From the NCBI GenBank assembly GCA_964590575.1, contig CAZPWM010000018.1, positions 1-43,904 on the forward strand: a DNA stretch of 43,904 nucleotides, in the 5' to 3' direction. Below are positions 1 to 43,904 of this stretch, piece by piece. Every line of letters begins with the position of its first letter. Position 1 is the first letter of the stretch. Under the pieces are notes generated by a model. It ran no database searches. It was not told the DNA's origin and worked only from the letters and a program-made list of their open reading frames with translations. Source of the stretch: an uncultured archaeon (GTDB lineage Archaea > Asgardarchaeota > Thorarchaeia > Thorarchaeales > Thorarchaeaceae). The translations under genes were made by a program, and so were the position numbers.

Positions 1-252
1 ACTGTTTCTTCGTGTCATAACATTAAGCCATTTTCTCACGAGATACCAAATCACTGGTACAATGACTATTGTGTCGATAATCAGAGCGGGTGCTGAAGGA
101 AATTGTAGTGCCGGGATTCCTAGTAACCAGTTGATTGGACTGATGAAAATCCAAGCGAAATAGATGAATACGACAACCATCATCACTGCAATAATGGTTC
201 CCTTGATGGGATCTCCCTGAGGATTTCTTACTCCTTCCGGAGTTTTTTTTTG
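1..252 (-). CDS. Putative -1 frameshift extension of the ChlI-like ORF, with two predicted TM helices; runs off the window edge
   Basis: -1 frame open for 84 codons to position 1 ([46 protein letters not shown]...[20 protein letters not shown]); in-frame TAA at 264-262 just upstream; A9 run at 251-243. Confidence 0.65.
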
Positions 253-1451
253 CCTTCCTGCTTACCAGATGTAGCAAACTTGCTGCCTCGACCAAACCGA
301 CCTCCACTTACTCGAGGTCCTGATTTGTCATCGTCATCTTCTTCTGGAACCTCGGTGGGAGACTTGCGCCGTTCTGTCTTCTGAGCTACTTCTGCAGCTT
401 TTGTGACAGCTTGGTCAACATCATCAGGCGACGGAGGGTCTAAGAGACCTCCTCGACGAGTTCTGTGACTAAGCACAAGCTGTGATGCAAGTTTCATATC
501 ATCTAGCGTGACCTGTGTTCTACCCTCAAGTGCAGCATTGGTAATAGCGGCTTTGCTGATAATGATATCCGGTCTCACACCATCCACTTCAAGTGCATCA
601 CATGCCATTGCAATGGCTCTAAGATTGGCGTCAGGAAGAACAACATCTTTTAGCAAGTCTTTTGCCTTAATTATTCGATCCTGAAGTTCAGACTGTGGGA
701 CCTTCCAATTTTCTCTGAACTTATCTGGATCTTCTTCGAATGCTAGATTTCTTCTAACAAGTTGCATTCTTTCCTCAATAGAGTGATTACTCCCGACTGC
801 AACGTGGAGAGGAAATCTATCCAAGAGTTGCGGCCTAAGCTCGCCCTCCTCTGGATTCATTGTACCAATTAATACAAAGTCAGAGGGATGGGCAACAGAG
901 ATTCCTTCTCGTTCTATGACGTTTATCTTAGTTGCTGCAGCATCCAAAAGATCGTCGACCAAGTGGTCGGGAAGTAGGTTCACTTCATCAACATAGAGAA
1001 CATTCTGGTGTGCTTCAGCAAGGATTCCAGGTCTCAATGCTTGAATCCCTTCTTTCAACACACGTTCTATGTCGAGTGAACCGATTAGTCGGTCTTCAGT
1101 TGTTGAGAGGGGGAGATTGACAACCCGCATCTTTCGAGATTCAGATTTGAGTCTAGTTCCAGATTCTATAGATCTTCTGCAATCAGCGCACAGAAGGTCT
1201 TGATTATTAGGATTACATCCGAATCTACATCCAGTAACAACATCCACCTCAGGCAACAAATCAGCCAAAGCTCGAACAACAGTAGTTTTTCCAGTACCCT
1301 TTGGTCCTGATATCAGGACTCCACCAATTTGTGGATTGATGCCATTGAGAATTAGGGCTAGCTTTAGTCGTTCAAGACCAACCAGTGAGGTAAAGGGTAA
1401 GGTTGTTCGTTTTAACTCGCCCATAAGCATCCCAATATGTTGTACTTCCAT
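228..1451 (-). CDS. ChlI/BchI-type (Mg/Co chelatase subunit I family) AAA+ ATPase
   Basis: Walker [32 protein letters not shown], Walker [30 protein letters not shown]; Pro/acidic C-terminal linker as in ChlD. Confidence 0.92.
230..251 (-). other. Candidate frameshift signal: A9 slippery run plus ACTCC-GGAA-GGAGT hairpin
   Basis: Minus strand reads GGC AAA AAA AAA CTC CGG AAG GAG TAA. Confidence 0.6.
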
Positions 1452-1496
1452 GAAATCAGAGTGACAGGTACAAATAAGGCTAAGTGTTGATGTAAT

Positions 1497-2666
1497 ATGG
1501 TGAGTCTTTTGATATCACACATATCACACCTGGAATGTCCGCAATGCAGAAGAAAACATTCACCTGAGAGTGCCGCTTCAATATGTATATGTGGATCACC
1601 CCTTTTTGCAGTCTATGACCTTGTTGGGGTGAGAGAGGGGCTGGTTAAGAACGAATTTCCATCAAATATGAATTCGATGTGGAGATATTCACAACTTTTA
1701 CCTGTAAAATCCCCTTCATGCGTTGTCAGCCTTGGAGAGGGATGGACACCTTTACTCCTGTCAAGGCGTTTGGGAAAACACCTAGGCCTTCAAATGCTTC
1801 GTATCAAAGACGAAGCCCAAAACCCAACCACAAGTTTCAAAGACAGAGGAATTTGTGCAGCGGTTTCTAGGCACTTCGAGCTAGGTGCAAAGGCGTTTGC
1901 TTTACCTTCAGCAGGTAATGCAGCGGTCTCTGCTAGTGCATATGCCGCAGCAGCTGGACTCAAAGCTCATATCTTCATGCCTAACGACACTCCTGAACCA
2001 TTCTTCCAGCAATGTGATTTATTTGGAGCAGTAACAACTCGAGTGGATGGTACTATATCAGATGCGGGGAAGGCTATGAGGGAAAAGAATGGGGAATGGA
2101 CAGATCTCTCAACCACAAAGGAACCATATCGCGTCGAGGGCAAGAAAACTATTGGTTTCGAAATTTGTGAACAAATGGGTTGGTCATTACCTGATGCGAT
2201 AATCTGCCCCACAGGAGGAGGTACTGCAATCATTGGAATCTGGAAGGCGTTTGATGAGCTCGAAGCGATAGGATTGATAGGCTCTAAACGCCCACGTATG
2301 TATGCCGCACAGAGTGAGGGGTGTGCACCGATTGTCCGAGCAATAGAGAAAGGAACCGATGAAATCGCACCTTGGGTGGATGGCGAAACAAAAGCCCTAG
2401 GATTGAGAGTACCTAGTCCATTCGCAGGAAGACTCATTCTGCATTCTATTAGAAGCTCAGGGGGCAGTGCAGTAGCAGTGGCTGAGCAAGAGATTGAACC
2501 TACTAGAAGAACAGCTTCTAAATTTGAAGGATTAGATATTTGTCCCGAGACAGCTGTCGGTATCTGTGGTTTGCGTAACCTAATCGAATCAGGAAAGATT
2601 GACTATGATGAAGATGTGGTTCTTCTGAATACAGGAAGCGCAGCTAGGTATACAAACAACAAATGA
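1497..2666 (+). CDS. thrC: Threonine synthase (PLP fold type II)
   Basis: N-terminal Zn ribbon, [19 protein letters not shown] (PLP lysine), [23 protein letters not shown]. Confidence 0.88.
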
Positions 2667-2734
2667 TAGGTGCGCAGAAAACCATCATTATTAATAGTCA
2701 GGATGAAAAACACTCAGAATAGTTAAGAGAACCC

Positions 2735-3901
2735 ATGGGGGAAATTCAAATCGAACAGTCGATGGACAATCATGAGCAGTTTCATGGAGTAAAAGACTCT
2801 CTGGTTGCTGGTAGAAAGGAACTGGTTTTTTTCTTAGGAATACTGATTTTCTATTTCTATCTGAGATTTACGGGATTGGAACCAACAATCGTACTCATTC
2901 TCGGAATCATTGGAGGCGTATGGCTTGCCTTTAGACCTTCAGAGTGGGCTGTTGAAGGTTTTGAAAGTGCAGCTGGACATCTTGGTTTCACTGCGTATGT
3001 AGCAGGAATGCTATCTAGTCTAGCAAGCAATCTGCCAGAAGCTGTCATAAGTGGAATAGCAGCTTTCAATGGATGGACAACTGGAAATCAAGATTTGCTA
3101 GATATCGCTGTGCTGTCAATTCTTATTGCTGCAGGATTTAACATGATGCTTCTTGGAATCACAATTATCATTTCCACGAGAGGGAAAGAGGATATGGATG
3201 TTCCTGAAGAAGCTATCAAAAAGGATTCAGTTTTGATCAGGTGGACTATTGTGGCTCTATTGAGTATGTTTGCTCTTGGTGTGTTAGATATGGCATCTGC
3301 GGATGCACCTCTAAATCCGAGATTTCCAGTAGTTGCATCTTTCGTCTTGTTCCTCTCATATATTATCTATGCTTCAGTATTGGTCACAGGAGATGTTGTT
3401 GAGGATACTGAGAAGACTAAGGCTACCCATTCAAAGAAAACCGCGACCATTCTTGCAGTAATGGGATTCATAGGCATATTCTTCGCAGGTGAAATTCTCA
3501 CACATTCTGTTGAGATGCTCCTTATAGATTATCACGATGCTATTAGTGTGATAGGCAATCAAGTGGCAATTGCAGCTCTCATACTTGGTGCGGCTGGTGC
3601 ACTCCCTGAACATGGGATTGCAATAGTTGCGGCTGTAAAAGGTAAGGTGGGACTTGCGGTTGGTAATCTGATTGGAGGGATCCTGCAGATTGTATTGCTC
3701 ATCATGGGAGGGATAGGTATGTTTGTGCCAATCCCATTAGACAGATATGTCCTGTTTCAGATTATGGTGATAGCAGGAAGTCTATGGTTCCTGAAACGAG
3801 CAATAACCGATGATCACAAACTGGACTTCTTTGAAGGTGCGATGATCATTTTGCTTCAAGCATATGTCTTCGTACTCCTTATTGCCGGGACTCCGATATG
3901 A
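2735..3901 (+). CDS. Ca2+/cation (Na+/Ca2+ or Ca2+/H+) exchanger family membrane protein
   Basis: About 10-11 TM helices with alpha-repeat motifs ASNLPEAV and GALPEH...GNLIG. Confidence 0.8.
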   Translation: MGEIQIEQSMDNHEQFHGVKDSLVAGRKELVFFLGILIFYFYLRFTGLEPTIVLILGIIGGVWLAFRPSEWAVEGFESAAGHLGFTAYVAGMLSSLASNLPEAVISGIAAFNGWTTGNQDLLDIAVLSILIAAGFNMMLLGITIIISTRGKEDMDVPEEAIKKDSVLIRWTIVALLSMFALGVLDMASADAPLNPRFPVVASFVLFLSYIIYASVLVTGDVVEDTEKTKATHSKKTATILAVMGFIGIFFAGEILTHSVEMLLIDYHDAISVIGNQVAIAALILGAAGALPEHGIAIVAAVKGKVGLAVGNLIGGILQIVLLIMGGIGMFVPIPLDRYVLFQIMVIAGSLWFLKRAITDDHKLDFFEGAMIILLQAYVFVLLIAGTPI

Positions 3902-4526
3902 CATGAGGTATTATGACTCTAAGGTCATCTTCATGGATGACAACATCTGCAGCATCAGCCACTTCTTGGTCTTCAGGGTTGTAAGCTATTGATAGGCCTA
4001 CAACTTTGAAAACACTTACATCATTGCGACCATCTCCAACAAAAGCAGTCTTCTCGAGGGGAATTTCAAAATGGTTGCATATCTGCTGAATGCTCTTAGC
4101 TTTATCACCCCATGCAACAAGGTTGTCAACTTTGCCAGTTAAAATTCCATCTTGATGGTGGAGTATGTTAGTTAGAACATACTCGATCCCCAGTCTCCGG
4201 CCAATTTCATTAGCCATTATATCTAAACCTCCCGAGAGAATAGCAGTCTTCAAACCTTTGTCGTTCAATGTTTGGATTGTCTCTCTCGCCCCAGGAGATA
4301 GTTGAGTCGATTGCACGACCTTCATCACTTCTTCAAGAGTTCTACCTTTCCAAAGTCCAGCATCAAGATCAGCCCAATCATCGTAACTGATATCTCCTGC
4401 AAAATATTGGTCGTAGTATATCTTGCCTTCTACCGTTGTATCAAAGTGCTCGTGCAATCTCCACCAAACACTACTGTGTTTAGTGAGGGTTCCATCAACA
4501 TCAAAAACAACTAATTGAATAACCAA
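3879..4526 (-). CDS. HAD-IB phosphatase, phosphoserine phosphatase-like
   Basis: FDVDGTL, ILSGG, conserved K, GDGRND motifs. Confidence 0.85.
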   Translation of the reverse strand: MVIQLVVFDVDGTLTKHSSVWWRLHEHFDTTVEGKIYYDQYFAGDISYDDWADLDAGLWKGRTLEEVMKVVQSTQLSPGARETIQTLNDKGLKTAILSGGLDIMANEIGRRLGIEYVLTNILHHQDGILTGKVDNLVAWGDKAKSIQQICNHFEIPLEKTAFVGDGRNDVSVFKVVGLSIAYNPEDQEVADAADVVIHEDDLRVIIPHVISESRQ

Positions 4527-4563
4527 TCTCGACTACACCTGAAAATTAATTGATGAATTGAAA

Positions 4564-5229
4564 TTAACTCTCTTTTTCACGAGCTCGTTCTTCACGGGCT
4601 TCCTTCTCCAGGTCAGCGAGCAGTTCATCAATCCGTTTCTCATCCGAACGTTCTGCTTTGCCAGTTTTTACAGGCATTGCTCCATCAGTCTCAAGTGGTG
4701 GAAGGACACCCTCTTTTTCGAGCAATACCTCGGCTTCCATAGCTTCCAACTGACGATCTATCCGCTCCTCATCCTCAATGGTCGAGTCAGCTCCCGACAA
4801 ATCTTCGGAGAGTAGCTCTCCAGCGATAGAGATGTGTTCGAAGGATTCTGAGAGCTTGTCGAGTTGCGTTTGGATTTCTTCTGGTCGCAACATTGATCGA
4901 GCTTCAGTGAGTGCATCATTAGCAATGGTGAAAGCTCTGAGGACTTCAGTCTGGGTCTTGGCTTCCTCCAAGTTAAGTAGCGCAGTTTCTAGTGTTAGGA
5001 ACTGCTGCTGATAACGAGACCTTCTATTTTCAAGATCAACAACTATGCCAAGATGGGAACGTGCCATTGAACGATTGCCTTGAGACATAGCATCCTTTGC
5101 TGACTTTTGTTCCTCTGTCATCCTGGTCTCAAGTCTACGCATCCTTAGCGTCAGGGCATTCATTGTACCCTTCATCTCAAGGATTCCACGTTCTGCATCA
5201 ACCTTTTTTTTCCCACTCAGAAAACCCAT
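4564..5229 (-). CDS. Snf7/ESCRT-III family protein
   Basis: Likely start MGFLSGKKK at 5229; basic helical-hairpin N-terminus (AKDAMSQGNRSMARSHL), acidic C-half, IEDEERIDRQLEAMEAE helix-5-like segment, VLPPL. Confidence 0.8.
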   Translation of the reverse strand: MGFLSGKKKVDAERGILEMKGTMNALTLRMRRLETRMTEEQKSAKDAMSQGNRSMARSHLGIVVDLENRRSRYQQQFLTLETALLNLEEAKTQTEVLRAFTIANDALTEARSMLRPEEIQTQLDKLSESFEHISIAGELLSEDLSGADSTIEDEERIDRQLEAMEAEVLLEKEGVLPPLETDGAMPVKTGKAERSDEKRIDELLADLEKEAREERAREKES

Positions 5230-5346
5230 TTGTTCCACCAAGTTTGGCTTTTCAATTCTAACTCTTGAATTGACGCATTTAAGGTATTGTAATTCCAACC
5301 CAACAAGTGATATAGAGAAAGCAAATACCAGCAAAGTGATGTTAGA

Positions 5347-6159
5347 ATGAGTCTACTTAAGACATTGCGAGCTGCAGTGGATAGTGCCAAGAGGGTCATA
5401 ATTGAGAATCTTGACATAGCAACAGAACGCACCGGTATTCTGAACCCATACGGAGACAAGACCCTCCTATTAGATGTCAAAGCTGAAGACGCAATAATCA
5501 ACGTGCTTTCTAGTTCTGGTACTATCTTTGAGATTCTAACCGAGGAAAAAGGGTTCATCAAGAATGATAAGACACCTGAATACCTTGCACTGATTGATCC
5601 AATCGATGGCTCAGCAAACCTCGAAAGAGGAATTCCTCTTGTGTCAATTGGAATCTCTATTGTCCCTTTCAAAGATATGATGACATCAGATGATGCAGAG
5701 ATAAGTGTGATAGAATCAGTCTTTACAGATGAGACCTATGTGGCTGTTAGAGGTAAAGGGGTAACAAGAAATGGATTACATGTTAGACCATCTCCTCCAG
5801 TCGAACTCAAAGATGCAATAATCTCATACGATATGAAGAGGACTTGGGACTTGGAGTTTATGGAGCAGTCATTGAGAACAATCAGTGCTGTGCATGACAT
5901 AAGAAGAACTGCTAGCAATCTTCTAGATCTTTGTTGGACTGCATCAGGATATCTTGATGGAATGGTAGACCTAAGAAATATGTTACCCATCATACATCTC
6001 TGTGGTACCCACATTGTTTTTGAAGCAGGGGGATTCGTTCTTAATCAAAATGGAAGCCGATTCCAGATTTCACTTGAACCTCAGAATATGATGAATTTCA
6101 TAGCAGCATCCAACGAAACTCTAGCAAGACAAATCTTAGCTAGATTCAACGGAAGCTAA
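5347..6159 (+). CDS. Inositol monophosphatase/FBPase family protein
   Basis: GDKT...DVKAED, LTEE, IDPIDGS; the C-terminal (W/T)DxAAG motif is altered to IHLCG. Confidence 0.85.
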   Translation: MSLLKTLRAAVDSAKRVIIENLDIATERTGILNPYGDKTLLLDVKAEDAIINVLSSSGTIFEILTEEKGFIKNDKTPEYLALIDPIDGSANLERGIPLVSIGISIVPFKDMMTSDDAEISVIESVFTDETYVAVRGKGVTRNGLHVRPSPPVELKDAIISYDMKRTWDLEFMEQSLRTISAVHDIRRTASNLLDLCWTASGYLDGMVDLRNMLPIIHLCGTHIVFEAGGFVLNQNGSRFQISLEPQNMMNFIAASNETLARQILARFNGS

Positions 6160-6218
6160 CAATTCAGACATATGCGACGCTTTATTAGAATCATAGAAGG
6201 GCAACGGTTTTGATAACA

Positions 6219-7028
6219 ATGTCAAAACCTCCAATACCGACAGAGATTGCAGAGAATATGAAGGGTATCAAACATAAGATCGTTATCCTTTCTGGTAAGG
6301 GTGGTGTAGGGAAAACAACAGTTGCAGCTAATCTTGCAGTATCGTTTGCAAAGAGAGGCAAGAGTGTAGGAATCGTTGACGTGGACATTTACGGACCTAA
6401 TGTACCCAAACTATTAGGGCTAGAGGGCCAGCATCCCACCGTAGATGGAGATTTCATTCTACCCGTCACTGGTCCTCAAAATGTCAAAGTGATGAGTATG
6501 GGATTTCTTCTTAGAAAAGATGATGACGCAGTCGCTTGGCGTGGACCATTAGTCGCAAAAGCAATCACGCAGTTTCTTGCTAATGTTCGATGGGGAGAAC
6601 TTGATGTATTAGTTGTGGATCTCCCGCCAGGAACAGGAGACGAGATTCTGAGCATTCTGCAATCAATCCCTGATATCGATGGAGTCGTCATTGTTTCAAC
6701 ACCACAAGAGGTAGCAGTCCTTGATGCACGACGAGCAATCCAGTTAGTTGAGAAAATGGGTGTGCCAGTACTAGGGATTGTTGAGAATATGTCGGAGTTT
6801 GTATGTCCTAAATGTGGTGAGTCCTACAATCTCTTCGGAGAGGGTGCAGTCAAGAAAGCATCTAAAGAGTATGGCATTGATCATCTCGGTACCTTGCCTC
6901 TTGATCCCCGTGTTATCACATTGAGTGATGAAGGAACTCCTTTTGTTATCAAAGAGCCTGAATCAAAGGCATCTCAATCATTCTCAGCTCTTGTCGATAA
7001 GCTAGCCAAAAAGACCAAGATGGAGTAG
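6219..7028 (+). CDS. mrp: Mrp/NBP35 Fe-S cluster carrier ATPase
   Basis: SGKGGVGKT, DVDIYGPN, WRGP, DLPPGTGD, TPQ, GIVENMS, CPKC. Confidence 0.93.
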   Translation: MSKPPIPTEIAENMKGIKHKIVILSGKGGVGKTTVAANLAVSFAKRGKSVGIVDVDIYGPNVPKLLGLEGQHPTVDGDFILPVTGPQNVKVMSMGFLLRKDDDAVAWRGPLVAKAITQFLANVRWGELDVLVVDLPPGTGDEILSILQSIPDIDGVVIVSTPQEVAVLDARRAIQLVEKMGVPVLGIVENMSEFVCPKCGESYNLFGEGAVKKASKEYGIDHLGTLPLDPRVITLSDEGTPFVIKEPESKASQSFSALVDKLAKKTKME

Positions 7029-7054
7029 TTATCGCGATTACGAAGAGGATTGGG

Positions 7055-7552
7055 TCAGTCCTCTTCTTCAAACTCTTCTTCGTTGTCATCAACATCATCG
7101 GTAGTCAATTCTTCTGCATCCTCTTCAAGCAGCGCCTCGACTTCTTCCTCAAGCACTTCCTCGACTTCTTCTACTTCTTCGCTAACCAGGAACTCTCCCT
7201 CTTCTTCAGCCTCTTCTGATTCATCATCTTCAAAATCCTCTTGAACAATTGTCCCGGGTTTCAACCTGAGGATGTATACATAGCCAAGTATGAAACTTAC
7301 AAGACCAAGTAGTAATGTTAACCAGAAAGCACCATCGATGCCAACCCATCTTACGGGGTCAAGGGCAAGCTCATTCCTCGGTAAACCAAAAGCAATGGTC
7401 TGGAACCACATTGGAATTACAAACACTAAAGGAATGCAGATAATCACAAGCAAAACAATGGACATGATAATCTCAGTTGTGTAATTCAAGATTCGTCTTA
7501 GTGTGCTGTCAACAGCTTTCCTTGCCACAGACAATTTCACTCGCCTTGGCAT
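7055..7552 (-). CDS. Hypothetical membrane protein, 2 TM with very acidic C-terminal tail
   Basis: Two hydrophobic segments followed by about 60 aa rich in E/D. Confidence 0.7.
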   Translation of the reverse strand: MPRRVKLSVARKAVDSTLRRILNYTTEIIMSIVLLVIICIPLVFVIPMWFQTIAFGLPRNELALDPVRWVGIDGAFWLTLLLGLVSFILGYVYILRLKPGTIVQEDFEDDESEEAEEEGEFLVSEEVEEVEEVLEEEVEALLEEDAEELTTDDVDDNEEEFEEED

Positions 7553-7658
7553 GGCACAAGTTGAACTCCATTAAAACCTTCTGGCTCAGAAATGTTTGTA
7601 CAAAAAGAATAGCGAAGACCTTATTGCTACTCAGTTAAAATGAACACAAGGTAGAAGT

Positions 7659-8147
7659 ATGAAGCCAAGTCAATGTCTGAGATGTGGGAGTACAGATCTT
7701 CAATATGGTGTAATCTATGATTATTGGGAGGCTGGTAAATCCCGGATGACATTCAATTGGAAACGTGAATCTGCACTTGGACCCGATTACGTTCCATTAG
7801 AAGCGATTCTGTGCAAATCCTGCGGCCATATTGAATTGATTGCCGATTTTGAAGTATTCATTCCAAAAACTAGGAGAGAGTGCCCCCATTGCCATGCGCT
7901 CTATTCGTACCGCCTGGACTTGGAACAATCTCAAAATACTGTCAGATGTCCAAACTGCAATAAAGAGTTTATAATTTATCCACCAAAGAAATGTCCTTCA
8001 TGTGGAGCTGTTTATCTCTATAATCAAGCGGATGTTGTTGAGGAAACCATCGTTTGTCAAAACTGCGGGAAGTCCTTTCTATTCCATGATTCAGACGAGT
8101 CTAGTGAATTAATTAGCGATAGTGAAGAAGACTTAATCGAAGAATGA
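7659..8147 (+). CDS. Multi zinc-ribbon protein
   Basis: Six CxxC motifs (CLRC, CKSC, CPHC, CPNC, CPSC, CQNC); the last two ribbons are tandem repeats. Confidence 0.75.
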   Translation: MKPSQCLRCGSTDLQYGVIYDYWEAGKSRMTFNWKRESALGPDYVPLEAILCKSCGHIELIADFEVFIPKTRRECPHCHALYSYRLDLEQSQNTVRCPNCNKEFIIYPPKKCPSCGAVYLYNQADVVEETIVCQNCGKSFLFHDSDESSELISDSEEDLIEE

Positions 8148-8149
8148 GG

Positions 8150-8250
8150 TGAGGGGGGGTCCGAAAAACAGGCGATATTTCGCCAGTCGGACGTTTGAGA
8201 GAGGGGAGGGAGTGACAGTATTCATGATGATCGCGAATCGGACCCCCACA
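8150..8250 (-). ncRNA. Candidate structured small RNA
   Basis: 10-bp terminal stem GGGGGTCCGA (8155-8164)/TCGGACCCCC (8238-8247), internal GGCGA-TATT-TCGCC hairpin, minus-strand CTTATA about 25 nt upstream. Confidence 0.4.
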
Positions 8251-8454
8251 AATAAGAATATGAATTATTAGCATATAAGTATTGCTCATATCATGATTCA
8301 AATCAGGAACCTTATGGCACTCGTTAACCCCTTGCTATAGTAAACGAAAAGATGATCTCTCATGCCAACTTTTTCAAATCAATTTCAACGGTCTACCAAA
8401 GAAAATGAATTTATTGAAGCCAACTATTGTTACTCATGTACAGAAAATTGAATC

Positions 8455-8545
8455 ATGAGAATGAGGAGGAAGAGAAAGGGAGCCCATAGAGAACATGGAA
8501 AGGAGGAGAGAAACTGCTTCTGAGAGAGAAAGGCTCCCTGGCCCT
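8455..8545 (-). ncRNA. Candidate structured small RNA, CU-rich on the minus strand
   Basis: 8-bp stem AGGGAGCC (8477-8484)/GGCTCCCT (8532-8539); minus-strand CTTAAATATA at 8576-8567. Confidence 0.35.
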
Positions 8546-8664
8546 TACAATTACTATTGTTTGGAATATATTTAAGCAAATGTCGTCTTGCGGATGAAAC
8601 TACTATAAAAAACAGTGATTTCACAATACAAAAAGGTCAAAAATACGTCAGTAGGTGTGCCCTC

Positions 8665-8994
8665 ATGCCAGAGCTAGAGATTGAAGACATCATAATTGGA
8701 TCCGGCGAGTCACCGAAGCAGGGTCAGACAGTTGTGGTCCATTACACTGGTTGGTTGACAGATGGAAAGAAGTTTGACAGTTCAGTAGACAGAGGGCAAC
8801 CCTTCGAGTTTCAAATTGGCGTTGGTCAAGTCATCCAAGGATGGGACCAAGGTGTTCTCTCGATGAAGATTGGGGGAAAAAGGAAACTCATTATCCCCCC
8901 AGAGCTAGCTTATGGAGACAGTGATGTTGGTGGGGGGCTCATACCTGCAAATTCTACTCTTGTATTTGAGGTCGAATTGCTGGGTCTAAAATGA
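8665..8994 (+). CDS. FKBP-type peptidyl-prolyl cis-trans isomerase
   Basis: VHYTGWLTDGKKFDSS, GQVIQGWDQG, IPPELAYG, IPANSTLVFEVELL; likely ATG at 8665. Confidence 0.95.
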   Translation: MPELEIEDIIIGSGESPKQGQTVVVHYTGWLTDGKKFDSSVDRGQPFEFQIGVGQVIQGWDQGVLSMKIGGKRKLIIPPELAYGDSDVGGGLIPANSTLVFEVELLGLK

Positions 8995-9067
8995 GCCTTG
9001 AGAAGGATCAAAATAGAAGAAGAGTCTATATTCGTTCATGCAAACCTTCTCTCAGGAGAGCTGAAGC

Positions 9068-9424
9068 TTGAAGACACTCAACTTTGATGTCCAGTATCTA
9101 AACAGGGTCATCGACTACTTAACTCACAACTACTCAACAGTAACAAGGAAAGTATCAAACACTGAACACGGAGTAATTGCCATTTTCATTCATGAGGAGT
9201 ATGTGTTCAGGACAGGATCATATCAGACACTCACCACAATTGTGGAGTCAAGAAACGATTTTGGAGAAGCGACAATCACTATTGTTGGAAGTGGAGGCGG
9301 TGGGGGAATCTGCAATTTTAATTGGGGCTCTCAATCAGCTGGTGAGGACACGCTCATAAAGAATATTCAAAATCTAATCCACCACCATGGTGGACAGTAT
9401 GATGATGGATATTGGGATATTTGA
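9068..9424 (+). CDS. Hypothetical protein, DUF6054-like
   Basis: EEYVFRTGSYQTLT...IVGSGGGGG...WGSQ pattern. Confidence 0.55.
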   Translation: MKTLNFDVQYLNRVIDYLTHNYSTVTRKVSNTEHGVIAIFIHEEYVFRTGSYQTLTTIVESRNDFGEATITIVGSGGGGGICNFNWGSQSAGEDTLIKNIQNLIHHHGGQYDDGYWDI

Positions 9425-9463
9425 TTATCGGGATATAATATTCCAAAAAAATTGGTAGGTGTT

Positions 9464-9913
9464 TTACATCTGAGGAATCATATTCATGACAATAGGAGCA
9501 TAGCCATGAGAGAACACCTCGACAACAAAAGGATCGCTGGCTTCAGCCACTTTTGTCCATGACCCATTGTCGCGGCGATAATAAGCCAACTGAGCGTTAC
9601 TGTAACGGATTTCAATTATTGACTTGGAAGGTATTCGGTCCAAGTCAGACACCTCAAGCGACCTATCCGTCTTGGATTCATCATCCTCAGGGTTAGACAG
9701 GAATACTGAGAATATATTACCAGCATCTGGAAGCAGTAATGCAACATGAGGACGGTCGACAGAGTTCCACCTCTTTGGAATAGGTGGATAACGACAAGTA
9801 AAGGCACCCGAAGCTGATCGAAGAACCAAATATGTACCCTCATCTATTGTCATTGAGTCATTAACCTCAAGCGTGCTTTGCGCCTGCTGTGGTATTCCTG
9901 TACTGATTGTCAC
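9464..9913 (-). CDS. Hypothetical protein
   Basis: 149-aa ORF filling the gap; minus-strand TATA-like GTTATATG upstream. Confidence 0.55.
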   Translation of the reverse strand: MTISTGIPQQAQSTLEVNDSMTIDEGTYLVLRSASGAFTCRYPPIPKRWNSVDRPHVALLLPDAGNIFSVFLSNPEDDESKTDRSLEVSDLDRIPSKSIIEIRYSNAQLAYYRRDNGSWTKVAEASDPFVVEVFSHGYAPIVMNMIPQM

Positions 9914-10127
9914 ATAGGATACTAACGTGAAAGCGCATATAACCTTCAGTTGAGTGCGTTTCAGAAATTATACCTGCTAGAGATGAAACAGAGCTTGACC
10001 AGAGGCCATTTCGCGCCTTCACTCCGAAGTAATATATTTGGAAATAGAAAAGCGAAGAAGATTACTAGAATCAAAAAATTAGGGGTGCTATCAGATTCAA
10101 CGACAACTTAACAAATGGCCATAAGTT

Positions 10128-10814
10128 TTATTCGCGTTCCCTCTCCTGCGTTGAAAGGACTGCTTCCAGAACTCCTTCCAAAGAAGGGAATACCTTGGCT
10201 GCACCAGCGTCATAGAGAACATCAGCGGCAGTTTCTCCTGTGGAAACTCCCCAAAACTCAATTCCAGCTCTTCTTGCAGCTGTGCCATCAATGAGTGCAT
10301 CGCCTATATAGACAGCTTCACTTGGTTGCACACCTAATTCAGATACAATTTTCAATAAACCATCCGGGAATGGTTTTGGTTGTGGAGACTCATGACGAGT
10401 CTGAATGAGATCAAAGTTCTCGTGGAGAGGTACTTGTTCCATGATTTTATCGAGAGCAGGTCTGCCATTATTGGTCAGGATGGCAGTTTTTAATCCAGCA
10501 GATCGAAGTTTTCTTACAATCTCAAGGGTTCCCTGAATTGGAGTTGCAGTGGCTGCAGCAAATCCTTCATGTTGGCTGAGTATAGCATCCACTTCAGCTT
10601 CCATCGAGTCCCATTTTTCCTGAGAAAGTCCATTATTCAGAAAGTATTTTTTTGCCTTGCTGGTTGAGCTGGATATTCCATCTGCAGGTTCGAAGATACC
10701 AGGAGGCAGTCCCCTTGAGATGTAATATTCTTTGGTGTCCCTTCTCATCGCCTCAAGAGGGAGAGTCAGATGAGTTATTGTCCCATCCATATCAAACACC
10801 AAGGCTTTGAGCAT
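10128..10814 (-). CDS. HAD-IA hydrolase, phosphoglycolate phosphatase-like
   Basis: MLKALVFDMDGT start, LTNN, PKPFP, YIGDALID. Confidence 0.88.
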   Translation of the reverse strand: MLKALVFDMDGTITHLTLPLEAMRRDTKEYYISRGLPPGIFEPADGISSSTSKAKKYFLNNGLSQEKWDSMEAEVDAILSQHEGFAAATATPIQGTLEIVRKLRSAGLKTAILTNNGRPALDKIMEQVPLHENFDLIQTRHESPQPKPFPDGLLKIVSELGVQPSEAVYIGDALIDGTAARRAGIEFWGVSTGETAADVLYDAGAAKVFPSLEGVLEAVLSTQERERE

Positions 10815-10881
10815 CAGTGGTCCACCCAGACAAGAGCAAATAAACCTGCTACTTAAGGATACCCTTGGGTTCATAGTTGGA

Positions 10882-11535
10882 TTAGACTGAAAGGTTCCTA
10901 ACGAAAGCACTAATGGTTGATACCACAATAGGAAGAGTTCTCTGATAGAAATGTCCTTCTCCTTCTAAGAGAATAGAATCTTCAGGTTTTGATCCAAGAA
11001 TCTCTGTCAAGTATGTTAGATCATCAGGGGGAATCATTCGATCAGACCGACCATGGAACAAGAGCACAGGACAATCAACGCTGGAAATCTGTTCAATATC
11101 AAACCCATCCTCTGAAATCAGGTTTGTTGATGCACTGAGAGATATGAGAAATGGAGGCGGCTGTAGCAAAGCTACTCGTATCGCTGCGGAGGCCCCGAAA
11201 GAGTAACCAGCAATACCGACCTTACTGATTTTTGTTCTGGATTTTAGAACCTCAATTGCGTTCAGGGCATCAGTGACAGCTCCACTAACACCTGAATATC
11301 CATGAGGAGATGTCGTCGCACCACGAAAATCGAATCGGAGTGTTGTGAATTGTGCTTCAAGAAAGACATGTTCAAGGGCACTGATAACATGATTCTTCAT
11401 GTCGCCTCCATAAAGTGGATGAGGATGTAGTATAACCACTCCCTTTTTTGTCGCAGACTCGCTATGCGTGAGAACTCCCTGCAGTGTATAACCATCAGAT
11501 GAGAATTCTACTGATTCTGATTTCAAGTGATTCAC
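10882..11535 (-). CDS. Alpha/beta hydrolase (HPHPxxGG family)
   Basis: HPHPLYGGDM, LRFDFRG, GYSFG nucleophile, HGRSD, GHFY. Confidence 0.88.
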   Translation of the reverse strand: MNHLKSESVEFSSDGYTLQGVLTHSESATKKGVVILHPHPLYGGDMKNHVISALEHVFLEAQFTTLRFDFRGATTSPHGYSGVSGAVTDALNAIEVLKSRTKISKVGIAGYSFGASAAIRVALLQPPPFLISLSASTNLISEDGFDIEQISSVDCPVLLFHGRSDRMIPPDDLTYLTEILGSKPEDSILLEGEGHFYQRTLPIVVSTISAFVRNLSV

Positions 11536-12038
11536 GCAACATCAGAAGACTTGTAGACTAATGCCTTTGTGCATGTCCGACTCATATCAGCCGGTCGGAC
11601 CAGATTCATTTTAACTCCTGGAGCAATCTTCTCAGCGACTGCACCCACGTAAGGTAAGCACGCAGAATCACAGTAAATCGTACCATGTTTCTTGAACTCA
11701 TCATATTGAGGACAATGTGGATGATTTGCAACAGCTCGATTTTCACTTTCCCATGTGACATCCATCTTTGAGCCCATTACATGACCGATTACGACCCAAG
11801 CATCGACTGAGTCGTTAAGAGTGTCACCTAAACCAAGACGCTCTTTCATTAGCAAGGCATCCTGCTCACCCAGACGCCTGAATATCTCAGCAACGGTTTC
11901 GAGACCCTCTGGTCCATAGCGTTCTTCCAAGACCAACGACATCTCGGTTATCAGACGCATCAAATTGCTTCGAAGTTCGCTAACTTTATTCCCAGCGGGG
12001 ATTAATCCTTTGACTGCTGCAGTCTTCATTATACCCAA
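11532..12038 (-). CDS. Hypothetical Cys-motif protein (V4R/ATC-hydrolase-like fold)
   Basis: LEERYG, HCPQY, YCDSAC and a C-terminal Cys; GGAGG 7 nt before TTG at 12038. Confidence 0.6.
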   Translation of the reverse strand: MGIMKTAAVKGLIPAGNKVSELRSNLMRLITEMSLVLEERYGPEGLETVAEIFRRLGEQDALLMKERLGLGDTLNDSVDAWVVIGHVMGSKMDVTWESENRAVANHPHCPQYDEFKKHGTIYCDSACLPYVGAVAEKIAPGVKMNLVRPADMSRTCTKALVYKSSDVA

Positions 12039-12177
12039 TTCAAGTCCTCCATAATCAAGTGTTTTCCTGTGCAGAACATTATTATCCAATAAATTAGTCT
12101 TCTTGTGGATTTCGCATGGCAGTAAAGGGATTATCTTAAAGGCTAATAATGTTGTAATTATTGAGGAGTGACTAGAA

Positions 12178-13200
12178 TTGCCAGATGTTAATATGACTGA
12201 CATGCGCAACATGGTGATGAATTTTCCAGATCTACTCACAACGGTCAAGATTAATCAAGACACCCAGGACGCTTGTGTCCGAACCGGAGATGAGGGATTG
12301 GGTGGAGTTATAATATTGGGGATGGGGGGAAGTGCTATTGCAGGAATCTATGTTCAAGCGATCCTCCGCGATTCTGCAGCAATACCAGTCTTGACAAATC
12401 GAGAGTATACATTACCTGTCTGTGTGGACTCTACTTGGGCCGCCATAGCAGTAAGTTATAGCGGAAACACAGAGGAAACCATAGCTGCGTATGATATAGC
12501 TACACAACGCGGTTGCCAAACCTTCGCTGTTGGTTCAGGGGGTGATCTCCTAGCTAAAGCAAGCAGTTTGAGCAGAATCAGAATTCCTGAAGGATACCAG
12601 CCACGTGCCGCGTTCCCGCTTATGTTTCCAGCAATTTTGAATCTAGTTGAGTGCTTGATGGGATTCGATCCAACCCGCCTTGACAAAATTAAAAGCTCAC
12701 TATCAAAGAAAGCAGCAAAATGGGAGGATCTATCACTGACACCCAAGATAATGGCTCAAGACCTAAAAGGAAGTATACCTCTATATATAGGTTCGAAGCA
12801 CCTCATTCCAGTCGCTTATAGAGCTAAATGTCAGATTAATGAAAATGCCAAGACAATGGCATTCTTCTCACAGATACCCGAATCCAATCATAACGAAATT
12901 GAGAGCTTCGTAGCTGAGAATGAATTCAATATACTACCAGTATTCCTACGCAGCTCGTACGAAGGAGAAAGAGTCAAGCAGAGAATGGACATCACTACGA
13001 CTCTATACGAAGAGGAAGGATACTCGCCAATTCGCCTAAGTATAGGAAGTTCAAATAGGACAGAAGAGATGTTGGCTTTAACATACTATCTAGATTTGGT
13101 TTCAGTGGAACTTGCTCACATTCGAGAAGTAAATCCTCTATCAGTAGAAAAAATTGCAAGACTCAAATCGAGCCTAAATAATTCGAATGAATCATCATAG
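12178..13200 (+). CDS. Bifunctional phosphoglucose/phosphomannose isomerase (SIS)
   Basis: GMGGSAI, SYSGNTEET, QPRAA, QINENAK, PESNHNEIE. Confidence 0.92.
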   Translation: MPDVNMTDMRNMVMNFPDLLTTVKINQDTQDACVRTGDEGLGGVIILGMGGSAIAGIYVQAILRDSAAIPVLTNREYTLPVCVDSTWAAIAVSYSGNTEETIAAYDIATQRGCQTFAVGSGGDLLAKASSLSRIRIPEGYQPRAAFPLMFPAILNLVECLMGFDPTRLDKIKSSLSKKAAKWEDLSLTPKIMAQDLKGSIPLYIGSKHLIPVAYRAKCQINENAKTMAFFSQIPESNHNEIESFVAENEFNILPVFLRSSYEGERVKQRMDITTTLYEEEGYSPIRLSIGSSNRTEEMLALTYYLDLVSVELAHIREVNPLSVEKIARLKSSLNNSNESS

Positions 13201-13737
13201 TATTGTGGTTGCACCAGTCCAGTTGAAGTATAGAATTCGATTTGAAACGCTTGTATCAAAAGTGATGAAGTCGTACCTAACGCGGATATACCAATTCCAA
13301 ATATCAGCGTCATATGCCTGAAGAATTGCAGCTCTATCAGCTTCAGAATTTGTGGTCTTTGCCAGTGTGAAATTAACATTGTAGCCAGGGTGCAATATTT
13401 TGTCTGCTGGATTGTTAAGGGCCCCTACAAGACTTGTGTAAGATAGAAGGTCATCGTTAAGCCAAGCAGTAGCACTCATAGACTCCAATCGGACATCACC
13501 TTCAGTTGTTGCATCTGTGCGAAAATTAAGAGAGAAGGAAAGACGCGGATAAATTGATTCATTTGTTGGATCTATATCACTTACAACGGCTTCCAAGAAA
13601 CTAACGTTCAATCGTGCAGCTAATTCAAAGCTACCACTATAGTATTGTGCATTGTTAACTAAGAAGAGCGAACTCACTGCGGTGAGAATAATAACAAACG
13701 AAACAATGACATTCTGAGAACGCACACTCGAAATCAT
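13195..13737 (-). CDS. Hypothetical N-terminally anchored beta-sandwich protein
   Basis: N-terminal TM followed by a beta-strand-rich domain with NxS/T sequons. Confidence 0.6.
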   Translation of the reverse strand: MISSVRSQNVIVSFVIILTAVSSLFLVNNAQYYSGSFELAARLNVSFLEAVVSDIDPTNESIYPRLSFSLNFRTDATTEGDVRLESMSATAWLNDDLLSYTSLVGALNNPADKILHPGYNVNFTLAKTTNSEADRAAILQAYDADIWNWYIRVRYDFITFDTSVSNRILYFNWTGATTIL

Positions 13738-13801
13738 CTCTATTCGAAATCGAAGTTGTTAAGGTATCTATATGTTCCTTTTGCTCCACGCACTGATCAC
13801 A

Positions 13802-14674
13802 TTAAACAAGAAAGGATAGTGATATTATATGAATGACCCAAGGAAATAGTGCCAATATTGCAGGAAGAGGTATTCCTGGAAGAATCTCATTTTCACGAGC
13901 AATTACTATCATGTTTATTGTGATTCCAACAATTGCTAATAGTACAGACATGGCCCAGACATGAAATGGGAAATACAGCAATGAATGCGCGGAAATCAGA
14001 GAAAATGCGATATAGTCCCCGACGCCGATAGCAGCAGTCTTTGACTGTATCCGGGTCAAATCGAAGGGATCCGCTCCTGGTGTATCTATTAATTGAGTGG
14101 AATTTGCTGCTGGAGAAAACCTCGTTAGGAAATAATCCTCGACGACAACCGAGATGACGAGAACAAACATACTTGCAGTGAGGAAAATCACTCCAAGAAA
14201 CGTTCCAAAAACACTTCCATAGAAAGCCACAAAGAAATTCCGGAGGTATGAGGGAATAGAGTCCATCATAATAAAAGCAAATGACATTAGAAGAACTCCT
14301 AAGGTGGCTAGAGATAAAATACTAGGCCAAATCGAGCCTGTTGCGCCCTTCAAGATTATGAGGAGTAAAGACTGGCCTAGAACGAAAAATGATACTGTCA
14401 AGAGTGGAGACACGACAAAAGAGACAATAGTTCGCCTTGTCCGTGGTCCACGTTTCTGAATTGTAAAGAAGAGAGCACCCACTACCAATGTGCCTAATCC
14501 TGTTGAAACAATGGCTTGAACTACTATTTCTGTTAGCGAGAATGGCTGTGAATAGCGATCTAGAAAATCACCGAGTCCTCCTGAAGTGAGAATTAATGCA
14601 ACAAGTCCAGCACCAATAAGAAGGGGAATAATAGAAATTAGAATCAGTTCAAGTCGTTGTCTGTCAAGTTGCAT
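13802..14674 (-). CDS. Presenilin/SPP-like GxGD intramembrane aspartyl protease
   Basis: About 9 TM; VVEDY (first Asp), IGVGDY (GxGD), LPGIP (PAL-like motif). Confidence 0.75.
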   Translation of the reverse strand: MQLDRQRLELILISIIPLLIGAGLVALILTSGGLGDFLDRYSQPFSLTEIVVQAIVSTGLGTLVVGALFFTIQKRGPRTRRTIVSFVVSPLLTVSFFVLGQSLLLIILKGATGSIWPSILSLATLGVLLMSFAFIMMDSIPSYLRNFFVAFYGSVFGTFLGVIFLTASMFVLVISVVVEDYFLTRFSPAANSTQLIDTPGADPFDLTRIQSKTAAIGVGDYIAFSLISAHSLLYFPFHVWAMSVLLAIVGITINMIVIARENEILPGIPLPAILALFPWVIHIISLSFLV

Positions 14675-14779
14675 TTGAGAATCCCTTGACTTCTAACTTT
14701 ATCTTTGTATTAAAGGAACTCTCTTTCGCGCAATTTCTACTTTAATGAAAGAACTTGTATCATCTGGCTTGATAATATT

Positions 14780-14814
14780 GAAAAAATAAGAGGGAAGGGG
14801 ACAAACTGTCCCCT
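14780..14814 (-). terminator. Hairpin plus U-rich terminator after the SBP gene
   Basis: AGGGGACA-GTT-TGTCCCCT followed by TCCCTCTTATTTTTT. Confidence 0.6.
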
Positions 14815-14824
14815 AAAATATAAA

Positions 14825-16702
14825 CTATTTCTGTCTGAGCAGTACGAATCCACCGACAAGAATTACAACTGCAGCACCTACAGCACCAGCAACGATTGCT
14901 AGTGTAGGATCGAATCCTTGTGTTGTAGTAGTTGTAGTTGTAGTTGTAGTTGTAGTCGTGGCAAATCGATCCGCAGGTATGTAAGCCCACATTGGATCGA
15001 CTACAAGCTCGTAGAAGTCACCACTTTGCAGATCATTAAACTTGAATGGACCACAAGTGACAAACGGATCTTCAGGATTAATCCCTGGGTTCCAAGAGGC
15101 CCATCCCTCGTAACCGATACCAGCACCAGGCTCGAAGACGTGCTTGGGGATGATGTAGTTGTACATGGCTTGGCCAAAGTTCCAGTAGCTCTCTATCCCA
15201 AACTCGACAACGCAGCGGTACGTTGATGGAGCGATTGCAGATATCAGATTAGATGCCATTAAGCTAGCACTACTAGGATTACCTAATGGAGCAGTTTCCA
15301 ATAGATAAGTGAATGTGAATGCAACATCTTCAGCAGTGAGCTTAACACCATCACTCCAGGTCGCGTTCTGGATGATGTCAATAGTGTACCTTTGGTGTCC
15401 TGCGGGCACAGCTGGATCGGTCGCATGGGTATCCATAGTATAACTCTCTGCCAAGACTGGGTATGCTTGCAAGTTAGGACCGTTGTCGTACAAAGCTGAC
15501 CACATACAAGCGAGAATATTATGCGAGTACCCTGAAGTCGAACTGAATACATTGAAGCTGTCTGGCTCCTGGCCAATTCTAACTGACAATGTGCCGCCAT
15601 AAGTGCCATCTAGCTTCTTGACATGTTGAATGTTCCACTTACCATTAAGGTACCTACCTTGGTCAACAACAAACCCCGTGAACTTGTCGGTTCTATAACC
15701 TTGGAGGTAAAAGTTCTCATAGGCGATTAATACTGGCACCTCGTATTGCAATGCCAACTGGAGTTCGGCAGATGCGGCATAGGCTGCGGCGTAATCTTTT
15801 GCGGTAATGAGATCAGCAAGAAAACCATCTATGGTTTCGTTCCTAAAGTTTGCACGATTCTGATAGTCTTGATCTGCGTATGCAGAGCCAAACATTCTAT
15901 CCAAATAGTCTACGTCCGAGCCAGTGAAGCTGGTGGCGAAGAAGACCATATCATAGTCGCCATGAGTGTTCAGGTTTGCAAGGTATGTATTGAAGTCAGC
16001 CTGGTTTGTGTTAGCTTGAAAGTGCAGTGCCCGGAGAGCATCAACACCTATTTGGGCAGTACCGCCAGCAATCGCAATTGATGATGGTGAGAAAGCGATT
16101 TCGATGTCGATTGGATTGCCGTTCGGGTCAGTGCGGTATCCAGTAACAGGATCGAACCCGAACCCTGATTGGTTCAATAACAGGTTACCTTGGTAAGCCT
16201 CATCGTTGTAGTAATGGTACGGAAAGTCCTCTTCAATGCAGAATAATACCTTTGTCGCGGGTACCAATGAGTCATGCAATTGGCTTAAGCTTTCGAAGAG
16301 CTCTGTTTGAACTCTGGTCTTGTCAAATGCCATGGCAAAGGCCCTGCGAAAGGCAGTCCAGTTGAAGGGAGCTTTTTCACAGTTCATATAGATATGGCCG
16401 AACCCGTTACGGAGTACATTTTGACTTACTTGAATACTGGGATCCGCGGTAAAGATGGGGATGGTTGGTGGTTCAATGAAACTATCATGTAGGTCAACTG
16501 CCCCACTCTGCATCGCGAGTATCATATTGTCCTCTGTGCTTATCACCTTGAACACAACTTTGTCAATATTTGGACCTACATTCAGTCGGTCCAGGGTGAC
16601 TACTGGTGCCGCCGCATCGCTAAATACAGGCGAGATCACCATAAAGAGAAAAGTTGTGACGAGAGTGATAGCTAGAAGACGATTTCTTTTACTAAATTTC
16701 AT
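14825..16702 (-). CDS. Family 5 peptide ABC substrate-binding protein, circularly permuted, with Thr linker and C-terminal TM anchor
   Basis: Signal peptide; IDKVVFKVI...PFNWTAFRRAFAMAFD; GGTLSVRIGQEPDSFN; ATWSDGVKLTAEDVAFT; poly-Thr; TM ending RQK. Confidence 0.9.
   Translation of the reverse strand: MKFSKRNRLLAITLVTTFLFMVISPVFSDAAAPVVTLDRLNVGPNIDKVVFKVISTEDNMILAMQSGAVDLHDSFIEPPTIPIFTADPSIQVSQNVLRNGFGHIYMNCEKAPFNWTAFRRAFAMAFDKTRVQTELFESLSQLHDSLVPATKVLFCIEEDFPYHYYNDEAYQGNLLLNQSGFGFDPVTGYRTDPNGNPIDIEIAFSPSSIAIAGGTAQIGVDALRALHFQANTNQADFNTYLANLNTHGDYDMVFFATSFTGSDVDYLDRMFGSAYADQDYQNRANFRNETIDGFLADLITAKDYAAAYAASAELQLALQYEVPVLIAYENFYLQGYRTDKFTGFVVDQGRYLNGKWNIQHVKKLDGTYGGTLSVRIGQEPDSFNVFSSTSGYSHNILACMWSALYDNGPNLQAYPVLAESYTMDTHATDPAVPAGHQRYTIDIIQNATWSDGVKLTAEDVAFTFTYLLETAPLGNPSSASLMASNLISAIAPSTYRCVVEFGIESYWNFGQAMYNYIIPKHVFEPGAGIGYEGWASWNPGINPEDPFVTCGPFKFNDLQSGDFYELVVDPMWAYIPADRFATTTTTTTTTTTTTQGFDPTLAIVAGAVGAAVVILVGGFVLLRQK
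14920..14961 (-). repeat. (ACAACT)n repeat encoding a poly-Thr linker
   Basis: GTTGTA tandem units on the plus strand; 14 consecutive Thr. Confidence 0.85.
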
Positions 16703-16771
16703 ATTCTCTCTATCTCCTTTCTATTCCGAGTCGAATTCGGATGCCGTTCAAGTGTTAGAGATAGATAAAAG

Positions 16772-16790
16772 GGTTACGTATGTCGTAACC
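16772..16790. promoter_or_regulatory. Palindromic operator candidate upstream of the SBP promoter
   Basis: GGTTACG-N5-CGTAACC abutting a minus-strand TATA-like CTTTTATCTA. Confidence 0.45.
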
Positions 16791-16865
16791 GTTGTGTACG
16801 AGAGTGCACACACTTGAAATTCAAAACTAAGGTCTAGATGATTCGGTCATTTGTTCAATAATTCT

Positions 16866-16898
16866 GAAAAAGAAAAGAAAGGGGAGTGTGTAACTCCC
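16866..16898 (-). terminator. Hairpin plus U-rich terminator after the dppB-like gene
   Basis: GGGAGT-N5-ACTCCC followed by CTTTCTTTTCTTTTT. Confidence 0.55.
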
Positions 16899-16905
16899 TC
16901 AAAAA

Positions 16906-17982
16906 TCACGCGTACTTGATTCGTGGGTCGAGCACACCATAGAGTAAATCCGCTACAAAGTTCGCCAAGATGGCGGTGATTGCGATTATCATGAAGATTG
17001 CCTGAACCACAGGGTAATCTAGTCCAATCAGGCTCCCAAAGATGAAACTTCCCAACCCCCGCCATGTAAAGACAGTTTCTGTCAGTACAGCTCCGCTTAT
17101 CAGGAAACCAAAGGTCAGTGCAATGACGGTAACCATTGGCAACATCGCATTTTTCATCCCATGTTTGTAGAGTACTTGGTTCTCGTCCAGACCCTTTGCC
17201 CGTGCTGTCAGGATATAGTCTTCAGTCATAACATCTATGAGATTGTTTCGCATATAGAGGAAATAGCCACCATAACCGCCAACTCCCAAAGTAATCATGG
17301 GCAGGAATAGATGATGAAGCACATCACCAGCTACCATTAAGGCACCGAATGGACTTGTCCTTGCAACATCCCAGACCTCATAACTGATAGTTCCAAACTG
17401 CGGGAATCCAATTGTAATGCCAAATGTAGCCTGAGTCCACACGGGGAGCATATAACCAAAAATCATGAGAAGCATCATACCTAACCAAAAGATTGGTAGG
17501 GCGTAGGTGAACAGAGCCACAGTGACTGCACCAACGTCTTTCTTTGAACCCGGATCAGAAGCCACCTTGACACCAGTCCAGATACCAAGAAGAATCGCAA
17601 CCATCGAGGATGAACCCATCAACAGAAGTGTGTTGGGTAGACGATCGACGATTGAGTCCATCACTGGCTGCTTGGTCAGAAATGAAACTCCAAAATTACC
17701 AGTGAACATGCTGACGACGTAGCGCCAGAACATATAGATCCAATCAAATATGTCAGGATGCATTACAAGTCCGAAATTAGCATACATCTGCTCCAACAAG
17801 TCTTGTGTCAAGTGTGAACGAAGATCATCGCTTATCATCAGACTGATTGGATCCGCCCCAAAGAAGAAGGTCGGGAGTCTGAATAGGAAGAAGTTGAAGC
17901 ACACGACAGCTACTACCAGGAGGAACATGTAGATGCTACGCCTTATAACATACTCACGAAGTCCCATTTTTTGAAACCCCAT
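16906..17982 (-). CDS. dppB: Peptide ABC transporter permease (DppB/OppB)
   Basis: RLPNTL, LPIFWLG, EDYILTARAKGL, LTETVFTWRGLG, DYPVVQA, LDPRI. Confidence 0.93.
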   Translation of the reverse strand: MGFQKMGLREYVIRRSIYMFLLVVAVVCFNFFLFRLPTFFFGADPISLMISDDLRSHLTQDLLEQMYANFGLVMHPDIFDWIYMFWRYVVSMFTGNFGVSFLTKQPVMDSIVDRLPNTLLLMGSSSMVAILLGIWTGVKVASDPGSKKDVGAVTVALFTYALPIFWLGMMLLMIFGYMLPVWTQATFGITIGFPQFGTISYEVWDVARTSPFGALMVAGDVLHHLFLPMITLGVGGYGGYFLYMRNNLIDVMTEDYILTARAKGLDENQVLYKHGMKNAMLPMVTVIALTFGFLISGAVLTETVFTWRGLGSFIFGSLIGLDYPVVQAIFMIIAITAILANFVADLLYGVLDPRIKYA

Positions 17983-18132
17983 TACTGATACTACATAGTG
18001 ACGCTAAGTACTATAATATGTTGTGAGTGGCTCAGTGACTTATAAAAGTAGTGTTCAAGGCGGACGAATGGAAGAAGAGTGAGGGGAGAGAGATGGAAAT
18101 CTCCACTCTCCGATACCCCACCCCAGAGTCTA

Positions 18133-19707
18133 CTATCTCTCTCGCAACCTTGGATTCAGTACTTGGTCAAGTGTGTGGCCAACGAAAGTGAAGGACAGAG
18201 AGAGAAGCGTTATCATCAAGCCGGGGAATACGACGACCCACCATGCACCCCTGATAAACGCAGCTCCATTTTGAGCATCCGCAAGCATCCTTCCCCAACT
18301 GGGTTCTTCAATATCAGTCAGACCAAGGAATGAAAGGGCTGCTTCAGATAAGATTGCCCCGACTACACTAAGCGTGATATTCGCAAACAGGATTGGTGTT
18401 ACATTCGGTAGAACGTGCCTGAACATAATGTAGGTGTCAGTAGCACCAATCGCCCTCGCAGACTCGACGTAAGCTTTATTCTTCTCAGCAAGGACCTGAG
18501 ATCGTATCAGCCGCGCAGTCCCAGTCCACCCTAATATAGCTAACACTACAATGATGACTGTTGTAGACTTTCCCAAGAAAATAGCCAATATCATCATTAA
18601 CGGCAGGCTGGGGATGACCAAAAGGAAGTCGACAAAGCGCATAAGAACCTCGTCAGTTTTCCCACCGTAATAACCCGCGGCAAGTCCGACCATCACGCCC
18701 AGAATGGTTGCGAGAGCTGTTGCAAGAATTCCGATTGTTAGCGAAACCCGACTTCCATAGATGAGCTGTGAGTATGCATCGGCACCCCAGAATGTAGTCC
18801 CAAGTGCTCCAAAGTAACCTCCGTAGGCAGTTAGCTTAATACCTGTGACTGTGAATGTGACACTACCAGTATAGTTTTGCCATGGGATAATACCACCATA
18901 ACTCTCGAAGTTCCGGTAGGGAGCCATCCCAACGCGAACCTTCACTGTGTCGTTATTGAAAGACTGCGTCCCATTGACAGTAATCATTCCTTGAAATGTG
19001 TCTATAAGGTCAAGGTATGTGAAAGGGAGTCGACGCTCTCGTATTGGTTCTGAGTACGTGGCATCTAACGTTTCATAAACTTTAATCCAATCATTTGAGG
19101 GGGTAACAATCCAGACATAAAGTCGGAACATCAGGTTATTGTACGGTTTAGCATTTTGAGCAAAGTCGCCCGTCCGGGTGGTGCCAAAGGAAACCGACAT
19201 GTTGACAGCGCTGGGTAGGCCATTCCATGGCCAATCAAAAGACTGGTCGAAGTAGATAAAGTCATTATAATAAGGCATATTCCCTTCTGGATCTGGACCA
19301 ATGTAGTCTAATTGTTGTCCAGCCGTGTGTTGCCATGTCAAGTTAACATAGCTAGCCTCACTTGGTTCAATCGCTTGCCTGTACGTGGCACTAAACTCGC
19401 CACTTGTCCCATTGACATGAATTTGAGGCTCATGGTTCAGGTCCGTCCTGGACAGATAATTATCTGTCACAACACCCTCCGGATCAAGGACACTCATCCA
19501 TGATGGTGCTAGATATGAGGGAGCCACAGTTTTCAGTGGGTTTGGATCTGAGGTCCCCAAATATGGTGCAAATACAGCCATCCCAATGAAGATTAACATG
19601 ATAGTAAGGCCTACCACTCCAATCCTGTGCTTGCGGTATTCTCTCAAGAAACCTGATAGGCTATGGTACCAGTTGCTATCTCTCCAGCCTTTTTGTGTCT
19701 TTGACAA
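18133..19707 (-). CDS. dppC: Peptide ABC transporter permease (DppC/OppC) with a large extracellular insertion
   Basis: LGTTFWGAD...YGSRVSL, YVESARAIGA, EAALSFLGL, PSWG, NPRLR. Confidence 0.92.
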   Translation of the reverse strand: MSKTQKGWRDSNWYHSLSGFLREYRKHRIGVVGLTIMLIFIGMAVFAPYLGTSDPNPLKTVAPSYLAPSWMSVLDPEGVVTDNYLSRTDLNHEPQIHVNGTSGEFSATYRQAIEPSEASYVNLTWQHTAGQQLDYIGPDPEGNMPYYNDFIYFDQSFDWPWNGLPSAVNMSVSFGTTRTGDFAQNAKPYNNLMFRLYVWIVTPSNDWIKVYETLDATYSEPIRERRLPFTYLDLIDTFQGMITVNGTQSFNNDTVKVRVGMAPYRNFESYGGIIPWQNYTGSVTFTVTGIKLTAYGGYFGALGTTFWGADAYSQLIYGSRVSLTIGILATALATILGVMVGLAAGYYGGKTDEVLMRFVDFLLVIPSLPLMMILAIFLGKSTTVIIVVLAILGWTGTARLIRSQVLAEKNKAYVESARAIGATDTYIMFRHVLPNVTPILFANITLSVVGAILSEAALSFLGLTDIEEPSWGRMLADAQNGAAFIRGAWWVVVFPGLMITLLSLSFTFVGHTLDQVLNPRLRER

Positions 19708-19740
19708 ATTTGTTCCTCCAATAATTCAGTAATTCATTTA

Positions 19741-19768
19741 ATTTCAAGAAAGTACATTCTCTTGAAAT
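19741..19768. promoter_or_regulatory. Inverted repeat upstream of dppC
   Basis: ATTTCAAGA-N10-TCTTGAAAT. Confidence 0.45.
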
Positions 19769-19877
19769 AGAAATGAATATGCTATTATGCTGTCTAACAC
19801 ACAAAAAACCCCAGAGTCGCCCTAAAAAAGCAATTGGTTCGGGTAGTCAAAATAGTTCGGGTATGTAATTGGAACAT

Positions 19878-20216
19878 TTAATCACCATTAAGAGTTTCCT
19901 CAAATGGATCCTCCTTTAGGTCTTCATCACGTTCACTGGGGAGACCCTTTTCCTCTCGAGCTTCAATTATCTGTTTTGTCCTTCTGTGAGCTGCCCACAA
20001 ATCTGCAAAAATCATTCCAACAAGGAAGATTGACAGAGCGCCTGTCAAAGCCAGAACTGCACCAACGAACTGGAGTGGCAAGATACCGAAAACCCACCAT
20101 TTGACCAGCATCAAGTATCCAAGTACAATTAGTATGATGGGGATCAGGAGAATTCGTTTTGAGGGTTCGGTCTTTGTTCTTGGAAATGATCGTATCTCTG
20201 GCACTGCAATCATCAT
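19878..20216 (-). CDS. Small 2-TM membrane protein
   Basis: Two hydrophobic helices and a charged tail. Confidence 0.65.
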   Translation of the reverse strand: MMIAVPEIRSFPRTKTEPSKRILLIPIILIVLGYLMLVKWWVFGILPLQFVGAVLALTGALSIFLVGMIFADLWAAHRRTKQIIEAREEKGLPSERDEDLKEDPFEETLNGD

Positions 20217-20430
20217 ACTTGGTTGGAAAGACTACGCCTTATACTTTTTCCAATCAGGTGAGTTAGGGTCCCATGAGAAATTCGCAATTGCGATCAAACA
20301 CGATAACTGTATCCACTTACTAATGTCTTTAAAAGTAACATATTTAAGTCAACCAACTCGCAGCGGTATCTCAACAGGCTAAGTTGATTCCGCCCCCAGA
20401 GTCATAGAAGGCTCGATGGAGTGTACAAAC

Positions 20431-21420
20431 ATGCCCTTACTTGATATTAGGAGTCTGAGAATGTATTATACCACTCAGAAAGGCTTGGTGAAAGCGGTCG
20501 ATGATGTGTCTCTCACACTTGAATCAGGAGAAGCGATAGGACTTGCAGGCGAGTCAGGCTGCGGAAAAAGCAGTCTTGCATACTCAATTATGCAGCTTCT
20601 CCCACCTGCTGCAAACATTGTTGGTGGAAATGTATTTTTCAAGGGTGATGACCTAATCCGGAAGACCGCCAAGGAGATGCGGGATATCCGATGGAAGAGT
20701 GTAGCCATAGTCTTTCAAGGTGCAATGAATGCATTGAATCCAGTTTTTGAGATAGGAGATCAGATTGCTGAGGCAATCCTTTTGCATGAAAACGTGACTG
20801 AGGAAGAAGCTTTTGACCGCTGTGCGAAGCTCTTTGAAATGGTCGGACTTGATCCTGGTCGTATCCATAACTATCCACATGAGTTCTCAGGCGGAATGCG
20901 TCAGAGAGCTATGATTGCAATGGCACTCGCTTGTAATCCTGATATAGTGATTGCAGATGAGCCAACTACAGCGCTAGATGTCACAATTCAAGCTCAAATT
21001 CTAAAACTTATGCAAAAGCTGCAAAAAGACCTAGGCTTATCGCTCATTCTAATCACACATGACTTGAGTGTTATCGCTGAAACTTGTGACAAGACAGCTA
21101 TTATGTATGCTGGAAAGATAATAGAACTTGCTGATGTGGTGTCGATCTTTAAGGACCCTATCCATCCATATGCTACTGGTCTAGTAGGAGCAATTCCAAG
21201 CATGGTGAAGGCTGAGAAGAAGAAACTCACCTCAATTCCGGGTTCTCCACCGGACCTTATTGAGCCTCCATCAGGATGTCGTTTCCATCCACGATGTCCA
21301 TATGCACAGGATATCTGTTCGAGGAAAGAGCCGACTTTTGATGAGATTGAGCCGGATAGATTTGTAGCCTGTCACTTTGCTAACCAACTCAAAGGCGAGA
21401 TAGGGATTGATTTGGAGTGA
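20431..21420 (+). CDS. dppD: Peptide ABC transporter ATP-binding subunit (DppD/OppD)
   Basis: [36 protein letters not shown]. Confidence 0.95.
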   Translation: MPLLDIRSLRMYYTTQKGLVKAVDDVSLTLESGEAIGLAGESGCGKSSLAYSIMQLLPPAANIVGGNVFFKGDDLIRKTAKEMRDIRWKSVAIVFQGAMNALNPVFEIGDQIAEAILLHENVTEEEAFDRCAKLFEMVGLDPGRIHNYPHEFSGGMRQRAMIAMALACNPDIVIADEPTTALDVTIQAQILKLMQKLQKDLGLSLILITHDLSVIAETCDKTAIMYAGKIIELADVVSIFKDPIHPYATGLVGAIPSMVKAEKKKLTSIPGSPPDLIEPPSGCRFHPRCPYAQDICSRKEPTFDEIEPDRFVACHFANQLKGEIGIDLE

Positions 21421-21426
21421 TCAATA

Positions 21427-22485
21427 ATGACAGTTGAAAAATCAGGAGTTATACAAGGTTCCGTAGACGTTAAAGATGGTGAAACTTTGATTTCTGTTAG
21501 GAACATGCGTAAATGGTTCCCTGTGAATACTGGTTTTCTCTCCTCTTTATTGTACAAGCAGGAATTATATGTGAAAGCTGTGGATGGAGTCACATTCGAT
21601 ATTATCAAGGGGGAAGTTCTTGTACTTGCAGGGGAAAGCGGATGTGGTAAAACAACAACAGGTAGATGTATACTTAATCTAGAGATTCCAACAGACGGTG
21701 ATGTGGTTTATGCTGGTCAGAACCTGTCTACTCTGGACCGCAATGAAATCAAAGAACTGCGAAAGCGAATGCAGATTACATTCCAAGACCCATATGAATC
21801 TCTCAATCCTAAGCAGAGTATTTTCAGCATCGTAGAAGAACCATTGCTGGTTCACAAGATTCCTCTTGCACCCAGCGAAAGACGTCAGAGAGTCCTTGAA
21901 GTACTGGAAAGTACCCAAATCACTCCAGCTGAGGAGTACATTGACAGATTTCCGCACGAACTTTCGGGTGGACAAAGACAGAGGATTTCAGTAGCACGTG
22001 CACTCATTCTACACCCTGAATTCATGGTTGCGGACGAGCCCGTATCAATGCTAGATGTGTCAATCCGTGCAGAAATTCTGAACCTACTGCTTAATCTGAG
22101 GGAAGAACTCGGACTAACATACCTGTTCATTACACATGACCTAGCTGTGGCAACTTACATTGCTGATAGGATTGGAATCATGTATTTAGGGAAAATCATG
22201 GAGATTGGTCCCTCACATGATGTAGCATTCACTCCATTGCATCCATATACTCGAGCACTCATATCAGCTGTTCCATCAGGAGACCCGACCGTAAAAAGAA
22301 GAGTTGAGTCACTGAAAGGAGAGCCACCGAGTCCAATCAACGTTCCATCAGGTTGCCGTTTTCATCCACGATGTCCTTACGCACAAGAAATCTGTGTAAG
22401 GGAAATTCCTGAGGACCGTGACATGGGTGAGGGCCATTTTGTAGCATGTCACTTTGCTGGCGAATTACCTGAAGCTCAGCTGTGA
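21427..22485 (+). CDS. dppF: Peptide ABC transporter ATP-binding subunit (DppF/OppF)
   Basis: [37 protein letters not shown]. Confidence 0.95.
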
Positions 22486-22502
22486 TAGCAATGATATTGA
22501 AT

Positions 22503-22540
22503 CACGGGTGCCGCTTTTGGCCGCCCGTGTTCGTTTCTTC
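22503..22540 (+). terminator. GC hairpin plus U-rich tail after dppF
   Basis: CACGGGTG...CGCCCGTG followed by TTCGTTTCTTC. Confidence 0.45.
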
Positions 22541-22565
22541 ATATCTAAATTCATGAGGTGATGTT

Positions 22566-23003
22566 TTGACGGAATATGAAGATAGACCAAGAATTCTCCG
22601 AGCAATAAAGAAATGTCTAGTGGATAGTGACAAGCATTTCCAAGATGCTCAGGACACGCTTGATGAGGTGAATAAGGCCTCAATGGGTATTGGAATGACG
22701 CCACTCATTGGGGGCTATGCAATAAAAGATCCAAAAAGCCACTTCAGACAAGCATTAATCAGTGTTGACTCAGCAGAGAAGGCACTACTACCGCTCATAA
22801 TACGATTCAAGGATGGAAGGGTTAACGAATCCCACTTCACATCTAAGAAAGCCTTGGTGATCTTAGGAGACCTAGCAGGGATGGATTATAATATACTCAT
22901 TCAGAAACTCCTAGAGCAAAGTGGACGCGAATCAACTTGGTATCGTTTGAAGGAACTTCGACAGAAGATAGCAGAATTAATTGAGCTAATTGAAGTGGCA
23001 TAG
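22566..23003 (+). CDS. Hypothetical helical protein
   Basis: 145-aa ORF, GAGGTG SD-like motif before TTG. Confidence 0.65.
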   Translation: MTEYEDRPRILRAIKKCLVDSDKHFQDAQDTLDEVNKASMGIGMTPLIGGYAIKDPKSHFRQALISVDSAEKALLPLIIRFKDGRVNESHFTSKKALVILGDLAGMDYNILIQKLLEQSGRESTWYRLKELRQKIAELIELIEVA

Positions 23004-23085
23004 GATACTGTAGAGCTAACAAAGATAATAACGATTCAATCGCAATTTCCGTCATTGGGGAAATAGTAGAGAGTGGTTCCGGCGC

Positions 23086-23754
23086 ATGAGTAAATCCAGT
23101 AATCAAAGAAGTCTTCTCAAAGAACTTGAGCGTACAGAGGCGGTTCTGAAGGATTTACTGACAACGCTATCGAACTTGAATTCATCCTTGATACCAATCG
23201 AACGTGAGATGAAGGTAAGTGATTTTGCTTCAAGTGGTGAGTTTGTTCAAGGAGCTTCAACAGGTATTGTCTGCGTCCTCTCAGGTTTGATACAGGGAGA
23301 CCCACTCCAGAGAATACTTACCGAGAAGGGAAGAGGTAGGGATATTCCAGCATTAATCAAAGCAGGTGACCGAAGTGAGTCACCCATGACTGTTGAAAGC
23401 ATTGTGAACATGTTACATACTGAAGACCAAAAAAGAAGCTTGGAGTATATAATTAACCTAAGATGGGCGGAGCTTCCTACACCACTAGAGAGAGAGATGG
23501 TTGTTGTAATGGGAACTAGATATGAATCAGGGAACCCTATTAGAGTAAAGAAGTTAGAGATAAACTTGGATAAAATCGGTTTCAAAATAGTGACAGATAA
23601 CGGTGAGTTTGGGGGAGGTCCTTTAACATATGAGATTATTAAATCATTTAGTAACAGACGCGATCTGATAGTGATTGAGCTAACGCTTTCTCGACAAGTT
23701 GTAGAAAATGATACTGCAGTGATTCGTGTATTGAACATGCTGGCTTCTTTCTAG
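23086..23754 (+). CDS. Coiled coil plus degenerate N-formylglutamate-amidohydrolase-like domain
   Basis: YIINLRW, VVMGTRY, DNGEFGGGPLT, IVIELTLS match the FGase fold pattern but lack the metal-binding His residues. Confidence 0.55.
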   Translation: MSKSSNQRSLLKELERTEAVLKDLLTTLSNLNSSLIPIEREMKVSDFASSGEFVQGASTGIVCVLSGLIQGDPLQRILTEKGRGRDIPALIKAGDRSESPMTVESIVNMLHTEDQKRSLEYIINLRWAELPTPLEREMVVVMGTRYESGNPIRVKKLEINLDKIGFKIVTDNGEFGGGPLTYEIIKSFSNRRDLIVIELTLSRQVVENDTAVIRVLNMLASF

Positions 23755-23764
23755 GTGTGCAAAC

Positions 23765-26700
23765 ATGGAATCTACAAAGGAAAACTCGGAGATGCAGCTA
23801 CCATTCCCTCACGGGATAGAGGTAGAACTTCAAGTTATCCGAAATGATGGCACTTGGATTCGTGGAGAGGATATCCTGCAAATCTTTGACCGGATTGTTT
23901 CTAGTGCTAAGGGTTTACTAGATAAAAGAATTCGCGCATCATCTGTAGAATCCGTGAAGAGAAAATACAAACAATCAGCTCAGACAGAAGAAGGGGAGAG
24001 GGGCTCAAGAATAATAGCAGCCTATGAGAACCCAAATGGAGAGCCAAAAGAATACACACTCCTAGGACACGACCCAAATGTGACTAGTCTCACATGGATA
24101 CTTGAAGTTGCTACACCACCATGTACAACACTCGAGGAACTTGCTTGGTGGATCCAGACACTGATAGCAATATCGCATGAAGCTCTCCCTGCTGATTCAA
24201 AAGCCATATTGATATCAACTGGGTTGAACCCAACTCAGGAATATCTGAGGAACCTTTCTTTTGGAGAACATCATCACATACTTAGCCCAAGTACGGATGA
24301 GAGAACAAAGATTGCAGTCTACAACATGATAAGGAATTTCCTTCCACATCTTATCGCACTTTCAGTCAACTCACCTTTTGAAAATAAAAAACCAACTGAT
24401 GAAGTAGCAGTATCAGATGATGGAAGAGTAAGGGCACCAAGGTGTAAGAGATCCATCAGGTTGTTCAGAAATACCACACAGATGGGGCCAACAAATGAGT
24501 TTGAATTAATACCGTATCTTCGTGGTACTGACAAGGAAGCATTTGCCCGCCATGTAAACCGAAGCTATGCACGAATGGTAGACATGTATCCTTTCACTGA
24601 TTATGGAACCATTGAGGTCCGAGTGTTTGACACTCAATTATCGATTCCCCGAAGAATGGGTCTAGCCTTATTACTTCAAGCTCTGGCTCTGAAAGCAAAA
24701 AGAATGGTAGAACGCGGAGAACCCATCCCCGATGTGGGATCTAAGACCTTAGCGGCAAATCGAGAATCAGCAGTGTCTGCAGGATTGTGGGGACCATTCC
24801 GACCGGGGGAAGATGTCGATAAATCAGACTATATTAGGATATACAATCATCAAATCACGGATGAAGGGAATATCAGCAAAGGAAAGAGTAACCGGTTCCT
24901 TGGAGATGCTGTCGTTTCTATGTTTTATCTAATCAAGGATGAACTTGAAGAACTGAACATTATTGAGAATCCATTCATTCAAGCCTTATTGGTTTCTGTG
25001 TTCGGTAGTGAATACGTTGAACCACGGACAACAGGCGCCGATTTTCAATTAGAGGTTTATACAAAGTCAGATAGCAACATGGTCGTGTTAATGAAGAAAC
25101 TCGCAGAAGTGACAAGGGAGTGTAGTACCAATTGGTTATACGATCCAATAGAGGGAACGCCTCACCTTCCAACTTGGTTGTGTTGGTGGAAAGGTCTTGA
25201 ACCAGAGATTATCACTGCTGCAGAGAGAGTCTTTGCGGGTCAGGATGTTCTGTTCAGCGTTTTGATAAAGAATTCCACAGGACGACAAATCGAGAATATT
25301 ACAATCTCTTACATGATAGAGGATTCTGAGAGGAACGCGGTGGAGAACAACGTTCTCACCATTCCAAGCATCGAGAATGGAGAAATACAGGTTTCTGAAA
25401 TTTCATTTCAGACAAAGAAGAATATCACGGCCTATAATATCATTGCAGAAATTGGTTTTGTTGGAAGAGTCATTAATCTAACAAGCACTATCAATATGTA
25501 TTGGATGAAGGCAACAATCAAACCGGGTACTACAACACAATTTGCAGATGGAAAAACACCAGTCCTCTTTTACGGGCAGATAGAAACGAACTATCCAGAA
25601 GAAGCTGCTGTTCAGTGCCAGGTTAACATTTTCGCTCCAAGTATCGAGAGAGTTCTGGTCACGTCACAAGATGTGCTCCATGTTGAAAGCGGTGAAGTAA
25701 CCGAATTCGACCAAACAGAAATGCCGCCCATTCTAGTTCCTTCTGATGCTTCGAATGGTGTCGAGCGATGTATTCTACAGCTGCGCCTTCTCAATCAGGA
25801 TGGAACTGAGATTGCAGAAGCTATGTCAAAGCCATTCTATATTGGGTTTGTAAAAAGAGGGCCACAAGTCATCCTAAGCACCGACCTGAAGACTGGATAC
25901 AAACTTGGAGATTTAATTTCTGGAGATATACTTGTCAGTAATCTTGGGAAGAGAGTAGCATCGGATGCAAGGTTGTCATTGGAGTTCAAGAGTGATTCAG
26001 GCAGAACGTATCTCATCGAAGAGTTTCTGAAAGATGAATTCATGACTGGTAGCGTGAGCTTTAACTGGAAGATACCAACGATGTCTGTTGAGAGTTCATC
26101 TGATAGAGTTGGCATACTTAAAGTGTTTCTCAAAGAAAAAGGTCAGGTTGTTGCATCGACAGAATCTGAGAGACTAAGAATTGAGCAGGTCGCCGCCAGA
26201 GTAAATATTGATTCACTCAGAGTCCCCCAGCATTCTCACATTGGGGGTAGAATTTCTGGTTGGTTGAGAATTCGAAGGAATACTGAGGCTGGAGAACCGG
26301 CGATACTCAAAGTATCATTTGTCTATCCAGATGGAGATGAACATCAGGTTCTGAGTCAACCGGTTAAACAGAGCAAGAACCTGTCAATTGCATTTGGGCC
26401 AATTGCAATCCCAGCCCCACGGGTGACTGCAAATCATAGAATGGTTACCTTAGTTGCAACACTGAGTTATGCCGGTATTGAAGTAGACAGAAGGTCGACG
26501 GAAATTGGTTTACTGGGAGGACCACAGATGGACATCGCTCAGATCGATTTCATCGGGCTCCCAAATTTCACAGCACCTGATGAATTAATACAACCAACCA
26601 TTCAAGTAAAAAGTAATGTCGAAAAAAGGCAAAGCTGTGTTCTTACAGTCGAGCTTGAGTCTGTTGGAGGGAATAGAAACCTCCTTTCCCAAGAGTTAGA

Positions 26701-27202
26701 TCTAGATCCTGGAAAGGAACGCTTGTTTCCAATTGCGGTCAGAATTCCGTTGAGTGCTGAAATGAGTACAGCTCATCTAAGAGCAACTCTTAGATGTGGA
26801 GATAGTTCCTATGAAAAGAAACAGAGGTTCAAAATCAAGGCTATAGAAACCCCGCTCTTCAAGATAGGTTTTTCAGTCAGGAATGAATCGGGAGAGGAGA
26901 TACCCGGGCTTGTGGCTAGATTATCTCCTGTAGAGATAGTTACAACAATTGAGAGTGCACGTGAAAAGATAGGGGATTTGACTGTAAGTATTCGCATCAT
27001 GTCAAGACGGGATATCGTCAAAGAATTCGAGGTGCGTCTACCGGATCCAAACGCAAAAACAAACATTATCAGAATCACTTGGCTCACACCACCAATCGAT
27101 GTGGTGACAGGATATTATATTGATGCTATTGTTCTGCAATCCGGTCGACCTCTACCTGCGAGAGCTATTGAATTGATCAGGCGACAGTTCACTGTGTACT
27201 AG
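23765..27202 (+). CDS. Carboxylate-amine ligase (GCS2/YbdK-like) fused to tandem Ig-like beta-sandwich domains
   Basis: GIEVELQ, LEVATP, GEHHH, LIALSVNSPF, GTIEVRVFD; C-terminal ~670 aa of alternating beta-strands. Confidence 0.82.
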   Translation: MESTKENSEMQLPFPHGIEVELQVIRNDGTWIRGEDILQIFDRIVSSAKGLLDKRIRASSVESVKRKYKQSAQTEEGERGSRIIAAYENPNGEPKEYTLLGHDPNVTSLTWILEVATPPCTTLEELAWWIQTLIAISHEALPADSKAILISTGLNPTQEYLRNLSFGEHHHILSPSTDERTKIAVYNMIRNFLPHLIALSVNSPFENKKPTDEVAVSDDGRVRAPRCKRSIRLFRNTTQMGPTNEFELIPYLRGTDKEAFARHVNRSYARMVDMYPFTDYGTIEVRVFDTQLSIPRRMGLALLLQALALKAKRMVERGEPIPDVGSKTLAANRESAVSAGLWGPFRPGEDVDKSDYIRIYNHQITDEGNISKGKSNRFLGDAVVSMFYLIKDELEELNIIENPFIQALLVSVFGSEYVEPRTTGADFQLEVYTKSDSNMVVLMKKLAEVTRECSTNWLYDPIEGTPHLPTWLCWWKGLEPEIITAAERVFAGQDVLFSVLIKNSTGRQIENITISYMIEDSERNAVENNVLTIPSIENGEIQVSEISFQTKKNITAYNIIAEIGFVGRVINLTSTINMYWMKATIKPGTTTQFADGKTPVLFYGQIETNYPEEAAVQCQVNIFAPSIERVLVTSQDVLHVESGEVTEFDQTEMPPILVPSDASNGVERCILQLRLLNQDGTEIAEAMSKPFYIGFVKRGPQVILSTDLKTGYKLGDLISGDILVSNLGKRVASDARLSLEFKSDSGRTYLIEEFLKDEFMTGSVSFNWKIPTMSVESSSDRVGILKVFLKEKGQVVASTESERLRIEQVAARVNIDSLRVPQHSHIGGRISGWLRIRRNTEAGEPAILKVSFVYPDGDEHQVLSQPVKQSKNLSIAFGPIAIPAPRVTANHRMVTLVATLSYAGIEVDRRSTEIGLLGGPQMDIAQIDFIGLPNFTAPDELIQPTIQVKSNVEKRQSCVLTVELESVGGNRNLLSQELDLDPGKERLFPIAVRIPLSAEMSTAHLRATLRCGDSSYEKKQRFKIKAIETPLFKIGFSVRNESGEEIPGLVARLSPVEIVTTIESAREKIGDLTVSIRIMSRRDIVKEFEVRLPDPNAKTNIIRITWLTPPIDVVTGYYIDAIVLQSGRPLPARAIELIRRQFTVY

Positions 27203-27294
27203 ATGTTATTGAGTTCTATATTTATAAAATACTCATAACTCTTTTTTTCTCCAAAAGGGCTTTATGGTGGTTTTTTTGAAATGATGCGAACATT

Positions 27295-27345
27295 TCGACC
27301 TTTGTCGATTGATTCTTCGTGAAATTATGATTCGACTTTTGCCGA
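27295..27345. promoter_or_regulatory. Tandem TCGAC-N4-GTCGA palindromic sites
   Basis: TCGACCTTTGTCGA (27295-27308) and TCGACTTTTGCCGA (27332-27345) in an AT-rich intergenic region. Confidence 0.4.
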
Positions 27346-27549
27346 CTTTTGTATAAAAAACGTTATATTGACTAATAAAATGAAAAAATCAACGGTGCCT
27401 AAGGCAAAGCTATAAATGCGAAGTTTGAGCCGCTGAATGGTAACCGGACCCAATAACTAGGATATGATATATACTCATAGAACATTCGAAAATGACTTCG
27501 ACTTATACGACTAAATTTGAAACCTTTGTAACAATTGGATGTGATGTGA

Positions 27550-28476
27550 ATGCTTGATATACTGACCCATCCGGCCGTTTCCGGATTATTGGTTATGACA
27601 TTAGTTGGAGCATTAGCATACAAGCTCAACTTTGTAGATATATCGGGTCTGATCAGTGCGTTCGTTGTCGGTTTCACTATCTGGTATACCGGTGGCATCG
27701 TATCATTCATCATCATCCTGTTCTTCTTTTTGAGTGCAGGCTTAGCAACAAAGATGAAGTATAAAGAGAAGGCTAAGCAGAATCTAGCTCAGGAAGGAAA
27801 AGGGAAGCGTTCATGGTCAAACGTCCTTGGAAGCGGAATAATTCCGATGCTGTTCTCAGTAGGGATGTATATGACTGGTTTATCACCAGAGCTTGCTGCT
27901 GCAGGGTGGCCATTTCTCATGTTTGGGGGCTATATTGGTGCTGTCGCAACGACAAGTGCCGACACGTTGGCAAGTGAGATTGGTGTGTTTAGTAAAAGTA
28001 AGCCTCGCCTCATCACAAACCTTAGACGGAAAGTGCCACGCGGTACAATAGGAGCAGTTTCACTTCTTGGAGAAGGTGTTGCTCTATTTGCAGGTCTGTT
28101 CATTGGTGTTCTTGCCCTTATCATTGCATTACTTGCCCCAGGTTTGGTCCCCGCGGTTTCATCCCCTCAACAATTAGTTGTCTTAGTCCCATTGTCAGGG
28201 TTGACAGCATTTATTGGGTGCAATCTTGATAGTTTATTTGGCGCAGCACTCCAGAACCGATTTGTTTGCGAGATCTGCGGTGCGGTGACTGATAAAGAAT
28301 TTCACTGCAACTATGAAACCAAATATGTTGGCGGCTTCAAGAGTTTTACAAATATGCATGTGAATCTTGGCTCATCAGCAATGGGTGCAACTCTTGGTAT
28401 AGTGCTGGGTGCCGGCCTCTTCGTATGGATACTCGGAGGTCTTTTCTTCTGGATAGCAGCTTCATCTAGCAGCTAG
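27550..28476 (+). CDS. DUF92/TMEM19 family membrane protein
   Basis: FFLSAGLATK, RSWSNVLGSG, ADTLASEIG, GAVSLLG, DSLFGAALQ, CxxC insert, NMHVN. Confidence 0.88.
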   Translation: MLDILTHPAVSGLLVMTLVGALAYKLNFVDISGLISAFVVGFTIWYTGGIVSFIIILFFFLSAGLATKMKYKEKAKQNLAQEGKGKRSWSNVLGSGIIPMLFSVGMYMTGLSPELAAAGWPFLMFGGYIGAVATTSADTLASEIGVFSKSKPRLITNLRRKVPRGTIGAVSLLGEGVALFAGLFIGVLALIIALLAPGLVPAVSSPQQLVVLVPLSGLTAFIGCNLDSLFGAALQNRFVCEICGAVTDKEFHCNYETKYVGGFKSFTNMHVNLGSSAMGATLGIVLGAGLFVWILGGLFFWIAASSSS

Positions 28477-29835
28477 CCGATCATTCTCAAACTTAACAGC
28501 ATGTTTTAGGGATTGGAGAATATCGGACCCCTCTGCTACTTTCATCATAAGTCCAGCTACAAACCATTCAGTAATTTCACTAAAACCCGAATCACACTCA
28601 ACATAGTCAGTGCATTCATTCTCGACGATACGATATTTATTGGCAGTCTCTCGGATGATGATTCTCGCATCGGTCACTTTCTGGATTTTCTGAATCGTTT
28701 GGGATTTGAGTGACTTTTTGAGATAGTCCCATGATTGATTAGAAACTAACAAAGAATCAACTTGTGAAAGGACTGGTTTTAATCGAGCCAAGCCCATCTC
28801 CCAGAATGGGACTGAACATCTATAAAATACAGGAATGCCTTGAGCCTGAGCGTTTGCGGCTATTGATGCCGCTACTTCAATAAACACCTCACCAATGTAG
28901 ACAGCTTTAGCATTCTCAACGGTCTTCCAAGGAACCTGCTCCGGTGATGTTATCGATAGTGAGGTCAAATGACCTACAGCTACAAGTTCTCGGGATCCAT
29001 TTTGTTCTTTGATGATTATAGTTTCATTCGTCCGTTTACCATCCTCGACTATAATATGTCGAACATCTACACCCCCTTGAATTAAGGTGGTGATGATGTT
29101 CCATCCATCAATATCGTTTCCAACAGAGGAAACAAGAGAAGTTTGTAAACTTTCACTAGCCATTGCTAGAGCTAGTTCAACTGTTGGACCCCCACTCCTT
29201 CGAACTGGCGCACTACAACTAGATAGCCCTCCAAGAGATGGGATCTTTTCACAGTCTATCTGCGTGTAGGATGCAGATGCGCCAAATAGAACGAACTCAG
29301 GTTTGGTGAAACTCAAAGATCCATCGAGAACTGCTTTTGCTCTCGCGCGCGCAAATATCTCAGACAATGCGGACTCATGAATGCCCTCTTCTCGATATAG
29401 AGTTGTTAATCGGGCAAGATAATCCTCCAGTAGAAAAGTTGTCAGCTCTTCAACGTCTGAGGGAAGACCTTCAAAATAGAATCTCGCCAAACCCCAACCA
29501 TTCTTAGTCAACTCATGGTAGACAACTCGTTTTCCGTGATGGATCATGGTTCCTGTTGATATCAAACCAAACTTACTGAGCGTCTTCAAATACGCAAGAA
29601 TGCTCTTGTTCGAATGAGGAAGGTCCTCAATCAAATTACGTTGTAAGACACGACCAGCTTCATCAAAGCTAGAGAGCACATTACGAGCTAATCGTGACGC
29701 TAGGACAGTTCGGACAAACTCGTCACGTTTCTCAATATCTTTAGGTAGAAAGAGGAGATATGGCCATAGAGACCCAAATTCATCTATTTTCGTCATTCCC
29801 AACATCTTCATATATCGGTTTATTATCCTGACCAA
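28462..29835 (-). CDS. Winged-HTH plus degenerate PfkB/ribokinase-fold domain, probable regulator
   Basis: wHTH (NKSILAYLKTLSKFGLI...YHELTKNGWGLA); PfkB signature 1 GGPT...VGNDIDG; signature 2 DTxGAGD absent. Confidence 0.75.
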   Translation of the reverse strand: MVRIINRYMKMLGMTKIDEFGSLWPYLLFLPKDIEKRDEFVRTVLASRLARNVLSSFDEAGRVLQRNLIEDLPHSNKSILAYLKTLSKFGLISTGTMIHHGKRVVYHELTKNGWGLARFYFEGLPSDVEELTTFLLEDYLARLTTLYREEGIHESALSEIFARARAKAVLDGSLSFTKPEFVLFGASASYTQIDCEKIPSLGGLSSCSAPVRRSGGPTVELALAMASESLQTSLVSSVGNDIDGWNIITTLIQGGVDVRHIIVEDGKRTNETIIIKEQNGSRELVAVGHLTSLSITSPEQVPWKTVENAKAVYIGEVFIEVAASIAANAQAQGIPVFYRCSVPFWEMGLARLKPVLSQVDSLLVSNQSWDYLKKSLKSQTIQKIQKVTDARIIIRETANKYRIVENECTDYVECDSGFSEITEWFVAGLMMKVAEGSDILQSLKHAVKFENDRLAAR

Positions 29836-29878
29836 TGTACAAACCTACCTATGTAGTTTACTAAAATACACTACAACG

Positions 29879-30673
29879 GTGACGACCATGTCAGGATTCA
29901 CTAGGTCTATTGCATATCCATGGGCTCTTACAGGAATTTTCGGAGCAGTGCACCTAATAATAACGTTAATTCCATTCAATCTCAGTGTCGGGGGAGGCGG
30001 GGAGATATCCTTTGGTCTTGTTTCAGCACCCATCGTTGGATTTCTCTTGGGTCCGTTTTTTGGAGTTATCGCGGTTCTAATAGGTTCACTTCTTGCTATG
30101 TTCATCAACCCCTTCATAGCTATACTAGGTCCTTTCACAGTTCTAGCTACTGCAGCGGGTGCATTCACAGCAGGTGCAATGAGAACCAAGATTCGAATTG
30201 CTGTACCAATCATCTTCATTGCAGCTATGGGTGTTTACATTATCAGTCCAGTTGGCATGGCTGTACCGGGTTTCATCTGGTTCCACTTCATAGCGTTTCT
30301 GGTGTCCCTGTTGTTCCTAATCCCAAGGATTTCCACTAAATTGATCAGTCCACTTAATCTCAATACTGATTTACATAGATGGATAATGTTCGCAAGTATT
30401 TGGTTATTCTGTCTTGTCGCAGTGACATTAGACCAAGCAGTGGGATCTGCAATTGGAGGGTGGTATCTTCCTACCTTCCTCGATTTAGGATTGATTGTTG
30501 GATTCTTTGAAGCCGCTATACTTCTTTACGCATTCGAAAGAATTGCGGGGTCATTTATCGTTGCGATAGTAGTGTATGCTTTAGTCTGGGGACTCAGTAG
30601 AGTGGATTTTGGCTTACCATTGTCACGTATAGGAAAATACGAGTTGCTCGAGTTGAACGAGGAGGAAGTCTAG
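29879..30673 (+). CDS. ECF transporter S-component-like membrane protein
   Basis: 6-7 TM; ALTGIFGAV, APIVGFLLGPFFG pattern. Confidence 0.6.
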   Translation: MTTMSGFTRSIAYPWALTGIFGAVHLIITLIPFNLSVGGGGEISFGLVSAPIVGFLLGPFFGVIAVLIGSLLAMFINPFIAILGPFTVLATAAGAFTAGAMRTKIRIAVPIIFIAAMGVYIISPVGMAVPGFIWFHFIAFLVSLLFLIPRISTKLISPLNLNTDLHRWIMFASIWLFCLVAVTLDQAVGSAIGGWYLPTFLDLGLIVGFFEAAILLYAFERIAGSFIVAIVVYALVWGLSRVDFGLPLSRIGKYELLELNEEEV

Positions 30674-30711
30674 CTCACACGAGAGAAGAGGAGGAACATA
30701 GAGCTCAATCA

Positions 30712-30741
30712 GTCGGAGGAATAAACTGGCATTCCTCCGAC
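30712..30741. repeat. Perfect 11-bp inverted repeat (terminator or sRNA hairpin)
   Basis: GTCGGAGGAAT-N8-ATTCCTCCGAC. Confidence 0.7.
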
Positions 30742-30870
30742 ACCATATATTTCGCATAGACGAAGCTTCATAAGACTTCACACGAAATGCCTACATGAAA
30801 TAGGATCTACGGACTTGTTTCGACCATCTGTCTACACAATCGTGTGTGTGGAAGGAAGGAGAAAAAAGAA

Positions 30871-31707
30871 TTGCAATTCATATTAGATTCATATTTGGTA
30901 ATGTTGCTAGTCATCGTACTCGCGTTTTTCGTCCTGATGTTCGTCGCGAGTGGGATCAAAGTGCTCAAGGAGTGGGAGCGTATTGCTGTACTTAGGCTTG
31001 GTAAGTTCAAACATATTCGAGGACCGGGTGTAGTTTGGGTTATGCCAATTCTCGATAAGATTGCCATGAAGGTCTCTTTGAGACTTCTAACATATGCTTT
31101 CAAGACGGAGAGATCCCTCACTAAAGATAACGTGCCTGTCGTCGTTGATGCGGTCATGTACTTTAGGGTCATTGATGTCGAGAAAGCAATCCTTAGTGTC
31201 GAGCGATATACAGTAGCTGTGGAACTTGGAGCACAGACTACCCTGAGAGAAACCACTGGAAAAGTCACTCTTGATGAACTCCTATCAGAGAGAGATAAAA
31301 TCGCAGAGCACCTTCAGGAGCTCATTGATGAGAAGACTGAACACTGGGGTGTAAAGGTCACCAGTGTAGAGATACGTGATGTTGTAATTCCTGCAGCGCT
31401 TCAGGATGCGATGAGCAGAGAAGCTCAAGCTGAACGAGAAGGTAGAGCTAGAGTCATCCTAGCTCAAGCGGAACTCGAAGCTGCTGAGAATATGTTGAAA
31501 GCAGCTAAGCGTTATGAGGAATCACAGGTTGGTTTTGTTCTACGTACATGGAACATCATGCAAGAGATATCTAAGAACGCGAACCTGATTATCATGGTGC
31601 CAACTAACATTCCAGAAGTTGGTATGACGACAGGTGTAGCAGCGGCTATGTCAGCTGGAACGGGTGGAATAAAAGTACCGTCCAATAAAGGAATGCCAGA
31701 GGAGTAA
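30871..31707 (+). CDS. SPFH/stomatin (band 7) family protein
   Basis: EWERIAVLRLGK, GPG, LTKDNVPVVVDAV, AQTTLR, WGVKVTSVEIRDV, AQAERE. Confidence 0.93.
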   Translation: MQFILDSYLVMLLVIVLAFFVLMFVASGIKVLKEWERIAVLRLGKFKHIRGPGVVWVMPILDKIAMKVSLRLLTYAFKTERSLTKDNVPVVVDAVMYFRVIDVEKAILSVERYTVAVELGAQTTLRETTGKVTLDELLSERDKIAEHLQELIDEKTEHWGVKVTSVEIRDVVIPAALQDAMSREAQAEREGRARVILAQAELEAAENMLKAAKRYEESQVGFVLRTWNIMQEISKNANLIIMVPTNIPEVGMTTGVAAAMSAGTGGIKVPSNKGMPEE

Positions 31708-31733
31708 ATACACTGAGGTAGGATGCGAATAAG

Positions 31734-32426
31734 ATGGATGCATGGATAAAGATCCTGGTTGTCATGCTCATGTTCTCTGCATTGGGCATGATCATGCCAT
31801 TCATTCTCATTGACCCATTCATTGGTCTGATACTGCTAGGTGTACTTCTTACATTACTAGTGCTAACACTTGAACCTGCAACAGGTAAAGCAATGGCGCA
31901 AGTAACAGTTCCACTTGTACTGATACTATTTGTATTTCAGGTGTGGTTCACGGGTTTTGCATTTGATGACTGGATGCTTCTTGTCATCTTTGCAGTGATG
32001 TATCTCATGTTCACTATGTTTACAGGTGGTAGCAGCTTTGTTGAGGGCGGTTTTATTGATGCCAAGGTTTCACTAAAGTTATTCCCCCTCTATGGTGTCG
32101 CAATTTTCCTGTCAGTGTTAATTGATGAAACTCGACAATTAACTGTGTACATCATGGCAGGAACAGTCTTCGGTTTGATGCTTCTGTACTTTGTATTCCT
32201 TAGGGATTATGACAAATGGCCGACATATTCTCAGTTCAAGTATGCGGACATACATGCTGTCACAGACCTGAATCCCAAGGGAAAGGTGAAGACTGGTGCA
32301 GAGATTTGGTGGGCGCGAACTGATGGGCCACCAATCAAAGCTGGTGAAACAGTTGTCATTGATCACATCACCGGGGTCACGATGTATGTCAGAAGACCTG
32401 ATGACATCTCAAGTTTAAACCAATAG
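31734..32426 (+). CDS. NfeD-like membrane protein with C-terminal OB fold
   Basis: Multi-TM N-terminus; GKVKTGAEIWWAR...GETVVI...G; follows the SPFH gene. Confidence 0.8.
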   Translation: MDAWIKILVVMLMFSALGMIMPFILIDPFIGLILLGVLLTLLVLTLEPATGKAMAQVTVPLVLILFVFQVWFTGFAFDDWMLLVIFAVMYLMFTMFTGGSSFVEGGFIDAKVSLKLFPLYGVAIFLSVLIDETRQLTVYIMAGTVFGLMLLYFVFLRDYDKWPTYSQFKYADIHAVTDLNPKGKVKTGAEIWWARTDGPPIKAGETVVIDHITGVTMYVRRPDDISSLNQ

Positions 32427-32437
32427 AAGTTATAATA

Positions 32438-32470
32438 GAGAAAGGGAACGGACCAGTCCGAGCCCTTCTC
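32438..32470. terminator. Hairpin between convergent nfeD-like and CPBP genes
   Basis: GAGAAAGGG..CGGA-CCAG-TCCG..CCCTTCTC. Confidence 0.4.
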
Positions 32471-33245
32471 ACACTTTATTTTTCTCAGAAGCCAGAAAAC
32501 TCCAGAGAATTGAGAGGGCGAAGAGAAAGCCAATGATTGTTGTTAAGCCCCATTCTATCTGGAATATCTCAGGCTGTACCACAGTCACACCTTCTCCAGG
32601 GAAAGATGGGAACATAATGTATGCAATTACGTTCCACATGAAATGAAATGCAATAGGCACCCATAGCCGCCGCCCAGACCAATAATAACCGAATGACAAA
32701 ACAACTCCACCAAGGAATATGTTGAATGTAAACAGGACGATTAAAGGTACGTCAAAACCAGCAGGTGCCCACCAGCTGAAATGAAGTAGTGAAAAGAACA
32801 GTGAACTGAAAATGATTGCTGTTCTGCGTCCAGCCAAAGTTTCCATTCGTGTCAAAATATAGCCACGGTTTGATAATTCCTCAAAGAACGAAAATAGTGC
32901 AGCGTTGAAAATCACATTGATTATCAGGTCACCTGTTATCTCGTTGAATGAACGAAGCTGACCACCAAAGAAGAAAGCTATTGCAACAACCAAGGCTGCG
33001 GCAAGAGCTCCTGCGATTGCACCTATGCTGATATGAGAACCAAATCGGTTGTCAACATCAAGCCCTAATTCAGCTATGGATTCACCACCCTCCCATCTAA
33101 TAAATGCCCAAGTAATAGTGTACGTAAGAATGAATCCCAGGAGGACCATTAGAGTACCTAATAATGATTGCATTAGTATAATTAAGAACATTGCAATCAT
33201 GAAGAGAAGTAGTCTGAGCCATAGTGTTTGTTGGTCGTCTGTCAT
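32469..33245 (-). CDS. CPBP (CAAX/Abi) intramembrane metalloprotease
   Basis: EELSNRG, FSLLH, AFHFMWN. Confidence 0.9.
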   Translation of the reverse strand: MTDDQQTLWLRLLLFMIAMFLIILMQSLLGTLMVLLGFILTYTITWAFIRWEGGESIAELGLDVDNRFGSHISIGAIAGALAAALVVAIAFFFGGQLRSFNEITGDLIINVIFNAALFSFFEELSNRGYILTRMETLAGRRTAIIFSSLFFSLLHFSWWAPAGFDVPLIVLFTFNIFLGGVVLSFGYYWSGRRLWVPIAFHFMWNVIAYIMFPSFPGEGVTVVQPEIFQIEWGLTTIIGFLFALSILWSFLASEKNKV

Positions 33246-33444
33246 ATTGGGCGCCTAACCGGCTCGAAGAATTTTCTTACCTAAATCTACTCCGGTGTTG
33301 AATCCATCCGAGAATAGTGTATATGTAGTGCGAACTGATATAAGTAGGCAGCAGTATTCGCCCCCCTAAGGCTATTAAGATAGTAAGCTGCAAAATAATA
33401 CAGCCAGTAGACAGCGAAACTGAGCGCGTCACGGAGGAGTACTC

Positions 33445-34587
33445 TTGGTAAAGACAAGAAGCCTTTTGTTGGAATTCGAAACAGACGAAGTTGGGCGTCT
33501 TGCAAGGGATAGTAAAACAGAACGAAAAGCCCTTATTTCAGCCTTCTCTGACCCTTCGGACATTGTTAGAGAAAGAGCTTTGATTGCAGCTATCGAATTA
33601 GCAGACCCAACTGTTGTAACAGATATTATCAAAGCACTCTCCGACGAAGTACCAAATGTACGAATTGCTGCAGCACAGGCTCTTGCATTCTATCATCAAC
33701 CCAGAACAGTCCCAAACCTAATCAAGGGGCTCAAGGATGATAGTACTTGGGTAAGATCTCACTGTGCCGCGGGGCTCTCCAAACTACTAAAAGGACCTAT
33801 CTGGGCGCGTATACCTGAAGAGTCTGTTGAGAAATTCATCGAAGATTTTCCAGAAATGGCTGAAGATGATGTCAACAAGTTCCTTACAAGTCTCAAGATG
33901 AGTTCATCTGCTGTTGATCGTTATATGAATTGGCGCGGTCAAGGATTCGATATTGAGATTGATAGTTCATCCCTTGTAGAAGAACTTGAGGGGACACCCA
34001 TTCTAATATCTGAAGATGCAGTTGCTAGCCGCGGAGCAGCAAAAGTAAGCGGAGTATCAGATGAAGTAGAAAAAATTCTTAGTGAGTTACCAGAAGAGCT
34101 AAGAGAAACACTTCCACCAGAAGACATTAGACGATTGACACCGGAATCAGCTCGAGAACTTGTACAGAACCTCAAAGTAGCAATACCGTCAGAAACAAAG
34201 ACAAAGAAGAAAGCTGTCAAAGTCCGTAAAGTGAAGAAGGTTCGAAAGAAGAAGATACCAGATGCACGAGATGAGTTGATTGATAGACTCCCGGCAGAAG
34301 TACGAGAGGAAGTCGGTGATGAAACCCTCTCCGGCTTGAGTATTGAGGAACTTGAAGCACTTATTTCATCAACTGCAGTGAGTGAACCAGAGGTTGAAAC
34401 AGAATCTGTTGACATAGAAATAGACCCAAGGATGCAAGAATTGATTGATAAGTATGGTCAAGAAAAAGCAGATCTCTTGTTTAATATACCTGAAGTTATG
34501 TTAGAAGGAATCCCTGAAGACCAGATTGAGGAGATGGACCTTGAAACACTGAAAGGATTAACTCAAGCTCTTGAACCTGGGGATTAA
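33445..34587 (+). CDS. HEAT/PBS-repeat protein with three C-terminal LP-E helical repeats and a basic tract
   Basis: SDPSDIVRERA, SDEVPNVRIAAAQAL, KDDSTWVRSHCAAGL; repeats LSELPEELRE, IDRLPAEVRE, LFNIPEVMLE. Confidence 0.82.
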   Translation: MVKTRSLLLEFETDEVGRLARDSKTERKALISAFSDPSDIVRERALIAAIELADPTVVTDIIKALSDEVPNVRIAAAQALAFYHQPRTVPNLIKGLKDDSTWVRSHCAAGLSKLLKGPIWARIPEESVEKFIEDFPEMAEDDVNKFLTSLKMSSSAVDRYMNWRGQGFDIEIDSSSLVEELEGTPILISEDAVASRGAAKVSGVSDEVEKILSELPEELRETLPPEDIRRLTPESARELVQNLKVAIPSETKTKKKAVKVRKVKKVRKKKIPDARDELIDRLPAEVREEVGDETLSGLSIEELEALISSTAVSEPEVETESVDIEIDPRMQELIDKYGQEKADLLFNIPEVMLEGIPEDQIEEMDLETLKGLTQALEPGD

Positions 34588-34591
34588 CGAT

Positions 34592-35887
34592 TCACTCGGA
34601 TCCACGAATAACAACAGCAAACTCCCCAGCTAGTTTACCATACCACTCAAGTAGGTCTCTCATATTATCAACATGACGATAACTGCCATTACCATACTGA
34701 GCGATTGCTAACATCAGCTCTTCATCTATCTCACTGCGTTCACCTAGCCCTATAGAATAAATCACAAGTTTATTCCGGTCTGTGAAGAGGTCTTTTAACA
34801 CCTTAAGCGGCGGGGGTCCAGATGTGGTCATTCCATCAGTCAGCATAATGAGCATAGTGGGTTTATCAGGGTCTCCGAACTCTTCCATTATCTCATGTGC
34901 TTTAGCCAAAGCGGTGCCCATATCCGTGAGCGTGCCACCTTCTTCCACCTTATCTACAACATGGGTGCTGATTATTTGAAGGCCAAGTGCCTTTTCTCTC
35001 CCAGTGCATTCTACAAATGGTTGAACCTCACCGGTGTCAGAGTTTAGGAAGGTCATCTCACTCACCTCCTTTTCAAAAGTAATCACTCCGACTTTTTCGC
35101 CATATCCTCGACCCACTTTTTCAGCTAGATAGAGAAGGACTGCCATTGCAGCAGCTTCTGCTCGACTGACATTCTTGCCTTCCTCAAATCGATTGAGAAA
35201 CGCATGTACCTCGGGACTATCTCCGGCAAGGTCCTTCAAACCTTCTCTAGCATGTGCAATGTCTTGAACAGGAACGTCTGTGGTCTTCATGGATCCACTT
35301 GTATCAATACAGAGTACTGCATTGAAAGGGGATGCGATCCCTACGGTTTTAAACTGATACCCGGTTCGTTCACGTAATGCTTCAAATGCCAACTTGGCAA
35401 AGCTCTTTCCAGCAAGATCCGGTTTTGTGTTAATAATCTCAACTTTCACGTCAAGGTCAGGCCAATTGAAAGACATGCCTGGGTATACAAGCCGACCACC
35501 GATGATGTTCTCTAAGGATTTCACTCGCTCTGCAGCTCTGATTACAAGGTCCTCGGTATTGGCATCTTCCGTCAGAGGCTTGAGACCAAACTCAACATAC
35601 TCAAGCGCCAACATATCTTCATCATAGAGTGTGACCTCAACCTGATCACCCTCCATTAAAAGTGACGCTTCGAGGACTAGTGTATCAATAACTATACTAT
35701 CCTCTGCTGCTTCATTGCTCTTTCTAATCTCAGCGGCACCCCAGAAACTGCTCTGAGGGTCCTCAAATATCACAATGGATCCAATGTCAGCATCCAACTT
35801 CTTTGCTATTTTGGGATGGATGTTAGCGAAACCCCTCAGGTCTCCGCCGTCTATAATCTCCAAGGTCAGTTTCTTGGTGATGGTCAT
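34592..35887 (-). CDS. CDC48/p97 N-domain-like plus VWA protein with intact MIDAS
   Basis: RGFANIHPKIAKKLDADIGSIV...SIVID...EGDQVEV double-psi barrel; IDTSGSM, TDMG, LTDG; GAGGAGG before ATG at 35887. Confidence 0.85.
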   Translation of the reverse strand: MTITKKLTLEIIDGGDLRGFANIHPKIAKKLDADIGSIVIFEDPQSSFWGAAEIRKSNEAAEDSIVIDTLVLEASLLMEGDQVEVTLYDEDMLALEYVEFGLKPLTEDANTEDLVIRAAERVKSLENIIGGRLVYPGMSFNWPDLDVKVEIINTKPDLAGKSFAKLAFEALRERTGYQFKTVGIASPFNAVLCIDTSGSMKTTDVPVQDIAHAREGLKDLAGDSPEVHAFLNRFEEGKNVSRAEAAAMAVLLYLAEKVGRGYGEKVGVITFEKEVSEMTFLNSDTGEVQPFVECTGREKALGLQIISTHVVDKVEEGGTLTDMGTALAKAHEIMEEFGDPDKPTMLIMLTDGMTTSGPPPLKVLKDLFTDRNKLVIYSIGLGERSEIDEELMLAIAQYGNGSYRHVDNMRDLLEWYGKLAGEFAVVIRGSE

Positions 35888-35945
35888 TGCCTCCTCTAGT
35901 CCTATAGAAAGTTCCTTCAATTTTGAGGTTATAAAGAATTGTGAG

Positions 35946-37460
35946 TCAGCGTCCCATGAGAAGCTCAAGCATACGGGAACTCATCTCTTTTGATGATCGA
36001 AACTCTTGCGAATGGTCGGATATTGACCTTACTAGCACAGGGCTGATTAATTGAGAAGCATTTTCCAAAGTATCTAGGCGCGTCATACCTTGTGTGGATA
36101 AAACAGTGCAACTGATATAATCATCAGGTCGCCTCCGGACCCATAAATGAAGCTCCTGTAATTTTCCCTTTGATTTCAGCGCAAGTACGTACGAATCCAT
36201 ACAAACACCATTAAAGCCCCCATTGGTTAGAGGTATTAGTTCTGGCCAAGTCCCTATTGGGGGAATCATGAAGTCGAGAGATAATAAATCCCATGACCCT
36301 TCCACAATGAGTTTGATTACAGAGTCTTCAATGTCATGCTGTATGGTGAGTGACTCATCTTTGCAGATGAACTCAGCAGGAGGCTCAGAAGACCCTGTAG
36401 AAGTTCTAAAAGGACTGTTCACAAGTGAGAGTGCGTTGCCAGCAAGAACTCGTTGAATATCTGCCAAGGTGCCAGGAAATTCTCTTGAAAGCAAATGCAA
36501 TATGATATCCATGGCTTGAACCGAAAGGAAACTAAAATCAGTTCCAAAAAGGATTTTATCCGACCATTCTCGATTTGACGAACTGAGCCGCTCATGTGCA
36601 GACTCAAAAAGAACTGGAACATCTCTGTCATGTAGTGTGGAGGTTTCTGCGAAAATCACAGGATCTTTCAAAGCCTCATAAAGACGAGAATCCCCAGGAG
36701 ACATTCCGCAGTGTGCGAGTATAACCCGCAAGCCTTTCATTGCAGCCCCACAATCGGGATCATTTCGCATCGAGTCAACAAGTCGTTTTATTCTAACGAC
36801 AGTGCGCATGTTTCGAGTGTCGAATATCACAGGTATTCCAAGTTCTCCAGCTCGTTTCACAACTTCGCGGGGTTCATTCTTCTCAATTGAATCTACGAAG
36901 AGCTGAGCTAGTGGATGTAATTTTAGACCTCTAAGTCCAAGAGATAAAACAGCTCGTTCAAGCTCGTTTACAGCAACAGGATTCCCTTTGTAAGAGCCAT
37001 CTAGAGGATTAACACGTGCAAATCCAATCAATCGTGAGGAATGAGGAGCTCTACTTGTCCATGATGCAATTTTATCATTAGATACTTTAAATGATGGTTC
37101 ACCCTTTGAAGAGGGAAAAGAATAATCATCAGTATAGGGAAAGACAATTGTTCTGTCTACAAGCCAGCCATGGTCTAGCCGCGCCCAATTGGCTTTATTC
37201 TGGAAGAGCTTGGTCGCCAATTCCGGTGCTTCAATACGCACTGGTTCGAACAGTAAACGATCGTCTTCTATAAGTGTTTGAGTCTTCTTCTGAATTTCAA
37301 ACCAAAGTTGAGCGTAGAACTCATACGCACCTGCGGGTGTATTCTTATGTCCTTTCTCGCGACCCATATGATGATGAGCATCTACAATGTAAAGTCGAAA
37401 CTCATCACCTTTCTTTATTCCGCGATTTGGTTGGTCTTCAACAGCTCGAACAACGAGCAT
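35946..37460 (-). CDS. Metal-dependent amidohydrolase (Amidohydro_2-like TIM barrel) with C-terminal extension
   Basis: DAHHH, GLKLHP, LAHCG, LFGTDF, VLAGNA. Confidence 0.85.
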   Translation of the reverse strand: MLVVRAVEDQPNRGIKKGDEFRLYIVDAHHHMGREKGHKNTPAGAYEFYAQLWFEIQKKTQTLIEDDRLLFEPVRIEAPELATKLFQNKANWARLDHGWLVDRTIVFPYTDDYSFPSSKGEPSFKVSNDKIASWTSRAPHSSRLIGFARVNPLDGSYKGNPVAVNELERAVLSLGLRGLKLHPLAQLFVDSIEKNEPREVVKRAGELGIPVIFDTRNMRTVVRIKRLVDSMRNDPDCGAAMKGLRVILAHCGMSPGDSRLYEALKDPVIFAETSTLHDRDVPVLFESAHERLSSSNREWSDKILFGTDFSFLSVQAMDIILHLLSREFPGTLADIQRVLAGNALSLVNSPFRTSTGSSEPPAEFICKDESLTIQHDIEDSVIKLIVEGSWDLLSLDFMIPPIGTWPELIPLTNGGFNGVCMDSYVLALKSKGKLQELHLWVRRRPDDYISCTVLSTQGMTRLDTLENASQLISPVLVRSISDHSQEFRSSKEMSSRMLELLMGR

Positions 37461-37598
37461 ATGTAGTCAGTTCCTCCAAAATGACGATAATCAAGCATAA
37501 GTGATAAACTATTGCTTCAGTCGTGACACACACCGTGATAGAAATCGGCACTATGCATATATCGGCTTCTGCTGATTTTCAATTAGACATATCTGGAG

Positions 37599-40259
37599 AT
37601 GCATGAAATGATAGTTGTTGAGGACATCGAAGCAAATGAGATTCATCGCTTTGTTGTCGTTGATAGTTCCATTCACCTCGGTATTATCCGTGCAGGATCA
37701 GATATACGCAAATTCGACCTAGACCGAGCATTTTCATATTATAACATGGTCGAGAATCAGCTTCATGATTTTTCATCACAATATCCTGGAGCCTTCAAAT
37801 ATTTACCAAGGAGAGTCTATGACTACCTAAAAAAACCCAAACTACTCAGTGAGTTCTATCATGGTTTAACATCAATATCACAAACAAGCTGGATTGTGGA
37901 TTATATTGTTGTAAAACCACTCATCAGATTGGGAGATACTGTACTCCCGAAACTTCAACAGAAAGCAAATGCAGAATCAATACACAGATGGGCAACTAAA
38001 CCACCCTATAGTCCTAGATTGGTTCATCTTCAGGACATGCGGTCAAACCGAAGAACTGAGCAAGGATGGGGATGTGTATTAAGAACGGAAGATCTTCAAC
38101 GTATTCTCAAAGGGTCAAACCGGGCGGATTTACTAGAATATATCAAAGCTGATAGGCCTATTTTCATTGAATTGGGCCCACCCTCTGAATTAGATCCACT
38201 TCTCGAATGGCTTGTATTTCTCAAGCAGGCAGGGCTTAAAACACCAGCTCTGATTTTGAGCGTTAAGAATCACAAAGAATGGGGCAAGAATATCACACGT
38301 CTTCTTGATGTTCCTGGTAGTAAAATTTTGACCTCAGGAGCTACGATATCGTCATTATCAACTCTCATCCGTCATATGCGGAAGAACCAGAATGATATCA
38401 ATTGGTCTAGGCGTCTCTTATTTTCATCAGCATACCCTGAAACACAATTTGGAGATAGTGTATCTGAAGTTTTCAGCTATCTCCTTAGTAGAAACCTAAC
38501 CGCTAAACCAGATGAAATTCAGAGAATACTAGGCGGAAATATACTTTCTATTCTTCCTCCCCGACCTATGTATCTTTCATATGAAGAGAACAATGCTTCC
38601 GTTATGGCTGAGGAAAGTCTTGGAAAATCTGCAATGAATGAGCTTGCACGAATTCTGCAGCTCTTGGAAGTCCGAAAGATCCTTGATATTGTTTCACTTG
38701 ATTATATGGTTGATAATGATGGAGGAAAAGTTCATCTCGATAGTGCAGTGTTAACACTGAAAGGCCCAACTTCACCCAAAGCAACAAGTATAGCCATATT
38801 ATTGGAGAAGAGCGGCGCTGTAATGGTTTCTGGATGGAAACGAGCGTTTTCGGAGAGTCTGTTAACACGAAACGGTGTTTTATTGGATACATTAGTTCGT
38901 GCAAATGCCAAGTTAGAGGGGCCAATCTATGGGTCCCTGGCTCATTTAACACGTTTTGCTCAAGCTCTTCTAACATGTCTTCAGGTGGATAATCCCAGAG
39001 AGGTTCTATCAGCTCTTCACTTTGGGGTGGAGATTGCAGAATCCGAACAAGGTGTATTCTTCATGTGCGATGAGGATATGAATGCCCTTGAAGTGACATC
39101 AGGTGATCATGTTCTTGCATTAGACTCAAATTCCGGAAAATGGGCTGCAGGTGAAGCAAGACAGCATCCGAGATGTGGTGAACGGTCCATCGTAGTTTCC
39201 GAGGTGGACGCAGCACTCTTTGGATTTCGCAACTCTTCCGTGGTCAATCTTGTAAAATATGAAGATGAGATTGCAGATATTTCGAAGGCAATTCTCTCAT
39301 ATGAAGCGCCACAAAATCTGGACAACGCAGAGCTATCGTCTTTCATCCATCTACATGAGAATGAGATACGTCGCTCTATCAATGGAATTCTAATTGGCTT
39401 GGACACTCAGTTAACTGTTGGAAGTGAGAAAAACGCTGTCAATCTGTGTTTAGAGAACTCAGAACCACAGCTCCTGCCTGGGCAAGTTGGAAGATTGACT
39501 GAAGACAAGACACACTTTCGACCTCAGCAGGCTTTCAGCGATTTCAACATCATTCTGTGTATTTCCAAAGGAATGAAAATGAGAACAAAAGATGTGTCAC
39601 TCAAGACACTTCATACAGCACGAACACAACTTGGTTTGCTTAGTAGTAAAATACCGGAACTTGGCGTATTTCTTGATGGCCTTCGTAAGAATGCATCTCG
39701 ATCGCAGATTGCAGCTCTAATTGCGCTAACTATTGTAAACACCTTGATATATAATCATACAGAAGGAAGACTAGCACTCGTAACTTTTGGAGAAACTCCA
39801 GAGAAATTCTCGATTCAGAGAGGAAAAGAAGTCCAATCCTATGTGGAGTTCTTTGATGACCTACAATCAGAAGAAGTCCTCATTTCTTTGATTTATTCAA
39901 TAATGGATGCAGTTGATGATGTTGATGGTCATGAGGATATGGCAGGTGCTTTTAGAGTCATAGCTGAGTATTTGGAGGACTTTGGGGCCGATAGACCTAC
40001 TTTGGCTCTTGTTCTCAGTAGCAGCGTAGGAACCTATGATAAGGAACATCTTTCATTCCTTAGAGCAATCTCCGAGCATGACCGGTATCGTTTAGATATT
40101 TTATCTCTGGGAATGAATGAAACCTTGAAGAGTAGTCTAAGGTTACTGAAAGGGCTGAATTCTAGAGTCCTTCCTATAGAGACTTTTTCATCACAGAAAT
40201 TTACTGGATATCTCCTAGACCTAATTGATAGTTTGAAATATGGTGCTATTGACCACTAG
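37599..40259 (+). CDS. Fusion of degenerate amidohydrolase, CDC48-N-like and degenerate VWA domains
   Basis: Collinear similarity to the 504-aa and 431-aa neighbours, with catalytic and MIDAS residues lost. Confidence 0.8.
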   Translation: MHEMIVVEDIEANEIHRFVVVDSSIHLGIIRAGSDIRKFDLDRAFSYYNMVENQLHDFSSQYPGAFKYLPRRVYDYLKKPKLLSEFYHGLTSISQTSWIVDYIVVKPLIRLGDTVLPKLQQKANAESIHRWATKPPYSPRLVHLQDMRSNRRTEQGWGCVLRTEDLQRILKGSNRADLLEYIKADRPIFIELGPPSELDPLLEWLVFLKQAGLKTPALILSVKNHKEWGKNITRLLDVPGSKILTSGATISSLSTLIRHMRKNQNDINWSRRLLFSSAYPETQFGDSVSEVFSYLLSRNLTAKPDEIQRILGGNILSILPPRPMYLSYEENNASVMAEESLGKSAMNELARILQLLEVRKILDIVSLDYMVDNDGGKVHLDSAVLTLKGPTSPKATSIAILLEKSGAVMVSGWKRAFSESLLTRNGVLLDTLVRANAKLEGPIYGSLAHLTRFAQALLTCLQVDNPREVLSALHFGVEIAESEQGVFFMCDEDMNALEVTSGDHVLALDSNSGKWAAGEARQHPRCGERSIVVSEVDAALFGFRNSSVVNLVKYEDEIADISKAILSYEAPQNLDNAELSSFIHLHENEIRRSINGILIGLDTQLTVGSEKNAVNLCLENSEPQLLPGQVGRLTEDKTHFRPQQAFSDFNIILCISKGMKMRTKDVSLKTLHTARTQLGLLSSKIPELGVFLDGLRKNASRSQIAALIALTIVNTLIYNHTEGRLALVTFGETPEKFSIQRGKEVQSYVEFFDDLQSEEVLISLIYSIMDAVDDVDGHEDMAGAFRVIAEYLEDFGADRPTLALVLSSSVGTYDKEHLSFLRAISEHDRYRLDILSLGMNETLKSSLRLLKGLNSRVLPIETFSSQKFTGYLLDLIDSLKYGAIDH

Positions 40260-40512
40260 TCCTAAGTCTAAACCCCATATGTTCAATTGCAGAAACTCGC
40301 ATCTCTAATTTATCAATTTCAATCTCTATATGATCAACAAGAGTCTGTACAACATTAATTTGCTTCATGATTTGCGGGAGCGAGTTAGATCCTTTGTCGT
40401 ACGCCTTCATAGAATTATCAAGACCAGAAGGGTTAAGGGATATCTCTTCAAGAGTTTGTATCTTTTTCTCTAAAGCACGAATTTCCCTTGCTAGGTCATC
40501 ATCAGTTTTCAC
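40246..40512 (-). CDS. Small coiled-coil protein
   Basis: Heptad-rich 88-aa ORF at the end of a minus-strand operon. Confidence 0.6.
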   Translation of the reverse strand: MKTDDDLAREIRALEKKIQTLEEISLNPSGLDNSMKAYDKGSNSLPQIMKQINVVQTLVDHIEIEIDKLEMRVSAIEHMGFRLRTSGQ

Positions 40513-40529
40513 TAGAATTCACAACCAAA

Positions 40530-41681
40530 TCAAGAGCGTATCTTTTTTATCCGCTTTTCGAGGTCTTCCAGTCGTTTTGAAAACGATTCGATTCGTTCAA
40601 TGTTATCAGACAATCGAGATTGTAAAACATCCAGCGTGTTTTGGTCCTTCATCATTGGCTCTGCGTCGGTTTCCTGCAACTTGAGCTGTGACTCAAGTGA
40701 GTATAGACGCTGCGAGAGATTGCCTAATATTTTCTCGATTTCTTTGGTTGATGATGCAATCGGTTCTTCATATCGTTCAGTAGGTAGGGGCGTTTCTGAA
40801 CTCTCGAACCCTTTGCGGGGTTCGATTATCACCTCTCGACTTCTTTTTGGATTCACAATACTCTCCCCAGAAACAATCCAGAGTGGGGTAAGGTATTTTC
40901 TAGACAAGGACTCAAGATCACTCCGATTGAAAGTCATGAATGCAGCTTTTCTTTGAGGTTGATCCCAAAGACAAGTGTCCATGGTTTTTTGACCCACGAA
41001 GACTACTGCTGCAATTCCATCTGGAATGCTCCTGAAGAGTTCCAAACCAGTGAGCCAACGTGTAATCAAAGCAGCAAATTTAGGTATTTTATTGGAAGAA
41101 CCATGCTGAATCTCGATGCTTTCAGATGATGGACTGAGTAATGCTTCTTTCATCCATTCAGATATCTTCACGTGTTTTTTAGGAAGAGAAAATACTGTCA
41201 TTTCAGCCACTTCGCCTTCAGAGGCATCTATTCTAAGCTGCTCAATATAATCTAGATTAGGTTCCTCGAAAAGCTGAGATGATTTCTTTCCAAGAGCACG
41301 AAGAAGGAAACGGATAATCTCATACGGAGATGTCTTCTGAATCTGAAATGCGATTAGTGATTGAGAACCCTGTCGACCAAAAACTATGGCAACGAATTTA
41401 CTAGCAACCAGTCCCTTTGAACCAATGATAGCTAAGGTGGTATCTTCTAATTCACCATGATCTCGCGCCAGTCTAGCAAAGCGGTCGGCAGGAATCACTA
41501 GCGATTCTTGATTATTTTTATCACGTAATTGTCCCTTCACGCCTTTTGATAAGAGACCCTGCTCTATCCAGCCAGTCTTTAACGATCCATCAGTTAGTTT
41601 TGAATGAATGTATCCAGAAATTTGTCCACTATGGTAAAGTGCCTGAAGGTGAGTAGCTATATCATTACTCAGTGAAATCAC
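40530..41681 (-). CDS. Hypothetical protein with C-terminal coiled coil
   Basis: 383 aa, 4-nt overlap with the upstream gene, C-terminal heptads. Confidence 0.7.
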   Translation of the reverse strand: MISLSNDIATHLQALYHSGQISGYIHSKLTDGSLKTGWIEQGLLSKGVKGQLRDKNNQESLVIPADRFARLARDHGELEDTTLAIIGSKGLVASKFVAIVFGRQGSQSLIAFQIQKTSPYEIIRFLLRALGKKSSQLFEEPNLDYIEQLRIDASEGEVAEMTVFSLPKKHVKISEWMKEALLSPSSESIEIQHGSSNKIPKFAALITRWLTGLELFRSIPDGIAAVVFVGQKTMDTCLWDQPQRKAAFMTFNRSDLESLSRKYLTPLWIVSGESIVNPKRSREVIIEPRKGFESSETPLPTERYEEPIASSTKEIEKILGNLSQRLYSLESQLKLQETDAEPMMKDQNTLDVLQSRLSDNIERIESFSKRLEDLEKRIKKIRS

Positions 41682-42829
41682 CCCTTGCTGGATATCATAT
41701 CATTGATTGCATCCACAACCAAGTCCATTTTATCAGTGGTACTCATATGGATTGATAATCCATTTCCTTCTTTAGCTATTGCATCCATAATGTCCGTTGC
41801 AGAATCTTCACCAACAGAAATACATAGTATTCGGATAGCACGATCACCCAAGTTTTTCCGGGTAACTTTCACTGGATTCTGACCAGCTGAATAGAATCCA
41901 CTCGAGAAGAAGATTATTGCTGTTGGAAGTCCTTGAGCTCCACTTAGCATATGAGCTATTTCCAATCCACGCTCAAGTGCGATTCCAGGGTTAGAAGGAC
42001 TGTTTGAGAACTCACCAAGTGTGGTATTAACCCATTTTCGGTATGCACCAATGAGTGATGAAGAGTGCAGGGATGTAGTTTCTGCTTCTTCACCGGTATA
42101 TGAGTTAAATGTGATGAAAGGTAGTACCTTATCCGAGAACACAATGCCTGCAAATTGAGCATCATTGCTATATCCACTAAATTTCATCTCAATTGCCTCG
42201 AGGCAATGTAGAATGGCTTCATGCCTTGAAATATAGCTATCATCCTCAATATCCACATTTGACCGGACATCAGCAACCTGTGTTGCAGCAGCCACTTCTA
42301 CAATGATGCAGAGATTACTTGATTGAGACTCCAATGCCCCCAGATGGATTTTTAGAAGATTTTTCCAAGAAATTCTTGCAGCCCTTGTGACGCTATCAGT
42401 TGGACTCAAAAACCGAACCATGAAACTAATTCCTAGATCAGATATCATAAATTCCTGACGAGTTTTAAGAATCAATCCTTCGAAGTGCTCTTGGAAATCA
42501 TCTATTCTCTGTGAAACGGCCTGAACAACAGCATGATTTTGGAGGCCTCGTTTAGAAACTATATCAAGATGAATTTCAGTGCATGTAGGGATTTTATCAG
42601 CTACACCAATCACACTGATTTCATCCTCATCGCTACAATGTAGCATATCATAGATTCGAGCATCCAAGACAATGGTTCCCTTAGGAACTTTCGTAGAATC
42701 CCGAATATCAGAAAAAACTGAATTAGAATTATAGACTAGTTCACATGTTGTAGTTGAAAGGTTCGAGGTGTCTGTCGATACAAAGCAGAGACCTTGTTGA
42801 TTCCGGCCTCGTTTTGCACGTAGTTTCAA
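41678..42829 (-). CDS. CDC48-N-like plus VWA protein with degenerate MIDAS
   Basis: GTIVLDARIYDMLHCSDEDEISV; NLCIIVEVAAAT instead of DxSxS; FFSSG instead of TDG; ISVG...MDAIAKEGNG. Confidence 0.75.
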   Translation of the reverse strand: MKLRAKRGRNQQGLCFVSTDTSNLSTTTCELVYNSNSVFSDIRDSTKVPKGTIVLDARIYDMLHCSDEDEISVIGVADKIPTCTEIHLDIVSKRGLQNHAVVQAVSQRIDDFQEHFEGLILKTRQEFMISDLGISFMVRFLSPTDSVTRAARISWKNLLKIHLGALESQSSNLCIIVEVAAATQVADVRSNVDIEDDSYISRHEAILHCLEAIEMKFSGYSNDAQFAGIVFSDKVLPFITFNSYTGEEAETTSLHSSSLIGAYRKWVNTTLGEFSNSPSNPGIALERGLEIAHMLSGAQGLPTAIIFFSSGFYSAGQNPVKVTRKNLGDRAIRILCISVGEDSATDIMDAIAKEGNGLSIHMSTTDKMDLVVDAINDMISSKG

Positions 42830-42842
42830 AGGGATACCTCCA

Positions 42843-43904
42843 TCAATAGATACGAGTGTTATAAATCTCAGTAGCTACGGAACGAGACCCATAGAATACC
42901 TCAACTCTAAGACTCGCCTTCCCCTTTGTGTCGGTCATTGGAACAAGCTTCAGTTCAAGAGTCTTGTCTGAGTTTGGACTGATATCGTGATGTTCATTTG
43001 TGACCTCAGAAACACCATCGGAGGTGACTAGAGACGCAATCACTCGAATACCTGCGACCGTAGCACTTGGGTTCTTCACTCTAAGTCTATAGTTGAATAT
43101 TTTTCCTGCGACGATATTGTTAGGAACTTCACCCAGTACTACAGTCAATTCCATTTGGGGGCGTCCTAATGGTCTTCCTTTAGGCCAACGAGCAATTCTA
43201 CCAAGCTCAAGGAGACGTGATAACGAGGTTTTGAGTTCTCTCAACTCAAGATTCAATTGTGAAGCCGCCTCACCCATATCGAAAATACCATCATTTGACT
43301 CATAGTGTGCAAGTACCTTTCGGTCTGCTTCTATGAGGTCACTCACACCTTCGAGGATTTGTAATATTGCTTTAGGGAGCTCATGTGCTTCGAGGAGGGA
43401 GTAATACTTTCCTCCATCGACAGATGCTGCTATCTTCCTGAATGATTCCTCAACTAAAGGATTACAACCACACACAAAGATGAACATGGTACTCCCAAAG
43501 TCAATTCTAAGTTGTTGGACCTCTCGAATTGGGTCATGTCCTTTTGGGCAGCCTTCAGGGAAGTAATCATCACCGATGGTGTTGTATAGTTTTCCGTGGG
43601 GTGGAGCATCGCCAACGAGGAGCAGAACCTTGTATGCATCACGGCCCCACGAAAGTTTTGTTCTAGCATCAAAAAGACCATCAGCTACAGCTTCAGGAGT
43701 ATCGCCACCTTCAGACGGTTTCAGCTCAGAAATTAGTTTATGGACACGTTTAATCTTTTCAGTGAAATCAAATACCATTGTGACATATGTTCGGTCCTGT
43801 GGAGGATGATCACGATATGATACAATTCCGAACCGTATCTCTAATCCTTCAGTGCGGGTCGTAATATGATCCACAATCTCAAAGAGACTGTCCTTAACAG
43901 CCTT
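42843..43904 (-). CDS. VWA + winged helix + Ig-like domain protein, 5' end outside the window
   Basis: FGIVSYRDH, GGDTPEAV, LSW, GDAPPHG; frame open to the window edge (KAVKDSLFEIVDH...). Confidence 0.85.
   Translation of the reverse strand, partial: KAVKDSLFEIVDHITTRTEGLEIRFGIVSYRDHPPQDRTYVTMVFDFTEKIKRVHKLISELKPSEGGDTPEAVADGLFDARTKLSWGRDAYKVLLLVGDAPPHGKLYNTIGDDYFPEGCPKGHDPIREVQQLRIDFGSTMFIFVCGCNPLVEESFRKIAASVDGGKYYSLLEAHELPKAILQILEGVSDLIEADRKVLAHYESNDGIFDMGEAASQLNLELRELKTSLSRLLELGRIARWPKGRPLGRPQMELTVVLGEVPNNIVAGKIFNYRLRVKNPSATVAGIRVIASLVTSDGVSEVTNEHHDISPNSDKTLELKLVPMTDTKGKASLRVEVFYGSRSVATEIYNTRIY

Follow-up and report, generated by a model that had tools for sequence, protein, structure and literature searches.

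A probable programmed -1 recoding site in a membrane-anchored chlD-like gene of Thorarchaeota

Background

Slippage in chlD-type genes has already been published (Antonov et al. 2013). In these fs-chlD genes, according to the available text of PMC3711429, PMC5009743 and PMC9227772, an ORF for a ChlI-type AAA+ protein overlaps a VWA ORF in the -1 frame, with a poly-A or A_AAA_AAR motif at the domain boundary. The small and the medium subunit come from one gene, fused homologues exist elsewhere, and archaeal members are found in Methanocaldococcus and Methanococcus. The portion of PMC3711429 available to us counts the genes of these two genera among the magnesium-chelatase fs-genes that shift -1 on poly-A, and gives E. 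coli reporter values of 63% for A11, 40% for A9 and 10% for A7. Some carriers have neither CobN nor the pathways for B12 and chlorophyll ('stage 1' in the accessible part of PMC9227772).

A second parallel is found in dnaX, where one gene likewise gives rise to long and short AAA+ forms when a slip occurs on an A-run with a stop close behind it; among homologous genes, either the ribosome or the polymerase can be the one that slips. In E. coli the tau and gamma forms stem from -1 ribosomal frameshifting on A_AAA_AAG, whereas Thermus thermophilus relies on transcriptional slippage at an A-run.

Well-supported recoding sites are few in archaea. The abstract of PMC8037382 names only readthrough and the -1 PRF of fucA as unequivocal cases, programmed transcriptional slippage not being among them, and a full-text literature search, judged by title and the start of the abstract, returned no Asgard recoding site in print. 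Thorarchaeota (Asgard) are not named in the main texts on fs-chlD genes, as far as these were accessible; supplements or Chelatase DB may list such genes. Here we describe a thorarchaeal locus in which a ChlI-type ATPase gene probably continues, by a programmed -1 shift, into a membrane-anchored VWA frame. What is new is its occurrence in an Asgard lineage, the presence of a membrane hairpin in the long product, and the absence of a CobN/ChlH partner.

Results

The window, that is, the whole stretch of DNA analyzed (43,904 nucleotides), contains ORF1 (positions 228..1451, minus strand), which encodes a ChlI-type AAA+ ATPase of 407 aa, the short product of standard decoding. ORF1 has a Walker A motif (GPKGTGKT) and a Walker B motif (LYVDEV), and matches PF07728, PF17863 and PF01078 at 52.1, 46.5 and 41.5 bits, all above the cut-offs. 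Against the PDB it hits ChlI 8osf (E 1.6e-97) and is also near the solved ChlI/BchI structures 6l8d and 1g8p/2x31. The scores do not point to a MoxR-VWA system, AAA_3 (PF07726) and bpMoxR (PF20030) scoring 18.2 and 21.9 bits, both below 27. Scores also stay under the NCBIfam cut-offs for the chelatase subunits: ORF1 obtains 377.4 against 466.95 for TIGR02030 (BchI-ChlI), and a fused relative (L018) obtains 568.8 against 779.45 for TIGR02442 (putative cobaltochelatase) and 300.8 against 499.55 for TIGR02031 (BchD-ChlD). A tRNA scan of the window found none.

On the minus strand, ORF1 ends in GGC AAA AAA AAA CTC CGG AAG GAG TAA. The A9 run (243..251, minus strand) reads AAA AAA AAA in the ORF1 frame and contains the heptamer A_AAA_AAA, the putative slip site. 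The window within which a shift may occur is limited on its 3' side by the ORF1 stop TAA (228..230, minus strand), 12 nt past the run, and on its 5' side by a TAA (262..264, minus strand) at which the -1 frame is interrupted ahead of the run. Between run and stop lies a dual-coding overlap (231..242, minus strand), read as LRKE in frame 0 and as (T)PEG(V) in frame -1. From position 261 down to window position 1 the -1 frame is free of stops, and with these 87 codons (1..261, minus strand) the long product would begin its portion read in the -1 frame. Its first potential start codons (ATG, GTG or TTG) are a GTG at 186 and ATGs at 183 and 180, all within the first hydrophobic stretch. The initial annotation of this DNA had described the 3' end of ORF1, the A9 run, the stop at 264-262 and an open -1 frame lacking a start until a hydrophobic helix, and we verified each of these statements.

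Window position 1 is also the end of the contig, and only 242 nt separate the run from the contig break. A second contig of the same genome, C65, overlaps window positions 1-92 in the same orientation with 97% identity and carries the -1 frame on for 445 codons (L002:253-1590, minus strand). This continuation (hereafter ORF2, together with the -1 frame in the window) contains a VWA domain, with matches to PF13519 (50.4 bits, cut-off 27) and PF00092 (38.9 bits) and a DVSLS MIDAS motif; an AlphaFold2 model includes the VWA core, and its best Foldseek matches are VWA domains. The extension to a VWA/MIDAS domain that had been proposed as a check is thus reached on C65, outside the window. The join between C65 and the contig of the window (C18) consists of the 92-nt overlap, with 3 mismatches, and of synteny, no single contig of this genome spanning the junction; we take the two contigs to be neighbours because the gene order in relatives is PALP / ORF1 / ORF2 / AIRS / SurE. 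Along the single profile TIGR02442, ORF1 covers positions 2-351 and ORF2 positions 400-618. Since both match consecutive parts of this profile and in-frame fusions exist, we regard ORF1 and ORF2 as one gene in two frames.

The -1 frame part in the window encodes two hydrophobic helices, helix 1 (115..198, minus strand) and helix 2 (34..102, minus strand), the latter followed by a basic stretch. Kyte-Doolittle averages over 19-residue windows peak at 2.75 (residues ~16-49 of 87) and 2.15 (~52-77), against a maximum of 1.36 in ORF1, and the AlphaFold2 model of the L006 orthologue places helices at residues 13-41 (pLDDT 81-89) and 52-79. The two TM-like helices announced earlier for this frame are therefore borne out. 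In the predicted topology, the chain crosses the membrane twice, so that ATPase and VWA domain would lie on the same side of it, and the basic residues on both flanks of the hairpin fit a cytoplasmic location.

Membrane helices following the shift had been called unusual. They are indeed present, but they are not peculiar to this locus, as the nearest in-frame ChlD-like proteins share the hairpin. From 150 listed cluster representatives we took 57 (those of at least 589 aa plus P0015), among which 34 bear a Walker A motif; 22 of these, 735-1060 aa long, display the order AAA+, hydrophobic segment(s), VWA. The figure of 22/34 should be read as a minimum rather than as a frequency, because the strict Walker A pattern missed classical ChlD-like proteins with GxxGxAKS. 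Examples of this order include L026 and L027, which belong to other families within the phylum, and P0014, a 1063-aa 'VWA domain-containing protein [Promethearchaeota archaeon]'. The in-frame proteins differ from the present gene in having a single open frame with no slip site there, and three or more hydrophobic segments are present in many of them.

We examined 60 sources from Thorarchaeota relatives, found the junction in 55, and retained 36 distinct junctions. An A-run with the VWA frame at -1 is present in 32 of the 36, in relatives down to 58% protein identity; because these relatives are kin, fewer independent cases underlie these figures than the counts suggest. The run is A9 in 26 junctions, A10 in two, A11 in three and a displaced A7 in one. 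In this last case (L056), the A9 run is lost and CCA AAA AAA TAA has been gained at the ORF1 stop. The ORF1 stop keeps its position 12 nt past the run in 26/32 junctions, and the -1 frame codon overlapping it is always ATA, GTA or GTG (14, 12 and 6 of 32). The upstream -1 stop shifts place among relatives and falls within the run itself in L055, L061 and L068 (GGT AAA, read as G GTA AA.., becoming TAA), so that the shift window shrinks onto the run, to 22, 22 and 13 nt, respectively.

Four junctions are exceptions. In G001, an A10 run places ORF2 in frame and yields an open frame of 898 aa that reads ...GKKKTPGKIRRPEGNPIKGTICAVMMVV...; this is the only in-frame fusion among the 36. In G017, which has one G less ahead of the run, ORF2 is at +1; in G002, ORF1 is interrupted within its own sequence; and L058 is too short to judge. 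Further in-frame fusions are found in P0005 (880 aa), L026 (876 aa) and L027 (889 aa). The comparison with orthologues thus agrees with the annotated -1 break at an A-run, the lone in-frame fusion among these junctions using A10. Long A/T runs are rarer than expected genome-wide, with 15 runs of at least 9 against ~53 under a first-order model (3.4 Mb). Given this depletion and the retention of the run across the family, we consider the A9 run to be more than chance.

The coding signature switches frame at the slip site, both in third-position entropy and in synonymous/non-synonymous counts. Upstream of the run, the signal is in frame 0 (717 synonymous differences, versus 191 and 171 in the other frames). 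For the 14 codons from the ORF1 stop to the first ATG, entropy over the 32 sequences is 0.33, 0.27 and 1.36 bits at positions 1, 2 and 3 of the -1 frame, and synonymous and non-synonymous pair differences amount to 3097:1293 in frame -1, against 310:3891 in frame 0 and 240:3849 in frame +1. Directly after the run, Thr-Pro is encoded in 24 of the 26 A9 junctions, where ACT/ACG and CCG/CCC changes would exchange Leu/Arg and Arg/Pro in frame 0. It is this selection on ORF2 that suggests production of the long form.

Start codons bear on the principal alternative, that of two genes without fusion: a ChlI-like ATPase, and then a membrane-anchored VWA protein starting at the Met-Met of helix 1 (ATG 183/180) or by termination-reinitiation. 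ChlI and ChlD are separate in many organisms, as stated in the available part of PMC9227772, and public annotation has ORF2 as a separate 'VWA domain-containing protein' of ~492 aa. At least one ATG lies within helix 1 in 32/32 junctions, and in 6/32 a GTG, which gene callers take as the start, overlaps a TGA stop of ORF1. We nevertheless hold two separate genes to be improbable, since the 14 codons ahead of the ATG and the Thr-Pro behind the run show a coding signature in the ORF2 frame. GTA or ATA overlaps the ORF1 stop in 26/32 junctions, and 26/32 contain no ATG, GTG or TTG in the ORF2 frame before the conserved PIKGTI block. Two genes would also fail to account for the retained A-run, for a -1 relation that persists in A7, A10 and A11 lineages, and for the occurrence of a -1 stop inside the run. 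Because the helix-1 ATG is kept throughout, a VWA-only membrane protein made by independent initiation may be an additional product.

We then have the length of the run in DNA and RNA. Logan DNA contigs from two independent studies (X2 record 2 and X3 record 9) bridge the run without indel and therefore read A9, which bears out A9 in DNA, a point for which the initial annotation had asked for read support, with the reservation that contigs can hide rare length variants. Bridging was defined by 31 letters on each side; the X4 contig, which begins at 241, does not bridge the run, and X3 record 8 extends only 9 nt past it. In an RNA library, one contig (X20 record 5) has an extra T behind 242, equivalent to A10, at a depth of 2, with 9 nt past the run and no matched DNA. 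Being ~97% identical to the window, this contig comes from another strain.

Homopolymers are classic contingency sites, and the run could conceivably switch at the DNA level, with A10 cells making the fusion and A9 cells the ATPase only, or the locus could be a young pseudogene. The in-frame A10 of G001, the +1 state of G017 and the broken ORF1 of G002 would suit such scenarios. We consider them highly improbable: random switching would scatter states, but 32/36 junctions share one -1 state and the flanks of A7, A10 and A11 runs restore exactly -1; the DNA contigs of both studies list no indel, rare variants aside; and ORF2 is not decaying, because it is under purifying selection at 58-93% identity. 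Extremely improbable is an assembly or sequencing error hiding an in-frame A10 fusion, as, for all that homopolymers are error-prone on some platforms and the contig break is near, the identical break is seen in dozens of assemblies by different groups and assemblers and in the Logan contigs of two studies, A10/A11 lineages would still require a -1 shift, and the zero-frame stop 12 nt past the run is present in 26/32 junctions.

Discussion

We conclude, with a probability of roughly 0.88, that ORF1 and the frame behind it belong to a single chlD-like gene whose A9 run serves as a programmed -1 recoding site. The VWA continuation, the orthologues and the A9 in DNA all support the reading first proposed for this locus, a programmed -1 shift that extends a ChlI-type ATPase into a membrane-anchored form. 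The locus has the main attributes of fs-chlD genes: a ChlI-type AAA+ module, a VWA/MIDAS domain in a second frame, two parts of one protein with fused homologues, a conserved -1 overlap at poly-A and a coding signature that switches frame. It differs from them in the two-helix hydrophobic hairpin placed directly after the shift site in the long product.

Standard decoding would stop four codons past the run and produce the soluble 407-aa ATPase. In a fraction of expression events, a one-base slip on the run would instead produce a long protein of ~900 aa, composed of the same AAA+ module, a basic/Gly-rich linker, the two-helix hairpin, a conserved juxtamembrane stretch and the VWA domain with its MIDAS. 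The slip may be made either by the ribosome, through re-pairing of tRNA-Lys on A_AAA_AAA, or by RNA polymerase, through an extra A in the mRNA. In dnaX the slip leads to the short form, whereas here, in the A9 state, it would lead to the long form; G001, with A10, would follow the dnaX logic.

A hairpin with a GGAA tetraloop abutting the run had been pointed out as a feature of the site. This hairpin (ACUCC-GGAA-GGAGU, 230..243, minus strand) can be drawn, but it is absent from the minimum free energy fold of positions 170-262 (-26.3 kcal/mol, z -2.2, with 7 of 200 shuffles folding equally well) and is broken in L008, L010, L013 and other relatives. We reject it as a stimulator, and it is probably without function. 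From -45 to +110 nt of the run, RNAalifold detected no conserved RNA structure (-0.2 kcal/mol, 6 pairs, 1 compensatory) in 27 of the 32 junctions, a set that omits L005, L011, L021, L035 and L056 for redundancy. In these junctions we likewise found no conserved stem-loop or pseudoknot starting 5-9 nt past the heptamer, such as would be looked for in -1 ribosomal frameshifting with a stimulator. Slippery sites in the available part of PMC9227772 have downstream structures, in contrast to the present site.

We favor slippage of RNA polymerase, to which we give about even odds, over purely ribosomal -1 frameshifting, a serious contender somewhat short of even; both may contribute. Counted for the polymerase are the run of at least 9 in 31/32 junctions, consistent with the A/T run of ~9 or more expected at the frame junction in programmed transcriptional slippage, the lack of conserved RNA structure, the genome-wide depletion of long A/T runs and, as a weak hint, the RNA contig with an extra base. 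Counted for the ribosome are the A7 of L056, which lies exactly in A_AAA_AAA phase ahead of the stop, and the filing of the family under PRF in the literature (PMC5009743, as far as available).

The genomic context speaks against a classical chelatase. Next to it are genes for a threonine-synthase-like PALP enzyme, an AIR-synthase-related protein and SurE, so that no tetrapyrrole gene is among its neighbours. CobN/ChlH (PF02514) was found neither in the genome itself (0/1, 91% complete) nor in 28 genomes of the genus (0/28, completeness 71-99%), in a search that returned matches in 5 of 14 named genomes used as a control. A class I chelatase motor (ChlID/CobST) serving CobN/ChlH was therefore rejected, as was a tetrapyrrole context, and we expect a client other than CobN/ChlH.

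The locus can still be compared to the ChlI/ChlD (BchI/BchD) and CobS/CobT motors, with which it shares an AAA+ module near the solved ChlI/BchI structures and a C-terminal VWA domain with DxSxS. By analogy, a mixed AAA+ complex would be put together from both forms, in this case attached to the membrane, and its MIDAS would hold the client. In contrast to these motors, we observe a membrane hairpin in the linker, no CobN/ChlH large subunit, and an AAA+ module that is identical in the two forms, with intact Walker motifs in the long one. That both proteins are made, in what ratio, and how they assemble and sit in the membrane are points that we infer. A more specific scenario is possible but doubtful in our view: the thorarchaeal RNA polymerase would add a base at a rate setting the ratio of soluble AAA+ to membrane-tethered AAA+-VWA, and the resulting machine, which in the absence of CobN would have no part in tetrapyrrole metalation, would act on a client in the membrane or envelope, bound at the MIDAS, by remodelling or loading it.

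Conclusions

ORF1 and ORF2 are now filed as unrelated genes and should be joined in annotation. One conserved A-run would divide the output of the gene between a soluble ATPase and a membrane-anchored ATPase-VWA protein, a simple device for setting both subunit stoichiometry and location. The site also lends itself to asking, in a natural setting, whether A9 makes an archaeal, Pol II-like RNA polymerase slip or whether an archaeal ribosome shifts without a stimulator. Finally, the absence of CobN/ChlH in the genus, together with the many in-frame membrane-anchored ChlD-like proteins, points to an uncharacterized role of ChlI/ChlD motors outside chelation.

A probable slip site at the end of a ChlI-type gene

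ORF1 (228..1451, minus strand) encodes a ChlI-type AAA+ ATPase of 407 amino acids. Pfam profile search finds AAA_5, AAA_lid_2 and Mg_chelatase above cut-offs, the NCBIfam profile TIGR02442 matches over its positions 2-351, TIGR02030 scores 377 bits, and the solved ChlI structure 8osf matches with an E-value of 1.6e-97. The 3' end reads GGC AAA AAA AAA CTC CGG AAG GAG TAA, with a candidate slip site of nine adenines (A9, 251-243, minus) and the zero-frame stop TAA at 230-228 (minus). The -1 frame, ORF2, is closed upstream by a TAA at 264-262 (minus), and then meets no further stop between 261 and window position 1 (minus). Its earliest ATG, GTG or TTG codons, at 186, 183 and 180, lie within a hydrophobic stretch; the two hydrophobic segments of this frame peak at 2.75 and 2.15 on the Kyte-Doolittle scale, the maximum in ORF1 being 1.36. 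The description of this junction in the initial annotation is correct in every point.

Across the source genome, 15 A/T runs of at least nine are observed, versus about 53 expected. The majority sit in short-frame DNA that is probably non-coding; two further runs of nine lie within long open frames, at G000:C70:16251-16259 (157+114 codons around it) and G000:C108:6747-6755 (159+25).

The length of the run in the DNA is supported by Logan contigs from sequencing runs of two independent studies (X2 record 2, 56-362; X3 record 9, 206-414), which bridge it with no differences and hence no indel, as the proposed check of read support for A9 called for.

Conservation of the junction in relatives

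A strong ORF1 orthologue is present in 22 of 24 other genomes of the genus; the remaining two, each 83% complete, contain only weak paralogue-level matches. Relatives fetched by name came from many assemblies and were 'Candidatus Thorarchaeota'/Promethearchaeota metagenome-assembled genomes of Asgard archaea. We surveyed 60 sources (the window, 22 genus loci and 37 loci of name-fetched relatives); five lack the junction and 55 have it, in 36 distinct versions. In 32 of these 36, both the A-run and the frame break expected of orthologues are kept, with ORF2 at -1: 26 carry A9 and, 12 nt further on, the ORF1 stop, two have A10, three A11, and one (locus L056) has lost A9, yet presents CCA AAA AAA TAA at the ORF1 stop. 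The upstream stop of the -1 frame shifts position between relatives. In loci L055, L061 and L068 it is made by GGT and the first adenines of the run, leaving 22, 22 and 13 nt, respectively, for the shift, which must therefore happen on the run itself.

Four junctions are exceptions. In genome G001 (L018 = L049), the two parts are in frame through A10, giving an open frame of 898 amino acids. A -1 slip on this run (L018, G001:C1, 2686-2695) would lead to KKKLPVK-stop, the usual tail of the short form, that is, of the ORF1 product by standard decoding; both products could thus still come from the run, by a reversed logic like that of dnaX, where slippage produces the short form. Genome G017 (L023 = L051) has one G fewer before A9 (GAGGC versus GAGGGC in close relatives), which places ORF2 at +1, so that making the long form (ORF1+ORF2 after a slip) would take the loss of one base from the run or the gain of two. 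An error or a decaying copy may account for this state, or it may hint at slippage in both directions. In genome G002 (L025 = L036, G002:C4), the ORF1 match is confined to residues 8-242 in one frame and 371-407 in another, and the ATPase gene is therefore broken or misassembled in the middle; its C-terminal piece is still at -1 relative to ORF2. The last, L058, has too little upstream sequence for the junction to be judged.

Selection in the ORF2 frame

In 32 sequences, we analyzed the 14 codons from the ORF1 stop to the first ATG. At codon positions 1, 2 and 3 of the ORF2 frame, column entropy is 0.33, 0.27 and 1.36 bits. Synonymous to non-synonymous pairwise codon differences are 3097:1293 in this frame; for frames 0 and +1 they are 310:3891 and 240:3849. 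Before the run, it is frame 0 that has the surplus of synonymous differences (717, versus 191 and 171 for the two others). In 24 of 26 A9 junctions the -1 frame encodes Thr-Pro immediately after the run, preserved through ACT/ACG and CCG/CCC changes, which frame 0 would read as Leu/Arg and Arg/Pro. No ATG, GTG or TTG precedes the conserved PIKGTI block in the ORF2 frame of 26/32 junctions; the other six have a GTG, together with TGA as the ORF1 stop. Across the stop, the ORF2-frame codon is ATA in 14 cases, GTA in 12 and GTG in 6, and never another. From this coding signature and these start-codon counts, translation in the ORF2 frame would start from the run, without a start codon there.

The programmed -1 frameshift first proposed from the sequence is thus upheld by the 32/36 junctions and by selection in the ORF2 frame, and we put the probability that this chlD-like gene has a genuine, conserved site of programmed -1 recoding at about 0.88. 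As to the slipping machine, we lean slightly towards RNA polymerase over the ribosome. An RNA library contig (X20 record 5, 151 nt, depth 2) has an extra T in the run, that is, A10 on the coding strand; it reaches only 9 nt beyond the run, differs at four other letters and is an RNA-only record of a slightly different strain, and is only a weak hint of an extra base in RNA.

The ACUCC-GGAA-GGAGU hairpin next to the run, earlier noted as a GGAA-tetraloop element, was rejected as a stimulator: it is absent from the minimum-energy fold predicted for 170-262, and in several relatives it is disrupted. For 27 of the 32 junctions, RNAalifold yields a consensus energy of -0.2 kcal/mol. The conserved cis elements are limited to the run and the nearby zero-frame stop.

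Continuation into a VWA domain

The window begins at the first base of contig C18, one of 194 in the genome. Window 1-92 overlaps the end of contig C65, which runs in the same direction, with three mismatches (G000:C65:17454-17545; L002:1501-1592), one of which replaces Val with Thr in helix 2. The assembly appears to have broken at a strain-variation bubble, splitting the gene in two. C65 carries the -1 frame on for 445 codons and, as the initial annotation had suggested checking, through a VWA domain (PF13519, 50.4 bits; PF00092, 38.9 bits) with the MIDAS motif DVSLS. ORF2 matches TIGR02442 positions 400-618, and ORF1 the first half of the same profile.

That C18 and C65 adjoin follows from the gene order in relatives: a divergent PALP enzyme, ORF1, ORF2, an AIR-synthase-related (AIRS) gene and SurE. 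The AIRS gene is behind ORF2 in 35/37 loci and PALP before ORF1 in 28/37, the others being too short to tell. The AIR-synthase-related protein (L070:5507-6583, minus, on G000:C65, same strand as ORF2; PF00586 and PF02769) is nearest to HypE, SelD and ThiL, under all their cut-offs, and is a possible functional partner.

A predicted membrane hairpin in the long form

For the ORF2 part of orthologue L006, an AlphaFold2 model built from 31 sequences (mean pLDDT 67.5) shows long helices at 13-41 and 52-79 (block pLDDT 81-89) with a loop of 10 residues between them, then low-confidence linkers and a VWA core whose best Foldseek matches are VWA domains. The hairpin flanks are basic on both sides, with KKK...R...K before and a 10-residue stretch after it. 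With two membrane helices, AAA+ and VWA would both lie on one side of the membrane. SPINW is conserved at the end of helix 1; in helix 2 (window 34-102, minus), the Asp of LIIDTIV is kept in the genus but gives way to Asn in several more remote relatives, among them L062 and P0015.

The two membrane-helix-like segments noted earlier are present; their being unusual to this gene does not stand, as the nearest in-frame homologues, L026 and L027 from other families of the phylum, share the hairpin, which is thus found outside the genus as well; P0014 has several hydrophobic segments. From a search over 1.84 billion clusters, 57 representatives of the best 150 were examined; 34 have Walker A (strict pattern). 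Of these 34, 22 (735-1060 amino acids) have hydrophobic segments between AAA+ and VWA, and 12 (626-803 amino acids) have none. Linkers with four to eight such segments occur in P0014 and P0048 (about 1060 amino acids) and in P0046, P0053, P0061 and P0068 (945-983 amino acids), which are predicted polytopic membrane versions of the AAA+-VWA architecture, without a name in our sources.

Relation to known chlD recoding and possible function

Frameshifting by -1 on poly-A in 'magnesium chelatase'/chlD genes is already published: PMC3711429 describes 23 fs-genes that span six genera, Methanocaldococcus and Methanococcus among them, with reporter efficiencies of 63%, 40% and 10% for A11, A9 and A7. 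PMC5009743 reviews chlD recoding under A_AAA_AAR, and PMC9227772 extends it to carriers without CobN or the B12 and chlorophyll pathways. A full-text literature search, judged by titles and abstract openings, returned neither Thorarchaeota/Asgard chlD recoding nor membrane-anchored ChlD-like proteins. What is new here is the Asgard lineage, the predicted membrane-anchored long form and the lack of a large subunit: CobN/ChlH (PF02514) is found in neither the source genome nor any of 28 genomes of the genus, with positive controls, and NCBIfam chelatase equivalog profiles score under curated cut-offs. Because of these two results, a role as chelatase subunit is left as putative, and by analogy we read the products of the chlD-like gene as likely to work like the ChlI/ChlD motor, in a mixed AAA+ assembly whose VWA/MIDAS part would hold a client.
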